From positions 62,239 to 126,238 of the forward strand of contig JBDRIV010000003.1 in assembly GCA_043815505.1 (NCBI GenBank): 64,000 nucleotides of DNA. Reading direction: 5' to 3'. The notes under the pieces are model-generated. The model was not told the origin of the DNA. It did not search any database and worked only from the letters and a program-made list of their open reading frames with translations. The position numbers and the translations under genes were made by a program. This DNA is from a bacterium. GTDB taxonomy: Bacteria > Patescibacteriota > JABMPQ01 > JBDRIV01. Shown here one piece after another: positions 1 to 64,000 of the stretch (positions within the stretch are counted from its first letter, which is position 1; each line of letters starts with the position of its first letter).

Positions 1-193
1 GTCCCAGTGGTAAACCAATTTTAATTATCAGAATTGCCGCCACCAGTTCTCCCTCATCTTCAACTCCTAATCTGAAAATATTTTGACCAGCAGATACCTG
101 AAACTCTCCCCACGCAAATGATTGCAGTAAATTATTTCCTGCCAATTTGTTAATTTGCTTTTCATAGTCTGAATTTAATTCCTTGATATTCAT
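1..193 (-). CDS. Partial gene (N-terminus only, runs off window). Possible FemAB-family peptidoglycan bridge aminoacyltransferase.
   Basis: Reverse-complement of 1-193 translates MNIKELNSDYEKQINKLAGNNLLQSFAWGEFQVSAGQNIFRLGVEDEGELVAAILIIKIGLPLG with no stop. ATG overlaps the ruvA stop (ATGA). The QSxxWGEF N-terminal pattern resembles FemAB/FemX proteins. Confidence 0.35.
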   Translation of the reverse strand, partial: MNIKELNSDYEKQINKLAGNNLLQSFAWGEFQVSAGQNIFRLGVEDEGELVAAILIIKIGLPLG

Positions 194-771
194 TATTTGG
201 ATTTACCGGCTTCTTTTAGAACGTAGCGAATTTTATCTTCAAAGTTTTCCATTTCGGCTGGAATACTAACTGCTAAGTCGCGCGCTTCTTTATGTTTGTA
301 GCCCAAACCTTTGAGAGCATCAACCACTTCTTCTTGATCGGGAATTAATTTTGTTTTTGGCGCTATACCATTAACTGTAACTTTATCTTTCAAATCAACA
401 ATGATTCTTTCGGCCGTTCTCTTACCAATTCCAGAAACCCGAGTGAAAAGAGATTCGTCTTTTTGGGAAATGGCTTGTTTAATTTCTTCGGCTGAATTCA
501 TAGAGAGAATATTTACTCCTGCTTTTGGTCCCACACCAGAAATGGAAAGAAGTAATTCAAAAACTTCTTTATCATCCATATTCAAAAATCCATACAAATC
601 CATCGCATCTTCTCTTATATACTGATGAGTAAAAAGAGTAATTTCTTCTCCAACTTTCGCTTTTTCTAAAACTGAAAGTGGACAATGTGTTTCGTAACCC
701 ACTCCGCTGACATCCAAAATAACGTTATTACCGTGAATTTGAGCGATTTTTCCCTTTATTTGAGCTATCAT
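193..771 (-). CDS. ruvA: Holliday junction DNA helicase subunit RuvA
   Basis: 192 aa. N-terminal OB domain, two HhH motifs (LLSISGVGPKAG, FTRVSGIGKRTAERI) and C-terminal domain III: typical RuvA architecture. Confidence 0.9.
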   Translation of the reverse strand: MIAQIKGKIAQIHGNNVILDVSGVGYETHCPLSVLEKAKVGEEITLFTHQYIREDAMDLYGFLNMDDKEVFELLLSISGVGPKAGVNILSMNSAEEIKQAISQKDESLFTRVSGIGKRTAERIIVDLKDKVTVNGIAPKTKLIPDQEEVVDALKGLGYKHKEARDLAVSIPAEMENFEDKIRYVLKEAGKSK

Positions 772-860
772 CTTTTTGCTTAAATTAAATAAATTCTTAC
801 TCTATGATAGCAGAGATGAGAAATAAATAAAGTGCTTAAACTATTGGAAAAGTGTTAATT

Positions 861-881
861 TTGTGCTAGTATACATATTCG
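861..881 (+). promoter_or_regulatory. Putative sigma70-type promoter for uvrB (TTGTGC-N16-TATAAT)
   Basis: TATAAT hexamer about 13 nt upstream of the uvrB ATG with a TTGTGC -35-like element. Implies a very short leader. Confidence 0.3.
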
Positions 882-894
882 CTATAATTGAAAC

Positions 895-2937
895 ATGAAA
901 TTTGAACTGGAAGCACAATTTAAACCAACTGGCGATCAGCCCCAAGCAATCGAAGAATTAACGATCCGTTTTAATGATGGCGTGAAACACCAGACTTTGC
1001 TGGGCGTCACCGGTTCGGGAAAAACTTTTACCATGGCCAATGTGATAAACAATATTCAGCGACCAACTTTAGTGATATCTCACAATAAAACTTTGGCCGC
1101 ACAACTTGCTTCGGAATTCAGAGAATTTTTTCCCAACAATGCAGTTCACTATTTCGTTTCCTACTACGATTATTATCAGCCAGAAGCTTATATCCCCCGC
1201 ACTGACACTTACATTGAAAAAGAAGTTGATATTAACGAAGAGATTGATAGATTGCGTCACGCCGCCACTCATTCCCTCGCCACCAGAAAAGATGTCGTTA
1301 TTGTTGCTTCCGTTTCTTGTATTTACGGTCTCGGTCATCCCGATGATTACAACAAACTAAAAGTGGAATTGAAAAAGGGTATGTCCGTTCCGCGCGAAGA
1401 AATTGTGAAAGGATTGGTTAACATTCGCTACAATCGCAACGACATAGATTTTCATCGCGGGACATTTCGGGTTCGCGGCGATGTTTTAGACATCTTTCCA
1501 GCCGATGCGGAAAATATGATTCGCGCCGAATTTTTTGGCGATGATCTAGAAAGGATTTTGGAATTAGATCCCTTAACTGGTGAAGTATTGCGCGAATTAG
1601 AAGAAGAATTTATTTTCCCCGCTACTCACTTTGCCACCACCGATGACAAATTGAAAAAGTCTACCAGTATCATCAGCAAGGATTTGGCTGAGAGAATTAA
1701 AGAATTGAAAAAAGATAATAAACTAATTGAAGCGCAAAGAATTGAACAGCGAACCAATTATGATTTAGAAATGATTGAGGAAATTGGTTTCTGCAATGGC
1801 ATTGAAAACTATTCCCGCTATTTCGACGACAGAAAACCCGGCCAACCTCCATTTACATTAATAGATTATTTCCCCAAAGATTTTGCTATGTTTATTGATG
1901 AATCACACATGACCATCCCCCAAATCCGTGGTATGTACTTTGGCGATCGCGCGCGCAAAGAAAATTTGGTGGATCATGGTTTTCGCTTACCATCTGCTAT
2001 GGATAACCGTCCGCTAAATTTCGCTGAATTTGCCAAGCGCGTTAATCAAGCAAGTTATGTTTCTGCCACACCTGGTCCGTACGAATTAAAAAAGTCTGGT
2101 ATAAAATCTGGTTTAATAAAAGACGCTTTTGCTAAAAAAGATGTCCGCGCCAATGTTTCTGAGCAAATTATTCGACCAACTGGTTTAATTGACCCAGAAA
2201 TTGAAATCAGGCCGAGTAAAAATCAAATTGATGACTTATTAGAAGAAATTAAAAAGCGTACTGCGAAAAAACAGCGAGTTCTGGTTACCACTTTAACTAA
2301 GCGTATGGCAGAAGATCTGGCTGAATACTTGAAAGAGGCTGGAATTAAGGGCCATTATCTTCATTCCGAAGTTGACACCTTTGAGCGACTAGAGACACTC
2401 CGGGACTTACGCACTGGTAAATATGATGTGGTGGTAGGAATAAACTTGCTTCGCGAGGGACTAGATTTACCCGAAGTTTCGCTCGTGGCCATAATTGATG
2501 CTGATAAAGAGGGGTTTTTGCGCTCAGAGACTTCACTTATCCAGATTATGGGTCGCACCGCCAGACATGTTGAGGGACAAGTTATAATGTATGCTGATAA
2601 AACCACTCGTAGTATGAAAAACGCTATTTCTGAAACCCGCAGACGACGAAAGATACAGAAACAATATAACGAAAAACATGGCATTACGCCGAAAACAATT
2701 GAAAAAGCCATTACGAATGAAAGATTGGCGGGAGCAAAAACTTCTGCAGACAGAACTGTGGCAGATCTACCGACCAAAGAAATTCCGCAAGAAGAACTCC
2801 CCCGTTTAATCAAGGACTTGGAACAACAAATGGAATTAGCTGCTAAAAATTTAGAATTTGAAAAAGCAGCTGAATTAAGAGATCAAATTGGAGAAATCAA
2901 AGAAGCCAACAAAAAAAATAGGAAACTTGGAAACTGA
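895..2937 (+). CDS. uvrB: Excinuclease ABC subunit B (UvrB)
   Basis: 680 aa. Walker [16 protein letters not shown], helicase motifs, and C-terminal UVR domain ([12 protein letters not shown]). Confidence 0.95.
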
Positions 2938-3310
2938 ACCAGAATTTGTTCGTCAGCTTTTTATTACCTTTTTTATAACCAGTAGCATCTGGTTTTTTAT
3001 TTCGCTTGGTAAATTCATTTTCACTCCCCGTTTTGATAGCTCTGGTTATATTTTAACTTTGGTTTTGTTTTTACTTAGCTTGGCAATGATTTTAATTTTA
3101 CTATTTCCTAAAATAAGAAATTCTTTTATATATTCTTTAATGGTTGCCAGTTTTGCCTTTTTGTTAATTTTTTCTGGCAACCAAATATTACAAAAATCGG
3201 AAGCAGTTTGCCAGACAATAAAAAACTCTGAGTGGCAACAAGAATATTATTCTCTCGCCGGCCAAGCTTTGCAGAAGGAAACAAAAGAAAAACTGGCAGA
3301 GTGTTTGTAA
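2888..3310 (+). CDS. Hypothetical small membrane protein (3-4 TM helices)
   Basis: 140-aa ORF overlapping the uvrB 3' end. Hydrophobic segments, and followed directly by a hairpin terminator. No recognisable family. Confidence 0.3.
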
Positions 3311-3316
3311 AACATA

Positions 3317-3339
3317 AAAATCGCTAAACAAGCGATTTT
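3317..3339 (+). terminator. Hairpin AAAATCGC-N7-GCGATTTT
   Basis: 8-bp perfect stem immediately after the 2888..3310 ORF. Confidence 0.45.
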
Positions 3340-3373
3340 CTGATATGATTAATTATATTACTAAATAATTTCT

Positions 3374-4156
3374 ATGAATATTGATAAGGCAAAAAGGATT
3401 GCTGTTGATTCAGTAAAAAAAGCTGGAGATATTTTGATTGACAATCTTAATGAAGAAAAGAAATTATATTATAAAGATACAAAAAATACTCGTGATTTTA
3501 CAACGGAAATTGACTTAAAATCAGAAAATATAATTGTAAATGCTATTAAAGAATTATTTCCAGATCACGGATTTGTTTCGGAGGAAATGGGAAAGGAAAA
3601 CGAAACTAAAGAATTTGTTTGGGTACTAGATCCAATTGATGGTACTTTAAATTATTCAAAAGGTCTTCCCCTCTTTAGTATTGGTCTTTGCTTATTGCAA
3701 AACCAAAAACCAATTCTAGGTATGAATTTCGATCCAATTACAAAAAATTTCTATTTTGCTGAAAAAGGCAAAGGAGCAACACTAAATAACAAAAAGATTT
3801 CAGTAAGCAATTGTGATGATTTAAATAAAGCTATGTTAATTTCTCACATATCTTCCACAGAAGAAAAACGTCGTTGGCTACTGGAGAACTTAAATGAAAT
3901 TTATAATAGAGTTTTACAAATTAGATTTCTGGGAGTTGCTCACAACTCTCAATCATTTATTGCAGCCGGTCAAGCTGATGTGTTTTTTGAAATCAGTACA
4001 TTTCCTTGGGATATTCTGCCTTGCACTTTAATCATTGAAGAAGCTGGCGGGAAAGTTACCGAAATAAATGGTGATCCTATTACACTAGAATCATCCACTA
4101 TCCTGGCAACAAATGGCAAACTGCATGATGAAATGTTAAAACTTCTTGCAACTTAA
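3374..4156 (+). CDS. Inositol monophosphatase family protein (SuhB/IMPase-like)
   Basis: 260 aa. Metal-binding motifs WVLDPIDGT and EEAGG typical of the IMPase/FIG superfamily. Confidence 0.8.
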   Translation: MNIDKAKRIAVDSVKKAGDILIDNLNEEKKLYYKDTKNTRDFTTEIDLKSENIIVNAIKELFPDHGFVSEEMGKENETKEFVWVLDPIDGTLNYSKGLPLFSIGLCLLQNQKPILGMNFDPITKNFYFAEKGKGATLNNKKISVSNCDDLNKAMLISHISSTEEKRRWLLENLNEIYNRVLQIRFLGVAHNSQSFIAAGQADVFFEISTFPWDILPCTLIIEEAGGKVTEINGDPITLESSTILATNGKLHDEMLKLLAT

Positions 4157-4157
4157 A

Positions 4158-5021
4158 ATGACTTCAGGATTCTTTTTAATAAATAAAGAAAAAGGGCCAA
4201 CATCATTTGATATTGTCAGTCGTGTTCGTAAAACTTTCGATATTAAAAAAGTTGGTCATGCCGGAACGCTAGATCCGCTAGCATCCGGTCTTTTAATTGT
4301 GGTTGTTGGCAATGGAACCAAGTTATTAGAATATGTTGTTGGTCACAATAAAACTTATGAAGCAGAAATAAAATTAGGTTATGAAACTGAGACTTATGAC
4401 CGAGAAGGAGAAGAAATTGTTATTGATAAAAAATTTGAACCGTCTAAAAAAGAAGTTATTGATATACTAAAATCTTTCTTAGGAAAGCAACAACAAGTTC
4501 CTCCTATCTATTCGGCTAAAAAACAAGACGGAAAACCTCTTTACAAAAAAGCTCGTGCTGGAGAAAAAGTTAAAGCAAAATCTCAAGATGTAGAAATTCT
4601 GAATTTAAAGCTAACGGAATACAAATTTCCTTTTGTAAAATTTAGTGTCGAATGTTCTTCTGGAACCTACATTCGCTCTCTTGCTTACGACATTGGTAAA
4701 AAACTAAAAACGGGTGCTTATCTCTCCAAATTGAAAAGAAACAAGATTGGAAGCTTTAATATAAAGGACGCCAAAGAAACTACTAAAATATCTACCAAAG
4801 ATATGAAACCACTGGTTGAACTTTTGCCAGAAATGCCAAAGTTAATAGTTTCTCCTGCGGAAATTGAAAAAATTAGAAACGGCCAACCTTTGCATAGAGT
4901 GTTTCGCGCGAAACACTCTATGGTAATGTTAATTGATAACAAGAATAATTCCATCGCCATTGCTTCTTATGATAAAAAGGTCAAATTGCTAAAACCCAAA
5001 AAAGTCTTAATCAGCTCTTGA
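4158..5021 (+). CDS. truB: tRNA pseudouridine(55) synthase TruB
   Basis: Catalytic motif GHAGTLDPLASGLL. The track ORF starts at a TTG at 4146, but the ATG at 4158 right after the suhB-like stop is the more likely start. Confidence 0.9.
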   Translation: MTSGFFLINKEKGPTSFDIVSRVRKTFDIKKVGHAGTLDPLASGLLIVVVGNGTKLLEYVVGHNKTYEAEIKLGYETETYDREGEEIVIDKKFEPSKKEVIDILKSFLGKQQQVPPIYSAKKQDGKPLYKKARAGEKVKAKSQDVEILNLKLTEYKFPFVKFSVECSSGTYIRSLAYDIGKKLKTGAYLSKLKRNKIGSFNIKDAKETTKISTKDMKPLVELLPEMPKLIVSPAEIEKIRNGQPLHRVFRAKHSMVMLIDNKNNSIAIASYDKKVKLLKPKKVLISS

Positions 5022-5070
5022 TTATTATTTTTTTCCTGTTATACTAAATTTTGATTCATAAATTATTGAA

Positions 5071-5349
5071 ATGCCAATAAAAGCATCTGCAAAAAAACAC
5101 CTAAGACAATCTAAAAAGAGACACGAACATAATGTGGGTATTAAAAGACAAATGCATCATATTTCGCGTGAAGTTCGTGATTTGTCCGCGGCTGGAAAAA
5201 AAGACGATGCTGAAAAAGCGCTTGTTAAAGCTTATCAAACTTATGATAAAGCTGCTAAAAGAGGAATTATTCATAAAAATGCCGCTTCCAGAACAAAAGC
5301 TAGATTATCAAAAGCTGTGAAAAATACGGAAAAGAAAAAATCTGAATAA
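5071..5349 (+). CDS. rpsT: 30S ribosomal protein S20
   Basis: 92 aa, highly basic, N-terminus MPIKASAKKHLRQSKKRHEHN. Characteristic S20. Confidence 0.85.
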   Translation: MPIKASAKKHLRQSKKRHEHNVGIKRQMHHISREVRDLSAAGKKDDAEKALVKAYQTYDKAAKRGIIHKNAASRTKARLSKAVKNTEKKKSE

Positions 5350-5363
5350 ATTATATTTTAAAA

Positions 5364-5387
5364 ACCTCGCTAGTTGCGGGGTTTTTT
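5364..5387 (+). terminator. Rho-independent terminator after rpsT
   Basis: CCTCGC-TAGTT-GCGGGG stem (one G-U pair) followed by TTTTTTG. Confidence 0.6.
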
Positions 5388-5390
5388 GAT

Positions 5391-5420
5391 TGACAAATTT
5401 AGCTTGTTTGATATAAAGAA
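5391..5420 (+). promoter_or_regulatory. Putative promoter (TTGACA -35) for the pentapeptide-repeat gene
   Basis: Consensus TTGACA followed about 17 nt later by an A/T-rich -10-like hexamer. A strong RBS AAAGGAGG lies 8 nt before the ATG at 5473. Confidence 0.3.
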
Positions 5421-5472
5421 GTGATTTATTAGTTAGATTAACGTACATTTAAAATGTAAAGGAGGACGAGAG

Positions 5473-6318
5473 ATGTCTTTGAAAAATGAGATGTGGGAAG
5501 TTTTGAAAACACAAGGCGCTGAAGCTTTCAACAGAATGCGTAAAGAAGAACCTGGTTTCCGTCCTAATTTTTCCGGTTATGATTTCCGCGGTTTGGAAAT
5601 TGAGGGAATTGATCTTTCTTTTGCAAATCTTACCGAAGCTAACTTTCGAGAGATGACAATTCACAAAGCAGATTTCTCTCATGCTTCAATGTCCCATGCC
5701 AATCTTTCCTTCAGCGTGCTCTGCGACACCAGGTTTGATGCAGTTAAATCAGAATGCATCGAAATTATGAACAGCAAAGTCTTCAACTGCATTTTCGACC
5801 AAGCAAAAATGGTGGAAGCTAATATGGCTAGAACTATTTTTGTAGGTGGTCACTTCTACGGCGTTAATCTGCTTAAGTCTTATTTGACTGATTCTGAATA
5901 CTGCTTACAGGGAGAGCATGGCGGAGCTATGACAGATTGTAATCTGCGAGGGGCTGAATTAAGCAATGCAGTCTTTCGTGGTTTGCTCATGGGTGGAACG
6001 GATTTTCGAGGTGCCACCATGCGCGGAACCGATCTTCGTCTGGCCAATCTGCGCGGTTGTATTTTTAAAGACCGCGAGGTCTCGAGAGCAAAGCTTAAAG
6101 GCGCTCACATTACTGTTCAGACTACAAATGGTTTTACCGAAGCGCGAATTTTAGAAGTTCTGCCCCTTAGCTGTTCTGATATAAGTGAGATCATACCTTC
6201 TTCAGCAAGTGAAGGTCATGAATTTTTTGTCACTTGGCAAGACTTGATTGTTAATATTCGCACCCTGCCCACTGAGCCTGGCTGGGATCCTTTCGACATC
6301 AACTACCTTAATTTGTAG
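5473..6318 (+). CDS. Pentapeptide-repeat protein
   Basis: 281 aa with many tandem A(D/N)LxX pentapeptides (ANLTEANFREMTIHKADFSHASMSHANLSFSVL, RGAELSNAVFRGLLMGGTDFRGATMRGTDLRLANLRGC). Confidence 0.8.
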   Translation: MSLKNEMWEVLKTQGAEAFNRMRKEEPGFRPNFSGYDFRGLEIEGIDLSFANLTEANFREMTIHKADFSHASMSHANLSFSVLCDTRFDAVKSECIEIMNSKVFNCIFDQAKMVEANMARTIFVGGHFYGVNLLKSYLTDSEYCLQGEHGGAMTDCNLRGAELSNAVFRGLLMGGTDFRGATMRGTDLRLANLRGCIFKDREVSRAKLKGAHITVQTTNGFTEARILEVLPLSCSDISEIIPSSASEGHEFFVTWQDLIVNIRTLPTEPGWDPFDINYLNL

Positions 6319-6383
6319 TTAACTAACCTCTGGATTTGCAACAGCATTTCCAGAGGTTTTACTTTTTATGCTATATTAAATCT

Positions 6384-7274
6384 ATGACTTGGGCATTTTT
6401 AACGTTAGCGACCGCGTTTTTATGGGCGCTAACAAACATTAACGATAAGATAATCCAAACTAAATGGGTTAAAGAACCGATGATTATTATGGCTGTCGTC
6501 GGTGGTTTTGCTTTTTTTATTGGTTTTATTGTTTGGATAATTATTGGTTTCAAAATCCTGCCTCTTTTTTACATGCTTCTATCTATCGGAATAGGAATAT
6601 TTTCTATTCTCAATGCAGTTTTTTATTTTAAAGCTGTAAAACTGGAAGAAATTTCTCGCGTTGCGCCTCTGTTCTATCTATCTCCCCTTTTTACATTGAT
6701 TCTGGCGGCAATATTTTTGGGAGAGATTTTTACTCCGCTTAAATATTTAGGAATTATTTTACTTATAATTGGTGCGGTTTTGATTTCTGTTCAACGCTCA
6801 TTAAAATACTTTATTCGTTTCAACAAGGCTTTTTATTTTATGATAATTTCTGCTTTTGTTTATGCGGTAGAATCAACCACAACAAAATTTTTAGTTGATG
6901 GTGCTGATTATTGGACAATATTTGTTTTTATAAGCTTTGGCGTGTTTTTTGGTTCGCTACCAATCATTTTTATCTATTCAAAAAATCTTACTGGAACTAT
7001 AAAAAAGTATGGCGTAAAAGTTATTGGCTTAGCGACTTTAAGCGAATTTTTTGGAACCAGCGGCTGGCTTTTATTTATGTTGGCAGCAACACTTGGTCCA
7101 ATAACCTTGGTCAATTCTTTAGCTGCTACGCAAATGGTTTTTGTTTTGATTTTAACTATCACTCTAAGTGTTTTCTGGCCGCGGCTTTTTGCCGAAAAAA
7201 TAAGCCCGAAAATTATCGGACTGAAACTTATGGCAATTGTTTTAATAATTGTTGGCGCTTATTTGATTATTTAA
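6384..7274 (+). CDS. EamA/DMT-family transporter (10 TM)
   Basis: Two duplicated about 140-aa hydrophobic halves typical of drug/metabolite transporters. The track ORF begins at a TTG at 6336; the ATG at 6384 (MTWAFLT...) is preferred. Confidence 0.65.
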   Translation: MTWAFLTLATAFLWALTNINDKIIQTKWVKEPMIIMAVVGGFAFFIGFIVWIIIGFKILPLFYMLLSIGIGIFSILNAVFYFKAVKLEEISRVAPLFYLSPLFTLILAAIFLGEIFTPLKYLGIILLIIGAVLISVQRSLKYFIRFNKAFYFMIISAFVYAVESTTTKFLVDGADYWTIFVFISFGVFFGSLPIIFIYSKNLTGTIKKYGVKVIGLATLSEFFGTSGWLLFMLAATLGPITLVNSLAATQMVFVLILTITLSVFWPRLFAEKISPKIIGLKLMAIVLIIVGAYLII

Positions 7275-7508
7275 TCACTCGCTACCTTCTCATAAACAAT
7301 TTGAGAAATTTCAGCAATGATATCGGATAAGGCATAAACATCTTTACCGCGAGTTATAACACAAAGTAAATACGGTTGATCGTTAGAATAAAATATTCTT
7401 TTTCATTTTAAAGAAATAATTTTGTAAAGCAAAATAGTTATGCACTCTTATTGTTGCGAAATAAAAATAATTGCTTTAAAATTATAAGTACTATAATTTA
7501 AAAACTAA

Positions 7509-8801
7509 ATGAAAAAGAATTTTTTATTCGTGTCAGCCGACGGATTAATATCCGATGTCGCCTGGCATGTTTTTAAAGAAGGTCATGAAGTGCGACTTTC
7601 TATTGATAATAAAGAAGAGGCTGATGTGGCTGACGGTTTTGTTCCCAAGGTTGCAAATTGGAAAGAGCACGTTGACTGGGCCGATGTGATAGTTTTTGAT
7701 GATGTGCTTGGTTATGGAACAAAGGCTGATAAACTGCGTAAAACTGGTAAGGCAGTAATTGGTGGTACACCTTATATTGATCGTTTGGAAGATGATCGCT
7801 CGTTCGGACAAGAAGAATTGAAGAGGCATGGTATTAATATTTTAACTTATCAAAATTTTACTGATTTCGATGAAGCCATAGGCTTCGTTAAACAGAATCC
7901 TAACCGCTATGTAGTTAAACCTAGTGGTGAAGCCCAAAATCTTAAACGTTTATTGTTTGTTGGTCAAGAAGAAGATGGTAGTGATGTGATAAGAATTTTA
8001 GAGGCTTATAAAAAAGTTTGGATTCATAAAATTAAAATGTTTCAGTTGCAAAAAAGAGTAGACGGCGTTGAAGTAGCTATTGGTGTTTTTTTCAACGGTC
8101 AAGAATTCTTGTCTCCAATAAATGTGAATTTTGAGCATAAAAAATTATTTCCGGGAAATATCGGACCAGCTACCGGTGAAATGGGAACTTCTATGTTTTG
8201 GAGTGAACCAAATAAACTTTTTAATTCAACATTGAAAAAAATGGAAGAAACTTTGCACCTAGAAAATTATGTTGGTTACATCGATTTAAATTGTATTGTT
8301 AATAACTACGGAATTTATCCGCTGGAATTCACCGCCCGCTTTGGTTATCCAACTATCAGCATTCAACAAGAAAGTATGAATATGCCGATTGGAGAATTTT
8401 TATATACCTTGGCTAATAAGGGTCCTAATAATTTCAAGGCTAAAAAAGGTTATCATGTGGGTGTGCGCTTGGTTGTTCCTCCATATCCTTTCCGAGATAA
8501 AAGAACTTTTGATTCTTATTCCAAGGATGCCACGATTGTTTTTAAACATAAAGATAATTTGGACGGTATTCATATTGAAGATGTAAAATTGGTAAATGGT
8601 CAATGGACAGTAACCGGTTCGCGCGGTGTGGCTTTAGTTGTAACTGGTAGTGGCTCAACCATGAAACAAGCACAACAACAGGCCTACAATCGTATTCAAG
8701 ATGTACTAATCCCTAATATGTATTATCGCACTGATATTGGCAATCGTTGGTATGAAGATTTTGATAAACTTCACACTTGGGGTTATTTGCGCGAAATGTA
8801 A
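7509..8801 (+). CDS. ATP-grasp enzyme, PurD-like (phosphoribosylamine--glycine ligase family)
   Basis: 430 aa. The length, the ATP-grasp fold and the LEFTARFGYPT motif (EFNxRFGDPE in PurD) fit. No other pur genes are in the window. Confidence 0.55.
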   Translation: MKKNFLFVSADGLISDVAWHVFKEGHEVRLSIDNKEEADVADGFVPKVANWKEHVDWADVIVFDDVLGYGTKADKLRKTGKAVIGGTPYIDRLEDDRSFGQEELKRHGINILTYQNFTDFDEAIGFVKQNPNRYVVKPSGEAQNLKRLLFVGQEEDGSDVIRILEAYKKVWIHKIKMFQLQKRVDGVEVAIGVFFNGQEFLSPINVNFEHKKLFPGNIGPATGEMGTSMFWSEPNKLFNSTLKKMEETLHLENYVGYIDLNCIVNNYGIYPLEFTARFGYPTISIQQESMNMPIGEFLYTLANKGPNNFKAKKGYHVGVRLVVPPYPFRDKRTFDSYSKDATIVFKHKDNLDGIHIEDVKLVNGQWTVTGSRGVALVVTGSGSTMKQAQQQAYNRIQDVLIPNMYYRTDIGNRWYEDFDKLHTWGYLREM

Positions 8802-8817
8802 ATTTTGTATTAGAAAA

Positions 8818-8849
8818 CCCCGCCAGTTGTATAAAACCGGTGGGGTTTT
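8818..8849. terminator. Bidirectional hairpin terminator between the PurD-like gene (+) and the cupin pseudogene (-)
   Basis: CCCCGCC-N13-GGTGGGG stem flanked by A-run and T-run. Confidence 0.5.
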
Positions 8850-8879
8850 GAATGTGCAAGTTTTAGAATTATTTTTTAG

Positions 8880-9262
8880 CGCGGCCGAATCTTCTTCGAA
8901 GCGCACGATATCATTCTCGTCAAGAATCGAACCGTATCAAATCTCGACAATGCGCAGATAAGTGGTAGCGGCACTGTCCATTCGGTGCCACTGTCCGCGA
9001 AGAATTGTTTCGGTACTGCCAAAGCAAACCAATTTGAGATCATCATTAATGGTCACAGTACCGATGTCGTCTACGACTTGCCACAATTCATCGCGACCTT
9101 TGTGTGACTGCAAGCTGAGCCCCTGACCCGGTTTGACAAATATTTCCCTGACAACGGACCGCCTTGATTTCGAACCATCCCCAAGGACGTTCATCTCTGT
9201 GACCAATATCCTCCTAAGTATAAATCTCTGTCATCGTCCTTCCCTCCCTATAAAAGAATGTA
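8880..9262 (-). pseudogene. Frameshifted cupin (mannose-6-phosphate-isomerase-like) paralog, GC-rich
   Basis: Conserved cupin motifs are spread over three frames (DERPWGWFEIKAV / VREIFVKPGQGLSLQSHKGRDELW / DENDIVRFEEDSAA). They are colinear with the intact paralog at 9803..10183. Local GC is about 50% versus about 35% background. Confidence 0.55.
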
Positions 9263-9342
9263 TGACACATTCGATTTGTAAAACAACATTTCCAATAAAA
9301 TTATTATCTAATTCCAAACCTGTCAATTTTTTTATAATAATT

Positions 9343-9387
9343 TAAAACCTCGCTGTTGAATCAAATCTAGATTCATAAGCGAGGTTT
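9343..9387 (-). terminator. Hairpin AAACCTCGC-N27-GCGAGGTTT downstream of the 9392..9787 gene
   Basis: 9-bp perfect stem with a large loop, flanked by A/T runs. Confidence 0.35.
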
Positions 9388-9391
9388 GAAG

Positions 9392-9787
9392 TTATGCGAG
9401 TTTGGCAGGGTTGATGTTTTTTTCAGCTATTTTTGCCAATAACGTTGCACAGAAAGTTTGAATGCGAACTGATTTCTTAAATTCGGGAGGGATTATTTCT
9501 TCGACTGTAATTGGTGAGCCAAAAACGGTGGCCATGTGTAGGCATCTGCAGAAACGTCTGCAATCGAAATCTCCTGTAATTTCATTCTGCCGAATAGCAT
9601 CTTGAATATGAAAAATGCATTGAGCTCTTTTTTGGCTTCTTTTTTCCTCTTTTTTTCTGGCTCGTTCATCTTCTGATTCGATTGAATTTTTGAGCTGTTT
9701 TATAATGCCATTGGCCCATAATTCAAAATTTTTTATAGTGGTCTCTGCTACAAACGTTTTTCCCTTACCCCCATTTACCATGTGCAT
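9392..9787 (-). CDS. Hypothetical protein (131 aa)
   Basis: ORF between the two cupin copies. Charged K/E-rich middle section and Cys cluster CRRFCRC. No family recognised. Confidence 0.4.
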   Translation of the reverse strand: MHMVNGGKGKTFVAETTIKNFELWANGIIKQLKNSIESEDERARKKEEKRSQKRAQCIFHIQDAIRQNEITGDFDCRRFCRCLHMATVFGSPITVEEIIPPEFKKSVRIQTFCATLLAKIAEKNINPAKLA

Positions 9788-9802
9788 ACCTCCTATTTGG
9801 TT

Positions 9803-10183
9803 TTATTCTCGACCGTATTCGTCTTCATGCCGAACAATATCATTTTCGTCAATAACTTCTCCTAAAGAAACTTCAATAATCTTGATGTGTGTTTTTATTC
9901 CACTGGCAAGACGATGTTTTGTCTTCTTATCAATAAAAAACATGTGACCAACTGAAGCTTCAGAGGCATCGCTACCGATAAGCACAAAACCATCTCCCTC
10001 AATAACACTCCAAAACTCTATCCGATGTTCGTGATGTTGCAAACTAATAATACTGTTAGGATTAACGTAGATCTCCTTTACAACGTAGCCCTTTTCCACG
10101 GCAAGAATTTTAAAGTAACCCCACGGACGTTCTTCTTTGTAACCAACGTCTTTCTGGTTCCAAACACGGGTACCATTATTCAT
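9803..10183 (-). CDS. Cupin-domain protein (mannose-6-phosphate isomerase type II C-terminal-domain-like)
   Basis: 126 aa. ERPWGYFKIL...LQHHEHRIEFWSVIEGDG cupin motifs. Strong RBS AAGGAGG upstream. Confidence 0.7.
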   Translation of the reverse strand: MNNGTRVWNQKDVGYKEERPWGYFKILAVEKGYVVKEIYVNPNSIISLQHHEHRIEFWSVIEGDGFVLIGSDASEASVGHMFFIDKKTKHRLASGIKTHIKIIEVSLGEVIDENDIVRHEDEYGRE

Positions 10184-10281
10184 TTCGAATTCCTCCTTAT
10201 ATTATAGAAAGAGCGTACTATAACTCATATAAAACATTGCTTAATAATCTATTACTTTATGTTATTTTTGTCAATTTATAA

Positions 10282-10358
10282 GCACATTTCTGTTACAAAA
10301 ACATCTAGTGCCAATACTCCCGATTGTTTCCCGTTTTTTATATCTTCGTCAGCTGTAT
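10282..10358. repeat. Direct repeat copy A, a duplicated holA 3' end
   Basis: About 77 bp, about 90% identical to 11423..11499. Its reverse complement still encodes ...TADEDIKNGKQSGVLALDVFVTEMCL*, which is nearly the HolA C-terminus. Confidence 0.8.
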
Positions 10359-10389
10359 TGACTTTTTATTTTTTGTGTAAGCATGAGAT

Positions 10390-11406
10390 TCAGACAAAAG
10401 CTTTTAGAATCTTGTGTCTGAGTGTATTATTGCGTAATAAAAATGTAAAAAGTTCGAAACAAACTGGTCGAATAACTCCTGCTGATTCAATAATACGTGC
10501 GAGTGTTTCATGTCGTCTTTTTACACGCAATAACTGATCAATTTTAAGCGGTTTGTATTCCGGATCAATGATTAATTTTGCCACTTCTGCACCTGTAACC
10601 ATAGCAAAGTACATTCCCTCACCGGTTAAACTAGAGGTAAAACCAGCGGCATCACCAACTAAAAACATATTGTCAAATTTATAACCACGATAATCACAAT
10701 TTATTGATGCCGCTTCAAATTTAGCATCAGCTACATCAATGTTTTTTTGCTTAAGCCACTTATGAAAATTTGATCGGAGCTCGGATGCAGAAATGGATTC
10801 AGGACTGCCATAAACACCAATAGAAGTATAGTTACGATACGGAAAAATCCAAGCGTAACCTGAGGCAAAATATTTATTATCAAAAAAATTTTTCAAATAC
10901 TTAAATTTCTGCTTAGTAATATAATGCATACCAATTCCTATTTTTTTCATGGGAATATTCAATGATCTTCGGACTATAGAATTGCTACCATCAGCACCAA
11001 TTAAATAATCAAATTTTATTTCTCTATTACCAATCATTACTGAATTATCATTTATTTTAGTGACACGCATTCCGATTTCTAAGATTGCGCCTTGTTTTTG
11101 TGCTTCCGACGCCATCCACTGTCCTAACCTTTCCCGACTAATAGTAGCAATGCTTGGTTCCTTTGTTTTTACCACTACTCGCTGATAAGGAGTATATTGA
11201 ATTGGTTTGTGAAAAAAGTATTCCACTAAATCTTTTGGAATTCCTAAATCCATAATTTTAGTAGTAAGCCCTCCGCCGCAAATTTTAGGACCAATTATTT
11301 CTTTCTGTTCTATTACTAAAACTTGCCGACCAGCAGCGGCTAGTTTCTGAGCACAATGCAAACCGCCTGGACCAGCACCTATTATTATTGTTTCATATTT
11401 CTCCAT
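10390..11406 (-). CDS. FAD-dependent oxidoreductase, geranylgeranyl-reductase family
   Basis: 338 aa. N-terminal Rossmann motif IIIGAGPGG and the typical length and layout of GGR-family flavoproteins. Confidence 0.75.
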   Translation of the reverse strand: MEKYETIIIGAGPGGLHCAQKLAAAGRQVLVIEQKEIIGPKICGGGLTTKIMDLGIPKDLVEYFFHKPIQYTPYQRVVVKTKEPSIATISRERLGQWMASEAQKQGAILEIGMRVTKINDNSVMIGNREIKFDYLIGADGSNSIVRRSLNIPMKKIGIGMHYITKQKFKYLKNFFDNKYFASGYAWIFPYRNYTSIGVYGSPESISASELRSNFHKWLKQKNIDVADAKFEAASINCDYRGYKFDNMFLVGDAAGFTSSLTGEGMYFAMVTGAEVAKLIIDPEYKPLKIDQLLRVKRRHETLARIIESAGVIRPVCFELFTFLLRNNTLRHKILKAFV

Positions 11407-11416
11407 CTCATTTTAT

Positions 11417-12370
11417 TTATGAACACATTTTGGTAACAAAAATATCTAACGCCAATAATCCTGATTGTTTCCCGTTTTTTATATCTTCGTCAGCTGTATA
11501 AAGTTTTTCCATCATTTGTTTCAATTCTTCAGAGGAAAAGTTTCTTGTTTGCTCCAGAGATTTTTTTACTACAAAGGGATGAAGTTTGGCTTCGCGGGCA
11601 ATTTGGTATTCATTCACTCCCCGCTCTTGTAAATCTTTTACAATTAGAAGATTTCTTAATTGGTACTGAATCATGGTCATCATGTAAAGTTCGTGTTTGC
11701 CAGTTTTCATTTCTGTATGAAGAAAGGTTAAAGCTTCTTGTTTATTTTTTCTGCCCAGAGCATCTGTGAAAGCAAAAATATTTTCCTGGAAGGTTGGAGC
11801 TACCAATTTTTCTACATCGGCCACTGAAATTTCCAAACCATCTTTGTATAATGCTAATTTCTCCAATTCAATATCAATTCGATTTAAATCGCTACCGACA
11901 AACTGAATTAATTTACCTAGAGCCTCACTATTAATTTTTGCTTCTTTTTGAGCAACTAATTCTTTTACATAATTCGTAAGAGCTAATCCTGTGAGCAAAT
12001 CAAATTCCTCAGCTGTTTTTGATTTGTTAAGAAATTTAAATAGTTTTATTCTTTTATCTGGAATTTCCTTTTCCCAAATTAACAAAACTGTGGATTCAGG
12101 AACTTTATTTTCTTCTAAAACTTCAGCTAAACTATCTTTAAATTCTTTTTTACCTTTACTCAAGGCGTTTTCCAAAAGTACTAATCTGGTTTTATTCAAA
12201 AATGGCATAGTAGAAATTTCAGACTTAACTTTGGCTAAATTTAAATCTGCATCTTTAAGATGAGAGAAATTTAATTCCCCATTTTGACTGGCTTTTAAAA
12301 ACTTGTCCTTGAAGGTTTTAACTTTTTGTCCGGAGCGATAAGTATCTTCTCCGAATAAGAAATAGATCAT
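11417..12370 (-). CDS. holA: DNA polymerase III delta subunit (HolA)
   Basis: 317 aa. N-terminus MIYFLFGEDTY and overall delta-subunit layout. Sits directly downstream of polA. Confidence 0.75.
   Translation of the reverse strand: MIYFLFGEDTYRSGQKVKTFKDKFLKASQNGELNFSHLKDADLNLAKVKSEISTMPFLNKTRLVLLENALSKGKKEFKDSLAEVLEENKVPESTVLLIWEKEIPDKRIKLFKFLNKSKTAEEFDLLTGLALTNYVKELVAQKEAKINSEALGKLIQFVGSDLNRIDIELEKLALYKDGLEISVADVEKLVAPTFQENIFAFTDALGRKNKQEALTFLHTEMKTGKHELYMMTMIQYQLRNLLIVKDLQERGVNEYQIAREAKLHPFVVKKSLEQTRNFSSEELKQMMEKLYTADEDIKNGKQSGLLALDIFVTKMCS
11423..11499. repeat. Direct repeat copy B, the native holA 3' end
   Basis: Encodes HolA C-terminus ...TADEDIKNGKQSGLLALDIFVTKMCS*. Matches copy A at 10282..10358. 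Confidence 0.8.
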
Positions 12371-12466
12371 AAAATTAAGCTTTGTATACGACTTCTATGT
12401 TCATTGTGTTTATCCCCCGAAGCAAAACTATTTTTACTCCAAATTTTACTAACAGTTTGTCAATCA

Positions 12467-15196
12467 TTACAAGTTAATTTCTTTCTGAGTAACGCAGGGG
12501 GACATATTATTCCAATTTGGCCCACTGGCTGCTTCCACTTTAATGGGAACTTTTAGTTGATACGCTTTTTCCATTAAATCTTTGATTGTGGCTGCATATT
12601 TGTTTACCATAGAACTTTTCACTTCGAAAAGCAACTCATCATGCACTTGCACTAACATTTTTATATCTTTCTTATTTGGTAGTAAAATCTTTTCAAAAAC
12701 TTTTTGCATGGCAATTTTAATAATGTCTGATGTTGTTCCTTGAACCGGCATATTGATTGCCATTCTTTCTGCACCAGCGGTAACCTGATATTGCCCCGAA
12801 TTTATCTCGGGAATATAACGCCGACGCCCAAGCATTGTTTCCACATATTCTTTGTCGCGCGCTTCCGCGACAATCTTTTCCATGTAATCTTGAATCTTTG
12901 GATATTTGGCAAAATAAGTGTCAATAAAATCTTTGGCCTTTTTTCTCTCAATGCTTAAAGTTTGCGAGAGCCCATAAGGACTCATACCATAAACCACACC
13001 AAAGTTTACTGTTTTAGCAATGCGACGTTCATCTTTAGAAATATCTTTAGCATCCTTTTCAAAAACCGTAGCAGCAGTTTGCGTATGAATGTCGGCACCC
13101 GATTTGAAAGCTTTAATCATTGCCTCATCACCTGCAATATGAGCCAAAACTCGCAAATCAATTTGGGAGTAATCACATGATAAAAGCGTATTACCGCGCG
13201 TGGCCACAAAAGCTTCGCGGATTTTTCTGCCTTCTTCGGTGCGAATCGGAATATTCTGCATATTAGGATCTGAAGATGACAAACGACCAGTGGCAGTTAC
13301 CGCTTGATTAAATGAAGCATGAATTCTATTTGTTTTCTTATTAATCAATTTGGGTAGAGAATCTACGTAAGTTGATTTTAATTTTGTCAGTTCGCGATAA
13401 TTTTCAATTAATGAAACTATTTCGTGTTTATCTTTTATTTTCTGCAATTCTGGAGAAGCAGTCGAAAAACCAGTCTGCGTTCTTTTAATTCCAACGGTTG
13501 GTAACTTCATCACTTCAAATAGTATATGAGATAATTGCTGAGTAGAATTGATATTGAAGTCTTTACGTCTGGCTTTTTTGTAAATATTTTTCTCTAAGCT
13601 TTTTATTTTGACTCTAAATATTTTGGAAATTTCTTTTAAGTATTTATCATCAATTGAAATACCGTTTAGTTCCATGTCAGCCAACACTTTTACTAGAGGC
13701 ATATCAATCTGGGAAAATACTTCTTGAAGTTTTGCTTCCTTGGCTAATTCTTTAGAAAATCTTGCTTGTAAACGAAATGTAATGTCAGCATCTTCAGCGG
13801 CATATTCTGCAATTCTTTTGGGGTCAATGTCCGTAATTGATTGCTTATCTTTTCCCTTGCCAACTAAATCGTCCCAGGTAATCATTGGTAATTGAAATTC
13901 TTCTATGGCTAAACGAGTTAGATTGTGCTGACGAGATCCTGGATTTAATAAATAGGAAGCTAGCATGGTATCAAAAGCAATTCCCTGCATATCAACTCCG
14001 GCGTTTAATAAAACAATATAATCATATTTAATATTGTGGCCGAATTTTTTAATTTTGTTGTTTTTTAAAACGGGTTTAAATATTTCTAGCAAATTATTTT
14101 GATAACAGTGTACATAATATGCTGTGCGCTCTTGGAAACAAAAAGAAATTCCCACTAATTCCGCTTGCACGGGAAATTCACTGGTCGTTTCGGTATCTAC
14201 TGCTATTTCTGATTGTTTGCTTAATTCTGAAACTAATTTTTTTGCTTCCGCTTCGTTATCAATCAAAATATAATTCCTAGCTGAATCTTTTTTGTTCGTT
14301 ACTTCTGGTTCATTTTGACCAATAACTTTTGGTAACAAGCTTTTAAATTCATATTTTTGAAAAAGCTTTACCGTTTGTGGATTTTTAAAATCAGGGACCG
14401 TGCATTTCTGCAAATCAAATTCAATTGGAACATCGGTAACAATAGTAGCCAATTCTTGGCTTAAATAAGATTCTTTTTTGTGTTCCAATAAAAGTTTAGC
14501 TGTGCGTGGTTTCATTTTGCCACCGCCATCTCCATGCTTGCCTACAAATTCATAAATCTTATCAAGCGTTCCAAATTCTTTTAACAAATCAACGGCGCCC
14601 TTATCACCAATTCCTTTAACACCAGGGATGTTGTCGGAAGAATCACCAGCAATGGATTTGTAATCAACTAATTGCTTGGGTTTAATTCCAAATTTTTCTT
14701 CCACTCCTTTTTCGTCAAATATTGTGGTTTCAGAAACGCCACGTTTCATGGTATAAACTTTGGTGTTTTTATCAACCAATTGAAAAGCATCTTGATCACC
14801 CGTGACAATAATGGTTTCTAAATCTTTTTGGCTATCTAACATTTTAGAAACCGTTCCAATCACGTCATCTGCTTCATAGCCCTGCTGAACATAAATGGGA
14901 ATATTTAATTTCTCTACTATTTCTTTCACGGTTTCCACTTGCTGATACAACTCGTCTGGGGCTTTTACTCTGGTTGCTTTATAATCGGCAAAAGATTCGT
15001 GACGAAAAGTGGGTCCTTTTAAATCAAAAGAAACGGCTATGTAATCTGGTTTTATCTCTTCTAGGGCCGAAAATAAAATTCGAGTAAAACCATAAACCGC
15101 TCCAATAGGTTCGCCCGCTTTAGTAGTCAGGGGGGGCATAGCGTGAAATGCGCGATGAATTAAAGCGTGACCGTCAATTATAACAAATTTTTTCAT
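12467..15196 (-). CDS. polA: DNA polymerase I
   Basis: 909 aa. 5'-3' exonuclease N-terminus, 3'-5' exonuclease domain, and polymerase motifs RRIAKTVNFGVVYG and VHDELLFE. Confidence 0.95.
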   Translation of the reverse strand: MKKFVIIDGHALIHRAFHAMPPLTTKAGEPIGAVYGFTRILFSALEEIKPDYIAVSFDLKGPTFRHESFADYKATRVKAPDELYQQVETVKEIVEKLNIPIYVQQGYEADDVIGTVSKMLDSQKDLETIIVTGDQDAFQLVDKNTKVYTMKRGVSETTIFDEKGVEEKFGIKPKQLVDYKSIAGDSSDNIPGVKGIGDKGAVDLLKEFGTLDKIYEFVGKHGDGGGKMKPRTAKLLLEHKKESYLSQELATIVTDVPIEFDLQKCTVPDFKNPQTVKLFQKYEFKSLLPKVIGQNEPEVTNKKDSARNYILIDNEAEAKKLVSELSKQSEIAVDTETTSEFPVQAELVGISFCFQERTAYYVHCYQNNLLEIFKPVLKNNKIKKFGHNIKYDYIVLLNAGVDMQGIAFDTMLASYLLNPGSRQHNLTRLAIEEFQLPMITWDDLVGKGKDKQSITDIDPKRIAEYAAEDADITFRLQARFSKELAKEAKLQEVFSQIDMPLVKVLADMELNGISIDDKYLKEISKIFRVKIKSLEKNIYKKARRKDFNINSTQQLSHILFEVMKLPTVGIKRTQTGFSTASPELQKIKDKHEIVSLIENYRELTKLKSTYVDSLPKLINKKTNRIHASFNQAVTATGRLSSSDPNMQNIPIRTEEGRKIREAFVATRGNTLLSCDYSQIDLRVLAHIAGDEAMIKAFKSGADIHTQTAATVFEKDAKDISKDERRIAKTVNFGVVYGMSPYGLSQTLSIERKKAKDFIDTYFAKYPKIQDYMEKIVAEARDKEYVETMLGRRRYIPEINSGQYQVTAGAERMAINMPVQGTTSDIIKIAMQKVFEKILLPNKKDIKMLVQVHDELLFEVKSSMVNKYAATIKDLMEKAYQLKVPIKVEAASGPNWNNMSPCVTQKEINL

Positions 15197-16002
15197 GGCG
15201 CTTGATTTTTAAACTGAAATGTTTGAGCAATTGAATCAAGCAAATTTTCATTATCATTAGCTTCCGAAAATTTTTGGCGGAGAACAAAGAATTTATTTTT
15301 TGTTTCAAAAACATAAACAAGTTGTTCGTCGCTAATTATTCTCTGCGTGATTATTCCCTTAATTTTCATGGTCTCAATATCGTTAGCGCTAGCTACCATT
15401 TCTAAAAGCAGATCCGGACTTAAATTGTCATTTAGTAATTGGTTATTAATATAATCAATAAATGAATAAAGTTTTATATTTTGCACGCTTTGTAAATAGA
15501 ATTTTTGGTCCGTATTTTCAATATTGGCAACAACAATTTCTTCTTCCGTATCATTTACAGCATAAGACTGCGGGAATTGAAATATAATTTCTGCATTTTC
15601 ATAAATTTTCCAATCCGTTATATCACTTGCTTCTTTTAAGGTTGGTAATTTATTTTTAGGACTATAGCCAAAAATTGCTTCGTCACCATCCATAAAACCG
15701 TCATAATCAGTATCAACTTGGCGTGGATCAGTATTATATTTAGCTTCCAAATAATCGCTTAGTTTGTCGCCGTCTAAATCTCCTAGCAACTCCGCACGCG
15801 AACTTGCGGGAGCATCTTTTAGAAAACGTGAGACTTCACCCGAACTTAATTGTTGAACTTGATTTTCATTTGTGGCAAAATCAGCCTTAATGCCCACAGG
15901 ATTCTGTTGTTTCAAATAACCATAATAAAAGCCACTAACAATCATCCCTAAAAATATAAGGACGCCAAAAGTGATTTTAATTAATTCGGAAGTTTTAGAC
16001 AT
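15193..16002 (-). CDS. Hypothetical membrane-anchored protein with DxDxDG-type acidic repeats
   Basis: 269 aa. N-terminal TM helix, then GDLDGDKLSD and VDTDYDGFMDGDEA calcium-binding-like motifs. Confidence 0.4.
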   Translation of the reverse strand: MSKTSELIKITFGVLIFLGMIVSGFYYGYLKQQNPVGIKADFATNENQVQQLSSGEVSRFLKDAPASSRAELLGDLDGDKLSDYLEAKYNTDPRQVDTDYDGFMDGDEAIFGYSPKNKLPTLKEASDITDWKIYENAEIIFQFPQSYAVNDTEEEIVVANIENTDQKFYLQSVQNIKLYSFIDYINNQLLNDNLSPDLLLEMVASANDIETMKIKGIITQRIISDEQLVYVFETKNKFFVLRQKFSEANDNENLLDSIAQTFQFKNQAP

Positions 16003-17031
16003 TTATTCTTTTTCTTTATATTCAAATCCCAAATGTTCATAAGCTCTTTTTGTGGCCTCGCGACCACGCGGAGTACGATTTAGAAATCCCAGCTGCAAAA
16101 GATATGGTTCGTAAACATCAACAATGGTATCTTCTTCTTCTGAGGTGGCAGCCGAAAGTGTTTTTATTCCCACCGGCTTACCTTCAAATTTATCAATTAA
16201 GGTTTTAAGAATTCTCACATCTACATTGTCCAACCCCATCTCATCAACCTGAAGTTGTTTAAGTGCTTCTTTAGCTATTTCTTCGGTGATTTTTCCTTGG
16301 TGTTTTACTTGGGAGAAATCGCGCACGCGTTTCAGTAATCTGTTAGCAATACGTGGAGTTTTGCGAGCGCGTTTAGCAATTTCTTCTCGTCCACCTTTAT
16401 CAATTTCAATTTCAAGAATTTTAGCAGAGCGTTCAACAATTTTAGCAATGTCTGCTTCTTCGTAATAATCGAGACGATGAGTTACACCAAAACGATCACG
16501 CAATGGTGAAGACAGCATACCAATTCTGGTGGTAGCAGCCACTAAAGTGAATTTTGGTAAATCAAGTCTGACCGATCTGGCCGAGGGTCCTTTGCCAATT
16601 ACTAAATCCAAATATCCATCTTCCATGGCGGGATACAAAACTTCTTCGATAGCGCGATTCAAACGATGAATCTCGTCAATAAATAAAATGTCACCTTCTT
16701 CTAAATTGGTTAGAATTGCCCCAAGATCACCCACTCTTTCAATGGCCGGACCAGAAGTGGTGCGAATGCTAACTCCCGCTTCGTGAGCGATAATATGCGC
16801 TAAAGTTGTTTTGCCAATTCCCGGTGGTCCGTACAGTAAAACATGTTCGATTGGTTCTTTGCGTTTTTTGGCTGCTTGTAAAAATATTTGTAAATTCTGC
16901 TTAATAGAATTCTGACCAATAAAATCGGCCAATTTTTTTGGCCTTAAAGTTAGCTCAAAAACGCTGTCCTCATTTTTTTCGGCAGCGCTCACAAGGGCTT
17001 CTTTCGTTGGAACTTTTTCTTCTTCAATCAT
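16003..17031 (-). CDS. ruvB: Holliday junction DNA helicase RuvB
   Basis: 342 aa. AAA+ Walker [15 protein letters not shown] and the RuvB winged-helix C-terminus. Confidence 0.95.
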
Positions 17032-17100
17032 GCCTTAATTATAGCAAATCACCTATTTTAAGCAAAAGTTGCATTTTGCCAAAATTCTGTTATAACTTTA

Positions 17101-17220
17101 AGTGGGATGAGAAACAAGTTAGAATATTCTGCTTGGGGGTGTTTAGAACGGATACTCCAAACAAGGGGCTAACCGGAGTAATAAAAAAGGACCCCGAACA
17201 CCCTTCTCATCCCATTTTTA
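17101..17220 (+). promoter_or_regulatory. Structured 5' leader (candidate riboswitch/attenuator) ahead of a small-membrane-protein operon
   Basis: A 10-bp perfect closing stem (GGGAUGAGAA 17103-17112 with UUCUCAUCCC 17203-17212) encloses about 90 nt containing nested GC stems (GGGUGUU/AACACCC, UACUCC/GGAGUA, GGGG/CCCC). It is followed by UUUUU. A putative promoter TTGCAT-N17-ATAACT lies just upstream. Confidence 0.35.
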
Positions 17221-17262
17221 CAGTTGTGAATAGTTCTTTTTAACTGAATATAAGGAGAGAAA

Positions 17263-17451
17263 ATGATTATTCTGTTTTATGTTTTTCTAGTCCTTGTAAT
17301 TATTGCTTGTAGTTGGAGAATTGGGTTCAGTATGTACAGACTTTACCACAATGATGGTCGTCATGAAGCACTCCATATCATCCCCTACCTGGTAGTTATT
17401 ATTGCTGCTATTATCGTACTTTTTAATTTAATTGTGGCTGGGGGACAATAA
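17263..17451 (+). CDS. Small membrane protein (62 aa, 2 TM)
   Basis: Strong RBS AAGGAGAGAAA before the ATG. Two hydrophobic helices. Confidence 0.45.
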   Translation: MIILFYVFLVLVIIACSWRIGFSMYRLYHNDGRHEALHIIPYLVVIIAAIIVLFNLIVAGGQ

Positions 17452-17462
17452 AGGAGAGAAAA

Positions 17463-17867
17463 ATGATTTATGCATGGATTACGCTATCTGCTTTGTTTCT
17501 CATCTTGGGAATCTGGAGACTTATTCGCAGGGTAAATAACCTTGGTTCAAATGCATTTATCGACTCGGCTTGTTTGATTGGTTCAATGCTTGTTATAGCT
17601 GCTGCTGCGGGATTTCTTCTTGGCTTTGTGATTTTCGACCAAAGTAAGTGGTATACAGTTCTTATGATCACATCTGGAGTAGGTCTTCTTGCAACCATTG
17701 GAACGAGTTACTATTACCATCGTGAATACAAGCGTTGTGAAAATAATATGTATTTAAACTATGTTTGTGACAGAGAGATTCAGTATCAAGGTATTTCAAT
17801 AGTTCTCTTGATTATTCTTGTTATTTCAGCTGCTCTGCACTTTGAGATAATATTTACAGGAGGATAA
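17463..17867 (+). CDS. Small membrane protein (134 aa, 4 TM)
   Basis: Near-identical RBS context (AAAGGAGAGAAAAATG) to the preceding gene. Four hydrophobic helices. Confidence 0.5.
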   Translation: MIYAWITLSALFLILGIWRLIRRVNNLGSNAFIDSACLIGSMLVIAAAAGFLLGFVIFDQSKWYTVLMITSGVGLLATIGTSYYYHREYKRCENNMYLNYVCDREIQYQGISIVLLIILVISAALHFEIIFTGG

Positions 17868-18179
17868 TATGTTAAACATATTCTGTGTAAATGTATTTGT
17901 GATTTTTGTTTGAGGCATGATTCTTTCGATTGTTTTTGCCTTGATCTTTAAAAGAAGAGCTGAGAACTTTGTCTGTGTTGACAAAATGCCTAGAGCCAAC
18001 AAAACTGCACTCAACAGAATTATAAAAAAATTGTCCTTTATGGATTAGCATCCGCTTTTGATCCTTTCACTTCTTACAATCTGGGCATGGATGAAGTTTC
18101 CATGATCCAAAACCTATTGATTGAAAACGTCAGGTTTCAACTTGGCGTTTTTTTATTTTACCCCGAGCTGACTAAGGAC

Positions 18180-18208
18180 TTGACAAATATATAAGCATCT
18201 GCTACAAT
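18180..18208 (+). promoter_or_regulatory. Consensus sigma70 promoter TTGACA-N17-TACAAT
   Basis: Perfect -35 and near-perfect -10 with 17-nt spacing. No protein-coding ORF downstream on this strand. Confidence 0.5.
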
Positions 18209-18259
18209 GACATGTTTTGCTGATTTAATGAATTTACGATGAGCCCGCAGGCGAATCGG

Positions 18260-18363
18260 CAACAAAAAACTGTAGACGACTAAGAAGTTTTCTAGTAAGG
18301 ATTCGTGAGGACCTCCTCTTCACATTTCCTTCTAAATTGCTTCTTGTCTACAGTTTTTTGTTG
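18260..18363 (+). ncRNA. Candidate small RNA or structured element: 18-bp perfect inverted repeat enclosing about 68 nt
   Basis: CAACAAAAAACTGTAGAC (18260-18277) pairs perfectly with GTCTACAGTTTTTTGTTG (18346-18363). Lies downstream of the consensus promoter. Confidence 0.3.
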
Positions 18364-18374
18364 GTTCGATTGAA

Positions 18375-18420
18375 CTCGCCACAAGTGGTTCTACAAGCTC
18401 GCCACAAGTGGTTCTACAAG
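18375..18420. repeat. Tandem direct repeat, 2 x 23 bp (CTCGCCACAAGTGGTTCTACAAG)
   Basis: Two perfect adjacent copies. Each contains the dyad CCACAAGTGG. Confidence 0.7.
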
Positions 18421-18457
18421 TTTTGGTTTGAATAATATTAATAGCTCAATGTAAATT

Positions 18458-18712
18458 TTATTTTTTACCGTTAGGATTCAAAATCGCTTCTAAAACCTCT
18501 TTAGCTACGGCTTTTTTCTCAGCTTCTGTTTCGGTATTTTTAGAAAATGATATTTTAATATCTTCTCCTTCTTTAGAGTTTTTTGGAAGTAAATTTAAGG
18601 GTAACTCAAAACGTCCAATGGCTTCATTGGTGGCTACAAAACGGTCAGTTGTGATTTCCACAACTTTAGCAACTATCTTGGGATAGTATTTATCTAAAAC
18701 TTCGTCTGGCAT
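18458..18712 (-). CDS. Hypothetical protein (84 aa)
   Basis: ORF with a charged C-terminus. Its start codon is directly abutted by the MITE-like element and there is no canonical RBS. Confidence 0.35.
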   Translation of the reverse strand: MPDEVLDKYYPKIVAKVVEITTDRFVATNEAIGRFELPLNLLPKNSKEGEDIKISFSKNTETEAEKKAVAKEVLEAILNPNGKK

Positions 18713-18812
18713 CCCGGTAGTACAACTTATTGATAAATTGATTTGTTTACCTTTCTTTTATTTTTGTAGAAAGGATTATTTTGTTCTTTTCTCACCCGGT
18801 TGTACTACCGGG
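18713..18812. repeat. MITE-like element, 100 bp, 14-bp terminal inverted repeats CCCGGTAGTACAAC / GTTGTACTACCGGG
   Basis: Perfect 14-bp TIRs and an AT-rich interior with an internal hairpin (CCTTTCT/AGAAAGG). Related element at 46126..46234. Confidence 0.5.
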
Positions 18813-18901
18813 CATAATTTAGGGCAAATATTAAAACTCAAAAATCAAAACTGTTAAGTGAACATGCAAATATAGCACGGGATTTTTTGATAGTCAATAA
18901 A

Positions 18902-18934
18902 ACTCCGCTCATTAATACTTGGCGGAGTTTTTTG
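18902..18934. terminator. Bidirectional hairpin terminator (ACTCCGC-N13-GCGGAGT) at the clpC 3' end
   Basis: 7-bp stem flanked by an A-run and TTTTTT. Confidence 0.45.
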
Positions 18935-18978
18935 GTCAAATCAAGTTTTTACTTTTGAGCTTTAACTTTTGACTTATT

Positions 18979-21666
18979 TTACACCTTAGCTTTTTTCCGA
19001 CTGCGCTTTGATTTTTCTTTAATGAAATTGAATTCGCCATTTCTACCTAGTTCAATTCTAATGGTATTTCCGCTTCTAAAATCTCCTGTCAGCAAAGCGT
19101 TGGAAAGTCGGTTTTCAATTTTCTTTTGAATTACTCGACGCAGAGGCCGGGCTCCAAATGATGGTTCAAAACCTTCCTCAACTAATTTTCTCTTTACGCC
19201 GTCAGTTACTTTTAATTTTATGTTTTGTCCTTGCAAAAGCTTCTGCACATCATCCAACATCAAATTTACAATTTGTTTAATCTGTTTTCTGTTCAGTGAT
19301 TGAAAAATTATAATGTCGTCGATTCGATTCAAAAACTCGGGACGAAAAGCTTTTTTCAATTCCTGCATCAACTCACCTTTAATAGTTTCAGTAATGCTTC
19401 CCTTTTCATCTTTTTTACCTTTTTTATCTTCAAAACCAAATTTTTTAACGGCCGCGTCCTGAATAATATTGGAACCCAAATTTGAAGTAGCAATAATAAC
19501 TACATTTTTAAAATCCACCAAACGACCTTTAGAATCTGTGAGTTGACCATCTTCCAAGATTTGCAACAGCACATTAAAGACGTCAGGATGAGCTTTTTCA
19601 ATTTCATCAAGCAACACAATGCTATATGGTTTTTGTCGAACTTTTTCTGTTAGCTGTCCTGGTTCTTCATAACCAACATATCCGGGAGGCGCACCAATAA
19701 GTTTGGAAACATTATGACGCTCCATGTATTCTGACATATCAACTCGCACAATGGCCGATTCATCACCAAACAATTGTTCAGCCAAAGCTTTGGCCAATTC
19801 AGTTTTTCCCACGCCAGTCGGTCCGAGGAATATAAATGAACCTACTGGACGTTTCGGATCTTTTAAACCACTACGTCCACGACGTACAGCTTCGGACACG
19901 GCGGTAACAGCTTCTTCTTGTCCAATTATTCTTTCGTGTAATCTGTTTTCCAAATGTAAAAGTTTTTCAACTTCCTCTTCAGCTAATTCCTGCACTGGAA
20001 TTCCTGTCCACTTGGAAAGCACTTCTTCAATATCAGAAGATAAAACAATTGGTTGACCAGTAGATCTATCTTTAGTCCAAGAAGCGTGGAACTCTTCTTT
20101 TTGTTGAGTTAGTTTGGTAATTTCTTTTTCAATTTTTATGATTCTAGATTTAACACCAGCTTTTTTGGCATCCTCTTTTTCGTTGGCCAGTTTTTTTAAT
20201 TCCTTTTCCAGTTCTTTTAATTTATTAGGAGCGGCAATTGAAGCTAAACGAATTTTGGCACCAGCTTCATCAATTAAGTCTATGGCCTTGTCGGGCAAAT
20301 GACGGTCAGTCAAATATCTATCAGAAAGTCCCGCCGCCGCTACAATCGCTTCGTCAGAAATCTGCACTTTGTGATGAGCTTCATAACGATCGCGCAAGCC
20401 TCGCAGAATTTCAATAGAGACATCAACGTTTGGTTCATTAACAAGAATTGGCTGGAATCTTCTTTCTAAAGCGGCATCTTTTTCAATGTGTTTACGATAC
20501 TCATTCAAAGTAGTAGCCCCAATGGTTTGCAGTTCACCACGAGCGAGGGCTGGTTTTAGCATATTAGAAGCGTCAATGGCACCTTCGGCGGCACCGGCAC
20601 CAACCATAGTATGCATTTCATCAATAAAGAGAATTATATTGCGTTGTTCTTTTTTAATTTCTTCAATTACTTTTTTAATACGTTTTTCAAATTCACCACG
20701 ATATTTGGTTCCCGAAAGCGCACTACTTAAATCAAGCGAGACTACTCTTTTGCCAACTAGATTTTCTGGCACGTCGTCAGAAACTATTTTGGTAGCCAAT
20801 CCTTCCACAATCGCAGTTTTTCCTACACCCGGTTCACCAATTAACACTGGATTATTTTTTGTGCGTCGCGACAAAATTTGTACCACTCTTTCAATTTCAT
20901 CTTCCCGACCAATAACGGGATCGAGCCGACCGTCTTTAGCTTGAGTTGTTAAATCGGTTGAGTATTCATCTAGAGTTGGGGTGTTAGATTTTTTCTTTTT
21001 AATTCTTTTTCCTTCACCGACAACTTTTAGAACTGCGCCGCGAGCCTTGGTGTCGTTAACAGCATATTTTCCGAGAACTTGAGCGGCCATGCCTTCACCT
21101 TCTTTAACCAGTCCTAAAAAAATATGTTCGGAACTAACATAGTTGTGACCAAGATCGCGCGCTTCATAAAAAGCTTGCTCTAAGGCTTTTTTAGCACGGG
21201 GAGAAAGCTCCGGTTCGCCAACTTCTTTTTCGCCTTTGATTAAATTTTCTTCTAAATAAGCTTTTAGATCTTCAGTTTTAATTCCCAGTTCTGAAAATAT
21301 TTGTTTGGTAATTTCATCTTCATCTAAAAGCCCCCGTAAAATGTGCTCCGTATCAACCATTTGTGATTTGTTATCACGTGCTGCCTGCACACTATTACTG
21401 ATTACTTTTTTAGCTCGGTCAGAAAAATAGTCCAAAATATTTATGTAAGAACGACGCGGCGCTTGAAATTGTGGCAAACCACCAAACAAATTATTTGAAC
21501 CGCCTAGCATAGAAGAAAACATTCCGTCGTTACCAAAAATAGCCTGTTCTTCAGCACAGGTATGACACAAATGAAATTCTTGGGTGCGCCCATTAACATT
21601 TTGTTTGATATTGACTGTTGCCGGACGTTGTCCGCAAGACTGACAAAGGTAAGCTCTATTATCCAT
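18979..21666 (-). CDS. clpC: ATP-dependent Clp protease ATP-binding subunit / ClpC-ClpB-family chaperone with N-terminal C4 zinc ribbon
   Basis: 895 aa. Two AAA+ modules ([31 protein letters not shown]), a coiled-coil middle domain, and an N-terminal CxxC...CxxC motif. Confidence 0.85.
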
Positions 21667-21695
21667 ATTTAACCTCCAAATTAATTTTAATTAAA

Positions 21696-21722
21696 TTAGC
21701 ACTCTAAAGTGTTGAGTGCTAA
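21696..21722. promoter_or_regulatory. CIRCE operator (HrcA binding site) TTAGCACTC-N9-GAGTGCTAA
   Basis: Perfect match to the CIRCE consensus, 30 bp upstream of the clpC start. Confidence 0.85.
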
Positions 21723-21724
21723 TT

Positions 21725-21753
21725 ATTGTAAAAAAGATTATTGTTTGTGTCAA
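21725..21753 (-). promoter_or_regulatory. clpC promoter TTGACA-N17-TACAAT (read on the minus strand), just upstream of CIRCE
   Basis: Consensus hexamers with 17-nt spacing, positioned so that CIRCE overlaps the transcription start region. Confidence 0.5.
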
Positions 21754-21835
21754 GTCCAGCTCCAGTTTTATAAAACTACTCCTATTAATTATGTCTTTGT
21801 TATAATATGATAAAACTAGGGCTTACACAAGTAGC

Positions 21836-22435
21836 TTAAACTTGTTTTACCTGAATTTTCTTGGTTTTAGATTTCTGCGCTTTAGGCAAAATGACAGTTA
21901 AAATTCCGTTTTTAAGCTCCGCTTCAATTTCGTCAGCATTTACTTCCATGGGCAAAATTACTGAACGAGAAAATCCTCCCCAATAACATTCCTGATAAAA
22001 GTAATCATCTTCTTTAATAGTGGCTTCGTTTTTTCTCTCCCCTTTTATGGTGATCATGTCATTGTTGATGGAAATGTCTAAATCCTCCGGTTCTACACCA
22101 GCAATGGTTGATTTTATAATAATACTGTCTTCATTCTGAAAAACATCAATAGTTAGCTGACCTTCAAAATCTTCATTTTTTTCTTCATCAAAATAATCGT
22201 CTTCCTTTTTAGGAGATTTTTGACTCAAGTTTTCAATGTTATTTTCTAAAGCTTGTTCATTCATAGTTTTAGTTTTGGTGTTTTCAGAAACACTATTTTC
22301 TGAATCTGTCGTAACTCCTTGTGCTGAGCTGGCCGAAGCATCCTTTTCCTTAACAGCTACGGTATCTTTTTCGGCAGCCACTTCTTCGTGACTTTTTTGA
22401 AAGCGACGAAAAAAGGATCTTTTTTGTTTAGTCAT
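21836..22435 (-). CDS. Hsp20/alpha-crystallin small heat-shock protein with long acidic N-terminal extension
   Basis: 199 aa. C-terminal alpha-crystallin domain (LTIDVFQNEDSIIIKSTIAGV...ILTVILPK). Confidence 0.8.
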   Translation of the reverse strand: MTKQKRSFFRRFQKSHEEVAAEKDTVAVKEKDASASSAQGVTTDSENSVSENTKTKTMNEQALENNIENLSQKSPKKEDDYFDEEKNEDFEGQLTIDVFQNEDSIIIKSTIAGVEPEDLDISINNDMITIKGERKNEATIKEDDYFYQECYWGGFSRSVILPMEVNADEIEAELKNGILTVILPKAQKSKTKKIQVKQV

Positions 22436-22522
22436 AATATTTTTTTAGATGTGTAGTCTATTTATTATAAACCAAAATTTTAATTTTAACCACCTCTTAC
22501 TTTTGGGGATAAACTGTGGAAC

Positions 22523-23233
22523 TTATTTTGCATCGTTTATTTCCTCTGTTTTGTCATTAATCTGCATTTCTTTAATACCTTTACGTAACATGAAAAACAT
22601 TATAATTAGGAGAATTCCTAAAAGTAAAAGAGAAAGGCTGGTACTGGCCAAGGCTAAAACGTTGTAAATAAAATGTAAAATGATGGCGATAATTATACCT
22701 TGGGCAATATAATTTTTCTGGTGAGCGTTAGAAAATTTTTGCACACCCATATAGAAACCGACTATACCGGTGGTAATGGCATGCATTAAAGTTGCTGTGG
22801 CAAAACGCAAAATAATTGCTTCTCCACCTTCGCCAATCATAACCAATACATTTTCAAAGGTTGCAAAACCAAGTGCTGCCGCCACTCCATAAATTATTCC
22901 ATCAACGGGTTGATTAAATTCTTTGTCCAACCAAATAGTTTTTTTAACCACAAAATATTTTAAATATTCTTCCACTGGTGCCACAATAAATAAAGTACTA
23001 ATTGTTACAATGAAAAAATCAACAGATTCTGAAAATCTTTCTCCAAAAAAAACAAAAAATGAATTATCAAAAAACTGTTCTATAAAAATCGCTGGGATTG
23101 TAATTAAAGCACCTAAAATGAAAACTTTGGCTAGAAGTTTAATCGGTTCCGGTTTTTTATCTTGACGACGGTAAAACCACAACCAAAAAATTCCTGGAAT
23201 CAGGGCTATTAAAAAGTACCACAGGAATTGCAT
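22523..23233 (-). CDS. PrsW-family intramembrane protease
   Basis: 236 aa, multi-TM. Motifs EEYLK, FxxxH (MHAITTG) and HFIYN match the PrsW/CAAX-like protease family. Confidence 0.55.
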   Translation of the reverse strand: MQFLWYFLIALIPGIFWLWFYRRQDKKPEPIKLLAKVFILGALITIPAIFIEQFFDNSFFVFFGERFSESVDFFIVTISTLFIVAPVEEYLKYFVVKKTIWLDKEFNQPVDGIIYGVAAALGFATFENVLVMIGEGGEAIILRFATATLMHAITTGIVGFYMGVQKFSNAHQKNYIAQGIIIAIILHFIYNVLALASTSLSLLLLGILLIIMFFMLRKGIKEMQINDKTEEINDAK

Positions 23234-23243
23234 TAAGGTTTTG

Positions 23244-23675
23244 TTAACAATAAGCTCTGCTGTTGGCTAGTCCTCTAGCTAAATCTCGATAGGACATAAC
23301 ATCAATACTATTCTTGCGACAAAAATCAAGTAATTCAGAGTTTTCAGTTGATGGTCGAAACCAAATTTTTTGAATATTTGCTTTTATACAGTCTTCTATA
23401 AAAGCTTTGGTTTTTTCTGATGAAGTTGCAATGTAAGCCACGTCGGCCATATCTGGTAAATCAACTAGTTTGGTATAGATGGTAATTTTTTCCAATTTTT
23501 GCGCTTTCGCGCCTACCGCCATAACAGTGTAACCATTTTTTTGCATGGTAGTGTAAGCGTAATATCCTTCATCACCATCTTTTGGAGTCACAGAAAAAAT
23601 AACAAATTTATTATCTTTGCTTATGAACCTTTCTGGTGGTTCGCGCAAATTGTTGAGGACGTCAATGCTATCCAT
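23244..23675 (-). CDS. CoA-binding-domain protein (YccU-like)
   Basis: 143 aa. Rossmann-like layout matching CoA_binding_2 family proteins. Confidence 0.4.
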   Translation of the reverse strand: MDSIDVLNNLREPPERFISKDNKFVIFSVTPKDGDEGYYAYTTMQKNGYTVMAVGAKAQKLEKITIYTKLVDLPDMADVAYIATSSEKTKAFIEDCIKANIQKIWFRPSTENSELLDFCRKNSIDVMSYRDLARGLANSRAYC

Positions 23676-23679
23676 AAAA

Positions 23680-24003
23680 TTAATTTAATAGCTCGTCGAT
23701 TTTTTTCTGTAAATCTTCCTTTCTATTCAATCCCATTAGTTGTTCTTTATTCTCTCCTTTGTGGAAAAAAATTAAAGTAGGAATACTCATTACTTGATAT
23801 TTTTGTGAGATCTCAGGGTTTTCGTCAATATTTAGTTTGCCGATTTTTACCTTGCCCTCATTATCTTTGGCTAACTCTTTTATAATTGGAGCCAACATAT
23901 TACAGGGACCACACCAGGGTGCAAAAAAATCCACCAAGACCAGCCCTTCTGATTGCAAAACTTCCTCCTTAAAGTTTTTATCAGTAAATGTTACTTCACT
24001 CAT
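23680..24003 (-). CDS. trxA: Thioredoxin
   Basis: 107 aa with a WCGPC active site. Confidence 0.9.
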   Translation of the reverse strand: MSEVTFTDKNFKEEVLQSEGLVLVDFFAPWCGPCNMLAPIIKELAKDNEGKVKIGKLNIDENPEISQKYQVMSIPTLIFFHKGENKEQLMGLNRKEDLQKKIDELLN

Positions 24004-24011
24004 GTTTGTGT

Positions 24012-24368
24012 TTAATTATTGTTGCTATTTATTTCTTTTAATTTATCTTTAATTTCTTCCAGTTGTTTTTTAACCTCTTTAATTTCTTGTTCACTACTAA
24101 GATCAGCTCTGTAATCTGCTTCGTCACGAATATTATCTTTGGCTGCTTGTCTGTTTGATTGCATTAACAATACCGTCATCAACAAAATTGCTTCCAAAGA
24201 AACGATAAGCGTCAAGGTATTAATGTCTAAGCTGAGCCAAAGCCACAAGAAGAACCAAATAATATGTAACCAGAAAAAACTCCAAGAACCAACCCACAAC
24301 GCTAGAATTTCTCCCGCCTTATCCATAAAAGATATTTGCCTTATTTTTTTTCTAGTTTTAAGTGGCAT
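24012..24368 (-). CDS. DUF1003-family membrane protein
   Basis: 118 aa. Two TM helices followed by the QSNRQ...DYRADL motif and a coiled-coil tail. Pattern recalled for DUF1003. Confidence 0.45.
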   Translation of the reverse strand: MPLKTRKKIRQISFMDKAGEILALWVGSWSFFWLHIIWFFLWLWLSLDINTLTLIVSLEAILLMTVLLMQSNRQAAKDNIRDEADYRADLSSEQEIKEVKKQLEEIKDKLKEINSNNN

Positions 24369-25339
24369 TAAAATAAGTTAAATAATTTAGCAATAAAGAC
24401 TATGTAGAGCAATAAATAAAAGGCTCCTTCATAAGAATACATTTTTTTAGTAATACCGGAGATTGTAAACAAAATAGCAGAAACGATAAAAAATGGAATA
24501 CCAATAGCTAAATCAATTTCTGTCATGGTTAGATCTTTTATCAGTGCCGGTAAACCAACAACTAAGGTGGCATTAAAAACATTTGAACCAATAATATTAC
24601 CAATGGCGATATTAAATTCTTTGCGACGCACAGCCAGAACGGAAACCACCAGCTCTGGCAAAGAAGTACCGAAGGCCACGGCCGATAAAGCAATGGCCGA
24701 AGAGGCAATTCCCACAATGTCAGCAATTTCGATTAATGAATCGATGGTGTATTTGGCACCGATATAAATGAAAAAAGAAGTCACTAATAAAACTACAATC
24801 CAGGCTGGTTTAAATTTTTTCTCAGCTCGAACTTTTTTGGGCAAATCGGCAACTTCGGCTTCTTCTCGAGAATGTCGAGAAAGCGAATAACTAACATAAA
24901 CTCCATAAGCAACCAAAAGAATTAATCCTTCTTGCCAATTAATTGTTCCATCCCAAGCAATAAAAGCCAGTAGCGCGGTGGCCATTAAAACCAGTGGCAG
25001 GTCAAGATTAATAAGTTTTCTTTTTATGGCTAGTACACCAGCGAAAACTGCACAAATTCCACTGATTAACAAAATGTTGGCGATATTGGATCCCATGGCA
25101 TTTGCCACCACAATAGAAGTTACATCATCGGCAGCTGTGGATTTTAAAGTTGCAATTAAGCCGGTCATCAGCTCTGGTAAACTGGTGCCGATACTAACAA
25201 TGGTAACGCCGACGATAAAAGCCGGAATGCGCATAGCCACCCCAATATTTTCAGCAGTTTTGGTAAAACGGTCAGCAGCAAGAATTAAGACTGCCAAACT
25301 GAATATAAATACTACTATCCAGAAAAATAATGTAATCAT
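24368..25339 (-). CDS. Na+/Ca2+ exchanger (CaCA family, YrbG-like)
   Basis: 323 aa. Two alpha-repeat GTSLPEL motifs and about 10 TM helices. Confidence 0.8.
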   Translation of the reverse strand: MITLFFWIVVFIFSLAVLILAADRFTKTAENIGVAMRIPAFIVGVTIVSIGTSLPELMTGLIATLKSTAADDVTSIVVANAMGSNIANILLISGICAVFAGVLAIKRKLINLDLPLVLMATALLAFIAWDGTINWQEGLILLVAYGVYVSYSLSRHSREEAEVADLPKKVRAEKKFKPAWIVVLLVTSFFIYIGAKYTIDSLIEIADIVGIASSAIALSAVAFGTSLPELVVSVLAVRRKEFNIAIGNIIGSNVFNATLVVGLPALIKDLTMTEIDLAIGIPFFIVSAILFTISGITKKMYSYEGAFYLLLYIVFIAKLFNLF

Positions 25340-25342
25340 ATG

Positions 25343-25660
25343 TTATTTAATTTCTTTTTTTGCCCATTTTCTGTACGCCGCCAATTCATGTTCGGAATTC
25401 CAGAAAAAAAGAACTGGCACGTCATAAGAATGAACTTTGTTAACTAATTTCTCTATTGTTTTTATTTGTTTCTTTTCGGTTTTAATTATCACTACTACCT
25501 CCTCGTCTTCAACCAAGTCTTCTTCCCAGTGATAAATTGATTCAATTGGCCATAAATTAACGCAGGCAGCTAGCCTGTTGTGTACAAGTAATTTCCCTAT
25601 TTTTTTGGCTTCTACCTTACTGGCAGCAACCAAATAGCCAATAATCATAAATCTTGCCAA
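25343..25660 (-). CDS. cutA: Divalent-cation tolerance protein CutA
   Basis: 105 aa. CutA1 fold signature (IESIYHWEED..., HSYDVPV). Confidence 0.75.
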   Translation of the reverse strand: MARFMIIGYLVAASKVEAKKIGKLLVHNRLAACVNLWPIESIYHWEEDLVEDEEVVVIIKTEKKQIKTIEKLVNKVHSYDVPVLFFWNSEHELAAYRKWAKKEIK

Positions 25661-25679
25661 TATTTTAACACATTTTGAG

Positions 25680-26483
25680 CTATTTTGCTATGCTAGTTAG
25701 ATGTTTTTTGGCTTTGAGTAGTAGTTTCTTGTCATTTTCGTGATCAAGCTGAGCGAGCGCTTTAGAAAAGCTTAGCCACTTGGTATTTTTAATTTCCCAG
25801 GATTTTTCAATTTCTTTTGTCTTGGTTGATGCTAAATAATATATTGTATCTTTATCAATTAATTTTCCCTCTCTTTGATATTTCCAGGTTACAGATTCTT
25901 TAAATTTGGGAATAAACTTTAATTTTTCTACACCCACTTCTTCATCAACCTCTCTAATGACTGTCTGTTTAGGAGTCTCTCCTTTGTCAATATTTCCTTT
26001 GGGAAATCCCCAATATGACCACTGACTAGATTGAACAATTAGAAATTTTTTAAAATCATCGGAAACGATAATTACACCAGCTGAGTGTTCTTCGCTTCTT
26101 TTGTCCTGCCCACGAAATAGTAACCAAGCTTTATCACCAGCTTTAGTAAATTTTTTCAAAACATAAACCCCTTTTAATTTTTTACCAGCAAACAAAACTT
26201 GAATAGTTTTAGAAGTATTCATCATTAATTCAAAAACACCAGTGTCCCAAATTTCTACTTTGCCAGCACCATGTTGTCCAGCTGATATCTCACCGGAAAA
26301 TTTAGCATATGACATATCATGATCCTCAACCTGAATAGCTAAACGTTTGGCTTTACCTCGCTGGGGAATTCCTTTAGGTACAGCCCAAGATTTTAAAACA
26401 CTATTAATTTCCAGTCGCAAATCAAAATGTTTATTTTTAGCACTGTGTTGATGAATTACAAAGATTGGATTTTTATTTGTCAT
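25680..26483 (-). CDS. Fusion protein: LigD-type 3'-phosphoesterase domain + NUDIX hydrolase
   Basis: N-terminal FVIHQHSAKNKHFDLRLE...SWAVPKG...KRLAIQVEDHDMSY...GAGKVEIWDTG matches the LigD PE domain. C-terminal GNIDKGETPKQTVIREVDEEVGV is a NUDIX box. Confidence 0.65.
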   Translation of the reverse strand: MTNKNPIFVIHQHSAKNKHFDLRLEINSVLKSWAVPKGIPQRGKAKRLAIQVEDHDMSYAKFSGEISAGQHGAGKVEIWDTGVFELMMNTSKTIQVLFAGKKLKGVYVLKKFTKAGDKAWLLFRGQDKRSEEHSAGVIIVSDDFKKFLIVQSSQWSYWGFPKGNIDKGETPKQTVIREVDEEVGVEKLKFIPKFKESVTWKYQREGKLIDKDTIYYLASTKTKEIEKSWEIKNTKWLSFSKALAQLDHENDKKLLLKAKKHLTSIAK

Positions 26484-27630
26484 TTATGTCTTCTATTTGT
26501 GAATTTTTTATTGCTTCTGCTATTAAATTTTCTAAACTTAGTTTTTCTTCTTCTTTTATAACCAAATCTAATTTGGCATTGGTAGTAGGATTTTTGGGCA
26601 CAAAAAGAGTGCAACAATCTTCGTATGGTCGAATGGAGATTTCGTAAGTTCCAATTTTTTTAGCCTGGCAAACTATTTCTTCTTTATCAAGTCCGATAAG
26701 TGGCGTGTAAATTGGCAACTGAGATGCGGCGTGTGTAACTTTCATGTTCGGCAAAGTTTGCGATGCTACCTGCCCTAATGATTCGCCTGTTACCAGCCCA
26801 AGAGCGCTAACTTTTCCGGCAATATTATTGGCAATTTTTATCATAGCACGACGGTATAACAAAACTCTTAATTTATTATCGGCGCCGGCGGCAATAGCTT
26901 TTTGTATTTCCAAGAACGGCACTAAATGCAACCGACACTCAATTTGAAAACTAGATAATGTTTTAACAATGACTTTAACATTTTCTATCGAAGCTTTGCT
27001 TGTCTGCGGATAACTATGAAAATGAACAAACTCAACTACCGCTCCCCGCTTCATTAAAAAATAAGATGCGACCGGCGAATCAATTCCCGATGAAATTAAA
27101 GAAACTACTTTTTTGTTCCCGGCATTTGGCAAACCGCCAGCTCCCTTTTCTTTCTCTTCATAAATATAGGCTTTATTTTTACAGATTTCGATAAAACAAG
27201 TTATCTCAGGCTTGGTAAGATCAACTTTCTTTTTTAGCTTCTCATTTATGTACGAACCGACTTTAATTTCAATATCTTTAGAATTTAATTTGAAGTTTTT
27301 ATCTTCTCGCCGGCAACGTATAGCAAATGTTTTAAATTCTTTTTTTGATAATTGTTTAAGAGCTTCTTTGTTCAAATCGTCATCACTAATTTTTGTTTCA
27401 GAAGCTAAAGCAAAATTAGCAATACCAAAAACTTTTTGTAAAGCTTCTTTTATATTAAGAATATCATCATCTGCAAAACCCCTGACAGAGATTTTATTGC
27501 TTTCTTTTTTTACTGCAAATTTTCCCAACAATTTATCTTGCCTAAGTCTACTAAACAAAGCATTCTCAAACAAACCGCGGTTGCGACCCTTTAAAATAAT
27601 TTCGTTGGTATGAATTAAAAATACTTTCAT
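26473..27630 (-). CDS. thiI: tRNA 4-thiouridine synthase ThiI
   Basis: 385 aa. THUMP domain and PP-loop SGIDSPVA. Confidence 0.85.
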   Translation of the reverse strand: MKVFLIHTNEIILKGRNRGLFENALFSRLRQDKLLGKFAVKKESNKISVRGFADDDILNIKEALQKVFGIANFALASETKISDDDLNKEALKQLSKKEFKTFAIRCRREDKNFKLNSKDIEIKVGSYINEKLKKKVDLTKPEITCFIEICKNKAYIYEEKEKGAGGLPNAGNKKVVSLISSGIDSPVASYFLMKRGAVVEFVHFHSYPQTSKASIENVKVIVKTLSSFQIECRLHLVPFLEIQKAIAAGADNKLRVLLYRRAMIKIANNIAGKVSALGLVTGESLGQVASQTLPNMKVTHAASQLPIYTPLIGLDKEEIVCQAKKIGTYEISIRPYEDCCTLFVPKNPTTNAKLDLVIKEEEKLSLENLIAEAIKNSQIEDINDK

Positions 27631-27847
27631 GGGACCTTTTGCTAAATAACCTTTCGTTACGAAATGCAGAAATTCTTAAGCGAAAATTATGAAGAGTGCG
27701 GAGCTTATGCTGTAAGCATAAGCGACAAACTCTGAATAATTTGCAGCAAGAATTTCAAGTTGTAGTAGAAAGAGTTGTTTGGCAAGAGGTCCGATATAAA
27801 AAAGGCTTCTTTCTATATTGTAACAGAAATAAGCCTTTTTGCTTAAA

Positions 27848-29341
27848 TTAGGATAGATAATCAATTAGCAGTCTAACACCGTAGCCATTTCCATAACCAC
27901 TTTGTGGTTCATAAGCCTTTTTACCCGTAGATCGGAATGCACCAGCAATATCTAAATGAGCCCACTTAGCGTTCTTTATGAAGTGCTCCAAGAAAGCGGC
28001 TCCCATAATTACTTGCGCATCACGAGCACTACCAGAAGTAAAAGCATTTTTAATGTCAGCTTTTTGTGATTCTATTAGTGGTCGGTACTCATCAGATAAT
28101 GGTAGACGCCAAAGTTTTTCCGCTGTTTTTTCTCCCGCTTTTATTAACTGGGTATTTAGAGTTTCGTCGTTAGAAAATATTGCTGCCATTTCAAAACCAA
28201 GTGCTAAAATCACCGCACCGGTTAAAGTTGCTAAATCAATTATTTTAGTTGGCTTAATTTTATCTTCAGCATAAGCAATGGCATCAGCAAGTAGTAATCG
28301 ACCTTCCGCATCAGTATTTAGAATTTCCACATTCGTTCCATTATAGGCTTTAATAACGCTACTTGGTTTATAAGCATTTCCGCCCAAAGCATTTTCTGCC
28401 AAAGGAATAATGGCAGTAAGATTTTTCTTTAATCCTAATTGTGCTGCCACTTTTATAGTTTCTAAAACTACGGCTGCTCCTGCCATGTCGGTATGCATTT
28501 CTTCTAAATTTCCGCCGGAAGATGGTTTTAAATTCACGCCACCAGTATCATAAGTTACACCCTTACCAATTAAAGCGATGTTTTCTTTACCGCGAGCATT
28601 TCCTTTGTAAGATATAACTATCATTTTTGATTCATGAGCACTGGCTCGACCAACTATTAAAATTAAGTTGGCACCAAGTTTAGCTAATTCTTTTTCATCC
28701 AAAATTTCTATTTTAACTTTGGGAATGTTTTTCAATTCCTGTTCGCAATATTTGGCAAAGCCAGCAGGATTTATTTCGTCGGAAGTATCATTTTGCAAAT
28801 CGCGAGCAGTATTTACTCCTGCGCATATCAACTTAGCCTTCTGCAAAGCATTTTCTAAACTTTTATTGAGGCGATTGTAAACTAATTTTATATTTTCAAC
28901 TTTAATTTCCTCTGTATTTGGCTTTTTATATTTATCAAATTTATAATCGGCTAACCAGATTCCTTCTGCTAAAACTTGTACAACATCAGTAGCTTTGGCA
29001 CCTTGGGGAAATGTTGGCAGTAAAATGCTGGCCGCTTTGCGACTTTGATTTTGTAAATAATTCTTTACGCCAGCTCCAGCTCGACGCAAAGTTTCTAAAG
29101 TAGCCAATTTATATTCACCTAAACCAACCAGAATAACAGTTTGATGTTTGGCAACAGAAATTTGTGTAATAGAATTTTGTGCATAAGAAAATTTTGCTTC
29201 TTTGATTAGTTGATTTAATTCTTTGGTTGTTTCAGTATCAAAAATTCTCGCAGGAATTACTGATTTGTCTTTATAGGCCAGCAGAACTGAAACTTGAGGA
29301 ATTTTTTTATCTTTGTTGTTTTTCAGTGTAATATTTATCAT
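27848..29341 (-). CDS. pepA: Leucyl aminopeptidase (M17)
   Basis: 497 aa with the NTDAEGRL signature. Confidence 0.85.
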   Translation of the reverse strand: MINITLKNNKDKKIPQVSVLLAYKDKSVIPARIFDTETTKELNQLIKEAKFSYAQNSITQISVAKHQTVILVGLGEYKLATLETLRRAGAGVKNYLQNQSRKAASILLPTFPQGAKATDVVQVLAEGIWLADYKFDKYKKPNTEEIKVENIKLVYNRLNKSLENALQKAKLICAGVNTARDLQNDTSDEINPAGFAKYCEQELKNIPKVKIEILDEKELAKLGANLILIVGRASAHESKMIVISYKGNARGKENIALIGKGVTYDTGGVNLKPSSGGNLEEMHTDMAGAAVVLETIKVAAQLGLKKNLTAIIPLAENALGGNAYKPSSVIKAYNGTNVEILNTDAEGRLLLADAIAYAEDKIKPTKIIDLATLTGAVILALGFEMAAIFSNDETLNTQLIKAGEKTAEKLWRLPLSDEYRPLIESQKADIKNAFTSGSARDAQVIMGAAFLEHFIKNAKWAHLDIAGAFRSTGKKAYEPQSGYGNGYGVRLLIDYLS

Positions 29342-29342
29342 A

Positions 29343-30275
29343 TTATTTTTCCTTATCTTGCTCCATTAAAAAATGGTAGGCGGAAAGTAGAGCTTTAATG
29401 GCATCACCTACCGAAATATTATTTTGTTTATAAAGTGAGTCACAAACATCACCAGCCGTATAAAGCCCGGGAGTTTTATCCACCGCAAATGTTTTATGAT
29501 TTACAACTACTTCGCCTCTCTCATTAATATCAGCCAAAGTTTTTACAATTTCTGAATTGGGCACGGAGCCGATTTCTACAAAAACTCCTTGTACAGGAAC
29601 TTCCATTTTTTCTTTAGTGTCCACGTCTTCCAATACCAAAGCTTCTACTATAGTCTCACCTTTTACCTCAACAGGAGATTTGTTAAGTGTTATTGTAACT
29701 TTTTCTTCTTTCTGAATTTTGTTTACCGAACCTTCGTCAGCTTTCAGTTTTTTATTGCGGTCAAAATGTTGAATGGACTTTGCATATGGAAGTAAATCAA
29801 TTACTGCTTCCACGCCAGCATTTCCACCACCAATTACGGCTACATCGCGGTCGCGAAAAAGTGGTGCATCACAGGTAGAACAATAAACCACGCCTCTGCC
29901 TTCAAACTTTTCTTCACCTGGAATTCCGAGGCGGCGGCGGCGTGATCCAGCCACCACAACCACAGCGCGAGCTTCGTAAATTTCTTTAGCAGTTTTTAAT
30001 TTAAAAATTTCTCCCTCTTTGGTAACTTCCTCAACTTTTTCACCTTCATGAATATCCACCATGTCTTTATAATCTTCCAGATGCTCGGTTAAAGATTTAG
30101 CTAACTCCACACCAGAAATTGCTTTGTGACCAATCCAATTTCTCACATCATCAGAAACCAAAGACTGTCCGCCAATGTTATCGGTTAGAAAAATAGTTTT
30201 TAATTTTTTTCGTCCAGCATAGACACCAGCAGCTACTCCGCCAGGTCCCCCACCAATAATTGCAATGTCATACAT
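29343..30275 (-). CDS. trxB: Thioredoxin-disulfide reductase
   Basis: 310 aa. FAD motif GGGPGG, redox-active CSTC, and NADPH motif GGGNAG. Confidence 0.85.
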   Translation of the reverse strand: MYDIAIIGGGPGGVAAGVYAGRKKLKTIFLTDNIGGQSLVSDDVRNWIGHKAISGVELAKSLTEHLEDYKDMVDIHEGEKVEEVTKEGEIFKLKTAKEIYEARAVVVVAGSRRRRLGIPGEEKFEGRGVVYCSTCDAPLFRDRDVAVIGGGNAGVEAVIDLLPYAKSIQHFDRNKKLKADEGSVNKIQKEEKVTITLNKSPVEVKGETIVEALVLEDVDTKEKMEVPVQGVFVEIGSVPNSEIVKTLADINERGEVVVNHKTFAVDKTPGLYTAGDVCDSLYKQNNISVGDAIKALLSAYHFLMEQDKEK

Positions 30276-30371
30276 TGTTTATGATTAATTCATTTAGTGA
30301 GTTTAACAAGAATTTTTGGTTTTGGCAATGAAAAAGGCCAAAGATTTCTCTTCGGCCTTAGAACATTCAAG

Positions 30372-31379
30372 TCAACTCTCTTGAATGATTTTGATTAGTG
30401 CCATGATACAGGGATTATCGCTATCTTGTTGCAGTCTCGGAATTGCTTCTTTTCCGGTTTTCAAAACAACTTTCATTGCAAAAACTACAACCAATGGTAA
30501 GTCTTTGGGATTGGTGATGCTGTTACACTGTTCCTTAATTACTTTCAATGCTTGATCCAAAACAGTCAGATCGATTCTTTCTATTGAATTAAGTGCACCT
30601 TCCATTAAAAGCGCTATAGCAAGTTTGTTATTTTCTTGTATGGCTTTTATGCATGCTTCTTCAACAGTAGCTACAGAAAAAAAGAAATCTTTCAGATGCT
30701 CAGATTCATCGCTTATTCCTTTCTCATTTATGAGATCCGTAATGAAACTTCTAAATTTCAAGATGTAGAAATCTTCTGAATACGAAGATTGTGGATTGTT
30801 TTGAACACTAACAAATTTATGTAAAAGTTTTGCCTGGTCATTATTTATCACATCCTGTAAGCTTTTGCAGATTTCCCGAACTCTAGGGCTTTGGCATATT
30901 GCCAAAGTAAATTCGATTTTATCTTTAGCCCTGTCAATGTCACCCTGGAGAAAATAGATACTACCCAAATTTAAATGAGCCATCTCTACAATTTCTGAAT
31001 TTTGAGCAAGGACCTTATCAGATTCTATAATCTCGTTAAAACATCTAATTGCTTCGCTATAGTTACCAGTTTCTTTGTAGGCCAGTCCCAAACAATTAAG
31101 TATCACCAATCTCATTTCCTGATTATGTGCACCTCGATATGCGTCTTCCAGAAGAGGAATTGCTCCATCATAGTCATCGGCTTTAAAACGTTCCGTACCT
31201 TTTCTTAGATTATCGATAGCTATGAAATTTGATCTACCTTCTTCAGAATTTAAATCTGTGTTTAACTGATTACTTGTTTTTTTGGTTGATTGTTGAGTTG
31301 ATTGTTGAGTTGAACAACCCACGAACGAAAACAGAACCAGAAGAACCAGAAAATCATTAATTAACTTTTTCATGACCAA
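30372..31379 (-). CDS. TPR-repeat lipoprotein
   Basis: 335 aa. Signal peptide with lipobox (FVGC) and several TPR-like repeats. Followed by a hairpin terminator at about 30322-30352. Confidence 0.55.
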   Translation of the reverse strand: MVMKKLINDFLVLLVLFSFVGCSTQQSTQQSTKKTSNQLNTDLNSEEGRSNFIAIDNLRKGTERFKADDYDGAIPLLEDAYRGAHNQEMRLVILNCLGLAYKETGNYSEAIRCFNEIIESDKVLAQNSEIVEMAHLNLGSIYFLQGDIDRAKDKIEFTLAICQSPRVREICKSLQDVINNDQAKLLHKFVSVQNNPQSSYSEDFYILKFRSFITDLINEKGISDESEHLKDFFFSVATVEEACIKAIQENNKLAIALLMEGALNSIERIDLTVLDQALKVIKEQCNSITNPKDLPLVVVFAMKVVLKTGKEAIPRLQQDSDNPCIMALIKIIQES

Positions 31380-31479
31380 CCCTCCTTGTTGTTAGATTAT
31401 CACCGCATCAAACACCTTATAAAAACCTATATTTTTAAACGAACATTTCTGTCAAATTTACATTATTGATATAAACATG

Positions 31480-32511
31480 TCAAATCATTAATTGTTTTTC
31501 AGCCCACTGGGCATGATGCCGAACAAGTTTAGACTTATGTTTTAGACCTATGGCAATTCCTAGAAGAGCTTCCTTGTCTCCCCAATTACCAAGAGCTATC
31601 ATTACATTTCTAAGAAATCCCTCGTAGCCGGCGCGGCGGACGGGACTTTTCTTAGTCATTTCCAAAAACTCTTCTTCCGAAAGTTTAGCCAAATCATTTA
31701 GTTTGGGAGTTAAGAACTCTTTGCGTACAACAAATTCTGGCATAGTGCTTCCGGTTAATTTTTTATTCCACGGACAAACTTCTTGGCAAATATCACAACC
31801 AAAAATTCTATTTTTCATCTGCTTACGAAACTCTTCGAGAATTTCTCCTTTCCATTCAATTGTAAGATAGGCCAAACATTTTCTGGCATCAATTTCTCTA
31901 TCTTTTATAATGGCACCGGTTGGACAATTTGTCAGACACATTGTGCAGCCACCACAACTTTCTTTGATTTCATTTCTACTTTCATTTTCCAGTTTTGCGT
32001 CGCAAATTATTTCTATTAGAAATACAAATGAACCTATTTGCGGGTTTATTAAATTAGTATTCTTACCAATAAACCCATGACCGGATTCTCGTGCAAAATC
32101 TCTTTCCAAAATTGGACCAGTATCGATATAAAATTTACTTTTTAAATTTTCAATTCTACTTTCTAAATAGCGAATATATTCTTTAACTTTTTTAGTTAAA
32201 ACTTTATGGTAGTCGTCTGCCAAAGCATAGCGAGCAATCACACCACAGGAAGGATCACTTACTTTTTCATCAACAGTTTCTTCTATCCGATATGAAACTA
32301 TTAAAGAAATAATTGTTTTGGCACCGGGCAATATTTTTTCTGGATGAAGTCTTCTGTCTTCGTCACGTTTCAACCATTCCATATCGCCGTGCATATCCTT
32401 TTCTATCCATTTAGAAAAATGACGACCTGTTTTTGGTCGCTTGAGATTTATTGCTCGAGCCTCATAAAATCCAAATTCTTTGGCTTTATCTAATTCTGTT
32501 TGGGTTATCAT
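31480..32511 (-). CDS. queG: Epoxyqueuosine reductase QueG
   Basis: 343 aa. Two 4Fe-4S ferredoxin motifs (CGGCTMCLTNCP, CDICQEVCP) and a HEAT-like C-terminus. Confidence 0.8.
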   Translation of the reverse strand: MITQTELDKAKEFGFYEARAINLKRPKTGRHFSKWIEKDMHGDMEWLKRDEDRRLHPEKILPGAKTIISLIVSYRIEETVDEKVSDPSCGVIARYALADDYHKVLTKKVKEYIRYLESRIENLKSKFYIDTGPILERDFARESGHGFIGKNTNLINPQIGSFVFLIEIICDAKLENESRNEIKESCGGCTMCLTNCPTGAIIKDREIDARKCLAYLTIEWKGEILEEFRKQMKNRIFGCDICQEVCPWNKKLTGSTMPEFVVRKEFLTPKLNDLAKLSEEEFLEMTKKSPVRRAGYEGFLRNVMIALGNWGDKEALLGIAIGLKHKSKLVRHHAQWAEKQLMI

Positions 32512-33101
32512 TTTTTACGTCTATAAGTTTCGAAAGAATATTTTATCATTTCTCCCGATTTAATTTCTTTGCTTTCGTGATCTTCCTTTTCAACCAGTTC
32601 CCATTCATCCCAGTTTATGTCTGGATAAAAAGTGTCGGCATCAAATTCCTTATGGATTCTGGTTAGTTCAAAAGTATCAGCGACTGCCATGCCCAGTTTA
32701 TAAATTGTGGCGCCACCAGTTATAAAGGCTTTTTTGTAACCTTTAGCGTTTACATACTCAATAGATTTTTTAAAATCGTTTAGAACTGTTGCGCCTTCTG
32801 CTTTATAACCTTCTTGCAAAGATAAAACAATATTTTCTCTTCCGGGCAGTGGCCTGGCATTGTCGGGAAGAGATTCAAAAGTTTTGTCTCCCATAATACA
32901 AGGATGGCCCATGGTTTTGGCTTTAAAATGCCAGAAATCTTCCTTGATGTACCAAGGAATGTCGTTGTTTTTACCGATGGCCATATTCTTAGCCACGGCG
33001 ACGATAACAATAATTTCTGTTGTCATTAGGGTTCGTAAAGAAATAAGTTTTTCAATTTTTCGTTCAGATTTGCGCCAGATTTGCCAAATTTGATTGAACA
33101 A
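32508..33101 (-). CDS. folA: Dihydrofolate reductase
   Basis: 197 aa. IVAVAKNMAIGKNNDIPW and the overall DHFR pattern. Overlaps queG and is adjacent to thyA. Confidence 0.85.
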   Translation of the reverse strand: MFNQIWQIWRKSERKIEKLISLRTLMTTEIIVIVAVAKNMAIGKNNDIPWYIKEDFWHFKAKTMGHPCIMGDKTFESLPDNARPLPGRENIVLSLQEGYKAEGATVLNDFKKSIEYVNAKGYKKAFITGGATIYKLGMAVADTFELTRIHKEFDADTFYPDINWDEWELVEKEDHESKEIKSGEMIKYSFETYRRKK

Positions 33102-33213
33102 AACTCGAATTGTAGCTTGTTGCTACAATGAGAATTTTGTGATTGATAATTTGGCAAAGATGATGTGAAGATGAAATGCAAAATGGAAAAGTTATTTTTT
33201 TATGAACCCTTAC

Positions 33214-34080
33214 TTAAACTGCAATATCAAATTTAATACGTGGATGATGTTCGTAGTTTTCTACTTCGGAATCTGTGTACTCCCAATCAAAAATTGATTT
33301 AAAATTTTCTGTTTTCAAGGTAGGAAGTTTTTTCGGCTCCCGCAACAACTGCTCTTTTAAACCATTAACATGGTTTTCAAATACATGCGTGTCAGCTAAA
33401 AAGCCAACCAATTTTCCTTCTGCAAAACCAGTTTCTTTAGCAAGTAAATGAAGGAGAAGCGCGTAACTGGCAATATTAAATGGTAATCCCAGCGCTACGT
33501 CAATTGATCGTTGGTTCCAAAGCAAATTTAGTTTTCCGTTTATGGTGGTAACTTGCCAAGTATAATGGCAAGGAGGTAGAGCCATGCGATGAAAATCAAC
33601 TGGGTTCCAAGCCGAAACTATCATGCGTCGATCATCAGGATTTTTTTTCAACATTTCCACCACATTTTTTAGTTGATCAATTCCCTTACCTTTTACCGGC
33701 TTATTATGTTCTACATATTCAGCTCCGAAGTTTCGCCACTGCCATCCATAAATTGGTCCGAGCTCCGGTTCTTCCATCATCTGTTTCTGAATTTTTGAAT
33801 CATGACTATAAGGTACTTTTTCTGGCGAACACCATTCATCCCAAATATGGTTTTTCCGCTCGCGCAACCAATCTTTGTCAGTTATACCTTTAATAAAAAA
33901 TTCTAATTCAGAAGAAACTAGACGAAGAGGAACGCTTTTAGTTGTTAACAATGGATAACCTTTAGACATTTCGTGTTCAAAAATAACTCCAGCCATGGTG
34001 TAAGCCTTGGTTCCCTGACGAGTTTCTTTTAAAATCCCTTCATCTAGAACTTTTTTAACGATATCTAAATAAGCTTTCAT
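33214..34080 (-). CDS. thyA: Thymidylate synthase (ThyA type)
   Basis: 288 aa with the active-site MALPPCH motif. Confidence 0.9.
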   Translation of the reverse strand: MKAYLDIVKKVLDEGILKETRQGTKAYTMAGVIFEHEMSKGYPLLTTKSVPLRLVSSELEFFIKGITDKDWLRERKNHIWDEWCSPEKVPYSHDSKIQKQMMEEPELGPIYGWQWRNFGAEYVEHNKPVKGKGIDQLKNVVEMLKKNPDDRRMIVSAWNPVDFHRMALPPCHYTWQVTTINGKLNLLWNQRSIDVALGLPFNIASYALLLHLLAKETGFAEGKLVGFLADTHVFENHVNGLKEQLLREPKKLPTLKTENFKSIFDWEYTDSEVENYEHHPRIKFDIAV

Positions 34081-35297
34081 TATTTTGCAAAAATTTTAAT
34101 TATCTCGTTAGCGCCGTAATCGGAAACATACAGCGCTCCGTCTGGTCCCTCTATTATATCAACCGGTTCAGTAAAACCATCAATGAAAGGCAAAACTTCT
34201 GCTTCATACAAGCCACTTTTTCTGGTGAGTTTCACACGGACGATTTCTTGTCCGGCTTCACCATCTTCAGATTTTTTAGATAAAACTACAAATAAATTAT
34301 GAAAATATTCTTTGGGTAAATTGTTGCCGGTATAAAATGTTAATCCGCGAACTTCTGTTCCAGCTGGAAATGTCAGCAGTGGTCGTTTAGCTTTAGTGCA
34401 ATCTAAACCGTTGCAATTTGGCCAACCATAATCGCCGCCGAGCGTCACCAAATTCAATTCTTCCATTTTGTCATCGCCCTCACTCACACTATCAACTACA
34501 AATAAATCACCAGTCAGAGGATGAAAAGCGATAGCAAAAGGATTGTAAAATCCAGAAGCAAATGGTTCAACATTTTTTCCATCTGGTAAAATGCGCATAA
34601 TTTTTCCTTCTTCTCCCACTTCAGTGCTGGTAGCACCTTGTGCAATATATAAAGCACTATTTCTAAATTCCAAACCAAGAGTTTGTCTAGCACCAACTGG
34701 TAAGCCGGTTAAGATATCTTCGCGGTAATCAACCAAATCATTATCATTGGTATCAGCTAAAATACTAACCGTAGCTTTACTTGAGACATACAGCTGATTA
34801 TTGTGATAAGCAATTCCGATTGGTGAATCAAGACCGGTAAAAAATACTTGGGAATTGGTTATTTCATTTTCATCTGATCGTATTATAAATATGTGGCCGT
34901 CGGCCGAAGTGGCATAAAGTTCTCCCTCTGATCCAAAAGATAAAGAAATTGGTCGAGAAATATTTTTGGCATAAACCGTTTTGCTTAAACCACTAAACTC
35001 TTCTGCTGTTTCATTTTCTTTTTCAGTCGTTTCTGGTGGCACCCATGAATTTATTTCAGTAGGAACTGTGGCGCGACCAGCCATTATTTTTGAGGTGGTA
35101 ACACTTTGTTGTTCAGTAAAATTTACTTGGGGGAAAATTGTTCCGCGATAATAAAAGCCAACACCAAGCAAAACCAAAATTACTGGTAAAACTGAGGACC
35201 AAATTCTAATATATTTTTTTCTTTGGATACGTTTAAAATGAGCTGATTTTTTTACAGCTCTCTTGGTGGCCGGATTAATAAAATTAATATTACTCAT
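34080..35297 (-). CDS. Membrane-anchored PQQ-dependent sugar (glucose/sorbosone) dehydrogenase-family beta-propeller protein
   Basis: 405 aa. N-terminal TM helix, propeller blades, and the GGDYGWP signature of the SGL/GSDH family. Confidence 0.55.
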   Translation of the reverse strand: MSNINFINPATKRAVKKSAHFKRIQRKKYIRIWSSVLPVILVLLGVGFYYRGTIFPQVNFTEQQSVTTSKIMAGRATVPTEINSWVPPETTEKENETAEEFSGLSKTVYAKNISRPISLSFGSEGELYATSADGHIFIIRSDENEITNSQVFFTGLDSPIGIAYHNNQLYVSSKATVSILADTNDNDLVDYREDILTGLPVGARQTLGLEFRNSALYIAQGATSTEVGEEGKIMRILPDGKNVEPFASGFYNPFAIAFHPLTGDLFVVDSVSEGDDKMEELNLVTLGGDYGWPNCNGLDCTKAKRPLLTFPAGTEVRGLTFYTGNNLPKEYFHNLFVVLSKKSEDGEAGQEIVRVKLTRKSGLYEAEVLPFIDGFTEPVDIIEGPDGALYVSDYGANEIIKIFAK

Positions 35298-35298
35298 T

Positions 35299-35934
35299 TT
35301 AAAATCTTGTTGTTTTTGGTAAAGCTACTGCTTTGTTGCCTGCCAATTTTACAAAAGCATCGCCGTAGCTACTTGCTCCCACAATACTACCATAATGCAT
35401 CGGGATTACAATTTCGGCGGATATTTTTTTGGTGGCCGCAACAGCTTCTTCTTTACTCATGGTGTAAGTACCGCCCACTGGTAACAGCGCTACATTTGTT
35501 TTTACTTTTTCCATTTCGGGAATTAGATCTGTATCGCCGGCGTGATAATAAATTGTATCATCAACCTCAACAATATAACCAACCCATTTTTTAGCTTTCG
35601 GATGAAAGTCTTTATCAATGTTATAAGCGGGAATTGTTTTAATGGTCAAACCTTGTACAACTTTATAACCATTGGGCTCAATGGCAATAACTTCTTTATC
35701 CAGTTCGCGGGCACAATCTGCTGAAGCTATAATTTCAGTTTCAGCTTTTATAATTTTTTCTACCGCCTCTTTATCACAATGATCGTAGTGAGAATGCGTA
35801 ATCAGAATTATGTCTGCCGGTGGTGCACCATCAGGAATTTGGTATGGGTCAAAATAAACCACCTTACTCCCCTTTACCACAAAACTTGAATGGCCCATCC
35901 ATTTTAAATTCCTAATATGATGACTTGATAACAT
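35299..35934 (-). CDS. MBL-fold metallo-hydrolase
   Basis: 211 aa with the HxHxDH motif (ITHSHYDHCD). Confidence 0.7.
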   Translation of the reverse strand: MLSSHHIRNLKWMGHSSFVVKGSKVVYFDPYQIPDGAPPADIILITHSHYDHCDKEAVEKIIKAETEIIASADCARELDKEVIAIEPNGYKVVQGLTIKTIPAYNIDKDFHPKAKKWVGYIVEVDDTIYYHAGDTDLIPEMEKVKTNVALLPVGGTYTMSKEEAVAATKKISAEIVIPMHYGSIVGASSYGDAFVKLAGNKAVALPKTTRF

Positions 35935-36291
35935 TTAGTCCTTTTTCTTTTTCTTCTTTTTAATGAAAAAACTGGTAATAAGTGACACCAACCACATTAA
36001 TAAGGCAAAAACAATGGCGGTGGTAAAACCATCAATCTCAAATCCATCTACTATATAACTAACGAGCCATACCATTAAGGCATTGATTATAAAAGTGAAA
36101 AGACCGAGCGTCATTAATCTGATTGGCATCGAAAGCAACATTAGAATTGGTCTAATTACGGCATTTACCAAGCCAAGAATAACAGCGGCAATTAAGGCCT
36201 TGGTAAAAGAATCAACCGACACACCGGGCATATAGTATGAAATTAGCAAAATGGCTACCGTGTTTGCGAGTAAACGTATTATTAAGGACAT
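35935..36291 (-). CDS. DUF360 / phage-holin-family-4-like small membrane protein with C-terminal poly-Lys tail
   Basis: 118 aa, 4 TM. The gene ends in KKKKKKKD encoded by a long A/G homopolymeric tract. Confidence 0.45.
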   Translation of the reverse strand: MSLIIRLLANTVAILLISYYMPGVSVDSFTKALIAAVILGLVNAVIRPILMLLSMPIRLMTLGLFTFIINALMVWLVSYIVDGFEIDGFTTAIVFALLMWLVSLITSFFIKKKKKKKD

Positions 36292-36353
36292 ATAAGTTAT
36301 TTTAAGTATTTGCTTTTATTATAACGAAAAACGAGCTTCTTTTCAAAGCTCGT

Positions 36354-36800
36354 TTAGTTGTGAGATATTGATTGTATTAACCAGGGCTTATTTGTGCCCG
36401 TCCCCACCGGTTGCGTTAAAAATATTTTATAGGAATTTCCGCCATGTTCTACCAAAACTTCCGCTTGGCTATTTTCCCCATTGACGGCAGAGTAACTTAA
36501 CTCAAAATTATCTTCTGCTAAAAAACCATAATCACGAGATTCAGTAATGGCAGCCAGTAATGGATCTTGGCGCCAAATATTTTTTTCTTCTTCAAAGTCA
36601 GTTCTCACCGCCGCCAACTTGTCATCTGCAAATTCTATCATTCCTATCGAAATGCCATTTTTGTCAGCTGTTATTTCTTGACCCTCGGTTACTGCCAATT
36701 CTTTAGTGACATTTTCAAGACAACCGCTTGTTACTAAGGCGGTTGTTAAAATCAAAATTGTTATTAGAAACTTATTCATTATTCTTCGGTTACTATGCAT
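36354..36800 (-). CDS. Hypothetical lipoprotein
   Basis: 148 aa. Signal peptide plus lipobox (VTSGC). Confidence 0.4.
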   Translation of the reverse strand: MHSNRRIMNKFLITILILTTALVTSGCLENVTKELAVTEGQEITADKNGISIGMIEFADDKLAAVRTDFEEEKNIWRQDPLLAAITESRDYGFLAEDNFELSYSAVNGENSQAEVLVEHGGNSYKIFLTQPVGTGTNKPWLIQSISHN

Positions 36801-37210
36801 CTGATGTCTGGTTTAACAAATTTAAAACTAATCCATTTAGAATTTTTTGGCAAGAGGTCAGCAATTTTATCAGCCCATTCCACAATTACCAATCCGTGTT
36901 TATCATCAAGAATTTCTTCCCAGCCAATAACTTTTAATTCTTCGCGATCAGAAATCCTATAAGCATCAAAATGATAAACTGTTTTAATATTATTAAAAGT
37001 TTCTGGCAGTTTGTATCTTTTCATTAAAACAAAGGTGGGACTAACAATTCTGTTTTTCACTCCCAGAGATCGAATTAAACTTTGAGAAAAAGTTGTTTTG
37101 CCGCCGCCCAAATCTCCGCGCAAAGCAATTAAATCACCAGCTTTAAAATCTTTGGCTAATTTTGTGGCCAAAGCACGAGTATCATTTATAGAACGAGAAG
37201 TAATCTCCAT
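36779..37210 (-). CDS. tsaE: tRNA threonylcarbamoyladenosine biosynthesis protein TsaE
   Basis: 143 aa with P-loop GDLGGGKTTF. Confidence 0.8.
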   Translation of the reverse strand: MEITSRSINDTRALATKLAKDFKAGDLIALRGDLGGGKTTFSQSLIRSLGVKNRIVSPTFVLMKRYKLPETFNNIKTVYHFDAYRISDREELKVIGWEEILDDKHGLVIVEWADKIADLLPKNSKWISFKFVKPDIRCIVTEE

Positions 37211-38028
37211 TAGAAATAAAATCTAGCAATTAAAACAAGTAAACCAGCGCCAATTACATAAAGAGCGAAACCAAAGAGAGTGTATTTTTTTAAAATTTTC
37301 ATCAAGAAATAAACGGCCAAATAACCAGAAGCAAAGGCAAATAACATTCCCAAAATTGCTTCGTTCCAATTTAAAATTGTGTTTTCAGCCAAAAGCTTGG
37401 AGCCTTCTAGGACCACAGCCCCAAGGATTGCTGGCAATGATAAAAGGAAAGCAAAGCGGGCAGCATTAGTACGCGTTAAACCACGAGCCATGCCAGCCAC
37501 AATAGTAGCGCCTGATCGCGAAACACCCGGTAGCAGCGCAATACTTTGGGCAACACCAATTATCAAAACATCAAGCCAACGCAAACCACTAAGTTCCTTC
37601 TTTTGTAAAATGGAATTGAATTTTTTCTCTATTAAAATAAACACAAAACCTAAAATAATTAGAAAAGAACCGACCCACAAAGCGTCACGGAAAAACTCTG
37701 ATACCAAATCTTCAGCTAAAAAACCAATAATGACAACTGGAATTGTACCCAGCACAATCCACCAAGCCAGTTTCTGTTCACCGCTTCCTTTTTTAAATAT
37801 TCCGGATAAAATTTTTATAATATCTGTCCAAAAATAAATTACCACCGCAAAAAATGTTCCGAGGTGTAACATCACATCAAAAAATATGCCCTGATCGGTC
37901 AAATGAAATAAATCACGGGCAATAACTAAATGTCCTGACGAAGAAATGGGAAGAAATTCCGTCAGGCCTTGAATGATTCCTAAAATTATAACTTCAATTA
38001 TATCCATAGGTTTATAAACTATTGACAT
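37210..38028 (-). CDS. uppP: Undecaprenyl-diphosphatase (UppP/BacA)
   Basis: 272 aa. Motifs GVSRSGATI and 8 TM helices. Confidence 0.9.
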   Translation of the reverse strand: MSIVYKPMDIIEVIILGIIQGLTEFLPISSSGHLVIARDLFHLTDQGIFFDVMLHLGTFFAVVIYFWTDIIKILSGIFKKGSGEQKLAWWIVLGTIPVVIIGFLAEDLVSEFFRDALWVGSFLIILGFVFILIEKKFNSILQKKELSGLRWLDVLIIGVAQSIALLPGVSRSGATIVAGMARGLTRTNAARFAFLLSLPAILGAVVLEGSKLLAENTILNWNEAILGMLFAFASGYLAVYFLMKILKKYTLFGFALYVIGAGLLVLIARFYF

Positions 38029-38127
38029 TTTAACAGATTTTTAGCTTAAAACAAGCTCAATTGTGCACTTTTGTAATGCTTGACACTGCGTGTTACGAAG
38101 GATAAACTAATATGATAACTATTTTTT

Positions 38128-39270
38128 ATGGCCCTAAGCGCAATTAATCAAGCAAAAGAAATAATAGACGACGCCAAATCAATTCTACTGATTACGCGTG
38201 AACATCCCACTGAAGACTCTATCGGCAGTTTGCTGGCGTGCGGTTTATTTTTGGAAAAAATGGGAAAAGAAATTGATCTGGTTTGTCCCTCAGGATTTTC
38301 TTCTGCTCTCAATTTTTTACCGCGCTATGATAAAATTAAAGGCACTTTAAAATCGGCCAATAATTTTGTAATTTCTTTGGACACCTCTCATGCTAAAGTA
38401 GCAGAATTTTCTTACGACTTTGATGAAGACGGCAACAAATTAAATATTTATATAACACCAGAAAAAGGCAATTACAATGAATCACATTTGGACACCTATT
38501 CTGGTTCTTATAATTACCAGGCCATAATTACTATCAATACTCCTGATTTAGAGCGCTTGGGTTCAATTTACGAAAAACATGCATCGCTTTTTTTCAAAAC
38601 TCCAATTATTAATATTGATAATTCTTCTGCCAACGAAAATTTTGGTGAAGTAAATTTGGTTGATGTTAAAGCTTCGTCCACTTCAGAAGTTTTGTACGAA
38701 ATGATAAAAGAAATTGATTTTAAATTGTTTGATAAAAATATTGCTACGTCACTACTAACAGGAATTACTGCCGGCACGCAAAGTTTTCAAAATAATCGCA
38801 CAACTCCCAAATCTTTTCAAGTCGCCTCTTCTTTAATTGATCACGGTGCCGATCAACAGTTGATTGTAAAGAAGATTTACAAAACGAAATCTTTGCCTGC
38901 CTTAAAGCTATGGGGTCGAGTTTTAGCTCGTCTTAAACACGCACTCGGTTCTACTGTGGTTTGGAGTCTGGTAACAGCCGATGATTTTCGTCGAGCGGAA
39001 GCTACAGCCAATGATTTGGCAGGTGCTTTGGATGAAATAAGTTTGTCTGTTCCTGATGCTAAATTTATTATTATTATTTATGAAGCAGAACCGGGAATAA
39101 TTTCTGGTTTAATTAGAATTCTGCCACCTTTAAAACCAAAAATTTATGAATCTCGCTTTAATGTTTTAAAGAAAAGCGATCGTGATTTAACTATTAACTT
39201 TACAGAAAATTCTTTGGCCGAAGCTGAAAAAATGATAAAAAACTTGATTAAGGAAACTGTGGTTATTTAG
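38128..39270 (+). CDS. DHH-family phosphoesterase (NrnA-like)
   Basis: 380 aa. N-terminal DHH-like motif (HPTEDSIGS) and a DHHA1-like C-terminal half. Confidence 0.5.
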   Translation: MALSAINQAKEIIDDAKSILLITREHPTEDSIGSLLACGLFLEKMGKEIDLVCPSGFSSALNFLPRYDKIKGTLKSANNFVISLDTSHAKVAEFSYDFDEDGNKLNIYITPEKGNYNESHLDTYSGSYNYQAIITINTPDLERLGSIYEKHASLFFKTPIINIDNSSANENFGEVNLVDVKASSTSEVLYEMIKEIDFKLFDKNIATSLLTGITAGTQSFQNNRTTPKSFQVASSLIDHGADQQLIVKKIYKTKSLPALKLWGRVLARLKHALGSTVVWSLVTADDFRRAEATANDLAGALDEISLSVPDAKFIIIIYEAEPGIISGLIRILPPLKPKIYESRFNVLKKSDRDLTINFTENSLAEAEKMIKNLIKETVVI

Positions 39271-39425
39271 TTCCCTAACACAAATTAGATAGACTGTTAT
39301 TGTTTATATTTGGCTTATATAAGCCTTTTTTATTCCCCAACTATTGACATTATTTATGTTTTGTGATAACATGTAATGTCTGTTTGTGGAAATGTACTAA
39401 AACAACTTGATAGGAGGACAAGGAA

Positions 39426-39800
39426 ATGGACGTAATAAGAAAGGTTGTTGAGGACAGGAGTTTGATCAGGAGCCAGTTGTGGGCCCCAAAGCGGTATTTC
39501 GCAAGCATTCTGGGAATCATTTTCATGACCCAGATGATTTACCACTCATGGTCGGAACGATCGGCCGAGTCGATCTTCAGCTTCGTGAAAATCCCCGGTT
39601 GCTCCGAAACGATGATTTTCATCATCGGAGCATTGGTCACTAGCCTGGTGATCATATTGATCTTCAAGTGGTTGGTGATAAATCGCTCCAACCGCAAGCT
39701 CGCGAAAAGAATCAATGAGCGTATGCTCATTACGGATTACCTGGTCGAATTCACGATCACTTCAAGTCCTGATGAAAAAAAATTTATTATGAAATACTAA
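39426..39800 (+). CDS. Hypothetical small membrane protein in a GC-rich patch
   Basis: 124 aa. RBS AGGAGG, two TM helices. Local GC is about 50%. Strong terminator follows. Confidence 0.45.
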   Translation: MDVIRKVVEDRSLIRSQLWAPKRYFASILGIIFMTQMIYHSWSERSAESIFSFVKIPGCSETMIFIIGALVTSLVIILIFKWLVINRSNRKLAKRINERMLITDYLVEFTITSSPDEKKFIMKY

Positions 39801-39827
39801 TCCAACTCGCACCATCTGCGCGGAACC

Positions 39828-39868
39828 GAAAGCCCCCGCGCTATACAAATCAGGGCTTTCTTTTTTTT
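39828..39868 (+). terminator. Rho-independent terminator (GAAAGCCC-N17-GGGCTTTC + T8)
   Basis: 8-bp perfect stem followed by TTTTTTTT. Confidence 0.6.
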
Positions 39869-39910
39869 AATTCTAATTTTGCTATAATATAGAGTAGTTT
39901 AAACTTCTAC

Positions 39911-41602
39911 ATGCCCAAAAACCAACCAGCTGACCGCTTGACCAAAGGTACGTACGGAAACTACCAAAGCGGCAAGCAAGAAAAACTAAGCAAAAAACTT
40001 TCTTCCCTTTCTGAAGCTGCTTTAGAAAACCAAGTTGAGCAGACAGCCGAAAGAAATGGTATGCGTTACGCTAATTTGCGTGGCTTCCCGATTGATCAGG
40101 AAGCTATGATTTTGGTTCCGGAAGAAGAGGCACGCGATAATAATTACGCCATCATTAATCGCCAAGGGAAAAATTTGGTTGTGGTTACAACTATTCCTAA
40201 TAACGAAAAAATTCGTGATTTGTGGCGTCGGATGGAAGATGAAAATGGATATACCATTGCCACTAAATATTTGGTTTCGCAAAGCAGTTTTGATTATCTT
40301 TTAAATCTTTACAAAACTGCTCCGAAAATTATCGTGGCCACCAATGATGTTGATATCACAGCAGAATCTTTATTGAAAGCGCAAGAAGAAGTAAAAAATA
40401 TTGAGGCTTTGAAAGGAAAAATTCGCGAAGTAGAAACTTCCGAATTACTGGAACTAATTATTGCTGGTTCGGTGGCTTCAAAATCTTCTGATATTCACAT
40501 TGATCCTGAAAAAGAACAAGTACAATTACGTTACAGAATTGATGGAATTTTGCAGAATGTTACTACTATTCCTCACAACACTTACAAAAGAGTTTTATCG
40601 CGCGTAAAACTTTTAAGTGGGATGAAATTAAATATTTCTAATGTCCCTCAAGATGGCCGCTTCACTATTGATTTAGGTGAAGGCCGAGCAATTGATTTAA
40701 GAATTTCTCTTTTACCAACAGCTTATGGCGAAACTTTGGTTATAAGATTACTCGGAACTGGTGAAACTTCGTTGTCAGTTAAAGATTTGGGAATGCGCGG
40801 TGACGCCTTAAAAATTATTGAAGAAGAAATTGCCAAACCAAATGGCATGATTCTAACCACCGGTCCGACTGGTTCTGGTAAAACAACTTCTCTGTATGCT
40901 TTTATAAATAAAATTAAAAAGCCGGAAATAAATATTATCACTTTGGAAAATCCGATTGAGTATCGTTTAGATGGAGTTTCTCAAACTCAAATTGATACCG
41001 ACGCCGGCATGACTTTTGCTTCCGGATTGCGTTCCATTTTACGTCAGGATCCAGATGTAATTATGGTTGGTGAGATTCGCGATTTGGAAACGGCGGAAAT
41101 TGCTTGTCAGGCAGCGCTCACTGGTCACATTGTTTTCTCAACCCTACATACCAATGATGCGTCAGGTGTAATTCCTCGTTTTATAAATATGGGAATTCGT
41201 CCTTTTGTTTTAGGTCCAGCACTTAATGCTATGATTGCTCAACGTTTGGTCAGACGCCTTTGTGAAAAATGTAAAATATCCTATAAACCAGATATGATTT
41301 TATTGGATAAAATGAAAGAAGAAATGGCTCAACATTATCCTAAAAAAGTTAGTAAGTTCTACAAAGCTAATCCTGAAGGTTGCAAAGAATGTAGTTTAAC
41401 TGGTTATAAAGGCCGGGTAGGAATTTATGAAGTAATTAGAAATGATAAATTTATTAGGTCATTAATTGACGCTAGGGCTTCAGCTGATGAAATAATTGAT
41501 GCCGCTGCTAGAAAACAAAATACCGTCTTTATGAGACAAGACGGCTTGTTGCGCGTAATTGAAGGTATTACTTCTTTAGAAGAAATTGATCGTGTAACAT
41601 AA
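39911..41602 (+). CDS. pilB: Type IV pilus assembly / type II secretion ATPase (PilB/GspE family)
   Basis: 563 aa. Walker A GPTGSGKTTS, Asp box, His box, and the tetracysteine motif CEKC...CKEC. Confidence 0.9.
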   Translation: MPKNQPADRLTKGTYGNYQSGKQEKLSKKLSSLSEAALENQVEQTAERNGMRYANLRGFPIDQEAMILVPEEEARDNNYAIINRQGKNLVVVTTIPNNEKIRDLWRRMEDENGYTIATKYLVSQSSFDYLLNLYKTAPKIIVATNDVDITAESLLKAQEEVKNIEALKGKIREVETSELLELIIAGSVASKSSDIHIDPEKEQVQLRYRIDGILQNVTTIPHNTYKRVLSRVKLLSGMKLNISNVPQDGRFTIDLGEGRAIDLRISLLPTAYGETLVIRLLGTGETSLSVKDLGMRGDALKIIEEEIAKPNGMILTTGPTGSGKTTSLYAFINKIKKPEINIITLENPIEYRLDGVSQTQIDTDAGMTFASGLRSILRQDPDVIMVGEIRDLETAEIACQAALTGHIVFSTLHTNDASGVIPRFINMGIRPFVLGPALNAMIAQRLVRRLCEKCKISYKPDMILLDKMKEEMAQHYPKKVSKFYKANPEGCKECSLTGYKGRVGIYEVIRNDKFIRSLIDARASADEIIDAAARKQNTVFMRQDGLLRVIEGITSLEEIDRVT

Positions 41603-41657
41603 TTGGCCTATAGCATATAGCTAATGGCTTATGGAATGCCTTTTACTAGTGACTTGT

Positions 41658-41701
41658 CCAGCCCCAGTTTTTTATTCCAAAAACTGGGGCTGGGGTTTTT
41701 T
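41658..41701 (+). terminator. Strong rho-independent terminator after pilB
   Basis: 14-15-bp stem (CCAGCCCCAGTTTTT / AAAACTGGGGCTGG) followed by GGTTTTTT. Confidence 0.7.
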
Positions 41702-42313
41702 GATATAAAAAGGGGGGGGCGCTATTCTTCTTCCCGAATGGGAAAAATTTGGCGCCCCCGCAGGCTAGTCGCAGACGTGTGGGTCCCAGTGGCTCATAGT
41801 GTGTCCTCACGGCGATTTATGGTGCTTGCGCGACGAGTCGTCGTGTTAGCGGCGTAAGCACCTGTTCCAGGATTGATGTTGCCAGTCAGCAGGCCGACTG
41901 GCTTCACACTTGGACGGTAGGAGTGAATAGAAGGTTTTGTCCATTTCATCACTGGACCGATTATCGCACTCTCGAAATACCGCCTCTCTGGTACGATTAA
42001 TTTATACCAAAACGATTTTTTCTTGTCAATAAAAATAGGGCAACTTCTGGTTAGACCATTAGTTGCCTTGTATATTTTTTCTTGTCACAACTTTTGAAAT
42101 ATTATTTTATAAAATCCTCCTTCTATGAATGGTTTAGCTGTCCTCACATTGCAAACGAAATAATTTCGGGGCGCCGGACGACTCTGTTGCAGTAGAGGCC
42201 GTCCGGGCACCCACGGGACCATGATAAATGAGAAGCTTTGCCAAAAGGCCGTTTTGACAATCATTTACCACAGACCACAGTTGAAATATTTTTATCCTAA
42301 GAGATTGTTTGTG

Positions 42314-42358
42314 TCAATAAAAAACCGCCAGTGACTTATTTTGATAAGTTTGGCGGTT
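42314..42358 (-). terminator. Minus-strand terminator downstream of the 42379..42651 ORF
   Basis: AACCGCCA-N20-TGGCGGTT stem, followed on the minus strand by TTTTTTATT. Confidence 0.45.
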
Positions 42359-42378
42359 GAGAGATAGGTGATAAAATT

Positions 42379-42651
42379 CTACCACCAGATAAGACTGTCT
42401 CTCTCCTTTCTGTCCTGGCGACTGTCTCTTTTCTCAGAACGGGAACGTTCAACCTGCTGGAACGCGCTTTTGCCAGGGCCGCCGTTGTTTATGATCTCCT
42501 CGCCGTTGACGTCGTAGAGCACGTCGTGAATCCACTGGGTCGGACCGGTGACACCGAACTGGGCGATGGCCTGTTTGCGCACCTTCTTGCGCTTACGTAT
42601 GGCAACCATATTCTTTTTTTTATCCCTTTTCACCCTTTTTCTCGCCATCAC
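42379..42651 (-). CDS. Hypothetical small basic protein, GC-rich (about 55% GC)
   Basis: 90 aa. RBS GGAGG 9 nt upstream. N-terminus extremely Lys/Arg-rich. Own terminator downstream. No family recognised. Confidence 0.35.
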   Translation of the reverse strand: MMARKRVKRDKKKNMVAIRKRKKVRKQAIAQFGVTGPTQWIHDVLYDVNGEEIINNGGPGKSAFQQVERSRSEKRDSRQDRKERDSLIWW

Positions 42652-42753
42652 CTTGCCTCCATAAATGCGTTAGAGATGCAGTTGAAAAAACAAAAAATGC
42701 TATTTGAAGCATCGTGAAATATTATAATAGTATTACAATTCTGTCAAGACTAA

Positions 42754-45399
42754 TTATAACTCCCCCAAATGTTTATCAATTATTTTTAATCTCTCAGAAA
42801 ACGAAGTTTGTTTTTTCTTTTCCAATTCTACCACTTCCTCGGGAGCGCCGGCCATAAATTTTTCGTTCTGCAGTTTTCTTTCAATCCCCTCCAAATATTT
42901 AGCAACTTCTTTTCTTTCATTTTCCAGTCTTACTTTTTCGCGGGTGACGTCAATTTTTCCCCGCAAATCAATTGCAACGTAACCTTTTTTGAGAGCTATT
43001 TTTAAGATACCTTTTTCTTTGCCAATTTTATTTTTTAGATAACAACGACTTAGATATTCAATTATTTCTTTTTGTTTACAGGCTGTTTTGTCGCTGACAA
43101 AAATATCCAGCTTTTCATTTGGTTTAATTTGATATTCGGCACGAACATTTCTAACAGTAGTTATAATCTCCTGCAAGTTAGCAAATTCATTTTCCGCGCG
43201 AGTATTTTTTGCAGCTGGTTTTGCTTTCGGCCATGCTGCAACGATCAATAATTCATCTTTTTCCTGAATGTCTGCCCAAATAGTTTCAGTAATAAATGGT
43301 ATAAAAGGATGGAGCATAATCAGAACTTCTGATAAAACTTTAGTGAGAACGTCGGCGGTTATTTTTTCGTTGGCTTGAATTTTGGAAATCTCTACATACC
43401 AATCGGCCAATTCATGCCAAACAAAATCGTAAAGTTTTTGACCAGCATCGCCATAACGATAAGTTGTGAAAGATTCTTTTATTTCTTCTTTCAAATTTTC
43501 TAAACGGGAAAGAATCCATTTGTCAGCTAAGGTTTCACTCTTTAATGTGCGCGGAATTTTTCCAGAAAATCCTTTAGAATCAGTTAAATATCTGGCAATA
43601 TTCCAAATTTTATTAGAAAAGTTTCGGTAACCAGCAATTTTTTCTTCATGCAATTTCAAATCCTGACCAGCTCTTGTTCCTACAACTAAAGCCATGCGCA
43701 AAGCATCCGTTCCATATTTGGCTGTCATGAGTAACGGATCAATTCCTGTTCCTTTAGATTTACTCATCTTCTGACCAGTTTTCGGATCCAAAATCATGCC
43801 GTGAAAATAAATTGTTTTAAATGGAACTTCATCTAAGAAATACAGTGAGAGCATCATCATGCGAGCTACCCAGAAAAATATTAAATCCCAGCCCGTTTCC
43901 ATAACATCAGTTGGGTGAAACTCCTGTAGATCACTATTTTTCTTTCCTTCATTTTTTGGCCAGCCTAAAGTTGAGAATGTCCATAAGCCAGATGAAAACC
44001 AAGTATCAAGTGTATCTTCATCTTGATAAATTTTACTTGAACCGCAGTCGTTACATTTTTTCGGTGGTTTCAAGCCAACATGAATTCCTTTTCGTTTCTT
44101 GCCTTTGCCATACAAAGTTTCGTCGTAACAATCTTTACAATAATAAGCGGGAACTTGATGACCCCACCAAATCTGACGCGAGATGCACCAGTCCTGAATA
44201 TTGGCTAACCAATTGTAATAAAGTTTGTTGAAACGTTCCGGAACAATTTTGGTCTTCCCAGTTTTGACAGCTGCTAAAGCTTTATCAGCTAGAAGTTTAA
44301 CATCCACAAACCACTGCGTGGTAAGAAGTGGTTCAATTACTGATGAACATCTTTCACAAAGCCCAACTGAATGCTTGTAATCTTCTTCTTTTTCCAGTAG
44401 TCCAAGCTTTTCCATTTTCTCTACAACTTTTTGTCGTGCTTTAATTGATTCTAAATCCTGAAAATCTTTGCCGGCCGCTGTCGTCATTTTTCCTTCTTTA
44501 TTAATAACAGAAATGGCCGGCAATTTATGGCGCTGCCCCATGGTAAAATCGTTTGGATCATGAGCCGGCGTTACTTTAACGACGCCGGTGCCAAAATCTT
44601 TATCAACTAATCTGTCCTTAATAACAGGAATTTCGCGACCAATAATTGGCAACACCAAGATTTGGCCAATATATTTTTGGTAGCGCTTGTCATCAGGATT
44701 CACAGCCACGGCCGTATCACCCAGCATAGTTTCCGGACGCGTTGTTGCCACTACAATAAATTCTTCAGAATCTTTGAGCGGATATTTAAAATACCAAAGC
44801 TTCCCTTGTCGATCTTCGTACTTTACTTCTAAATCAGAAACTACCGATTCACAGCGCGTGCAAAAATTTGTGAGACGCAAATCGCGATAAATTTTATTGT
44901 CATTATATAAACGAATAAATGATTCTTGCACAGCGAAGTACATATCTTTATCCATGGTGAATTTCTCCCGACTCCAATCACAGCTGGCTCCCATCGTTTT
45001 TGTTTGCTCAACAATTTTTGGACGAGTCTCTGCTACCCACTTCTTAACTTCAGCTAAAAACTTATCGCGTCCTAAATCATGCCGATTCAAACCTTTTTCT
45101 GATAGTTTTTTTTCAACCACCACTGTAGTTCCAATTCCCGCACTATCAGTTCCTGGCAACCACAAAGTTTTGCGTCCGTTCAGGCGCTGATAACGAATCA
45201 TAATATCTTGAATCGTCAAAACTAAAGCATGACCTAAATGTAAATCACCAGTTACATTTGGTGGTGGCATAGAAATGGTAAAAGGTTTTCGCTTTTTAGC
45301 ATTCGATAGTTTTTCCGGTGTAAAATAGCCCGATTTTTCCCATTTATCATAAATCGCGCGCTCGTTTTCTTTTGGATTGTAATTCTTTGGTAATGACAT
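42754..45399 (-). CDS. valS: Valine--tRNA ligase
   Basis: 881 aa. HIGH (PNVTGDLHLGHAL) and KMSKS motifs and a C-terminal coiled coil. Confidence 0.95.
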   Translation of the reverse strand: MSLPKNYNPKENERAIYDKWEKSGYFTPEKLSNAKKRKPFTISMPPPNVTGDLHLGHALVLTIQDIMIRYQRLNGRKTLWLPGTDSAGIGTTVVVEKKLSEKGLNRHDLGRDKFLAEVKKWVAETRPKIVEQTKTMGASCDWSREKFTMDKDMYFAVQESFIRLYNDNKIYRDLRLTNFCTRCESVVSDLEVKYEDRQGKLWYFKYPLKDSEEFIVVATTRPETMLGDTAVAVNPDDKRYQKYIGQILVLPIIGREIPVIKDRLVDKDFGTGVVKVTPAHDPNDFTMGQRHKLPAISVINKEGKMTTAAGKDFQDLESIKARQKVVEKMEKLGLLEKEEDYKHSVGLCERCSSVIEPLLTTQWFVDVKLLADKALAAVKTGKTKIVPERFNKLYYNWLANIQDWCISRQIWWGHQVPAYYCKDCYDETLYGKGKKRKGIHVGLKPPKKCNDCGSSKIYQDEDTLDTWFSSGLWTFSTLGWPKNEGKKNSDLQEFHPTDVMETGWDLIFFWVARMMMLSLYFLDEVPFKTIYFHGMILDPKTGQKMSKSKGTGIDPLLMTAKYGTDALRMALVVGTRAGQDLKLHEEKIAGYRNFSNKIWNIARYLTDSKGFSGKIPRTLKSETLADKWILSRLENLKEEIKESFTTYRYGDAGQKLYDFVWHELADWYVEISKIQANEKITADVLTKVLSEVLIMLHPFIPFITETIWADIQEKDELLIVAAWPKAKPAAKNTRAENEFANLQEIITTVRNVRAEYQIKPNEKLDIFVSDKTACKQKEIIEYLSRCYLKNKIGKEKGILKIALKKGYVAIDLRGKIDVTREKVRLENERKEVAKYLEGIERKLQNEKFMAGAPEEVVELEKKKQTSFSERLKIIDKHLGEL

Positions 45400-45590
45400 T
45401 GTCTGTCTTTTTTGTCAAAAAAAATACTGCTTATGTTTATAATAAGTCAAAAAAGGATAATTGTAAAAACGGATTGACGAATAGTAATTTATCTGTTAAA
45501 TTTACTCTCGCATTCCCAAGCACGGAAATTGCTTGGATTTATGTTATAATAAATAAAAAGTTAAAGCTCAAAAGTCAAAACTTAAAAGGA

Positions 45591-45950
45591 ATGCGTAAAA
45601 GCTCGTGGTCTGAAGCTGGGGTTGACCCTAAACAAAGATGTTATAGATTTAGTCTACAAATAATAAAACTGTATTCTAAGTCTATAATTTATAAAACATT
45701 ATACAATCAATTGCTTCGTTCCGCGACATCAATTGGTGCCAATATTGTTGAAGGAAAATCCTCTAGTTCCCGCAAAGAGTTTAGACAATATTATGTAATG
45801 GCATTAAAAAGTGCCAATGAAACCAGATATTGGCTAGGATTGCTAAGAGATGGCAAAATAACCGATAGTGAAAGAATAAATAAACTGCTTGATGAAGCTA
45901 TACAGATTTCTAAAATAATCGCCAGTTCTGTGATAAAATTAAAACAATAA
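45591..45950 (+). CDS. Four-helix-bundle protein (23S-rRNA intervening-sequence-type protein family)
   Basis: About 120 aa from the ATG at 45591. The track ORF begins at an upstream TTG. YRFSLQIIKLY...ATSIGANIVEG...SANETRYWLGL matches the TIGR02436-like family. Confidence 0.65.
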   Translation: MRKSSWSEAGVDPKQRCYRFSLQIIKLYSKSIIYKTLYNQLLRSATSIGANIVEGKSSSSRKEFRQYYVMALKSANETRYWLGLLRDGKITDSERINKLLDEAIQISKIIASSVIKLKQ

Positions 45951-45987
45951 TTTTTGCCTTTTGACTTTTAACTTTTGAATTAATTAT

Positions 45988-46125
45988 ATGCCTAAAAGAA
46001 CGTATCAACCGAAAAAAAGAAAGCGAGCCAAGACTCACGGTTTTACCAAAAGAATGCGTACCAAAAATGGACGTAATGTTCTTAAACGTCGTCGCGCCAA
46101 AGGTCGCAAAAAGCTGACTGTTTAA
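45988..46125 (+). CDS. rpmH: 50S ribosomal protein L34
   Basis: 45 aa, [45 protein letters not shown]. Not in the ORF track because it is short. Immediately precedes rnpA as in most bacteria. Confidence 0.85.
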
Positions 46126-46234
46126 CCCTGTAGTACAACCTTATAATGTATTTATTATAATTATGCTTTCAATTAGTTTTCGCAAAACAATAACAATCAT
46201 CTTAGTGTTACAACAAAAAAGTTGTACTACTGGG
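46126..46234. repeat. MITE-like element, 109 bp, TIRs CCCTGTAGTACAAC / GTTGTACTACTGGG, filling the rpmH-rnpA spacer
   Basis: Starts at the base after the rpmH stop codon and ends 14 nt before the rnpA ATG. Same TIR core as the element at 18713..18812. Confidence 0.5.
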
Positions 46235-46248
46235 TTTAAAACCTTATA

Positions 46249-46590
46249 ATGCTTCCGAAAAAGAATCGCATACTTAAAGATAAAGAATTCTCCTACCTTT
46301 ATCGGAAAGGCAAGTTTGTCAGCTGTGGTTGTATAATGATGAAATATTTACCTACCACCAAAGATGCTCCCTCTCGTTTCGGAATTGTAATTTCTACCAA
46401 AGTTTCAAAGAAATCTACGATTCGCAATAAAATTAAAAGACAGATCCGCGACGTTCTTAAAAAGAACTTCTCAAAATTTTCTACCGGTTACGACGCCGTT
46501 ATCATGACCAATCAGAATATTCTGGAAAAAAGTTATACTGAAATTGAAGAAGCGCTAAATAAATTATTTGCCAAAGCTAAATTTATATAA
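46249..46590 (+). CDS. rnpA: RNase P protein component
   Basis: 113 aa. Basic, with RnpA motifs (RNKIKRQIRDVL). Confidence 0.85.
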   Translation: MLPKKNRILKDKEFSYLYRKGKFVSCGCIMMKYLPTTKDAPSRFGIVISTKVSKKSTIRNKIKRQIRDVLKKNFSKFSTGYDAVIMTNQNILEKSYTEIEEALNKLFAKAKFI

Positions 46591-46877
46591 TGAAAAGACT
46601 TCTGAAAAATTTTGTCTTTCTACCTCGCCAAACTGTTGCTCGGCTAATTAATTTTTATCAACAAACTGTTTCCCCCGACCATAGCGAGATGGGAAAAATG
46701 AAACACCCGCACGGTTTTTGCCGCTACTATCCAAGTTGCAGTGAATACTCCAAGCAATCAGTAACAAAACACGGTGTGCTTAAGGGTGGTTTTTATTCAT
46801 TGCTTAGAATTCTTCGCTGTAATCCGTGGTCGCGCGGTGGCGTTGATCAAATACCATTAAACAACAAAACCAAATGA
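46590..46877 (+). CDS. yidD: Membrane protein insertion efficiency factor YidD
   Basis: CxxC...HGxxKG motif (YYPSCSEYSKQSVTKHGVLKG). Confidence 0.85.
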   Translation: MKRLLKNFVFLPRQTVARLINFYQQTVSPDHSEMGKMKHPHGFCRYYPSCSEYSKQSVTKHGVLKGGFYSLLRILRCNPWSRGGVDQIPLNNKTK

Positions 46878-47674
46878 TAGGAAGTCTATACAATACTATT
46901 TTGTTTGAGCCAATTCTAAATTTACTGATATATATTTATGATTTGATTCCTTATAAAGATGTTGGTATTTCTATTATAATTGTTACGATAATTATTCGTT
47001 TGTTGTTGTTACCTCTTTCTCGTCGATCATTCAAGTCGCAAAGAGCTTTACAAGAATTGCAACCACGAATAAATGAAATTAAAGAAAAGTTTAAAGATGA
47101 CAAGGAAGCGCAAAGTCGTGAACTTTTAAAGTTTTATCAAGAAAATAAAATCAATCCGCTGGGTTCTTGCTTGCCACTACTTCTACAACTTCCAATCATT
47201 TTTGCTCTGTATCGTGTTTTTGGCCAAAGCATTAAAAGTGATGTCACAGAATTCTTGTATCCTTTTGTTCCCAATCCGGGAACAATTAATCATATGTTTT
47301 TTGGTTTTGTGAATCTGTCGGAATCAAATTTGTGGTTTGCTCTGCTAGCTGGAGGTTTGCAATATATTCAGTCTCGTCAAATTGCTGCTCGGCAGAAAAA
47401 ACAAGGTGGAACAAAAACTAATGTGGCTAAAAATCAAGGCAAGCCAAATATGCCCGACATGTCCCAAATGATGGGCAAACAAATGCTATACTTCATGCCT
47501 ATCATGACTACCTTTATTGCTATGAGTCTGCCTTCTGGGTTAGCCCTTTACTGGGTAGTAACCACTTTATTTGCAATTATCCAACAAGCATATATAATGA
47601 AGGGTGCTTCTAAAAATGATGATTCGACCGGTTCACCAAAGGATAAAAAAGAAGTCGTCGTTGAAGCTAAATAA
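46874..47674 (+). CDS. yidC: Membrane protein insertase YidC/Oxa1 (short form)
   Basis: 266 aa. Conserved YidC core TM helices, in the rnpA-yidD-yidC context. Confidence 0.85.
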   Translation: MIGSLYNTILFEPILNLLIYIYDLIPYKDVGISIIIVTIIIRLLLLPLSRRSFKSQRALQELQPRINEIKEKFKDDKEAQSRELLKFYQENKINPLGSCLPLLLQLPIIFALYRVFGQSIKSDVTEFLYPFVPNPGTINHMFFGFVNLSESNLWFALLAGGLQYIQSRQIAARQKKQGGTKTNVAKNQGKPNMPDMSQMMGKQMLYFMPIMTTFIAMSLPSGLALYWVVTTLFAIIQQAYIMKGASKNDDSTGSPKDKKEVVVEAK

Positions 47675-47678
47675 TACT

Positions 47679-48188
47679 ATGGATAAGGTAAAAGAGCGCA
47701 CTTTTGTAGCCGCTCAACTAAATGAAAAAAATGTGCAGATTGTTAAATCAGTTGTTACTGAATTGCTTTCTGCCATGGGAATTACAGGAGAAATTTTTAC
47801 GCGCATCCAAACAGACGACGACGGCCGTGAAATGTTGGCTCTTAACATTAAATCAACTGAATCCAGATTTCTTATTGGTCACAACGGTTCCAATTTACAA
47901 GCCTTACAGCATTTGGCTCGTTTGCTTTTAAAAAACAAGTCCGAAGAAATTATCTATTTCATTTTAGATGTAAATGATTATCGTCAAGCTCGCGAACAAC
48001 ATTTACAAAGACTGGCTTACGAATTTGCTAAAAAAGTTAAAACCACTGGTGAAAAAGTTGTTCTAAAGCCATTACCGGCTGGTGAACGCAGAATTATTCA
48101 TATGACATTAGCAGAAGATGAAGAAATTATGACTGAAAGTGTTGGCCTTGATACTGAAAGACGTTTAGTTATAAAACCAAAAAAATAA
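47679..48188 (+). CDS. khpB: Jag/KhpB RNA-binding protein (KH + R3H domains)
   Basis: C-terminal R3H motif (ERRIIHMTL). Canonical position after yidC. The ATG at 47679 is preferred over the track's overlapping start at 47604. Confidence 0.7.
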   Translation: MDKVKERTFVAAQLNEKNVQIVKSVVTELLSAMGITGEIFTRIQTDDDGREMLALNIKSTESRFLIGHNGSNLQALQHLARLLLKNKSEEIIYFILDVNDYRQAREQHLQRLAYEFAKKVKTTGEKVVLKPLPAGERRIIHMTLAEDEEIMTESVGLDTERRLVIKPKK

Positions 48189-48716
48189 ATGCTACTAGTT
48201 AGCGAAGAAATATTAAAGAGGCCTATATTAGATGAATCCACTAAAGAAGAAATAGGTGGATGTGAACAGGTATTGCTCGATTTCGATACCGGCAAAGTAA
48301 AAGCACTGCTTATAAAGAAACGTGCTTTTTTTGAATATTATTTTGTAACGCCGATGCATATTTCGGCTTGTCATACTGGTGGCACCGAAGTTGATACCGC
48401 TGAAATTTGGTCCCTTACTTCTGATGAAAAATTAAAAAAACAGGTTGACTCTTACCAATTTCTAATTGGTGCTTTGGTAAAATCAGAATCGGGAGCACCA
48501 CTTGGTATGGTAGATGAATTTTCCGTGCACTTAACTTATTGGGATTTGCGCAAAATATTTGTCGGCCCCAAAATGGGTTTGAATATTATGGTTAAACAAT
48601 TTATTGTTGACCATAAACAAATTGTTTCTCTAAGCCCAGAAGAAGTTATTGTTAAAGACTCTTCCCTACCCGTTGAAGAAAAAGGCAAACTACCTGAAGC
48701 CGCACCAAGCGCTTAA
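48189..48716 (+). CDS. PRC-barrel-like domain protein (two tandem barrels)
   Basis: 175 aa. Pattern ILKRPILDESTKEEIGGCEQVLLDFDTGKVKALLIKK resembles PRC barrels. Confidence 0.35.
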   Translation: MLLVSEEILKRPILDESTKEEIGGCEQVLLDFDTGKVKALLIKKRAFFEYYFVTPMHISACHTGGTEVDTAEIWSLTSDEKLKKQVDSYQFLIGALVKSESGAPLGMVDEFSVHLTYWDLRKIFVGPKMGLNIMVKQFIVDHKQIVSLSPEEVIVKDSSLPVEEKGKLPEAAPSA

Positions 48717-48726
48717 ATTTAAGAAA

Positions 48727-48766
48727 CCCCGCCCCAGTTTTCTATAAACTGGAGCGGGGCATTTTT
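48727..48766 (+). terminator. Rho-independent terminator ending the rpmH-rnpA-yidD-yidC-khpB operon
   Basis: 13-bp stem CCCCGCCCCAGTT/AACTGGAGCGGGG (1 mismatch) followed by a T-run. Confidence 0.6.
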
Positions 48767-48830
48767 GTTTTATGCGGCTTTTGTGTTAATGATTAGATCG
48801 GACTGACCAAAAAGTCAGTCAGTCTAACCA

Positions 48831-50312
48831 CTAATACATCTTGGCCACATTTACTTCGCTGTAATAATATTTCAATATTTTTTTATATTTTTTACCTGCT
48901 TCAGCCATTTTCAAAGCTCCGCAAGCACTCATCCCCACACCATGTCCGAGCATTTCGTTTTGACCACAAACTGAATCATCTACTCCTTTAAGCCAAGGCT
49001 TTTTAGAACCACCCCAAACTTCTGTCCAAGAACGAGTGCGACCATCACTATGTGAAAAATATGGCGTCACAACCACATCACCTTTGTATTTAACCATTTC
49101 GCCAAGTGTAGTTTTGGCATTGGTGGAAATATTGGGTGTCATAAATTCATAAGTCACACCTTTATAAACCTGATCGTAATAATTATCAATGTTGTAATTT
49201 TTACTGGCATGCTTACTATCTTGTGATAGTAAAATATAGGCGTAAGTTCTTTCGACCACTGACAAAGCTTTTTGAAACTGGGCATGGGAATTATTAGAAG
49301 TTTCAGCCAGTCCTCTAATATAATGTTCGAGCGGAAGTTCGTTAATAACTTGCATTCTTTCGTTTTCGCCAAACAACATGCGCACTTCTAAATTGCCGTG
49401 GTAACGATTGTAATTAAATGATGGATTCCAATTAGGGCGATCTTCATAATTTACAATTTGCATTACTGCTCCATTTTTGGGAATGAAGCGCGGAAAATCT
49501 TTAGTAACTTTTTGCCAACCTTGAGGATTGTAAATTCCTTTTACACTTGTAGCCGGAGCACTCAAAGTATATTCGCCGTTTTTATAAGACACTGTGATTA
49601 TTTCGTCTTCATGATAAAGCGCTACCAAATTTCCATAATAATCTCTGATTTCAAATGCACCATCAGAAGAAACTTCCACCGGATTTATTTCCGCTAGAAT
49701 TCCCACACGCAAAATGGGACCACCATTTTTAGGAAGAGTGGGAACTTCATTTTTATAAACTTCTATATTAAAAGAAACGCCGCTACCTTCAATCCACTCA
49801 CGCCATTCGGAAACAAGTTGAAAACATTCTTTGTATTTGCCCGGCTTATAAGGAGCTTTTAAAGTAATGTAAAATCGCGTGACATTACCAGGAGATATTT
49901 CCCGATCATACATGCGATTTGGTCTTTTGTCATAACGTTCGTTGTCTTTGTCCCAGTCGGCTGCTTGAAAGGGACTGATGCGATCACGCGGCTCAGCGGT
50001 GTTCATGGCAATAAATTCTCTATCACCAAAATTGTACCAAGTCTTTTTTCCCACATTTTTATAATCTACCCAAACTCTAACTTCTTCTCCTTCTTTTATA
50101 CGCAAATCGGTGTGGCTAACACCAACAATTTCAGTTTTATAATCTGGCTTACCAATTTTTTTCATAGCACTAATTAAACTTGAGGAATAGTTAGCATTAT
50201 ATTTTTCTTCCACTACTTCGGATAGATAATAAGCCAGAGGCAAAAAAAACAGCAAGGCGAGAGCCAAGATTATTAGAGTTTTGGCATATTTTCTGCTTGT
50301 TTGTAGAGACAT
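48831..50312 (-). CDS. SpoIID/LytB-domain protein (membrane-anchored)
   Basis: 493 aa. N-terminal TM helix. C-terminal GHGVGMSACGALKMAEAGKKYKKILKYYY matches the SpoIID/LytB signature. Confidence 0.6.
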   Translation of the reverse strand: MSLQTSRKYAKTLIILALALLFFLPLAYYLSEVVEEKYNANYSSSLISAMKKIGKPDYKTEIVGVSHTDLRIKEGEEVRVWVDYKNVGKKTWYNFGDREFIAMNTAEPRDRISPFQAADWDKDNERYDKRPNRMYDREISPGNVTRFYITLKAPYKPGKYKECFQLVSEWREWIEGSGVSFNIEVYKNEVPTLPKNGGPILRVGILAEINPVEVSSDGAFEIRDYYGNLVALYHEDEIITVSYKNGEYTLSAPATSVKGIYNPQGWQKVTKDFPRFIPKNGAVMQIVNYEDRPNWNPSFNYNRYHGNLEVRMLFGENERMQVINELPLEHYIRGLAETSNNSHAQFQKALSVVERTYAYILLSQDSKHASKNYNIDNYYDQVYKGVTYEFMTPNISTNAKTTLGEMVKYKGDVVVTPYFSHSDGRTRSWTEVWGGSKKPWLKGVDDSVCGQNEMLGHGVGMSACGALKMAEAGKKYKKILKYYYSEVNVAKMY

Positions 50313-50607
50313 TTGTTTTTGTTTTATATGTTTTTTTATGGGGATGAAAAAAGCGCTATTTCAGGCGCTTTTGCAGAGGATTATTACACTTGTTATTATA
50401 GCATATCTTTACATTATAGTCAATATGTTTTATGATATAAGTTATCCTTGTAGAAAAACCCTTGATTATTCCCTATTTTAAGGGATAAACTAAAGATTGA
50501 ATAAATGGATTTAAAATGGTACTCTAAGTTTATAAAAATAAGCCCGGTAGTACAATCCGGGTGTAAATACATACAAACAAAAATTGATCAGTAATTGTAC
50601 TATCAGG

Positions 50608-52041
50608 ATGTCACTTACTCGCCAAGTTGCCCACAATTCAATAATTCAGTTTGTCGGTAAAATTATCGGCACTCTACTGGCGCTCATCACCATTAGTATG
50701 ATGTTACGCTATTTGCGACAAGAAGGTTTTGGTGTTTACACCACCGCTATAAATTTCTTGGCGATTTTTGGCGTATTGGCTGACATGGGACTATACCTAG
50801 TAATGACTAGAGAAATTTCTAAAGAAGGAGCCGATGTTTCAAAAATTGCCAGCAATGCTTTCACTTTAAGATTAACCATTGCTGTTATTGCTTTAGTACT
50901 CGCTCCCCTCGTTGCTCTCATCTTCCCCTATTCCTTAACGACCAAGTTAGCAATTCTAATAGGAACTTTCTCTTATCTAGCAATTTCTTTGAATCAAATT
51001 TTAGTGGGAATTTTTCAGAAGCATTTCCGCATGGACAAAGTTACGATCGGAGAAATTGTCGGTCGTCTTATTTGGCTAGCTGGTGTATATCTCGCCATTA
51101 AAATGGGTTGGAGCATTTTAGCAATTATGGCGGTAGTTTCTATTTCGAGTGTTATCAATTTTTTAATAACTTTCTTTTTTGCCCGTCGTTATGTAAAAAT
51201 ACGCCTGACCTTTGATAAAAAATGGTGGTGGCGCTTAATAAAAATCACTGCGCCTTTGGCAGCTGCTGTAATTCTGAATTTAATTTATTTTCGTGCCGGC
51301 GTAATTATTTTGTCAGTTTTAAAGGGTGATGGCGCCGAAGTTGGCATCCTTGGTGCCGCCCAAAAAATATTAGAAAATCTGATAACCTTTGCGGCCATTT
51401 TCTCTGGTTTACTTTTTCCAGTTTTTTCCAAATATATAAAAACTGACATAGAAAAATTTGCTCGCATTTTTAGAAAAGGTTTTGATGCCTTAGCAATTAT
51501 TGTTATTCCGCTTATTGTGGGCACACAATTTGTCGCCACCCCTTTAATGGTATTTTTTGGTGAAGAAGAATTTGCTGATTCGGCCGGTGTTTTAAAGGCT
51601 TTAATTTTTGCCGTCGGTGCTATCTTTTTTGGTAATCTTTGTGGCAATGCTGTGGTAGCAGCCAACAAACAAAAAAAGATGGTACCCTTTTATGCTATTG
51701 CCGCCGTACTCGCCGTCGGTATTAGTTTTGGCTTGATCCCATATTTTTCATATTACGGAGCAGTGGTTTCAACTTTAATAACAGAATTTTTAATTGCCAT
51801 TTCTTCTATTATAATAATTTATAAAGCCACCAAGGTGCGACCGCATTTTAAGGTTTTTGGTAAAGCCTTACTGGCTTCTCTTATAATGGGTGCCTTCCTT
51901 TATTTCACTCCTAATTTGAACTTTCTTATTGCCATTGTCGTTGCTGGTTTAATATATTTTGTGGTTTTATACCTTATTAAGGGTGTTTCCAAAGATATTG
52001 TTGTAGAAATTATTCGTCTGCGTAATCCAAAAAACCAATGA
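50608..52041 (+). CDS. Polysaccharide/lipid-linked oligosaccharide flippase (Wzx/MurJ-like MOP superfamily)
   Basis: About 478 aa, about 14 TM helices. Heads a glycosyltransferase cluster. The ATG at 50608 is preferred over the TTG at 50584. Confidence 0.6.
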   Translation: MSLTRQVAHNSIIQFVGKIIGTLLALITISMMLRYLRQEGFGVYTTAINFLAIFGVLADMGLYLVMTREISKEGADVSKIASNAFTLRLTIAVIALVLAPLVALIFPYSLTTKLAILIGTFSYLAISLNQILVGIFQKHFRMDKVTIGEIVGRLIWLAGVYLAIKMGWSILAIMAVVSISSVINFLITFFFARRYVKIRLTFDKKWWWRLIKITAPLAAAVILNLIYFRAGVIILSVLKGDGAEVGILGAAQKILENLITFAAIFSGLLFPVFSKYIKTDIEKFARIFRKGFDALAIIVIPLIVGTQFVATPLMVFFGEEEFADSAGVLKALIFAVGAIFFGNLCGNAVVAANKQKKMVPFYAIAAVLAVGISFGLIPYFSYYGAVVSTLITEFLIAISSIIIIYKATKVRPHFKVFGKALLASLIMGAFLYFTPNLNFLIAIVVAGLIYFVVLYLIKGVSKDIVVEIIRLRNPKNQ

Positions 52042-52161
52042 TTAGCAAAGGTTATAAAAAACATTTACGAAAAGCCAAAGCACGTTTACGACGTGAAATT
52101 TTAGATGAAAAAGAATTACAAGAAAAACTTAAAAACTTGTATCAAGGATTAGAAAAAGATA

Positions 52162-53292
52162 ATGAATAAAGTTTTATTTCTAAAATTTCCCATCCACTCT
52201 TCTTTTGGTGGCGGTGAGATTCACACTTTACAACTGGCTAAAGCTTTGCCGGCAAAAAACGTGAAGATTTATTTAGCCTCTTCCTGCCTTGTGTTACTTA
52301 AAGAATTTGCCAAAAGAAAATATCCGCACCAGAAAGTGTGGGGTGGTTTTGAGCCGGTAACTCCCATTAATTTAATTTTATTTACTATCACCTATCCTTT
52401 TGTTTTATTTAAAACTTATCTTTACTTAAAAAAGTATAAGCAAAAACTTGGCATTAAAACAATTTATTGCCAAGTGCTAACAGAAAAATTGCTAGCAACT
52501 TGGGTAGCTAAAAAACTGGGATTAAAAGTTGTTTGGATTGAACACTTGCGTATTGAACGTTGGTTATTAAAAAATCCTTATTTATTTTTATACAAAAAAC
52601 TTTCTCGTTCTGCAAAAGTGGTAGCCGTTTCCGAAGCGATTGGCAATCAACTAGAAAAATTGGGATTAAATAGAAAAAATATTGAGGTAATCTATAATGG
52701 TATCAGCTTAAACAAATTTTCAGACGATATAAAAAAACAAGATAATTTGGATAAAGTTGTTATTGGCACCGCTTGCCGCTTAGCTTATGAAAAAGGCATT
52801 GATGTTTTACTCAACAGCTTTGCCAAACTTTATAAAGACAATAAAAATGTGCTCTTAAAAATTGCTGGTGATGGTCCGGAAAAAGAAAATTTAATAAAAC
52901 TTGCTAACCGTTTACAAATATTAGAGCAAGTAGAATTTGTTGGACAAGTTGATCGCCGAGATATTTCTCATTTTTTTGCCAATTTAGATATTGTGGCCTT
53001 GCTTTCTCGCCGTCGTGAATCTTTTGGATTAACTGCCGCTGAAGCACAATCACTTGGTAAACCGGTCGTGGCCACCGCCATTTCTGGACTTAAAGAAGTA
53101 GTAAAAAATAATGAAACCGGAATTGTAGTTCCGATTGATAATGTGGATGAGGCCTATAAAGCTCTGCAAAGATTAACTGACGATGCTGAATTACGGGATC
53201 GTTTTGGACAAATGGGACGTAAAAGAGTAGCCGAAAGATTCTCACTCGAAAAAATGATTAATAAATTTTACCTCTTATTTACAAACAAATGA
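52162..53292 (+). CDS. Glycosyltransferase family 4 (GT-B)
   Basis: 376 aa. C-terminal EX7E-like motif (RRESFGLTAAEAQSLGKPVVAT). Confidence 0.8.
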   Translation: MNKVLFLKFPIHSSFGGGEIHTLQLAKALPAKNVKIYLASSCLVLLKEFAKRKYPHQKVWGGFEPVTPINLILFTITYPFVLFKTYLYLKKYKQKLGIKTIYCQVLTEKLLATWVAKKLGLKVVWIEHLRIERWLLKNPYLFLYKKLSRSAKVVAVSEAIGNQLEKLGLNRKNIEVIYNGISLNKFSDDIKKQDNLDKVVIGTACRLAYEKGIDVLLNSFAKLYKDNKNVLLKIAGDGPEKENLIKLANRLQILEQVEFVGQVDRRDISHFFANLDIVALLSRRRESFGLTAAEAQSLGKPVVATAISGLKEVVKNNETGIVVPIDNVDEAYKALQRLTDDAELRDRFGQMGRKRVAERFSLEKMINKFYLLFTNK

Positions 53293-54374
53293 AAATAGGA
53301 ATTGATGCTCGTGAAGCAGCGGGCCTTGAAAAAGCTGGTAAGGGTACTTATGTTCAGGAATTGTTAAAAGAAATTGAAAATTCTGATTCTCCACATCAGT
53401 TTATTTTGTATACCAAAGACCAGTTATCTGTTATTGACTCCAAAAATATAAAAGTTAAACAAATCAAAGCACCTAGTATTTTTTGGCATCTGGTTTGTTT
53501 GTGGCATCTTTTATTTATTGATAAAGTTGATAAATTTTTAGCCACTACCAGTTATATTATTCCGGCTCTTGTTCCTAAAAAGTGTGTGGTTATAATTCCT
53601 GACTTAGTAGTTTTTCTAAAAATTTCCCAGCATCAAACCAAAGCGTCCTTAATTGAAAAATTAACTTTAATTAGAGCAGCCAAAAAATGTTTAAAGATTA
53701 TTGCAATTTCTGAGAGCACTAAAAAAGATATTATAAAAACTTTTTCTGTTGCCCAAGATAAAATAATTGTAATTCTCTTAGCTGCTAGTGATATTTTTCA
53801 GCCAACAAGTAATATGGAAATTTTGCAAAAATATTCACTCCCTTTTAAATACTTTCTCTTTGTTTCCACGCTAGAACCACGAAAAAATATAGTGCGCTTA
53901 ATCAAGGCTTACAAAATTGCTAAATCAGAAAATGATTTTCCTCAACTGGTTTTAGTTGGCAAAAAAGGTTGGTATTATAAGGAAATATTTGTAACTATTG
54001 AAAATTTGGGTTTAGAAAAAGACATCATCTTTCCCAATTATATTGAAGCTTGCGATTTACCAGCCATTTATTCTCACGCTACTGCCTATTTATTTCCGTC
54101 ACTTTATGAAGGTTTTGGCATGACGGTGCTTGAAGCCATGAAATGTGGCACACCAGTTTTAACGAGCAATATTTCTTCCTTACCAGAAGTGGTAGGAGAA
54201 GCAGCTTTGCTTGTTGATCCCAAAAATGTTACCGATATTGCTAAAAGTATAAAAGAGTTGTATCTTAATGAGAACCTAAAAAATAAATTGGTAGAAAAAG
54301 GTTATAAACAAGCACAAAAGTTCTCTTGGCAAAAAACAGCTGAGGAAACTTTAAAGGTATTAACACATGAATAG
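53289..54374 (+). CDS. Glycosyltransferase family 4 (GT-B)
   Basis: 361 aa. EGFGMTVLEAMKCGTPVLTS motif. Confidence 0.8.
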   Translation: MKIGIDAREAAGLEKAGKGTYVQELLKEIENSDSPHQFILYTKDQLSVIDSKNIKVKQIKAPSIFWHLVCLWHLLFIDKVDKFLATTSYIIPALVPKKCVVIIPDLVVFLKISQHQTKASLIEKLTLIRAAKKCLKIIAISESTKKDIIKTFSVAQDKIIVILLAASDIFQPTSNMEILQKYSLPFKYFLFVSTLEPRKNIVRLIKAYKIAKSENDFPQLVLVGKKGWYYKEIFVTIENLGLEKDIIFPNYIEACDLPAIYSHATAYLFPSLYEGFGMTVLEAMKCGTPVLTSNISSLPEVVGEAALLVDPKNVTDIAKSIKELYLNENLKNKLVEKGYKQAQKFSWQKTAEETLKVLTHE

Positions 54375-55800
54375 TTTAATCAAAAATTGGCATTACATAT
54401 TAGGAATATTGCTTGGCATCGGTATGGGTTTTATTACCGTTTTTTTAGGCTGGTGGTCTCCTGCCCTATCAGTTGCTTTAGTTATTACAGTTTTTATATT
54501 TTTCTTAAGCGTCAAAAAACCTTTTACCGGTTTAATTTTGATAACATTTTTGCTTCCCTTCGAAAGAATTGGTTCTTTTGATGTGGCCGGCTCCACCATT
54601 CGCGGTTCACAAATTATCGCTTTAGCAGTACTGGCTAGTTTTGTTTTTTATTTTTTACTGGAAAAAAGGAAACGCTTGGCTGCAAATCCCCTAGCTTCTT
54701 GGATGTTGTTATTTTTAGGAATCAGCTTGCTCTCACTTATTACGGCTGTAAACTTTCAGCGTGGTTTAATGGTGTGGTTTTTTATTGCTTTTGTTTTTGC
54801 AATTAGTTGGCTAATTCCTAATCTTATTAATAATAAAAAACAACTAAAAATAATTATTGGCGCTCTGCTTCTAACTACGGTTATAGTTTCTATTTTTGGT
54901 TTGTATCAGTTTCTTGGTGATGTAGCTGGACTACCATCATCTATAACTGGACTGCGTGAACATTATACCAGTGAAGTTTTTGGTTTTCCGCGCATTCATT
55001 CCACCGGTTTAGAGCCACTTTATTTTGCTAATTTTTTACTTATTCCTATTGGCATAATTTTATCTTTATGGTTAGCGCGTCTCAAAGCAAAAACTTGGTG
55101 GTTAAAATCTTTTATATTATTATTACTACTTGGACTCGCAGGCTTAAATTTAATATTAACTTTATCGCGTGGTGGATATTTAGGATTATTTATTACCGTT
55201 TTTGTGATTGCCATTATTTTATGGCAAAAACTTTTACATCCCCAGGTTATTGTATTAAGTGTAGGTCTAATTTTAGTAGCCCTCCTGGCAGCTACATATT
55301 TTATTCAACTTGGTGAACAAGACGCCCTGTCAACTTTCACGGAACAGGCCACAACTTTTACCACCGGTTCTGGTGTAGTGGAAAGATTTGATACTTACGA
55401 ACAAGCCTGGGATCTTTTTCAAACCAAGCCCTGGCTGGGAGTTGGGATTGGTAATTTTGGCCCCGAAGTGGCCACTTATCCTGATGAAATTCCCAACACT
55501 GGTTGGTTAATCGTAAATAATCAGTATTTGGAAACCTTGGCAGAAACTGGAATTTTTGGCTTATTTACCTTCTTAATGATTCCTCTCATCCTCTTGATTC
55601 GTTCGGCAAAAGCCATCTTAAAAGCGCAAGACAAATTCATTAAGTTGGTTTTAATTGGACTAACAGCTGCTGCTCTCGGAACATTTTTTCAGTATTTAAC
55701 TTTTTCCACCATTTATATTTTACACATTTGGTTTTTAATTGGCCTACTCATTGCTTGCCAAAATTTAGTATTAATCAAGCCTCATGAAGAAAATAATTAA
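54367..55800 (+). CDS. O-antigen ligase/polymerase-family membrane protein (Wzy_C)
   Basis: 477 aa, about 12 TM helices, with a periplasmic loop carrying LTLSRGGYLG. Confidence 0.6.
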   Translation: MNSLIKNWHYILGILLGIGMGFITVFLGWWSPALSVALVITVFIFFLSVKKPFTGLILITFLLPFERIGSFDVAGSTIRGSQIIALAVLASFVFYFLLEKRKRLAANPLASWMLLFLGISLLSLITAVNFQRGLMVWFFIAFVFAISWLIPNLINNKKQLKIIIGALLLTTVIVSIFGLYQFLGDVAGLPSSITGLREHYTSEVFGFPRIHSTGLEPLYFANFLLIPIGIILSLWLARLKAKTWWLKSFILLLLLGLAGLNLILTLSRGGYLGLFITVFVIAIILWQKLLHPQVIVLSVGLILVALLAATYFIQLGEQDALSTFTEQATTFTTGSGVVERFDTYEQAWDLFQTKPWLGVGIGNFGPEVATYPDEIPNTGWLIVNNQYLETLAETGIFGLFTFLMIPLILLIRSAKAILKAQDKFIKLVLIGLTAAALGTFFQYLTFSTIYILHIWFLIGLLIACQNLVLIKPHEENN

Positions 55801-56716
55801 TTTTATAATAGCTGTTTTAGTAATTTTTCTTCTTATTATTGCTATCGTTTATATAATAAATAATCAGAATTTAGAAGAGAATAATCTTACGGAAGAAAAT
55901 ACTAAAATAAATATTGTTACTAGCTTTTTACCTTTAACTATTTTTACCGAAAATGTTGTCGGGGAAACTGCTAATGTGTCTGGACTCTTACCACCCGGAA
56001 CTGGTCCTCACGAATATAGTCTTTCCCCATCTGATATTCAAAAATTAGCAGACGCTGATGTTTTTATTGTCAACGGTGTTGGATTAGAAGATTGGTTAGA
56101 TGATGCTATAACCAGTGCCAATAATCCGGATTTAGAAATTATTGTTGCTTCGGAAGGAATAGAATTAATTTCTGAAGAAACTTCTAGTGATGAAAACAAC
56201 TATGTTAGCAATCCTCATGTTTGGGTTTCTCCCATTCAAGCAATCAAACAAGTGCAAAATATTATTGATGGGCTAGCAACAACCGATGAAAAAAACAAAG
56301 ATATTTATAATCAAAATGGTGAAAATTATATAAAGCAGCTTCAAACCTTAAGCACAGAAATTTCTTCTAAAACTTCAGAAGCTGCTTCCAATAAAATTGT
56401 AACTTTTCATTCTGCTTTCGCTTACTTTGCACACGACTATAATTTGAACCAAGTGGCAGTGATTGAAGAATTTCCCGGCAAAGAACCAAGCGCTAAATAT
56501 ATTGCCGATGTAGAAAAGCAAATTTCTGAACTTGGAATAAAGGCGATATTTTCCGAACCACAATTTTCTGCTCGTTTAGTAGAAGCTATTGCTACCGATT
56601 TAAATTTGGAAGTTTCCACACTTGATCCGGTAGCAACTGGTGAGGTAACTCCTGATTATTACGAAAAAGTTATGCGAGCAAATTTGGATAATTTAATAAC
56701 TGCTTTAAACAAATAA
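55784..56716 (+). CDS. Metal (Zn/Mn) ABC transporter substrate-binding protein, ZnuA/TroA family
   Basis: 310 aa. Signal/TM anchor, His-containing metal-binding motifs (NPHVWVSP, TFHSAFAYF), and an acidic loop. Confidence 0.7.
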   Translation: MKKIINFIIAVLVIFLLIIAIVYIINNQNLEENNLTEENTKINIVTSFLPLTIFTENVVGETANVSGLLPPGTGPHEYSLSPSDIQKLADADVFIVNGVGLEDWLDDAITSANNPDLEIIVASEGIELISEETSSDENNYVSNPHVWVSPIQAIKQVQNIIDGLATTDEKNKDIYNQNGENYIKQLQTLSTEISSKTSEAASNKIVTFHSAFAYFAHDYNLNQVAVIEEFPGKEPSAKYIADVEKQISELGIKAIFSEPQFSARLVEAIATDLNLEVSTLDPVATGEVTPDYYEKVMRANLDNLITALNK

Positions 56717-56770
56717 CATTGCTAAGTTTAGCTATATCTTGTAAAATAGTTATTAGTTAGTTTAAAATTT

Positions 56771-57190
56771 ATGACTAACAATCCACACATTCTCGTTATT
56801 GAGGATGACCAAGATTTAAATGAAATCTACCAAAGAGCTCTAAAAAATGTCGGGTTTGAAGTAACAGCGACCAAAAACGGGCAACAGGGGCTACTTTTAG
56901 CGCAAAGTGAAAATGTGGATTTGATTATGTTAGATGTCATCTTGCCAGAGATGGACGGATTCGAAATCTTGAACGTTTTAAAAAGTGATCCCGGCACCAC
57001 CAAAATCCCAGTAATTATGATAACCAACCTTGGTAACGACCACGACATAAACACCGGCAAGAAAAATGGTGCACATGACTATTTAGTAAAAGCTGATTAC
57101 ACTCCTCAGCAAATCGTTGAACGAGTAAAAAAGATTTTAACAGAACATGGAACTGTAAAGAAAGATGAAACAGAAACTGTTGCTAATTAG
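56771..57190 (+). CDS. Stand-alone response-regulator receiver domain protein (CheY-like)
   Basis: 139 aa. ILVIEDD...DLIMLDVILPEMDG...KIPVIMIT receiver signature and no output domain. Confidence 0.8.
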   Translation: MTNNPHILVIEDDQDLNEIYQRALKNVGFEVTATKNGQQGLLLAQSENVDLIMLDVILPEMDGFEILNVLKSDPGTTKIPVIMITNLGNDHDINTGKKNGAHDYLVKADYTPQQIVERVKKILTEHGTVKKDETETVAN

Positions 57191-57246
57191 AAATTGAGAT
57201 AACAACGGCCGCTCCTTGGCCGTTTTTTATTACCTGTAAATAATTT

Positions 57247-58266
57247 ATGAAACTTTCCGATTTTAATTACAATTTACCTGAAGAACTGATTGCTAATCAT
57301 CCTGCTTGTCCGCGCGACAGTTCAAGACTTTTGGTTTTAGATAAAAAAACTGGTGCTATTTCGCACGAGCATTTTTTTGATTTTCCTAAACATTTAACTT
57401 CCAATGATGTTTTGGTTTTTAACGACACAAAAGTTTTTCCCGCTCGTCTTGAATCCAAAAAAGAATCTGGTGGCAAAGTTGAAATTCTTTTAGTCCGCGA
57501 GAAAGATAAATATACTTGGCATACACTACTTAAAGGTAGAAATTTAAATGTGGGAACTAAACTTGTTCTGCCAAAAAATGTCACGGTAGAAATTTTGAAT
57601 AAACATCGTGATGATTGGCTAGTGAAATTTTCTATTGGTTCATACGAATTGCGCCGCTTAACTGAAAGGATAGGTATTATGCCCACACCACCTTATATTA
57701 AATCGGCTTTGCATAATAAAGATGATTACCAAACAATTTATGCTGCGGATGATAAAAACATGTCCGTCGCAGCACCTACAGCCGGATTTCATTTTACCGA
57801 ACGCATTTTTAAAGCTTTAGAGAAAAAAGGTGTGCAAAAAGAATTTATTACTCTTCATGTTGGTCCGGGCACATTTTTACCGGTGCGCACTGAAGATATT
57901 ACCGATCATAAGATGCACGCTGAATATGCTGAAGCAAATTTAGCCACGGTCGCTCGTTTAATGCAATATAAAAAAGATGGCAAAAGAATAATTGCCGTGG
58001 GCACAACTTCAGTTCGGGTTTTGGAAATGATTGGTAATTTAAGGAAACCTGAAGATTTTATCGATTATATCGATCTGTTTATTTATCCTCCTTATAAATT
58101 TAAAATGGTTGATGCTTTGCTAACAAATTTTCATCTTCCCAAATCCACTCTTTTAATGCTGGTTTCAGCCTTAGCTGGCAAAAAGAATATCGACAAGGCC
58201 TACGCTGCGGCCATAAATAAAAAATATCGCTTCTACTCTTTTGGCGACGCGATGTTTATAAAATAG
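57247..58266 (+). CDS. queA: S-adenosylmethionine:tRNA ribosyltransferase-isomerase
   Basis: 339 aa. N-terminus MKLSDFNYNLPEELIANHP and the overall QueA pattern. Confidence 0.9.
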   Translation: MKLSDFNYNLPEELIANHPACPRDSSRLLVLDKKTGAISHEHFFDFPKHLTSNDVLVFNDTKVFPARLESKKESGGKVEILLVREKDKYTWHTLLKGRNLNVGTKLVLPKNVTVEILNKHRDDWLVKFSIGSYELRRLTERIGIMPTPPYIKSALHNKDDYQTIYAADDKNMSVAAPTAGFHFTERIFKALEKKGVQKEFITLHVGPGTFLPVRTEDITDHKMHAEYAEANLATVARLMQYKKDGKRIIAVGTTSVRVLEMIGNLRKPEDFIDYIDLFIYPPYKFKMVDALLTNFHLPKSTLLMLVSALAGKKNIDKAYAAAINKKYRFYSFGDAMFIK

Positions 58267-58309
58267 GACCTTGTTATTCTATTATTCTATAGAATGATAG
58301 AGTATGGTT

Positions 58310-59617
58310 TTATCCTTCGAGTTTACTCTGAACTTTTTCAGCGGTAGCTCTTTTTGTTTCCACCGAAACCAGAGCCAATAAAATCCAAAACAAAACTGCT
58401 AAATCATTCTTAAAATACGGAACATCCACCAAGCCCTGCACAATTATGGCCAAGGCTGCGGCTGCTAGTCCGATAAGTAATGGTGAGGAATTAAGGGTGG
58501 CCAAAAACTTTTTGCCCTTCGGTAAAAAGAATTTTTCTAATATGAGTAAATATGAAAGCAGTCCGAACAATCCTAGCTCCGTCCAAAAATTCAAAATCAA
58601 ATTATGCGGATAAACCAGAATTTCTGTGTGTTTATCCAGTTTGTATTCAGCATAACGCGCTTCAAAGCCGGTTAATCCCACTCCCAAAATTGGATTATCT
58701 TTTACCATGTTTAGTGAGCCTTCCCACAAAGCTAAGCGCACATCTCCTGAGACGTCTTGAAAAGAAAGTAATTTGGTTGTGTAGTCGCGCGTGGTAGGAA
58801 CGGCAAATATTACAATTGCCAAAACTAAGACCACGCCAATTGCATAAAGACGCCACTTACTTATTAATAAAATTCCCAGCATGGCAGCAGCAATTGCTAG
58901 AATTGCTCCCTCAGAAACTGCAAAGGCAGTGGCTAAAATTCCTAAAACTACAACTAACCAAGAAACAATTCGCAAAGGTTTTTTTACGAATTCATTTTTA
59001 GTAGAAATTGCTAGAGCGAAAAACAAACTTATTAGCGGTGCTAAATACAAACCGACGGCATTGGGATAGGGAAATATTGAAGTTACTCTTCTTCCTTCTT
59101 CAACGGCCCATGGTTCTGGAATGCCATATCCTATAAATTTTTGCCAGATGGCATAAACTGAAATTAGCAAAACTGAAGCACCTAGTCCCAGCAAAATACA
59201 TTTTTCTTCTTTCATGCCTTTGGCCATCGCTAAGATCATTATGAAAACGAGTAGCGGTTCTAAAAAGTAAGCGCGCCAAATTCCTAGGGCTGGTAATAAT
59301 TCTGGGGCTGCGAAAACAGAAATTACTGAAGCAAGCAAAAATACAAAAATTGGCAGGAGCAATTTTTGGTTACGTAAGCGAATACGAGTTTGTTTGCAAT
59401 GAAAGTTAAATTTCTTTTTGCGTAGATCATCAACTACCCAGGCTACAAATAAAATTAAAATCGCGATTTCTAAAAAAGTTGTCGGCAGTCCCCCAATAGA
59501 AAAACGAATAACATACAACGGCAAAAAGAAAGCGATTAGTTTTAAGCTAAATTTCGGTTTATAAAAAGAAACCACGGCAAAAGCAATTAAAATGATTGTG
59601 ATAAGTGTAATTTCCAT
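58310..59617 (-). CDS. O-antigen ligase-like polytopic membrane protein
   Basis: 435 aa, about 12 TM helices with Wzy_C-like topology. Confidence 0.45.
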   Translation of the reverse strand: MEITLITIILIAFAVVSFYKPKFSLKLIAFFLPLYVIRFSIGGLPTTFLEIAILILFVAWVVDDLRKKKFNFHCKQTRIRLRNQKLLLPIFVFLLASVISVFAAPELLPALGIWRAYFLEPLLVFIMILAMAKGMKEEKCILLGLGASVLLISVYAIWQKFIGYGIPEPWAVEEGRRVTSIFPYPNAVGLYLAPLISLFFALAISTKNEFVKKPLRIVSWLVVVLGILATAFAVSEGAILAIAAAMLGILLISKWRLYAIGVVLVLAIVIFAVPTTRDYTTKLLSFQDVSGDVRLALWEGSLNMVKDNPILGVGLTGFEARYAEYKLDKHTEILVYPHNLILNFWTELGLFGLLSYLLILEKFFLPKGKKFLATLNSSPLLIGLAAAALAIIVQGLVDVPYFKNDLAVLFWILLALVSVETKRATAEKVQSKLEG

Positions 59618-59716
59618 GCCTTTATTTTAGCAAAAAACCGTTCTTCTGACTATCATTACAATTTTTTCCAATTTAAAAAAGGAGGTCCTGAGGGATCTCC
59701 TGTAAATAACTGACAG

Positions 59717-60328
59717 TTACAAACCATACTTGATACCAAGCGAGAGTGAGGTTGCGTATCCGTTCCGGCGCTCTTCGGAAATACCGCTGACAAAATTGAT
59801 TATACCGGTGTTGATACGCATCCACAACACAAACCTCTCCCCCTCCAGTACCCAGGTTTCTATTTGCAGCTCGACAGCGCGGGTGCGGTTTATGGTTTGG
59901 TTTTCCGCAAATAAGCGCAAATGAAAATCCAGATCCCAAAATAGGTTGTTTTTGCCCGCTTCCAGCGTTCCGTACAACGGACTTTTTTCCCAGATGATGC
60001 TGTCAGGAAATTTGCTATGGTAGCCGGATTCGCGCGCGCCCAGGCCTAAAAAAGATTCTCCCCAGTACCGACGCGCGACCAACGAGTAATGATAAGTGTA
60101 GCCGTCGGCGTTGTTCTTCTCCTCATTTGTTATCTCACCGTCGAGAAACAAGGCATATTTTTTTCCACGAGCCAGCATTTCTACCAACCCGCCGACGCCA
60201 TTTTCAAAACCCAGATCACTGCTCATGTTATAGGAAACATAACCTCCGATATAACTTTGGGCGAAAACGGTATACCCGGTCAGAAACAGCCCTACCAACA
60301 TCATTAACACAATCGTCAACCTTTTCAT
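59717..60328 (-). CDS. Secreted beta-strand-rich protein (OMP/porin-like), GC-rich
   Basis: 203 aa. Signal peptide (LFLTGYTVFAQS), alternating hydrophobic pattern, RBS AAGGAGG, and a terminator at about 59677-59705. Local GC is about 48%. Confidence 0.4.
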   Translation of the reverse strand: MKRLTIVLMMLVGLFLTGYTVFAQSYIGGYVSYNMSSDLGFENGVGGLVEMLARGKKYALFLDGEITNEEKNNADGYTYHYSLVARRYWGESFLGLGARESGYHSKFPDSIIWEKSPLYGTLEAGKNNLFWDLDFHLRLFAENQTINRTRAVELQIETWVLEGERFVLWMRINTGIINFVSGISEERRNGYATSLSLGIKYGL

Positions 60329-60507
60329 AACCAGTCCTCCTTTTTGTGTTTTTGATATCAGACTTTTGCTATAAAATATAGCAGAATTCTTTTAGCAAAA
60401 AACTTCAAAGTACAAATCCAATCACATTAACATTTGCTTCTTTTTTTGTCAAAATCACCCAGTAGGTAAGACTCTAGGGTGATTTATTTTGATTATTTTA
60501 TAATTTA

Positions 60508-60789
60508 TTATTTTTTATGTGGAGTGAGATAAACCAGTTTCCACCAAGCCTTCCCTAAAAAGAAACCGCCAATGGCTCCAGCTAATAAAATTATAATTTG
60601 CAAGTAATATGGTAAAGCACAACCACCGTGCCAAATAACCTCAAAAGAATTATCAGACAAGTAATTTAAATACCACATTTCCACCACAGCGTGAACAAAG
60701 AAACTCAAAATAATTCCCAAGAATGTGGACGCAATTAAATAAATTACGTGTTTAGCTTTTGTTGGTTGTAAGTTTTTTCTCCAAATCAT
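60508..60789 (-). CDS. Hypothetical small membrane protein (3 TM)
   Basis: 93 aa hydrophobic ORF. Confidence 0.3.
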   Translation of the reverse strand: MIWRKNLQPTKAKHVIYLIASTFLGIILSFFVHAVVEMWYLNYLSDNSFEVIWHGGCALPYYLQIIILLAGAIGGFFLGKAWWKLVYLTPHKK

Positions 60790-60793
60790 TTTT

Positions 60794-61324
60794 CTATTTA
60801 GATGATGGTAATTCTTCGTCAGATTCTCCTAGAGCCAATAGAACTTTCCCGCTATGATGTTTATTATTTTTTGCCATCATGGCCAGAGCTAAACATCTGT
60901 GCATTCCTTCAATCACAACAATCTTTTCATTTTTTACTCTCATGGCAGTTATAATTGTTTCTTCTGGGAAATCTTTAATCAATCTGTTTACGATTCCGTT
61001 GGCTTGAATCTCTTTATTCTCTGCCAATTCGGAAAAGGTTCGTTCTTTGGCTCCGTTATAATAAAGTTTTGTCCAACCGGAAAAGGGTCCACCAAAAAAT
61101 TCGGGAACACTTTTTAGTGGTTCAACTACTTTATACAATCCCCATTTTTTATCTCTACATTTGAAACGCTTAGCATATGTTTCGCGCCACTCTTCCCAAG
61201 AATTAAACCCGCGACTCTTATAATGTTTCTCCCAAGCCGGACTATCAGCTTCATTCCCCCGCCAAAATTCAAAAACTTCATCCCAAGTTAAAGATTTAAC
61301 TTCTTTTATATTTTCGTCTTTCAT
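60794..61324 (-). CDS. Hypothetical protein; C-terminal region weakly ParB/sulfiredoxin-like
   Basis: 176 aa. Trp-rich N-terminus. KIVVIEGMHRCLALAMM resembles the DGxHR core of ParB/Srx-fold proteins (weak). Confidence 0.3.
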   Translation of the reverse strand: MKDENIKEVKSLTWDEVFEFWRGNEADSPAWEKHYKSRGFNSWEEWRETYAKRFKCRDKKWGLYKVVEPLKSVPEFFGGPFSGWTKLYYNGAKERTFSELAENKEIQANGIVNRLIKDFPEETIITAMRVKNEKIVVIEGMHRCLALAMMAKNNKHHSGKVLLALGESDEELPSSK

Positions 61325-61333
61325 ATTTTAATT

Positions 61334-61365
61334 CTACCAAAAAACCACTCATTTTAATAGGTGGC
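61334..61365 (-). terminator. Minus-strand terminator sharing the GGTTTTTTGGTAG tail
   Basis: Hairpin CCACT/AGTGG followed on the minus strand by GTTTTTTGGTAG. Same tail as the modules at 62356 and 62858. Confidence 0.4.
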
Positions 61366-61914
61366 TTATTTACAGTACAAATTAGTTTTTCTTAAATATT
61401 TTCTAAGCTCTAAATAATTGGGAAGAGTTTTTCCAACTTCTGCCCAGAATTTTTTAGAATGATTCAGTTCTTTAAGATGACATAATTCGTGCACAATAAT
61501 GTAATCTTGTAATTCTTCAGATAAAAAAAGGATTTTATAATTGAAATTTAGATTCCCCTTTTTTGAACAACTTCCCCAACGAGTTTTTTGATTTCTAATG
61601 CTTATTCTATTAAATTTGAAGTTGTAGTTTTTATTAAGAACTTCCAGCCGTTCCTTAATGAGTTGGCGAGCTTTTTCTTTGTGTTGCAGATAATCGTCGT
61701 GAGAAAAAACCCGAACTGGTTTGGTATTATCATTTTTAAATTTGTTTATCCTCTTTATTAACCAACTCCTTTTTTCAGCGATAAAATTATCTATAATTCT
61801 TTGTCTTACCCAAAATGGACTGGTAACTACGACGCTTCCATCACAATTCACCGTCAACCGAATATGCTTTGCTCGTTTACTTTTTTTGTGAGTATAGGAT
61901 ATTTTGTTTTTCAT
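61366..61914 (-). CDS. DUF45/YgjP-like zinc metalloprotease (HExxH)
   Basis: 182 aa. WGSCSKKGNLNFN...IIVHELCHLKELNHSKKFW matches the DUF45 family. Confidence 0.7.
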   Translation of the reverse strand: MKNKISYTHKKSKRAKHIRLTVNCDGSVVVTSPFWVRQRIIDNFIAEKRSWLIKRINKFKNDNTKPVRVFSHDDYLQHKEKARQLIKERLEVLNKNYNFKFNRISIRNQKTRWGSCSKKGNLNFNYKILFLSEELQDYIIVHELCHLKELNHSKKFWAEVGKTLPNYLELRKYLRKTNLYCK

Positions 61915-61921
61915 TTTTATT

Positions 61922-62329
61922 TTAGATTTTTTTAGATTGTTCTTTTTCTAATATTTCAATAAGAGGTATTCGGGTACAATTCAAATCAACATCTTTTAGC
62001 TTTTCCAAATTAAGATATTCATGACTAACATGTTCTCCGGTTTTAATAAAACTATCACCCACTAACTCTGCTTCGTAGCACAAATTAAGCGTGTTAGCGT
62101 CTTGAGGATTTATACCAAAAAAAGCATAAATTGGTCGCTTGTTTATTATTCGACAACCGACACCCATTTCTTCTTTACATTCACGATTCAAACACTCTTC
62201 GGGTTTTTCACCGTGACTGATTCTCCCTCCCGGCAAATCCCAGATTCCCTCTTTCTCTAGACACCAAAGAATATCTTTATTCTTGTTGAAAACTATTGCT
62301 TTTACTGATACTTCAAATTGATCGGGCAT
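61922..62329 (-). CDS. NUDIX hydrolase
   Basis: 135 aa with NUDIX box GGRISHGEKPEECLNRECKEEMGV. Confidence 0.8.
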   Translation of the reverse strand: MPDQFEVSVKAIVFNKNKDILWCLEKEGIWDLPGGRISHGEKPEECLNRECKEEMGVGCRIINKRPIYAFFGINPQDANTLNLCYEAELVGDSFIKTGEHVSHEYLNLEKLKDVDLNCTRIPLIEILEKEQSKKI

Positions 62330-62355
62330 ATTTTTACTTTATGAATAATAATCTT

Positions 62356-62420
62356 ATCCTACCAAAAAACCGCCCTTCTGTATATTAAGCTTGCTCTGAG
62401 TTTATCGAAGAGGCGATTTT
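62356..62420 (-). terminator. 65-bp terminator module, copy 1 (direct repeat of 62858..62920)
   Basis: About 97% identical to copy 2. On the minus strand it forms a CGCC-CTTC/GAAG-GGCG hairpin followed by GTTTTTTGGTAGGAT. Confidence 0.55.
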
Positions 62421-62424
62421 CCTA

Positions 62425-62829
62425 TTAATTTTTCAAATTATAGGATTCTTTTATCCATCCAATGAATTCAATATCTATTTCTTTTTTGTCGTAAACCATA
62501 AAGCAGTTCTTGTAAACTTTAGCCGACATTTTAACGCATTGTTTTAACCTTTTGCTATTTATTTTTTTATCAAGCGCAAAGCGAATTTCTAATCCATCTT
62601 TTTTGGGAAGAGCTGCTAAAAAATCATAATTGCCAAATAAATGAATACAACAGGGAATAGAAATTATTTTACATTTACCAATTTTTTTATCTATTTGTTT
62701 AACTAAATAATCAAATAGTTCCTTGGTTTTATCCTTGTTCTTAAAATGTTCGCCCAAAGAAACTTTCTTACAACTATGAGGCTGCTTGGCTTTATTAAAT
62801 TGTCTACCGCACTTTGAACAAGTCCACAT
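62425..62829 (-). CDS. Zinc-ribbon protein of unknown function
   Basis: 134 aa. N-terminal WTCSKCGRQF...HSC zinc ribbon. Resembles the N-termini of DUF5655-type proteins (recollection only). Confidence 0.35.
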   Translation of the reverse strand: MWTCSKCGRQFNKAKQPHSCKKVSLGEHFKNKDKTKELFDYLVKQIDKKIGKCKIISIPCCIHLFGNYDFLAALPKKDGLEIRFALDKKINSKRLKQCVKMSAKVYKNCFMVYDKKEIDIEFIGWIKESYNLKN

Positions 62830-62857
62830 ATTTTGATAATGAATGTTTATTTATTAT

Positions 62858-62920
62858 CATCCTACCAAAAAACCACCCTTCTGTATATTGCTTGCTCTGA
62901 GTTTATCGAAGAGGCGATTT
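62858..62920 (-). terminator. 63-bp terminator module, copy 2
   Basis: See copy 1. Follows the 62977..63468 gene. Confidence 0.55.
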
Positions 62921-62976
62921 TTTGTTTAAAAAAAGAACAGGTGAATCCGTCTAGGTTTCACCTGTTTAATTTCTGT

Positions 62977-63468
62977 TTAGTAACTTGATTCGATACTTTC
63001 ATGGTGGCTACCTGGCCAATCACAATCAGGATTGATACAAACTGTCCAAGTGTTGTCATAAAAATCAACCGCTCCCAAATCCTTTATGAATCTGTAGGTT
63101 GGACCACCACAGAAAGAACAAGGTTCCTTATTCATTTTTACTGGCGCCGACTCCAAATTAGCAATCAATTTCCTTTTCATTATGGGAAGAAATCGATGTG
63201 AGCCATAAGGAGCGAAGTTTATTCCAATTCTTGCGTTGCTAATCTGTTTACAGAACGGGCAGTAGCAGGCCATGGCGCACTCATAAAATTCACCGTATTC
63301 TAGGTCATAACCTATAAATACACCTGTGGAACCGCAGGCTTCACACATCAATTCCGAATTCCAATGAATCCTACCTCTCTCTGGAAGATCTCTGTCAACT
63401 TCACATTTTGCATGCATCACTACACATAAAGCTCTGAATTCGTCTATCCATGTTGACATTTTTCTCAC
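62977..63468 (-). CDS. Cysteine-rich hypothetical protein B (multiple CxxC)
   Basis: 163 aa with 14 Cys (CEACGS, CYCPFC, CSFCGG, CINPDC). The ATGA overlap with the upstream gene indicates co-transcription. Confidence 0.4.
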   Translation of the reverse strand: MRKMSTWIDEFRALCVVMHAKCEVDRDLPERGRIHWNSELMCEACGSTGVFIGYDLEYGEFYECAMACYCPFCKQISNARIGINFAPYGSHRFLPIMKRKLIANLESAPVKMNKEPCSFCGGPTYRFIKDLGAVDFYDNTWTVCINPDCDWPGSHHESIESSY

Positions 63469-63992
63469 CTCCCCATTATACGATGAGGTTGATTACAATA
63501 TGGACAAATTCGGTATGCTATTTTGTCAACAACAACTTGCTCGCTGATGGGATGTTGCCAGCTTACAATTTTTCTTTTCTTTCCAGCTTCTAATGTCTCA
63601 CATCTTACGGAGTAAGTACGATCTTCCATCTCTTCTCCATATTTACAGTGTGGACAAAATAGGATGAAAAGAAAGTTTCCAGCAATATCGTATTCTGAGT
63701 AGTAAAAACAGTAAGCTTGTTTTTTACAGGAAGGGCATTCAACCTCCGATCCTATTTTTAGAAAATTGTCATGCGGAGTACATTCACCAAAAGTCTGTTG
63801 CGCTTGGCAAGCCAAGCAAATGGGCACCCCTTTTTCCTCAGCTTCCTGTAAATATGTCAGAACCTGACCATCTTTTCTGTTTCCAATCCAGTAGTCGTGT
63901 GTGCTCCACCCACAATAAGCACCAAATGCTGTGCATTCTGAATCAGCCGGAGTAAGATCGGGTCCTGTGTAAGCAATAAGATGGGCTACCAT
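63465..63992 (-). CDS. Cysteine-rich hypothetical protein A (multiple CxxC)
   Basis: 175 aa with 15 Cys (CLACQ, CPSC, CPHC, CPYCNQPH). Start is 8 nt from the window end, so upstream context is unseen. Confidence 0.4.
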   Translation of the reverse strand: MVAHLIAYTGPDLTPADSECTAFGAYCGWSTHDYWIGNRKDGQVLTYLQEAEEKGVPICLACQAQQTFGECTPHDNFLKIGSEVECPSCKKQAYCFYYSEYDIAGNFLFILFCPHCKYGEEMEDRTYSVRCETLEAGKKRKIVSWQHPISEQVVVDKIAYRICPYCNQPHRIMGR

Positions 63993-64000
63993 TGGTTTGT

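Follow-up and report, generated by a model that had tools for sequence, protein, structure and literature searches.

A miniature inverted-repeat element from an apparently undescribed CPR family probably fills most of the rpmH-rnpA spacer of a Patescibacteria genome

The 109-bp segment at positions 46126-46234 of the window, the 64-kb stretch of Patescibacteria DNA analysed here, is in our assessment (probability about 0.8) a MITE-like copy of a miniature inverted-repeat family of CPR bacteria, carried as a tolerated passenger rather than as a dedicated regulator of the flanking genes rpmH and rnpA. The family appears to be undescribed, as a literature search based on its arm sequences and on keywords returned no MITE family for CPR/Patescibacteria. 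Its members look like non-autonomous DNA transposons of the cut-and-paste type, and the unusual length of the rpmH-rnpA spacer would be explained by an insertion that survived because it rebuilt the L34 stop codon, with no new regulatory device involved. The features of the locus are the following.

45988-46125, plus strand: rpmH, ribosomal protein L34 (45 aa; open reading frame, Pfam PF00468, E = 7.8e-23)
46121-46125: left direct repeat TTTAA, the putative target-site duplication, abutting the left arm (read from the sequence)
46123-46125: TAA stop codon of rpmH, inside the left TTTAA copy
46126-46139: left terminal inverted repeat (TIR) CCCTGTAGTACAAC, 13/14 matches to the family consensus CCCGGTAGTACAAC (derived from 120 arms)
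46140-46220: interior, 81 nt, 21% GC, no open reading frame, without homology to the interior of either other copy in the window
46201-46214: degenerate third arm CTTAGTGTTACAAC, separated from the right arm by 6 nt, with 9/14 matches to the left-arm consensus
46221-46234: right TIR GTTGTACTACTGGG, ending 14 nt before the rnpA ATG
46235-46239: right direct repeat TTTAA, abutting the right arm (read from the sequence)
46240-46248, plus strand: native rpmH-rnpA junction AACCTTATA, 9 nt, reconstructed by taking out the element and one TTTAA
46249-46590, plus strand: rnpA, RNase P protein (113 aa; open reading frame, Pfam PF00825, Ribonuclease_P, E = 2e-26)

The spacer is 123 nt long and consists of CCCTGTAGTACAAC, 81 nt, GTTGTACTACTGGG, TTTAA and AACCTTATA, followed by the rnpA ATG; downstream of rnpA, the gene order continues with yidD, yidC and jag. 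Both arms match the consensus at 13 of 14 positions. An earlier note on this DNA had placed the start of the element at the base after the L34 stop and the end of its right arm 14 nt before the rnpA start codon, and both boundaries hold, with CCCTGTAGTACAAC directly following the TAA. However, the 109 bp that it attributed to the interior are the length of the whole element (the interior measures 81 bp), and the spacer is not entirely occupied by it, since 14 nt remain, made up of TTTAA and the native AACCTTATA. The note had also described AACCTTATAAT as following both this copy and the one at 18713-18812. This 11-mer occurs only at 46137, within the element and overlapping its left arm, and at 46240, whereas the 18713 copy is followed by CATAATTTAGG. 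A related 12-nt direct repeat, AACCTTATAATG, is found at 46137-46148, where the left arm passes into the interior, and at 46240-46251, where it spans the junction and the rnpA ATG. It may reflect chance in AT-rich DNA or be a trace of the insertion history; taking it as a sign of other element boundaries is less parsimonious than the combination of TIRs and TTTAA.

The two TTTAA copies suggest a simple route to this arrangement, in which the element would have inserted at a TTTAA overlapping the rpmH stop codon and the resulting duplication would have rebuilt the stop. Deletion of 46126-46239 in silico yields ACT GTT TAA AACCTTATA ATG, a 9-nt junction, and the reconstructed empty site would carry CTGACTGTTTAAAACCTTATAATG. 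The rpmH-rnpA spacers of fifteen other CPR genomes measure 6-30 nt, a range that includes the reconstructed junction. Both open reading frames are untouched, as is the 9-nt stretch preceding the rnpA ATG, and it is probably because the stop codon, both reading frames and the native junction stayed intact that the insertion was tolerated in a compact genome. A point that counts against this assignment is the length of the direct repeat, which is perfect but comprises 5 nt, whereas the family norm is 3-4 nt. A database search with RnpA returned no relative above 45% identity, the next matches lying at 41-45% and the nearest coming from Falkowbacteria-like CPR genomes; a look-up of the exact protein matched no indexed contig. 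The family motif was absent from 80 distant rnpA loci, in which the 8-mer TAGTACAA, counted on both strands, has a background frequency of about 1 per 62 kb.

Co-transcribed with rpmH and rnpA, the element would fold into a 14-bp stem with one mismatch. The arms indeed pair at 14 positions with a single T/T mismatch, in line with the stem of about 14 bp or more anticipated in the earlier note, and the predicted RNA fold of the element has an energy of -26.4 kcal/mol (z = -2.9). The note had further considered the stem as a possible attenuator. No U-run follows it, the next bases being GGGTTTAAAA / GGGTTTAAAACC, and a terminator scan of positions 45300-46700 called no plus-strand site at 46126-46240. 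Given the missing U-tract, the element is not an intrinsic terminator, and attenuation is unsupported. At most, the stem would act as an RNase III substrate or as a barrier to RNase J. Both enzymes are retained in at least 90% of CPR genomes (PMC12641178), so that cleavage of the stem by RNase III, or protection of the transcript from 5'-3' decay by RNase J, is possible. On the minus strand, the element contains a promoter-like site (46143-46172; TTGAAA, a spacing of 16-18 nt, and TACATT/CATTAT) that points toward rpmH; if active, it would produce an RNA antisense to the rpmH 3' end.

A stable stem between two co-transcribed genes could also be an ancestral, locus-specific regulatory hairpin of the attenuator or RNase III type, with the other copies in the window being coincidental or secondary. 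In bacteria, rnpA is generally expressed at a lower level than rpmH, in keeping with such a device. Nevertheless, we consider this explanation very improbable: besides the missing U-tract, the empty terminator scan and the lack of any Rfam leader match, it leaves unexplained why distant CPR lineages share the same 14-nt ends at more than 50 unrelated loci, why the element is flanked by TTTAA direct repeats and why the 15 other CPR genomes with 6-30-nt spacers lack it. The recurrence of the ends at more than 50 unrelated loci, the direct repeats, the empty sites described below and the short spacers of other CPR genomes together argue for an insertion rather than an ancestral hairpin, and the earlier note's proposal of an inserted MITE-like repeat is supported by them.

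The window contains three copies of the family, one more than the two counted in the earlier note, which had correctly grouped the rpmH-rnpA element with the copy at 18713-18812 on account of their common arms (CCCGGTAGTACAAC / GTTGTACTACCGGG). Apart from 46126-46234, they are the following.

18713-18812, minus strand: copy 1, 100 bp, with perfect arms CCCGGTAGTACAAC / GTTGTACTACCGGG
50543-50607, plus strand: copy 3, 65 bp, with decayed arms CCCGGTAGTACAAT / ATTGTACTATCAGG

In minus-strand orientation, copy 1 ends in GTTGTACTACCGGG, directly followed by an ATG (18712-18710) that opens an 84-aa open reading frame downstream of clpC. A CAT direct repeat (18710-12 and 18813-15) borders the copy on both sides, and its predicted RNA fold has an energy of -34.6 kcal/mol (z = -6.1). 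The 84-aa reading frame shows only a weak match to DUF3006, and because this match begins at residue 34, the true start could lie further in, for instance at the GTG at codon 18. The right end of copy 3 lies directly at the ATG (50608) of a gene for a Polysacc_synt flippase. Since the interiors of the three copies are unrelated, none of them is a recent copy of another, a point that speaks against the mobile-element reading.

Although many weak inverted repeats are present in the window, a chance origin of the element from AT-rich intergenic DNA is excluded by the data. The paired-arm pattern has five matches in the window, whereas none of 100 shuffles contained any; the arms are GC-rich, in contrast to the window (36% GC) and the interior of the rpmH-rnpA copy (21% GC); and identical arms were found in 54 independent contigs. 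All six occurrences of TAGTACAA in the window lie in family arms. A separate inverted repeat with perfect 18-nt arms (CAACAAAAAACTGTAGAC / GTCTACAGTTTTTTGTTG) around a 68-nt loop occurs once in the window, at 18260-18363, in a gap poor in open reading frames and beside a sequence resembling a tRNA T-arm (GGTTCGATTGAAC); ARAGORN found no tRNA in the entire 64 kb.

The family extends well beyond this genome. Metagenome contigs were scanned with one exact arm pattern, paired arms being required, and the same paired ends were detected at 54 loci with GC contents of 34-64%, the majority of which match on both strands. Exact protein look-ups assigned the high-GC loci to one Candidatus Sungbacteria genome and another group to Candidatus Moranbacteria, placements that let the family span CPR classes. 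The occurrence of identical ends in genomes of 34% to 64% GC implies a shared transposase or binding factor. Over 120 arms, conservation covers CCCGGTAGTACAAY and four flanking bases, YATR, and reaches no further out. The 14-bp TIR CCCGGTAGTACAAY is nearly invariant and was found at both ends of 57 non-redundant copies, which, as the element reads, carry CCCGGTAGTACAAY on the left and RTTGTACTACCGGG on the right. The arms always occur as close pairs, giving a total length of 60-131 bp with a variable interior of 30-100 bp that contains no open reading frame. At least seven copies, falling into two interior subfamilies, reside in one Sungbacteria genome. Among about 0.8 Mb of sequence, there were no arm pairs more than 140 nt apart and no transposase gene between arms, a result that counts against the proposed insertion; viral contigs contained just three single-arm matches, which we judged to be due to chance. 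Rfam 15 gave no match at the gathering threshold in the window, and a search of the spacer and 12 loci at an E-value threshold returned only sub-threshold matches to generic miRNA hairpins (E of at least 0.09). The arm consensus ATACCCGGTAGTACAAC presumably resembles the universal 790 region of 16S rRNA, GATACCCTGGTAGTCCAC, a similarity that may be a coincidence.

Several observations made during this survey concern the diversity of the family and its surroundings. In Moranbacteria, a sister subfamily with longer arms (CCCGGTAGTGARAATTTGACTGG / GGTCAAATTTCTACTACCGGG) is present at three different genes (L142 13874-13942, L082 2573-2703 and L103 9760-9882). At L130 3854-4048, two family elements are arranged head-to-tail and only 3 nt apart, indicative of a tandem insertion, and the right arm of the upstream one has decayed. 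About 1.5 kb downstream of pcrA, two loci (L138 13699-15111 and L143 13763-15172) contain a diversity-generating retroelement module, consisting of bAvd and a reverse transcriptase, which is missing from the other sampled Moranbacteria.

The evidence for mobility comes from the flanks of the copies and from orthologous sites. Exact 4-nt direct repeats flank 24 of the 57 non-redundant copies, compared with a mean of 7.4 in permutations, none of which (0/5000) reached 24. The flanks are arranged as CATA..CATA in 12 copies and as TATG..TATG in nine, whereas the inverted arrangement CATA..TATG does not occur. An outward extension of the inverted repeat can thus be ruled out as their source, the flanks being direct rather than inverted. 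Rarer targets, such as CAAG/CAAG and TATA/TATA, are duplicated as well, and across the family the duplications comprise 3-5 nt, with TATG as the commonest target. Filled and empty alleles were compared at rseP and pcrA, whose orthologs were fetched through their proteins and hence without bias toward intact arms. The filled rseP allele of L089 reads GGTAGCATCAAGTGGT TATG [98 nt] TATG ATCATC, whereas L145 and L146 have the identical upstream flank and a single TATG (GGTAGCATCAAGTGGT TATG TTCATC/TTCGTC). In total, one rseP ortholog is filled and three are empty; for pcrA, the numbers are one and six. The PcrA protein tree is star-like, and filled and empty alleles are interleaved in it without resolution. 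Homologous interiors are found at unrelated genes, including cases inside a single Sungbacteria genome, and in L111 and L129, from two related genomes, the mreD-like orthologs have members of different subfamilies at one and the same start codon. The direct repeats and the empty orthologous sites together point to a transposon-type insertion with a 3-4-bp duplication. The family thus shares with MITEs a small, non-coding body, common TIRs, target duplications, dispersed copies and insertion polymorphism, the last of these seen at the family level, for pcrA and rseP.

The copies are not distributed evenly with respect to genes. In 35 non-redundant copies, or about 60%, the ATG directly after the right arm opens a long reading frame with a native-looking N-terminus, whereas start-codon abutment would be expected for about 16% if TATG/CATA sites outside genes were hit randomly. 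The ATG starts adjoining the right arms agree with public gene calls, and the genes concerned include those for S12, HU, GreA, EF-P, Pth, TrpRS, DnaE, RecO, PcrA and RseP. Empty alleles have a -35/-10 promoter that ends 7-9 nt before the ATG and lack a Shine-Dalgarno sequence, a layout that looks like that of leaderless genes. In 19 of the 35 filled alleles, a -10-like box is located 7-13 nt upstream of the left arm. A single case, the L142 copy of the sister subfamily, hints that the transcription start rather than the codon matters: it has a CAAG duplication and follows a perfect TATAAT at a distance of 6 nt, whereas the next ATG is located about 160 nt downstream. The start-codon copies, moreover, have one polarity, in that the arm nearer the promoter is succeeded by a degenerate second copy of the right arm, or at least by CCGGG; this was seen in about 12 independent cases and never in reverse. 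The third arm at 46201-46214 assigns the rpmH-rnpA copy to the minus strand, opposite to the start-codon copies, so that this copy, positioned on a stop codon and in reverse polarity, is atypical of its family.

Two candidate explanations of the polarity were rejected. An outward promoter within the element does not account for the polarity, as seven such promoters point toward the gene and eight away from it among the 35 copies; the -10 scores show a weak asymmetry (18 versus 6, 11 ties). Translational coupling by a short upstream reading frame starting at the duplicated ATG fails as a general rule, since its stop codon lies anywhere between -103 and +40 with respect to the real ATG.

The placement of the start-codon copies suggests that the family inserts at, or survives only at, the first transcribed bases. 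It is tempting to go further and to propose that leaderless genes are targeted by the elements, in fixed polarity, at their first transcribed bases and that many copies are then kept as a portable leader, although we regard this as a tentative idea that is possible rather than probable. In practice, the target would be the TATG containing the start codon, at a distance of 6-9 nt from the upstream -10 box. The 3-4-nt duplication would regenerate the start codon and often a 5'-terminal AUG as well, and the element would make up the entire 5' leader, serving, for example, to block RNase J by a hairpin at the 5' end or to gate initiation through its structure where a Shine-Dalgarno sequence is lacking. 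If this were true, start-site or start-codon precision would be seen here for the first time in a bacterial mobile element, and the family would mark leaderless expression as widespread among CPR bacteria.

The same observations can be read in another way, namely that the family is mainly a host cis-regulatory module, acting as a 5' leader or operator, whose mobility is historical and whose present copies are kept for their function. Its arms would then be read by a CPR-wide protein or RNase, for instance in protecting transcripts from RNase J or in gated translation without a Shine-Dalgarno sequence. The frequency at true start codons, well above that expected from a TATG/CATA preference, and the uniform polarity are consistent with this notion, as are the -10 boxes upstream of the left arm, which would place the element at the extreme 5' end of the mRNA; however, outward promoters are not enriched, the stop positions of the upstream reading frames show no consistent pattern, and a common regulon or operator is rejected because the genes downstream are housekeeping genes with unrelated functions. 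Six orthologous copies at pcrA have invariant arms, as conserved as the -10 box, while interior, flanks and synonymous sites have diverged. This invariance, unlike what is expected of decaying junk, hints at a host-level constraint or at turnover at a hot spot, but the six copies were collected with the exact-arm pattern, and the sample is biased accordingly. Both arms change together in L138 (TATAAT/ATTATA) and L123 (GCAC/GTGC), yet the six pcrA copies show no covariation, neither in the interior nor inside the arms. In addition, the element is missing from six of the seven pcrA orthologs and three of the four rseP orthologs, and a function of this kind would not apply to the rpmH-rnpA copy, which lies at a stop codon and has the opposite polarity. 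We therefore consider a primarily regulatory family unlikely and retain the interpretation of the rpmH-rnpA copy as a mobile-element insertion carried as a passenger.

Irrespective of its cause, the start-codon precision and polarity of the family are unusual for bacterial MITEs. The polar link to start codons provides a handle, accessible from sequence alone, on how frequent leaderless mRNAs are in unculturable CPR bacteria, and it also bears on how genes cope with a structured leader of 60-130 nt that has no ribosome-binding site. The filled and empty pcrA and rseP alleles of related genomes represent natural experiments that could be read in existing groundwater metatranscriptomes.

Among known systems, the Correia/NEMIS elements of Neisseria offer a parallel in overall form. 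They are 60-160 bp long, lack open reading frames, have TIRs and a short TA duplication and are present in many copies near genes; their co-transcribed hairpins, based on a 26-bp inverted repeat, can be cut by RNase III, and their presence or absence varies between strains. The CPR family is likewise small and non-coding, with TIRs, a short duplication, dispersed copies near genes and presence/absence polymorphism. It differs in its ends, CCCGGTAGTACAAY being unrelated to the Correia sequence, and in its duplication, which comprises 3-5 nt and is mostly TATG rather than TA. Further differences are that about 60% of its copies are placed precisely at start codons preceded by a -10 box, in one polarity, and that it spans CPR classes and genomes of 34 to 64% GC, with no known parent IS.

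Elements of the IS1380/piggyBac type have ends of the form CC(C)...(G)GG and AT-rich duplications of 4-5 bp, and piggyBac itself targets TTAA and excises precisely. Meant only as a lead, the resemblance to the CPR family concerns the three terminal bases and the length of the duplication, with TTAA forming the core of the TTTAA at rpmH; precise excision, as in piggyBac, would also explain the clean empty sites of the family. In contrast, the CPR family prefers TATG over TTAA, and no transposase was found beside or between its ends. RAYT-mobilised REP/BIME repeats are similarly short, palindromic and intergenic, and the CPR arm holds a GTAG. They are co-transcribed and affect mRNA stability, and by analogy the same may apply to the CPR family. 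However, REPs are single hairpins of 20-40 nt without target duplications, whereas the CPR elements have 14-nt arms 30-100 nt apart and direct-repeat flanks, which sets them apart from this class; nor was a RAYT gene encountered. A functional analogy can finally be drawn with Ty3, which integrates at RNA polymerase III start sites, in that position appears to be tied to the first transcribed bases rather than to a long target sequence; Ty3, though, is a eukaryotic LTR retroelement targeted by TFIIIB, whereas the CPR elements are tiny pieces of bacterial DNA, and the start-site link of the CPR family is deduced from the spacing of -10 boxes.

The surroundings of rpmH show further inverted repeats. 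In two other CPR genomes, the rpmH-rnpA spacer measures about 280 nt (L009 9724-10000 and L013 749-1040) and contains other long inverted repeats, such as one with 26-nt arms (AGTTGCCGGATAAAGATTTTAGTTTT) in L009. The rpmH-rnpA junction seems to be a recurrent landing site of hairpin elements. In the window, within 45372-45981, a gene for a 23S-rRNA-intervening-sequence protein (Pfam PF05635) is located between valS and rpmH. It is bracketed by an imperfect 30-nt inverted repeat (45558-45587 / 45952-45981), whose right arm includes a TTGACT resembling the -35 box of rpmH.

Follow-up and report, generated by a model that had tools for sequence, protein, structure and literature searches.

Proteins built of two Cys4 zinc ribbons joined by a linker are represented by the RNA polymerase subunits and cleavage factors Rpb9, RPA12 (A12.2), C11 and archaeal TFS, in which the C-terminal ribbon is of the TFIIS-C type and carries an aromatic residue after its last knuckle; in members active in cleavage this ribbon has a conserved acidic hairpin (DE). 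One relative, the archaeal TFS4, inhibits RNA polymerase (RNAP) during virus infection, and such ribbons can turn into RNAP inhibitors (PMC5715097). Other described systems of interest here are the TIR defence proteins with an N-terminal sensor (ThsB-type), the effector-associated domains (EADs) of NTP-dependent conflict systems (Kaur et al. 2020, PMC7159879) and the generic zinc-ribbon clan (Lar, PF14354, and Zn_ribbon_8), whose models span one ribbon.

In the present study a pair of cysteine-rich genes, here called A and B, was analyzed and compared with these systems. The pair lies at the end of a 64,000-nt stretch of bacterial DNA (GCA_043815505.1 JBDRIV010000003.1:62239-126238), referred to as the window; all positions are counted from its first nucleotide (Table 1). 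In its predicted architecture B appears to resemble the Rpb9/RPA12/TFS proteins, with two Cys4 ribbons and a linker, a TFIIS-C-type second ribbon and the aromatic residue behind it. The explanation we favour, while granting it somewhat less than an even chance, is that A and B together make up a binding module of zinc ribbons, heteromeric and without enzymatic activity, that is linked to defence systems.

Table 1. Positions of genes, signals and domains of the A-B pair in the window
Feature	Position	Strand	Identifier, composition or basis
Gene A	63465..64000 (in-window ORF 63465..63992)	minus	NCBI ABIE68_03535, MFH1509210.1, 190 aa, 14 Cys
AN domain of A, residues 1-80 (13-80 in window)	63798..64000	minus	BLASTP to P0007
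Divergent B-like module of A, residues 86-187	63477..63782	minus	hhalign and HMMER against the 48-sequence B profile
Shine-Dalgarno-like GGGGAGGTGA for B	63465..63474	minus	Read from the sequence; overlaps the last codons and stop of A
Gene B	62977..63459	minus	NCBI ABIE68_03530, MFH1509209.1, 160 aa from ATG, 12 Cys
B zinc ribbon 1, C39/C42/C67/C70	63250..63345	minus	Conserved columns, 48 members
B zinc ribbon 2, C114/C117/C141/C146 then W148-P-G150, TFIIS-C type	63022..63120	minus	Conserved columns
Intrinsic terminator, 12-pair stem then CUUUUUUU	62928..62966	minus	10 nt past the B stop

The initial annotation had described two adjoining genes with many cysteines and a GC content above background, and in this it was right; their reading frames stand in tandem on the minus strand. 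Cysteine accounts for 7.4% of the residues in each product, which are the two highest values among the 63 non-overlapping window ORFs of at least 100 aa (median 0.6%), and the GC content of the pair is 41.1%, compared with a window mean of 36.1% (sd 2.6% at the length of the pair; 97th percentile). CxxC motifs occur four times in A and three times in B, the latter with one additional CxC and one Cx4C. The details had to be revised: instead of 14-15 cysteines in each protein there are 13 in the 175 in-window residues of A, 14 in its full 190, and 12 in B, and the proposed lengths of 175 and 163 aa give way to the NCBI forms of 190 and 160 aa. Gene A is cut by the window edge and starts at about 64037, some 37 nt beyond it; residues 5-15 of the 190-aa form, which come ahead of the in-window ATG, are kept in the homologue P0007. 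An ATGA overlap of the two genes had also been proposed, whereas at the actual junction the TGA stop of A (63467-63465) is followed by 5 nt and then by an ATG for B at 63459. A GTG start, from which the B frame would span 62977..63468, is the sole option that yields an overlap (GTGA). The ATG is the most likely start, because homologues align from its methionine, the NCBI call gives 160 aa from it and the Shine-Dalgarno-like sequence is placed accordingly.

The hairpin behind B folds at -17.2 kcal/mol (z -4.1), a value reached by none of 200 shuffles, and is followed by a U7 tract. A consensus terminator scan did not detect it, probably owing to the 3-8 nt loop limit of that scan. The 5-nt gap, the ribosome-binding site inside A and the location of the sole terminator after B together make a two-gene operon well supported, and the proposed co-transcription of the pair gains sequence support from the same three features. 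They also support the view that A and B are a self-contained transcription unit, apart from the downstream DUF5655, NUDIX and YgjP-like genes.

Neither A nor B gave anything above noise in Pfam, NCBIfam, PHROGs or PADLOC, so the earlier statement that the proteins have no recognisable family holds for curated libraries; it does not hold for B in a wider sense, as B belongs to a real, unnamed family that remotely resembles Rpb9/RPA12. Its four closest homologues share 45-53% identity with it, and 52 columns are invariant in the five-sequence alignment. A profile search of 1.84 billion representatives returned 60 matches, 40 of them with E below 1e-10, and three further relatives were found in species-representative genomes (Armatimonadota, an unclassified MAG and, as a C-terminal half, Firmicutes UBA4795). 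One of the 60, P0031, was discarded as a spurious eukaryotic mucin-like match; it was the sole source of apparent fusions to Relaxase, SEA, DUF6046 and zf-CHY domains. Every source name given for a member reads 'hypothetical protein', the remaining members having none, and no solo B homologue matched a PADLOC model. B fits the layout of this well-supported family throughout, with about 160 aa, an N-terminal helix (W..F), ribbon 1 (CxxC..CPxC), an FLPxMKxKL helix and ribbon 2 (CPxCG..WxVCxNPxCxWPG); judged by its sequence, it represents this rare group of double zinc-ribbon proteins in canonical form. The family is distributed sporadically (Armatimonadota, Firmicutes UBA4795, unclassified MAGs), which, taken with the raised GC content of the pair, points to horizontal acquisition. 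No copy was found in the viral contigs scanned, nor in phage genomes or plasmids searched with tblastn, and the metagenome scan for homologues used an alignment narrower than the 48-sequence set.

Across 48 members the positions that are invariant or at least 90% conserved are C39, C67, C70, C114, C117, C141, C146, L91, W148 and G150. Within ribbon 1, C39 and C67 are invariant and C70 reaches the 90% level; C42 is usually cysteine and sometimes replaced, and some members have a histidine nearby. These conserved cysteine columns make two structural Cys4 ribbons a well-supported feature of B. The three to four metal sites previously assigned to each protein thus overcount the conserved ones: the B family has two invariant Cys4 sites, and A has two clear sites and possibly a third. 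Since the near-invariant residues amount to the eight ribbon cysteines, L91, W148 and G150, B is probably a binding module and not an enzyme; no conserved polar constellation suggesting catalysis was seen in the 48 members. The weak matches that some members give to generic zinc-ribbon models (Lar_restr_allev in 10 of 48, best E 4.7e-6; Zn_ribbon_8 in 11 of 48) do not extend to the B of the window, and those models cover one ribbon, unlike the 160-aa two-ribbon layout.

The resemblance to Rpb9, RPA12 and TFS is unusual for bacterial proteins in being detectable at all, and it raises the possibility of an RNAP-directed function. B and the B-like module of A might be a bacterial analogue or remote homologue of Rpb9/A12.2/TFS that docks on RNAP, for instance within the secondary channel, so as to modulate or inhibit transcription, as the inhibitor TFS4 does in archaea (PMC5715097). 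Compared with all PDB sequences in an unbiased search, the 48-sequence B profile found RPA12 best (E 3.4e-5), followed by several Rpb9 chains (3.6e-4 to 6e-3), and this group was its only significant match; the alignment runs colinearly from the second knuckle of ribbon 1 through the linker to the end of ribbon 2. A, too, weakly matches Rpb9 and TFS_arch. An AF2 model of B built from five sequences (pLDDT 84.7, pTM 0.72) runs from an N-terminal helix through a beta-rich ribbon 1 and a further helix to ribbon 2, and in the PDB the 20 best Foldseek matches of this model without exception belong to Rpb9, RPA12 or C11 (best E 0.02, probability 0.82). Yet the Foldseek E-values are not significant, the superpositions are poor (TM 0.26-0.34), and the extra N-terminal helix and longer beta-sheets of B set it apart. 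In BFVD the best Foldseek match of B had an E of 0.06.

Further points speak against an RNAP factor. Neither A nor B matched the Pfam models RNA_POL_M_15KD (PF02150) and TFIIS_C (PF01096); both models are outside the 25 Pfam families most often matched in the 48 members at E up to 1, and single-sequence scans gave only generic zinc-ribbon families. The hairpin of ribbon 2 in B carries KDLGAVDFYDN, and close relatives, with D132..Y134-D135-N136 at this site, align there with the acidic RSADE; yet the motif they share (KDLG..DYYDN..WTVC.NP.C.WPG.H.E) decays in distant members, where the hairpin is lost, so that the catalytic acidic hairpin is not conserved over the family. The hosts of the family are bacteria, and that of the window looks bacterial as well (NCBI 'MAG: bacterium'; the window encodes a QueA-like protein). 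Bacterial RNAP is not known to have an Rpb9 site. The known bacterial secondary-channel factors, Gre and DksA, have other folds. Some B members are fused to TIR, a further difference from the Rpb9/RPA12/TFS proteins. We treat the relationship of B to Rpb9/RPA12 as remote and at the level of predicted architecture, not of family membership, and consider an action of the pair on RNAP unlikely.

Gene A is close to an orphan as far as sequence searches go. A word-based search among 5.8 billion clustered proteins retrieved only A itself and no full-length relative, and a search with the alignment of A and P0007 added P0007 only. The N-terminal part of A, which we call AN, matches this 100-aa protein over residues 5-79 (36% identity, E 2e-11, BLASTP). 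P0007 is encoded directly upstream of, and overlapping, a B homologue in metagenome locus L004, and it is also similar to the first 90 residues of P0008/P0068 (E 1e-10), proteins in which AN and a canonical B domain are joined directly. The link of AN with B is therefore well supported, by adjacency as well as by fusion, and suggests that the two work together. H19, C42, C74 and C77 (A numbering) are kept in all three known AN copies of a three-way alignment, which suggests a small putative zinc site. The N-terminal zinc-ribbon extensions of P0016 and P0039 were considered as relatives of A and rejected for want of significant similarity.

Behind AN, residues 86-187 of A are colinear with the deep B profile over 95 columns (hhalign 76% probability, E 2.3e-5). 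Here a ribbon (C101/C104/C128/C131) is followed by a linker and then by no more than the first knuckle (C178/C181) of a second ribbon, where the alignment ends, so that this B-like module is truncated. With HMMER, A reached 16.1 bits against the B model, a score attained by none of 5000 shuffles with fixed cysteines. The initial annotation regarded A and B as paralogues, and this stands only in a distant sense, because yeast Rpb9 (13.5 bits) and RPA12 (17.1 bits) score about the same against that model; the similarity emerges with the 48-sequence profile, whereas the pairwise BLASTP comparison of A and B is not significant (E 0.055). A shallow profile of five B sequences gave A a probability of 1.6% in hhalign. 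The AF2 model of A (pLDDT 40) was unusable.

A separate observation concerns the AN-B fusion gene (P0068), which is followed by a gene of about 352 aa in four of four contigs (L018, 1298-2356; L019, 910-1971; L020, 896-1954; L021, 915-1694, cut by the contig end). The product is annotated as a HEAT_2-repeat protein in L018-L020, the copy in L021 being without annotation. The fusion gene of L018 has a small GIY-YIG gene in front of it.

The surroundings of B homologues were compared in about 20 loci, mostly short contigs, and neighbours were not conserved among them. In four loci with four different neighbourhoods, B forms the N-terminal part of a protein with a C-terminal TIR domain (TIR_2 E 7e-22, SxWVxxE motif present; relatives P0014, P0069, L011 and L012); these loci fall into two subgroups with 73-75% identity between them, and the GC content of their contigs ranges from 0.36 to 0.49. 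On the 37.7-kb TARA contig L015 a ThsB_TIR-like gene and a caspase-family gene come after the B-TIR gene, the whole lying between housekeeping genes; in L011 it adjoins an AbiJ_NTD4/PDC-S32 gene; and in L006 a solo B lies near a HEPN-MNT pair. TIR is present in only about four of the approximately 75 known members, most of which are solo proteins with unrelated, often housekeeping, neighbours.

It is this association, contributed by a minority of members through TIR fusions and defence-island neighbours, that suggests a role in defence. The defence-related module named as a candidate by the initial annotation thus finds indirect backing in relatives of B, whereas the pair itself is without an effector or a PADLOC match: neither A nor B matched TIR in Pfam or PADLOC, neither contains an effector domain, and the operon contains no recognised defence gene. 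B occupies in the four fusions the position of the N-terminal sensor of ThsB-type proteins, with the SxWxxxE motif kept in TIR_2, and two of the four loci also carry ThsB-like, caspase or AbiJ genes. Unlike in ThsB-type systems, the two proteins have no TIR or other effector domain, B matches no PADLOC model and there is no ThsA-like partner. The EAD concept offers a useful analogy, in that a small, apparently non-enzymatic domain would occur in two adjacent products (B and the module of A) and is elsewhere fused to a TIR effector. In an EAD pair two adjacent genes share a domain, one copy being joined to an effector and the other to an NTPase or vWA core. The A-B pair lacks the defining features of EADs: no STAND, vWA-MoxR or GTPase core is nearby, the visible part of the locus holds no effector or NTPase, the copies in A and B are very distant from each other, and B is not among the described EADs as far as checked.

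According to the favoured reading of a defence-linked binding module, A and B would be cytoplasmic proteins held together by structural zinc, presumably not by iron. A would consist of a small HCCC domain, AN, and a divergent, C-terminally shortened B-like module, and the two proteins would assemble into a heteromer. This heteromer would lack enzymatic activity and might serve as a binding module, sensor or adaptor within the conflict (anti-phage) repertoire of prokaryotes. In other genomes, the B domain forms the N-terminal and presumably ligand-sensing part of TIR effectors that consume NAD. The pair might exert its effect by regulation, by recruiting an effector encoded at another site or by inhibiting a target directly. 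If this is true, prokaryotic immune proteins employ in B a zinc-ribbon domain for sensing or adapting that has not been described before and that is found alone, next to or joined to a second new domain, AN, or as part of a TIR protein, and the B-TIR proteins provide a concrete handle on what such a domain senses. If it is not, B is one more small structural-zinc family in uncultured bacteria.

A metal-handling, zinc-homeostasis or redox pair, that is, a zinc store or chaperone or a rubredoxin-like electron carrier, would be suggested by the 7.4% cysteine arranged in paired CxxC knuckles, which in their rubredoxin-type form could formally bind Fe, by transporter genes near B in two loci (ZIP in L022, CDF in L023), and by metallo-beta-lactamase (MBL)-fold genes flanking B in L009, L022, L013 and L014. 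Against this, there are just two conserved metal sites per 160 aa, which is typical of structural zinc ribbons with CPxC knuckles, the transporter genes are neither adjacent to B nor co-operonic and were seen in just two of the approximately 20 loci, and fusions to TIR and AN fit poorly with metal storage. The redox or metal-handling candidate of the initial annotation gained no positive support. Neither A nor B matched a rubredoxin or Fe-S family in Pfam or NCBIfam, and the operon has no redox partner genes; among 65 B members a single one gave a weak RUBY_RBDX match (2.9e-4). We regard such a function as decidedly unlikely.

The MBL-fold genes lie directly beside B (L009, 34-483; L022, 4673-5323; L013, 827-1282; L014, 6164-7180) and represent three lineages. 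Those of L009 and L022 encode proteins of the same family, 59% identical and located on opposite sides of B, and the L022 protein has a faint Anti-Pycsar_Apyc1 match in precomputed annotation. A corresponding link at the window pair was considered and dismissed, the sole MBL-fold gene of the window being 28 kb away. In the Firmicutes UBA4795-like lineage, a conserved 157-aa protein with 8-9 Cys and the sequence MGNCFFLENSVK (L007, 3680-4153; L013, 77-550; L014, 5414-5890) precedes a copy of B that consists of the C-terminal half only, and in L014 the remnant of B is down to about 56 residues.

A combination of transcription and defence was also conceived, in which a bacterial branch of the Rpb9/TFS-type double zinc-ribbon factors, docking on RNAP, would have given rise to the B family. 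The B-TIR proteins would then couple the state of transcription, for instance a takeover of RNAP by a phage, to NAD+ depletion, and the A-B pair would be a stand-alone heterodimer that binds RNAP and serves as a TFS4-like regulator or inhibitor; we consider this combination very unlikely.

That the pair belongs, with the genes downstream for the DUF5655 zinc-ribbon protein, the NUDIX protein and the YgjP/DUF45 metallopeptidase, to one larger accessory module, as had been suggested by grouping them in one block, is scarcely credible, for although all these genes are closely spaced on the same strand, the NUDIX protein matches the PADLOC candidate PDC-S07 (E 1.2e-16) and the DUF5655 and NUDIX proteins are unusually rich in cysteine too (6.0% and 4.4%), the pair is separated from them by its strong terminator and a 147-nt gap before the DUF5655 gene, GC content falls from 41% to 28-35% downstream, none of the three families recurs beside B homologues in the approximately 20 other loci, and the NUDIX protein scores about equally against PDC-S07 (58.6 bits) and the generic Pfam NUDIX model (53.1 bits). 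In their own right, the DUF5655 and NUDIX proteins (61922-62829, minus strand) rank third and fourth in the window in cysteine content, and the former carries an N-terminal CxxC..HxC knuckle. The PDC-S07 match of the NUDIX protein (61922-62329, minus strand) is full-length and may lack specificity.

Some other regions of the window deserve mention. A gap of about 1.15 kb (41603-42753) separates a GspE/PilB-like ATPase gene from valS and contains no ORF of at least 110 aa; its GC content rises to 46.7%, compared with the window mean of 36.1%, and a perfect 15-nt hairpin lies at 41658-41693. No Rfam match (at the gathering threshold or at E up to 1), tRNA or tmRNA was found in this gap, which may represent a divergent structured RNA or a decayed gene. 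A 203-aa ORF at 59717-60328 (minus strand), with a signal-peptide-like N-terminus and no match in Pfam, NCBIfam, PHROGs or PADLOC, lies within a second GC peak (49%, 59750-60249) and is overlapped by long ORFs on both strands. At 60794-61324 (minus strand) a 176-aa protein without a family match shows, as its sole match, a weak similarity to a PHROG HNH endonuclease (E 0.2) around VIEGMHRCLALA, a motif that may resemble the DGxHR motifs of the ParB/Srx type.
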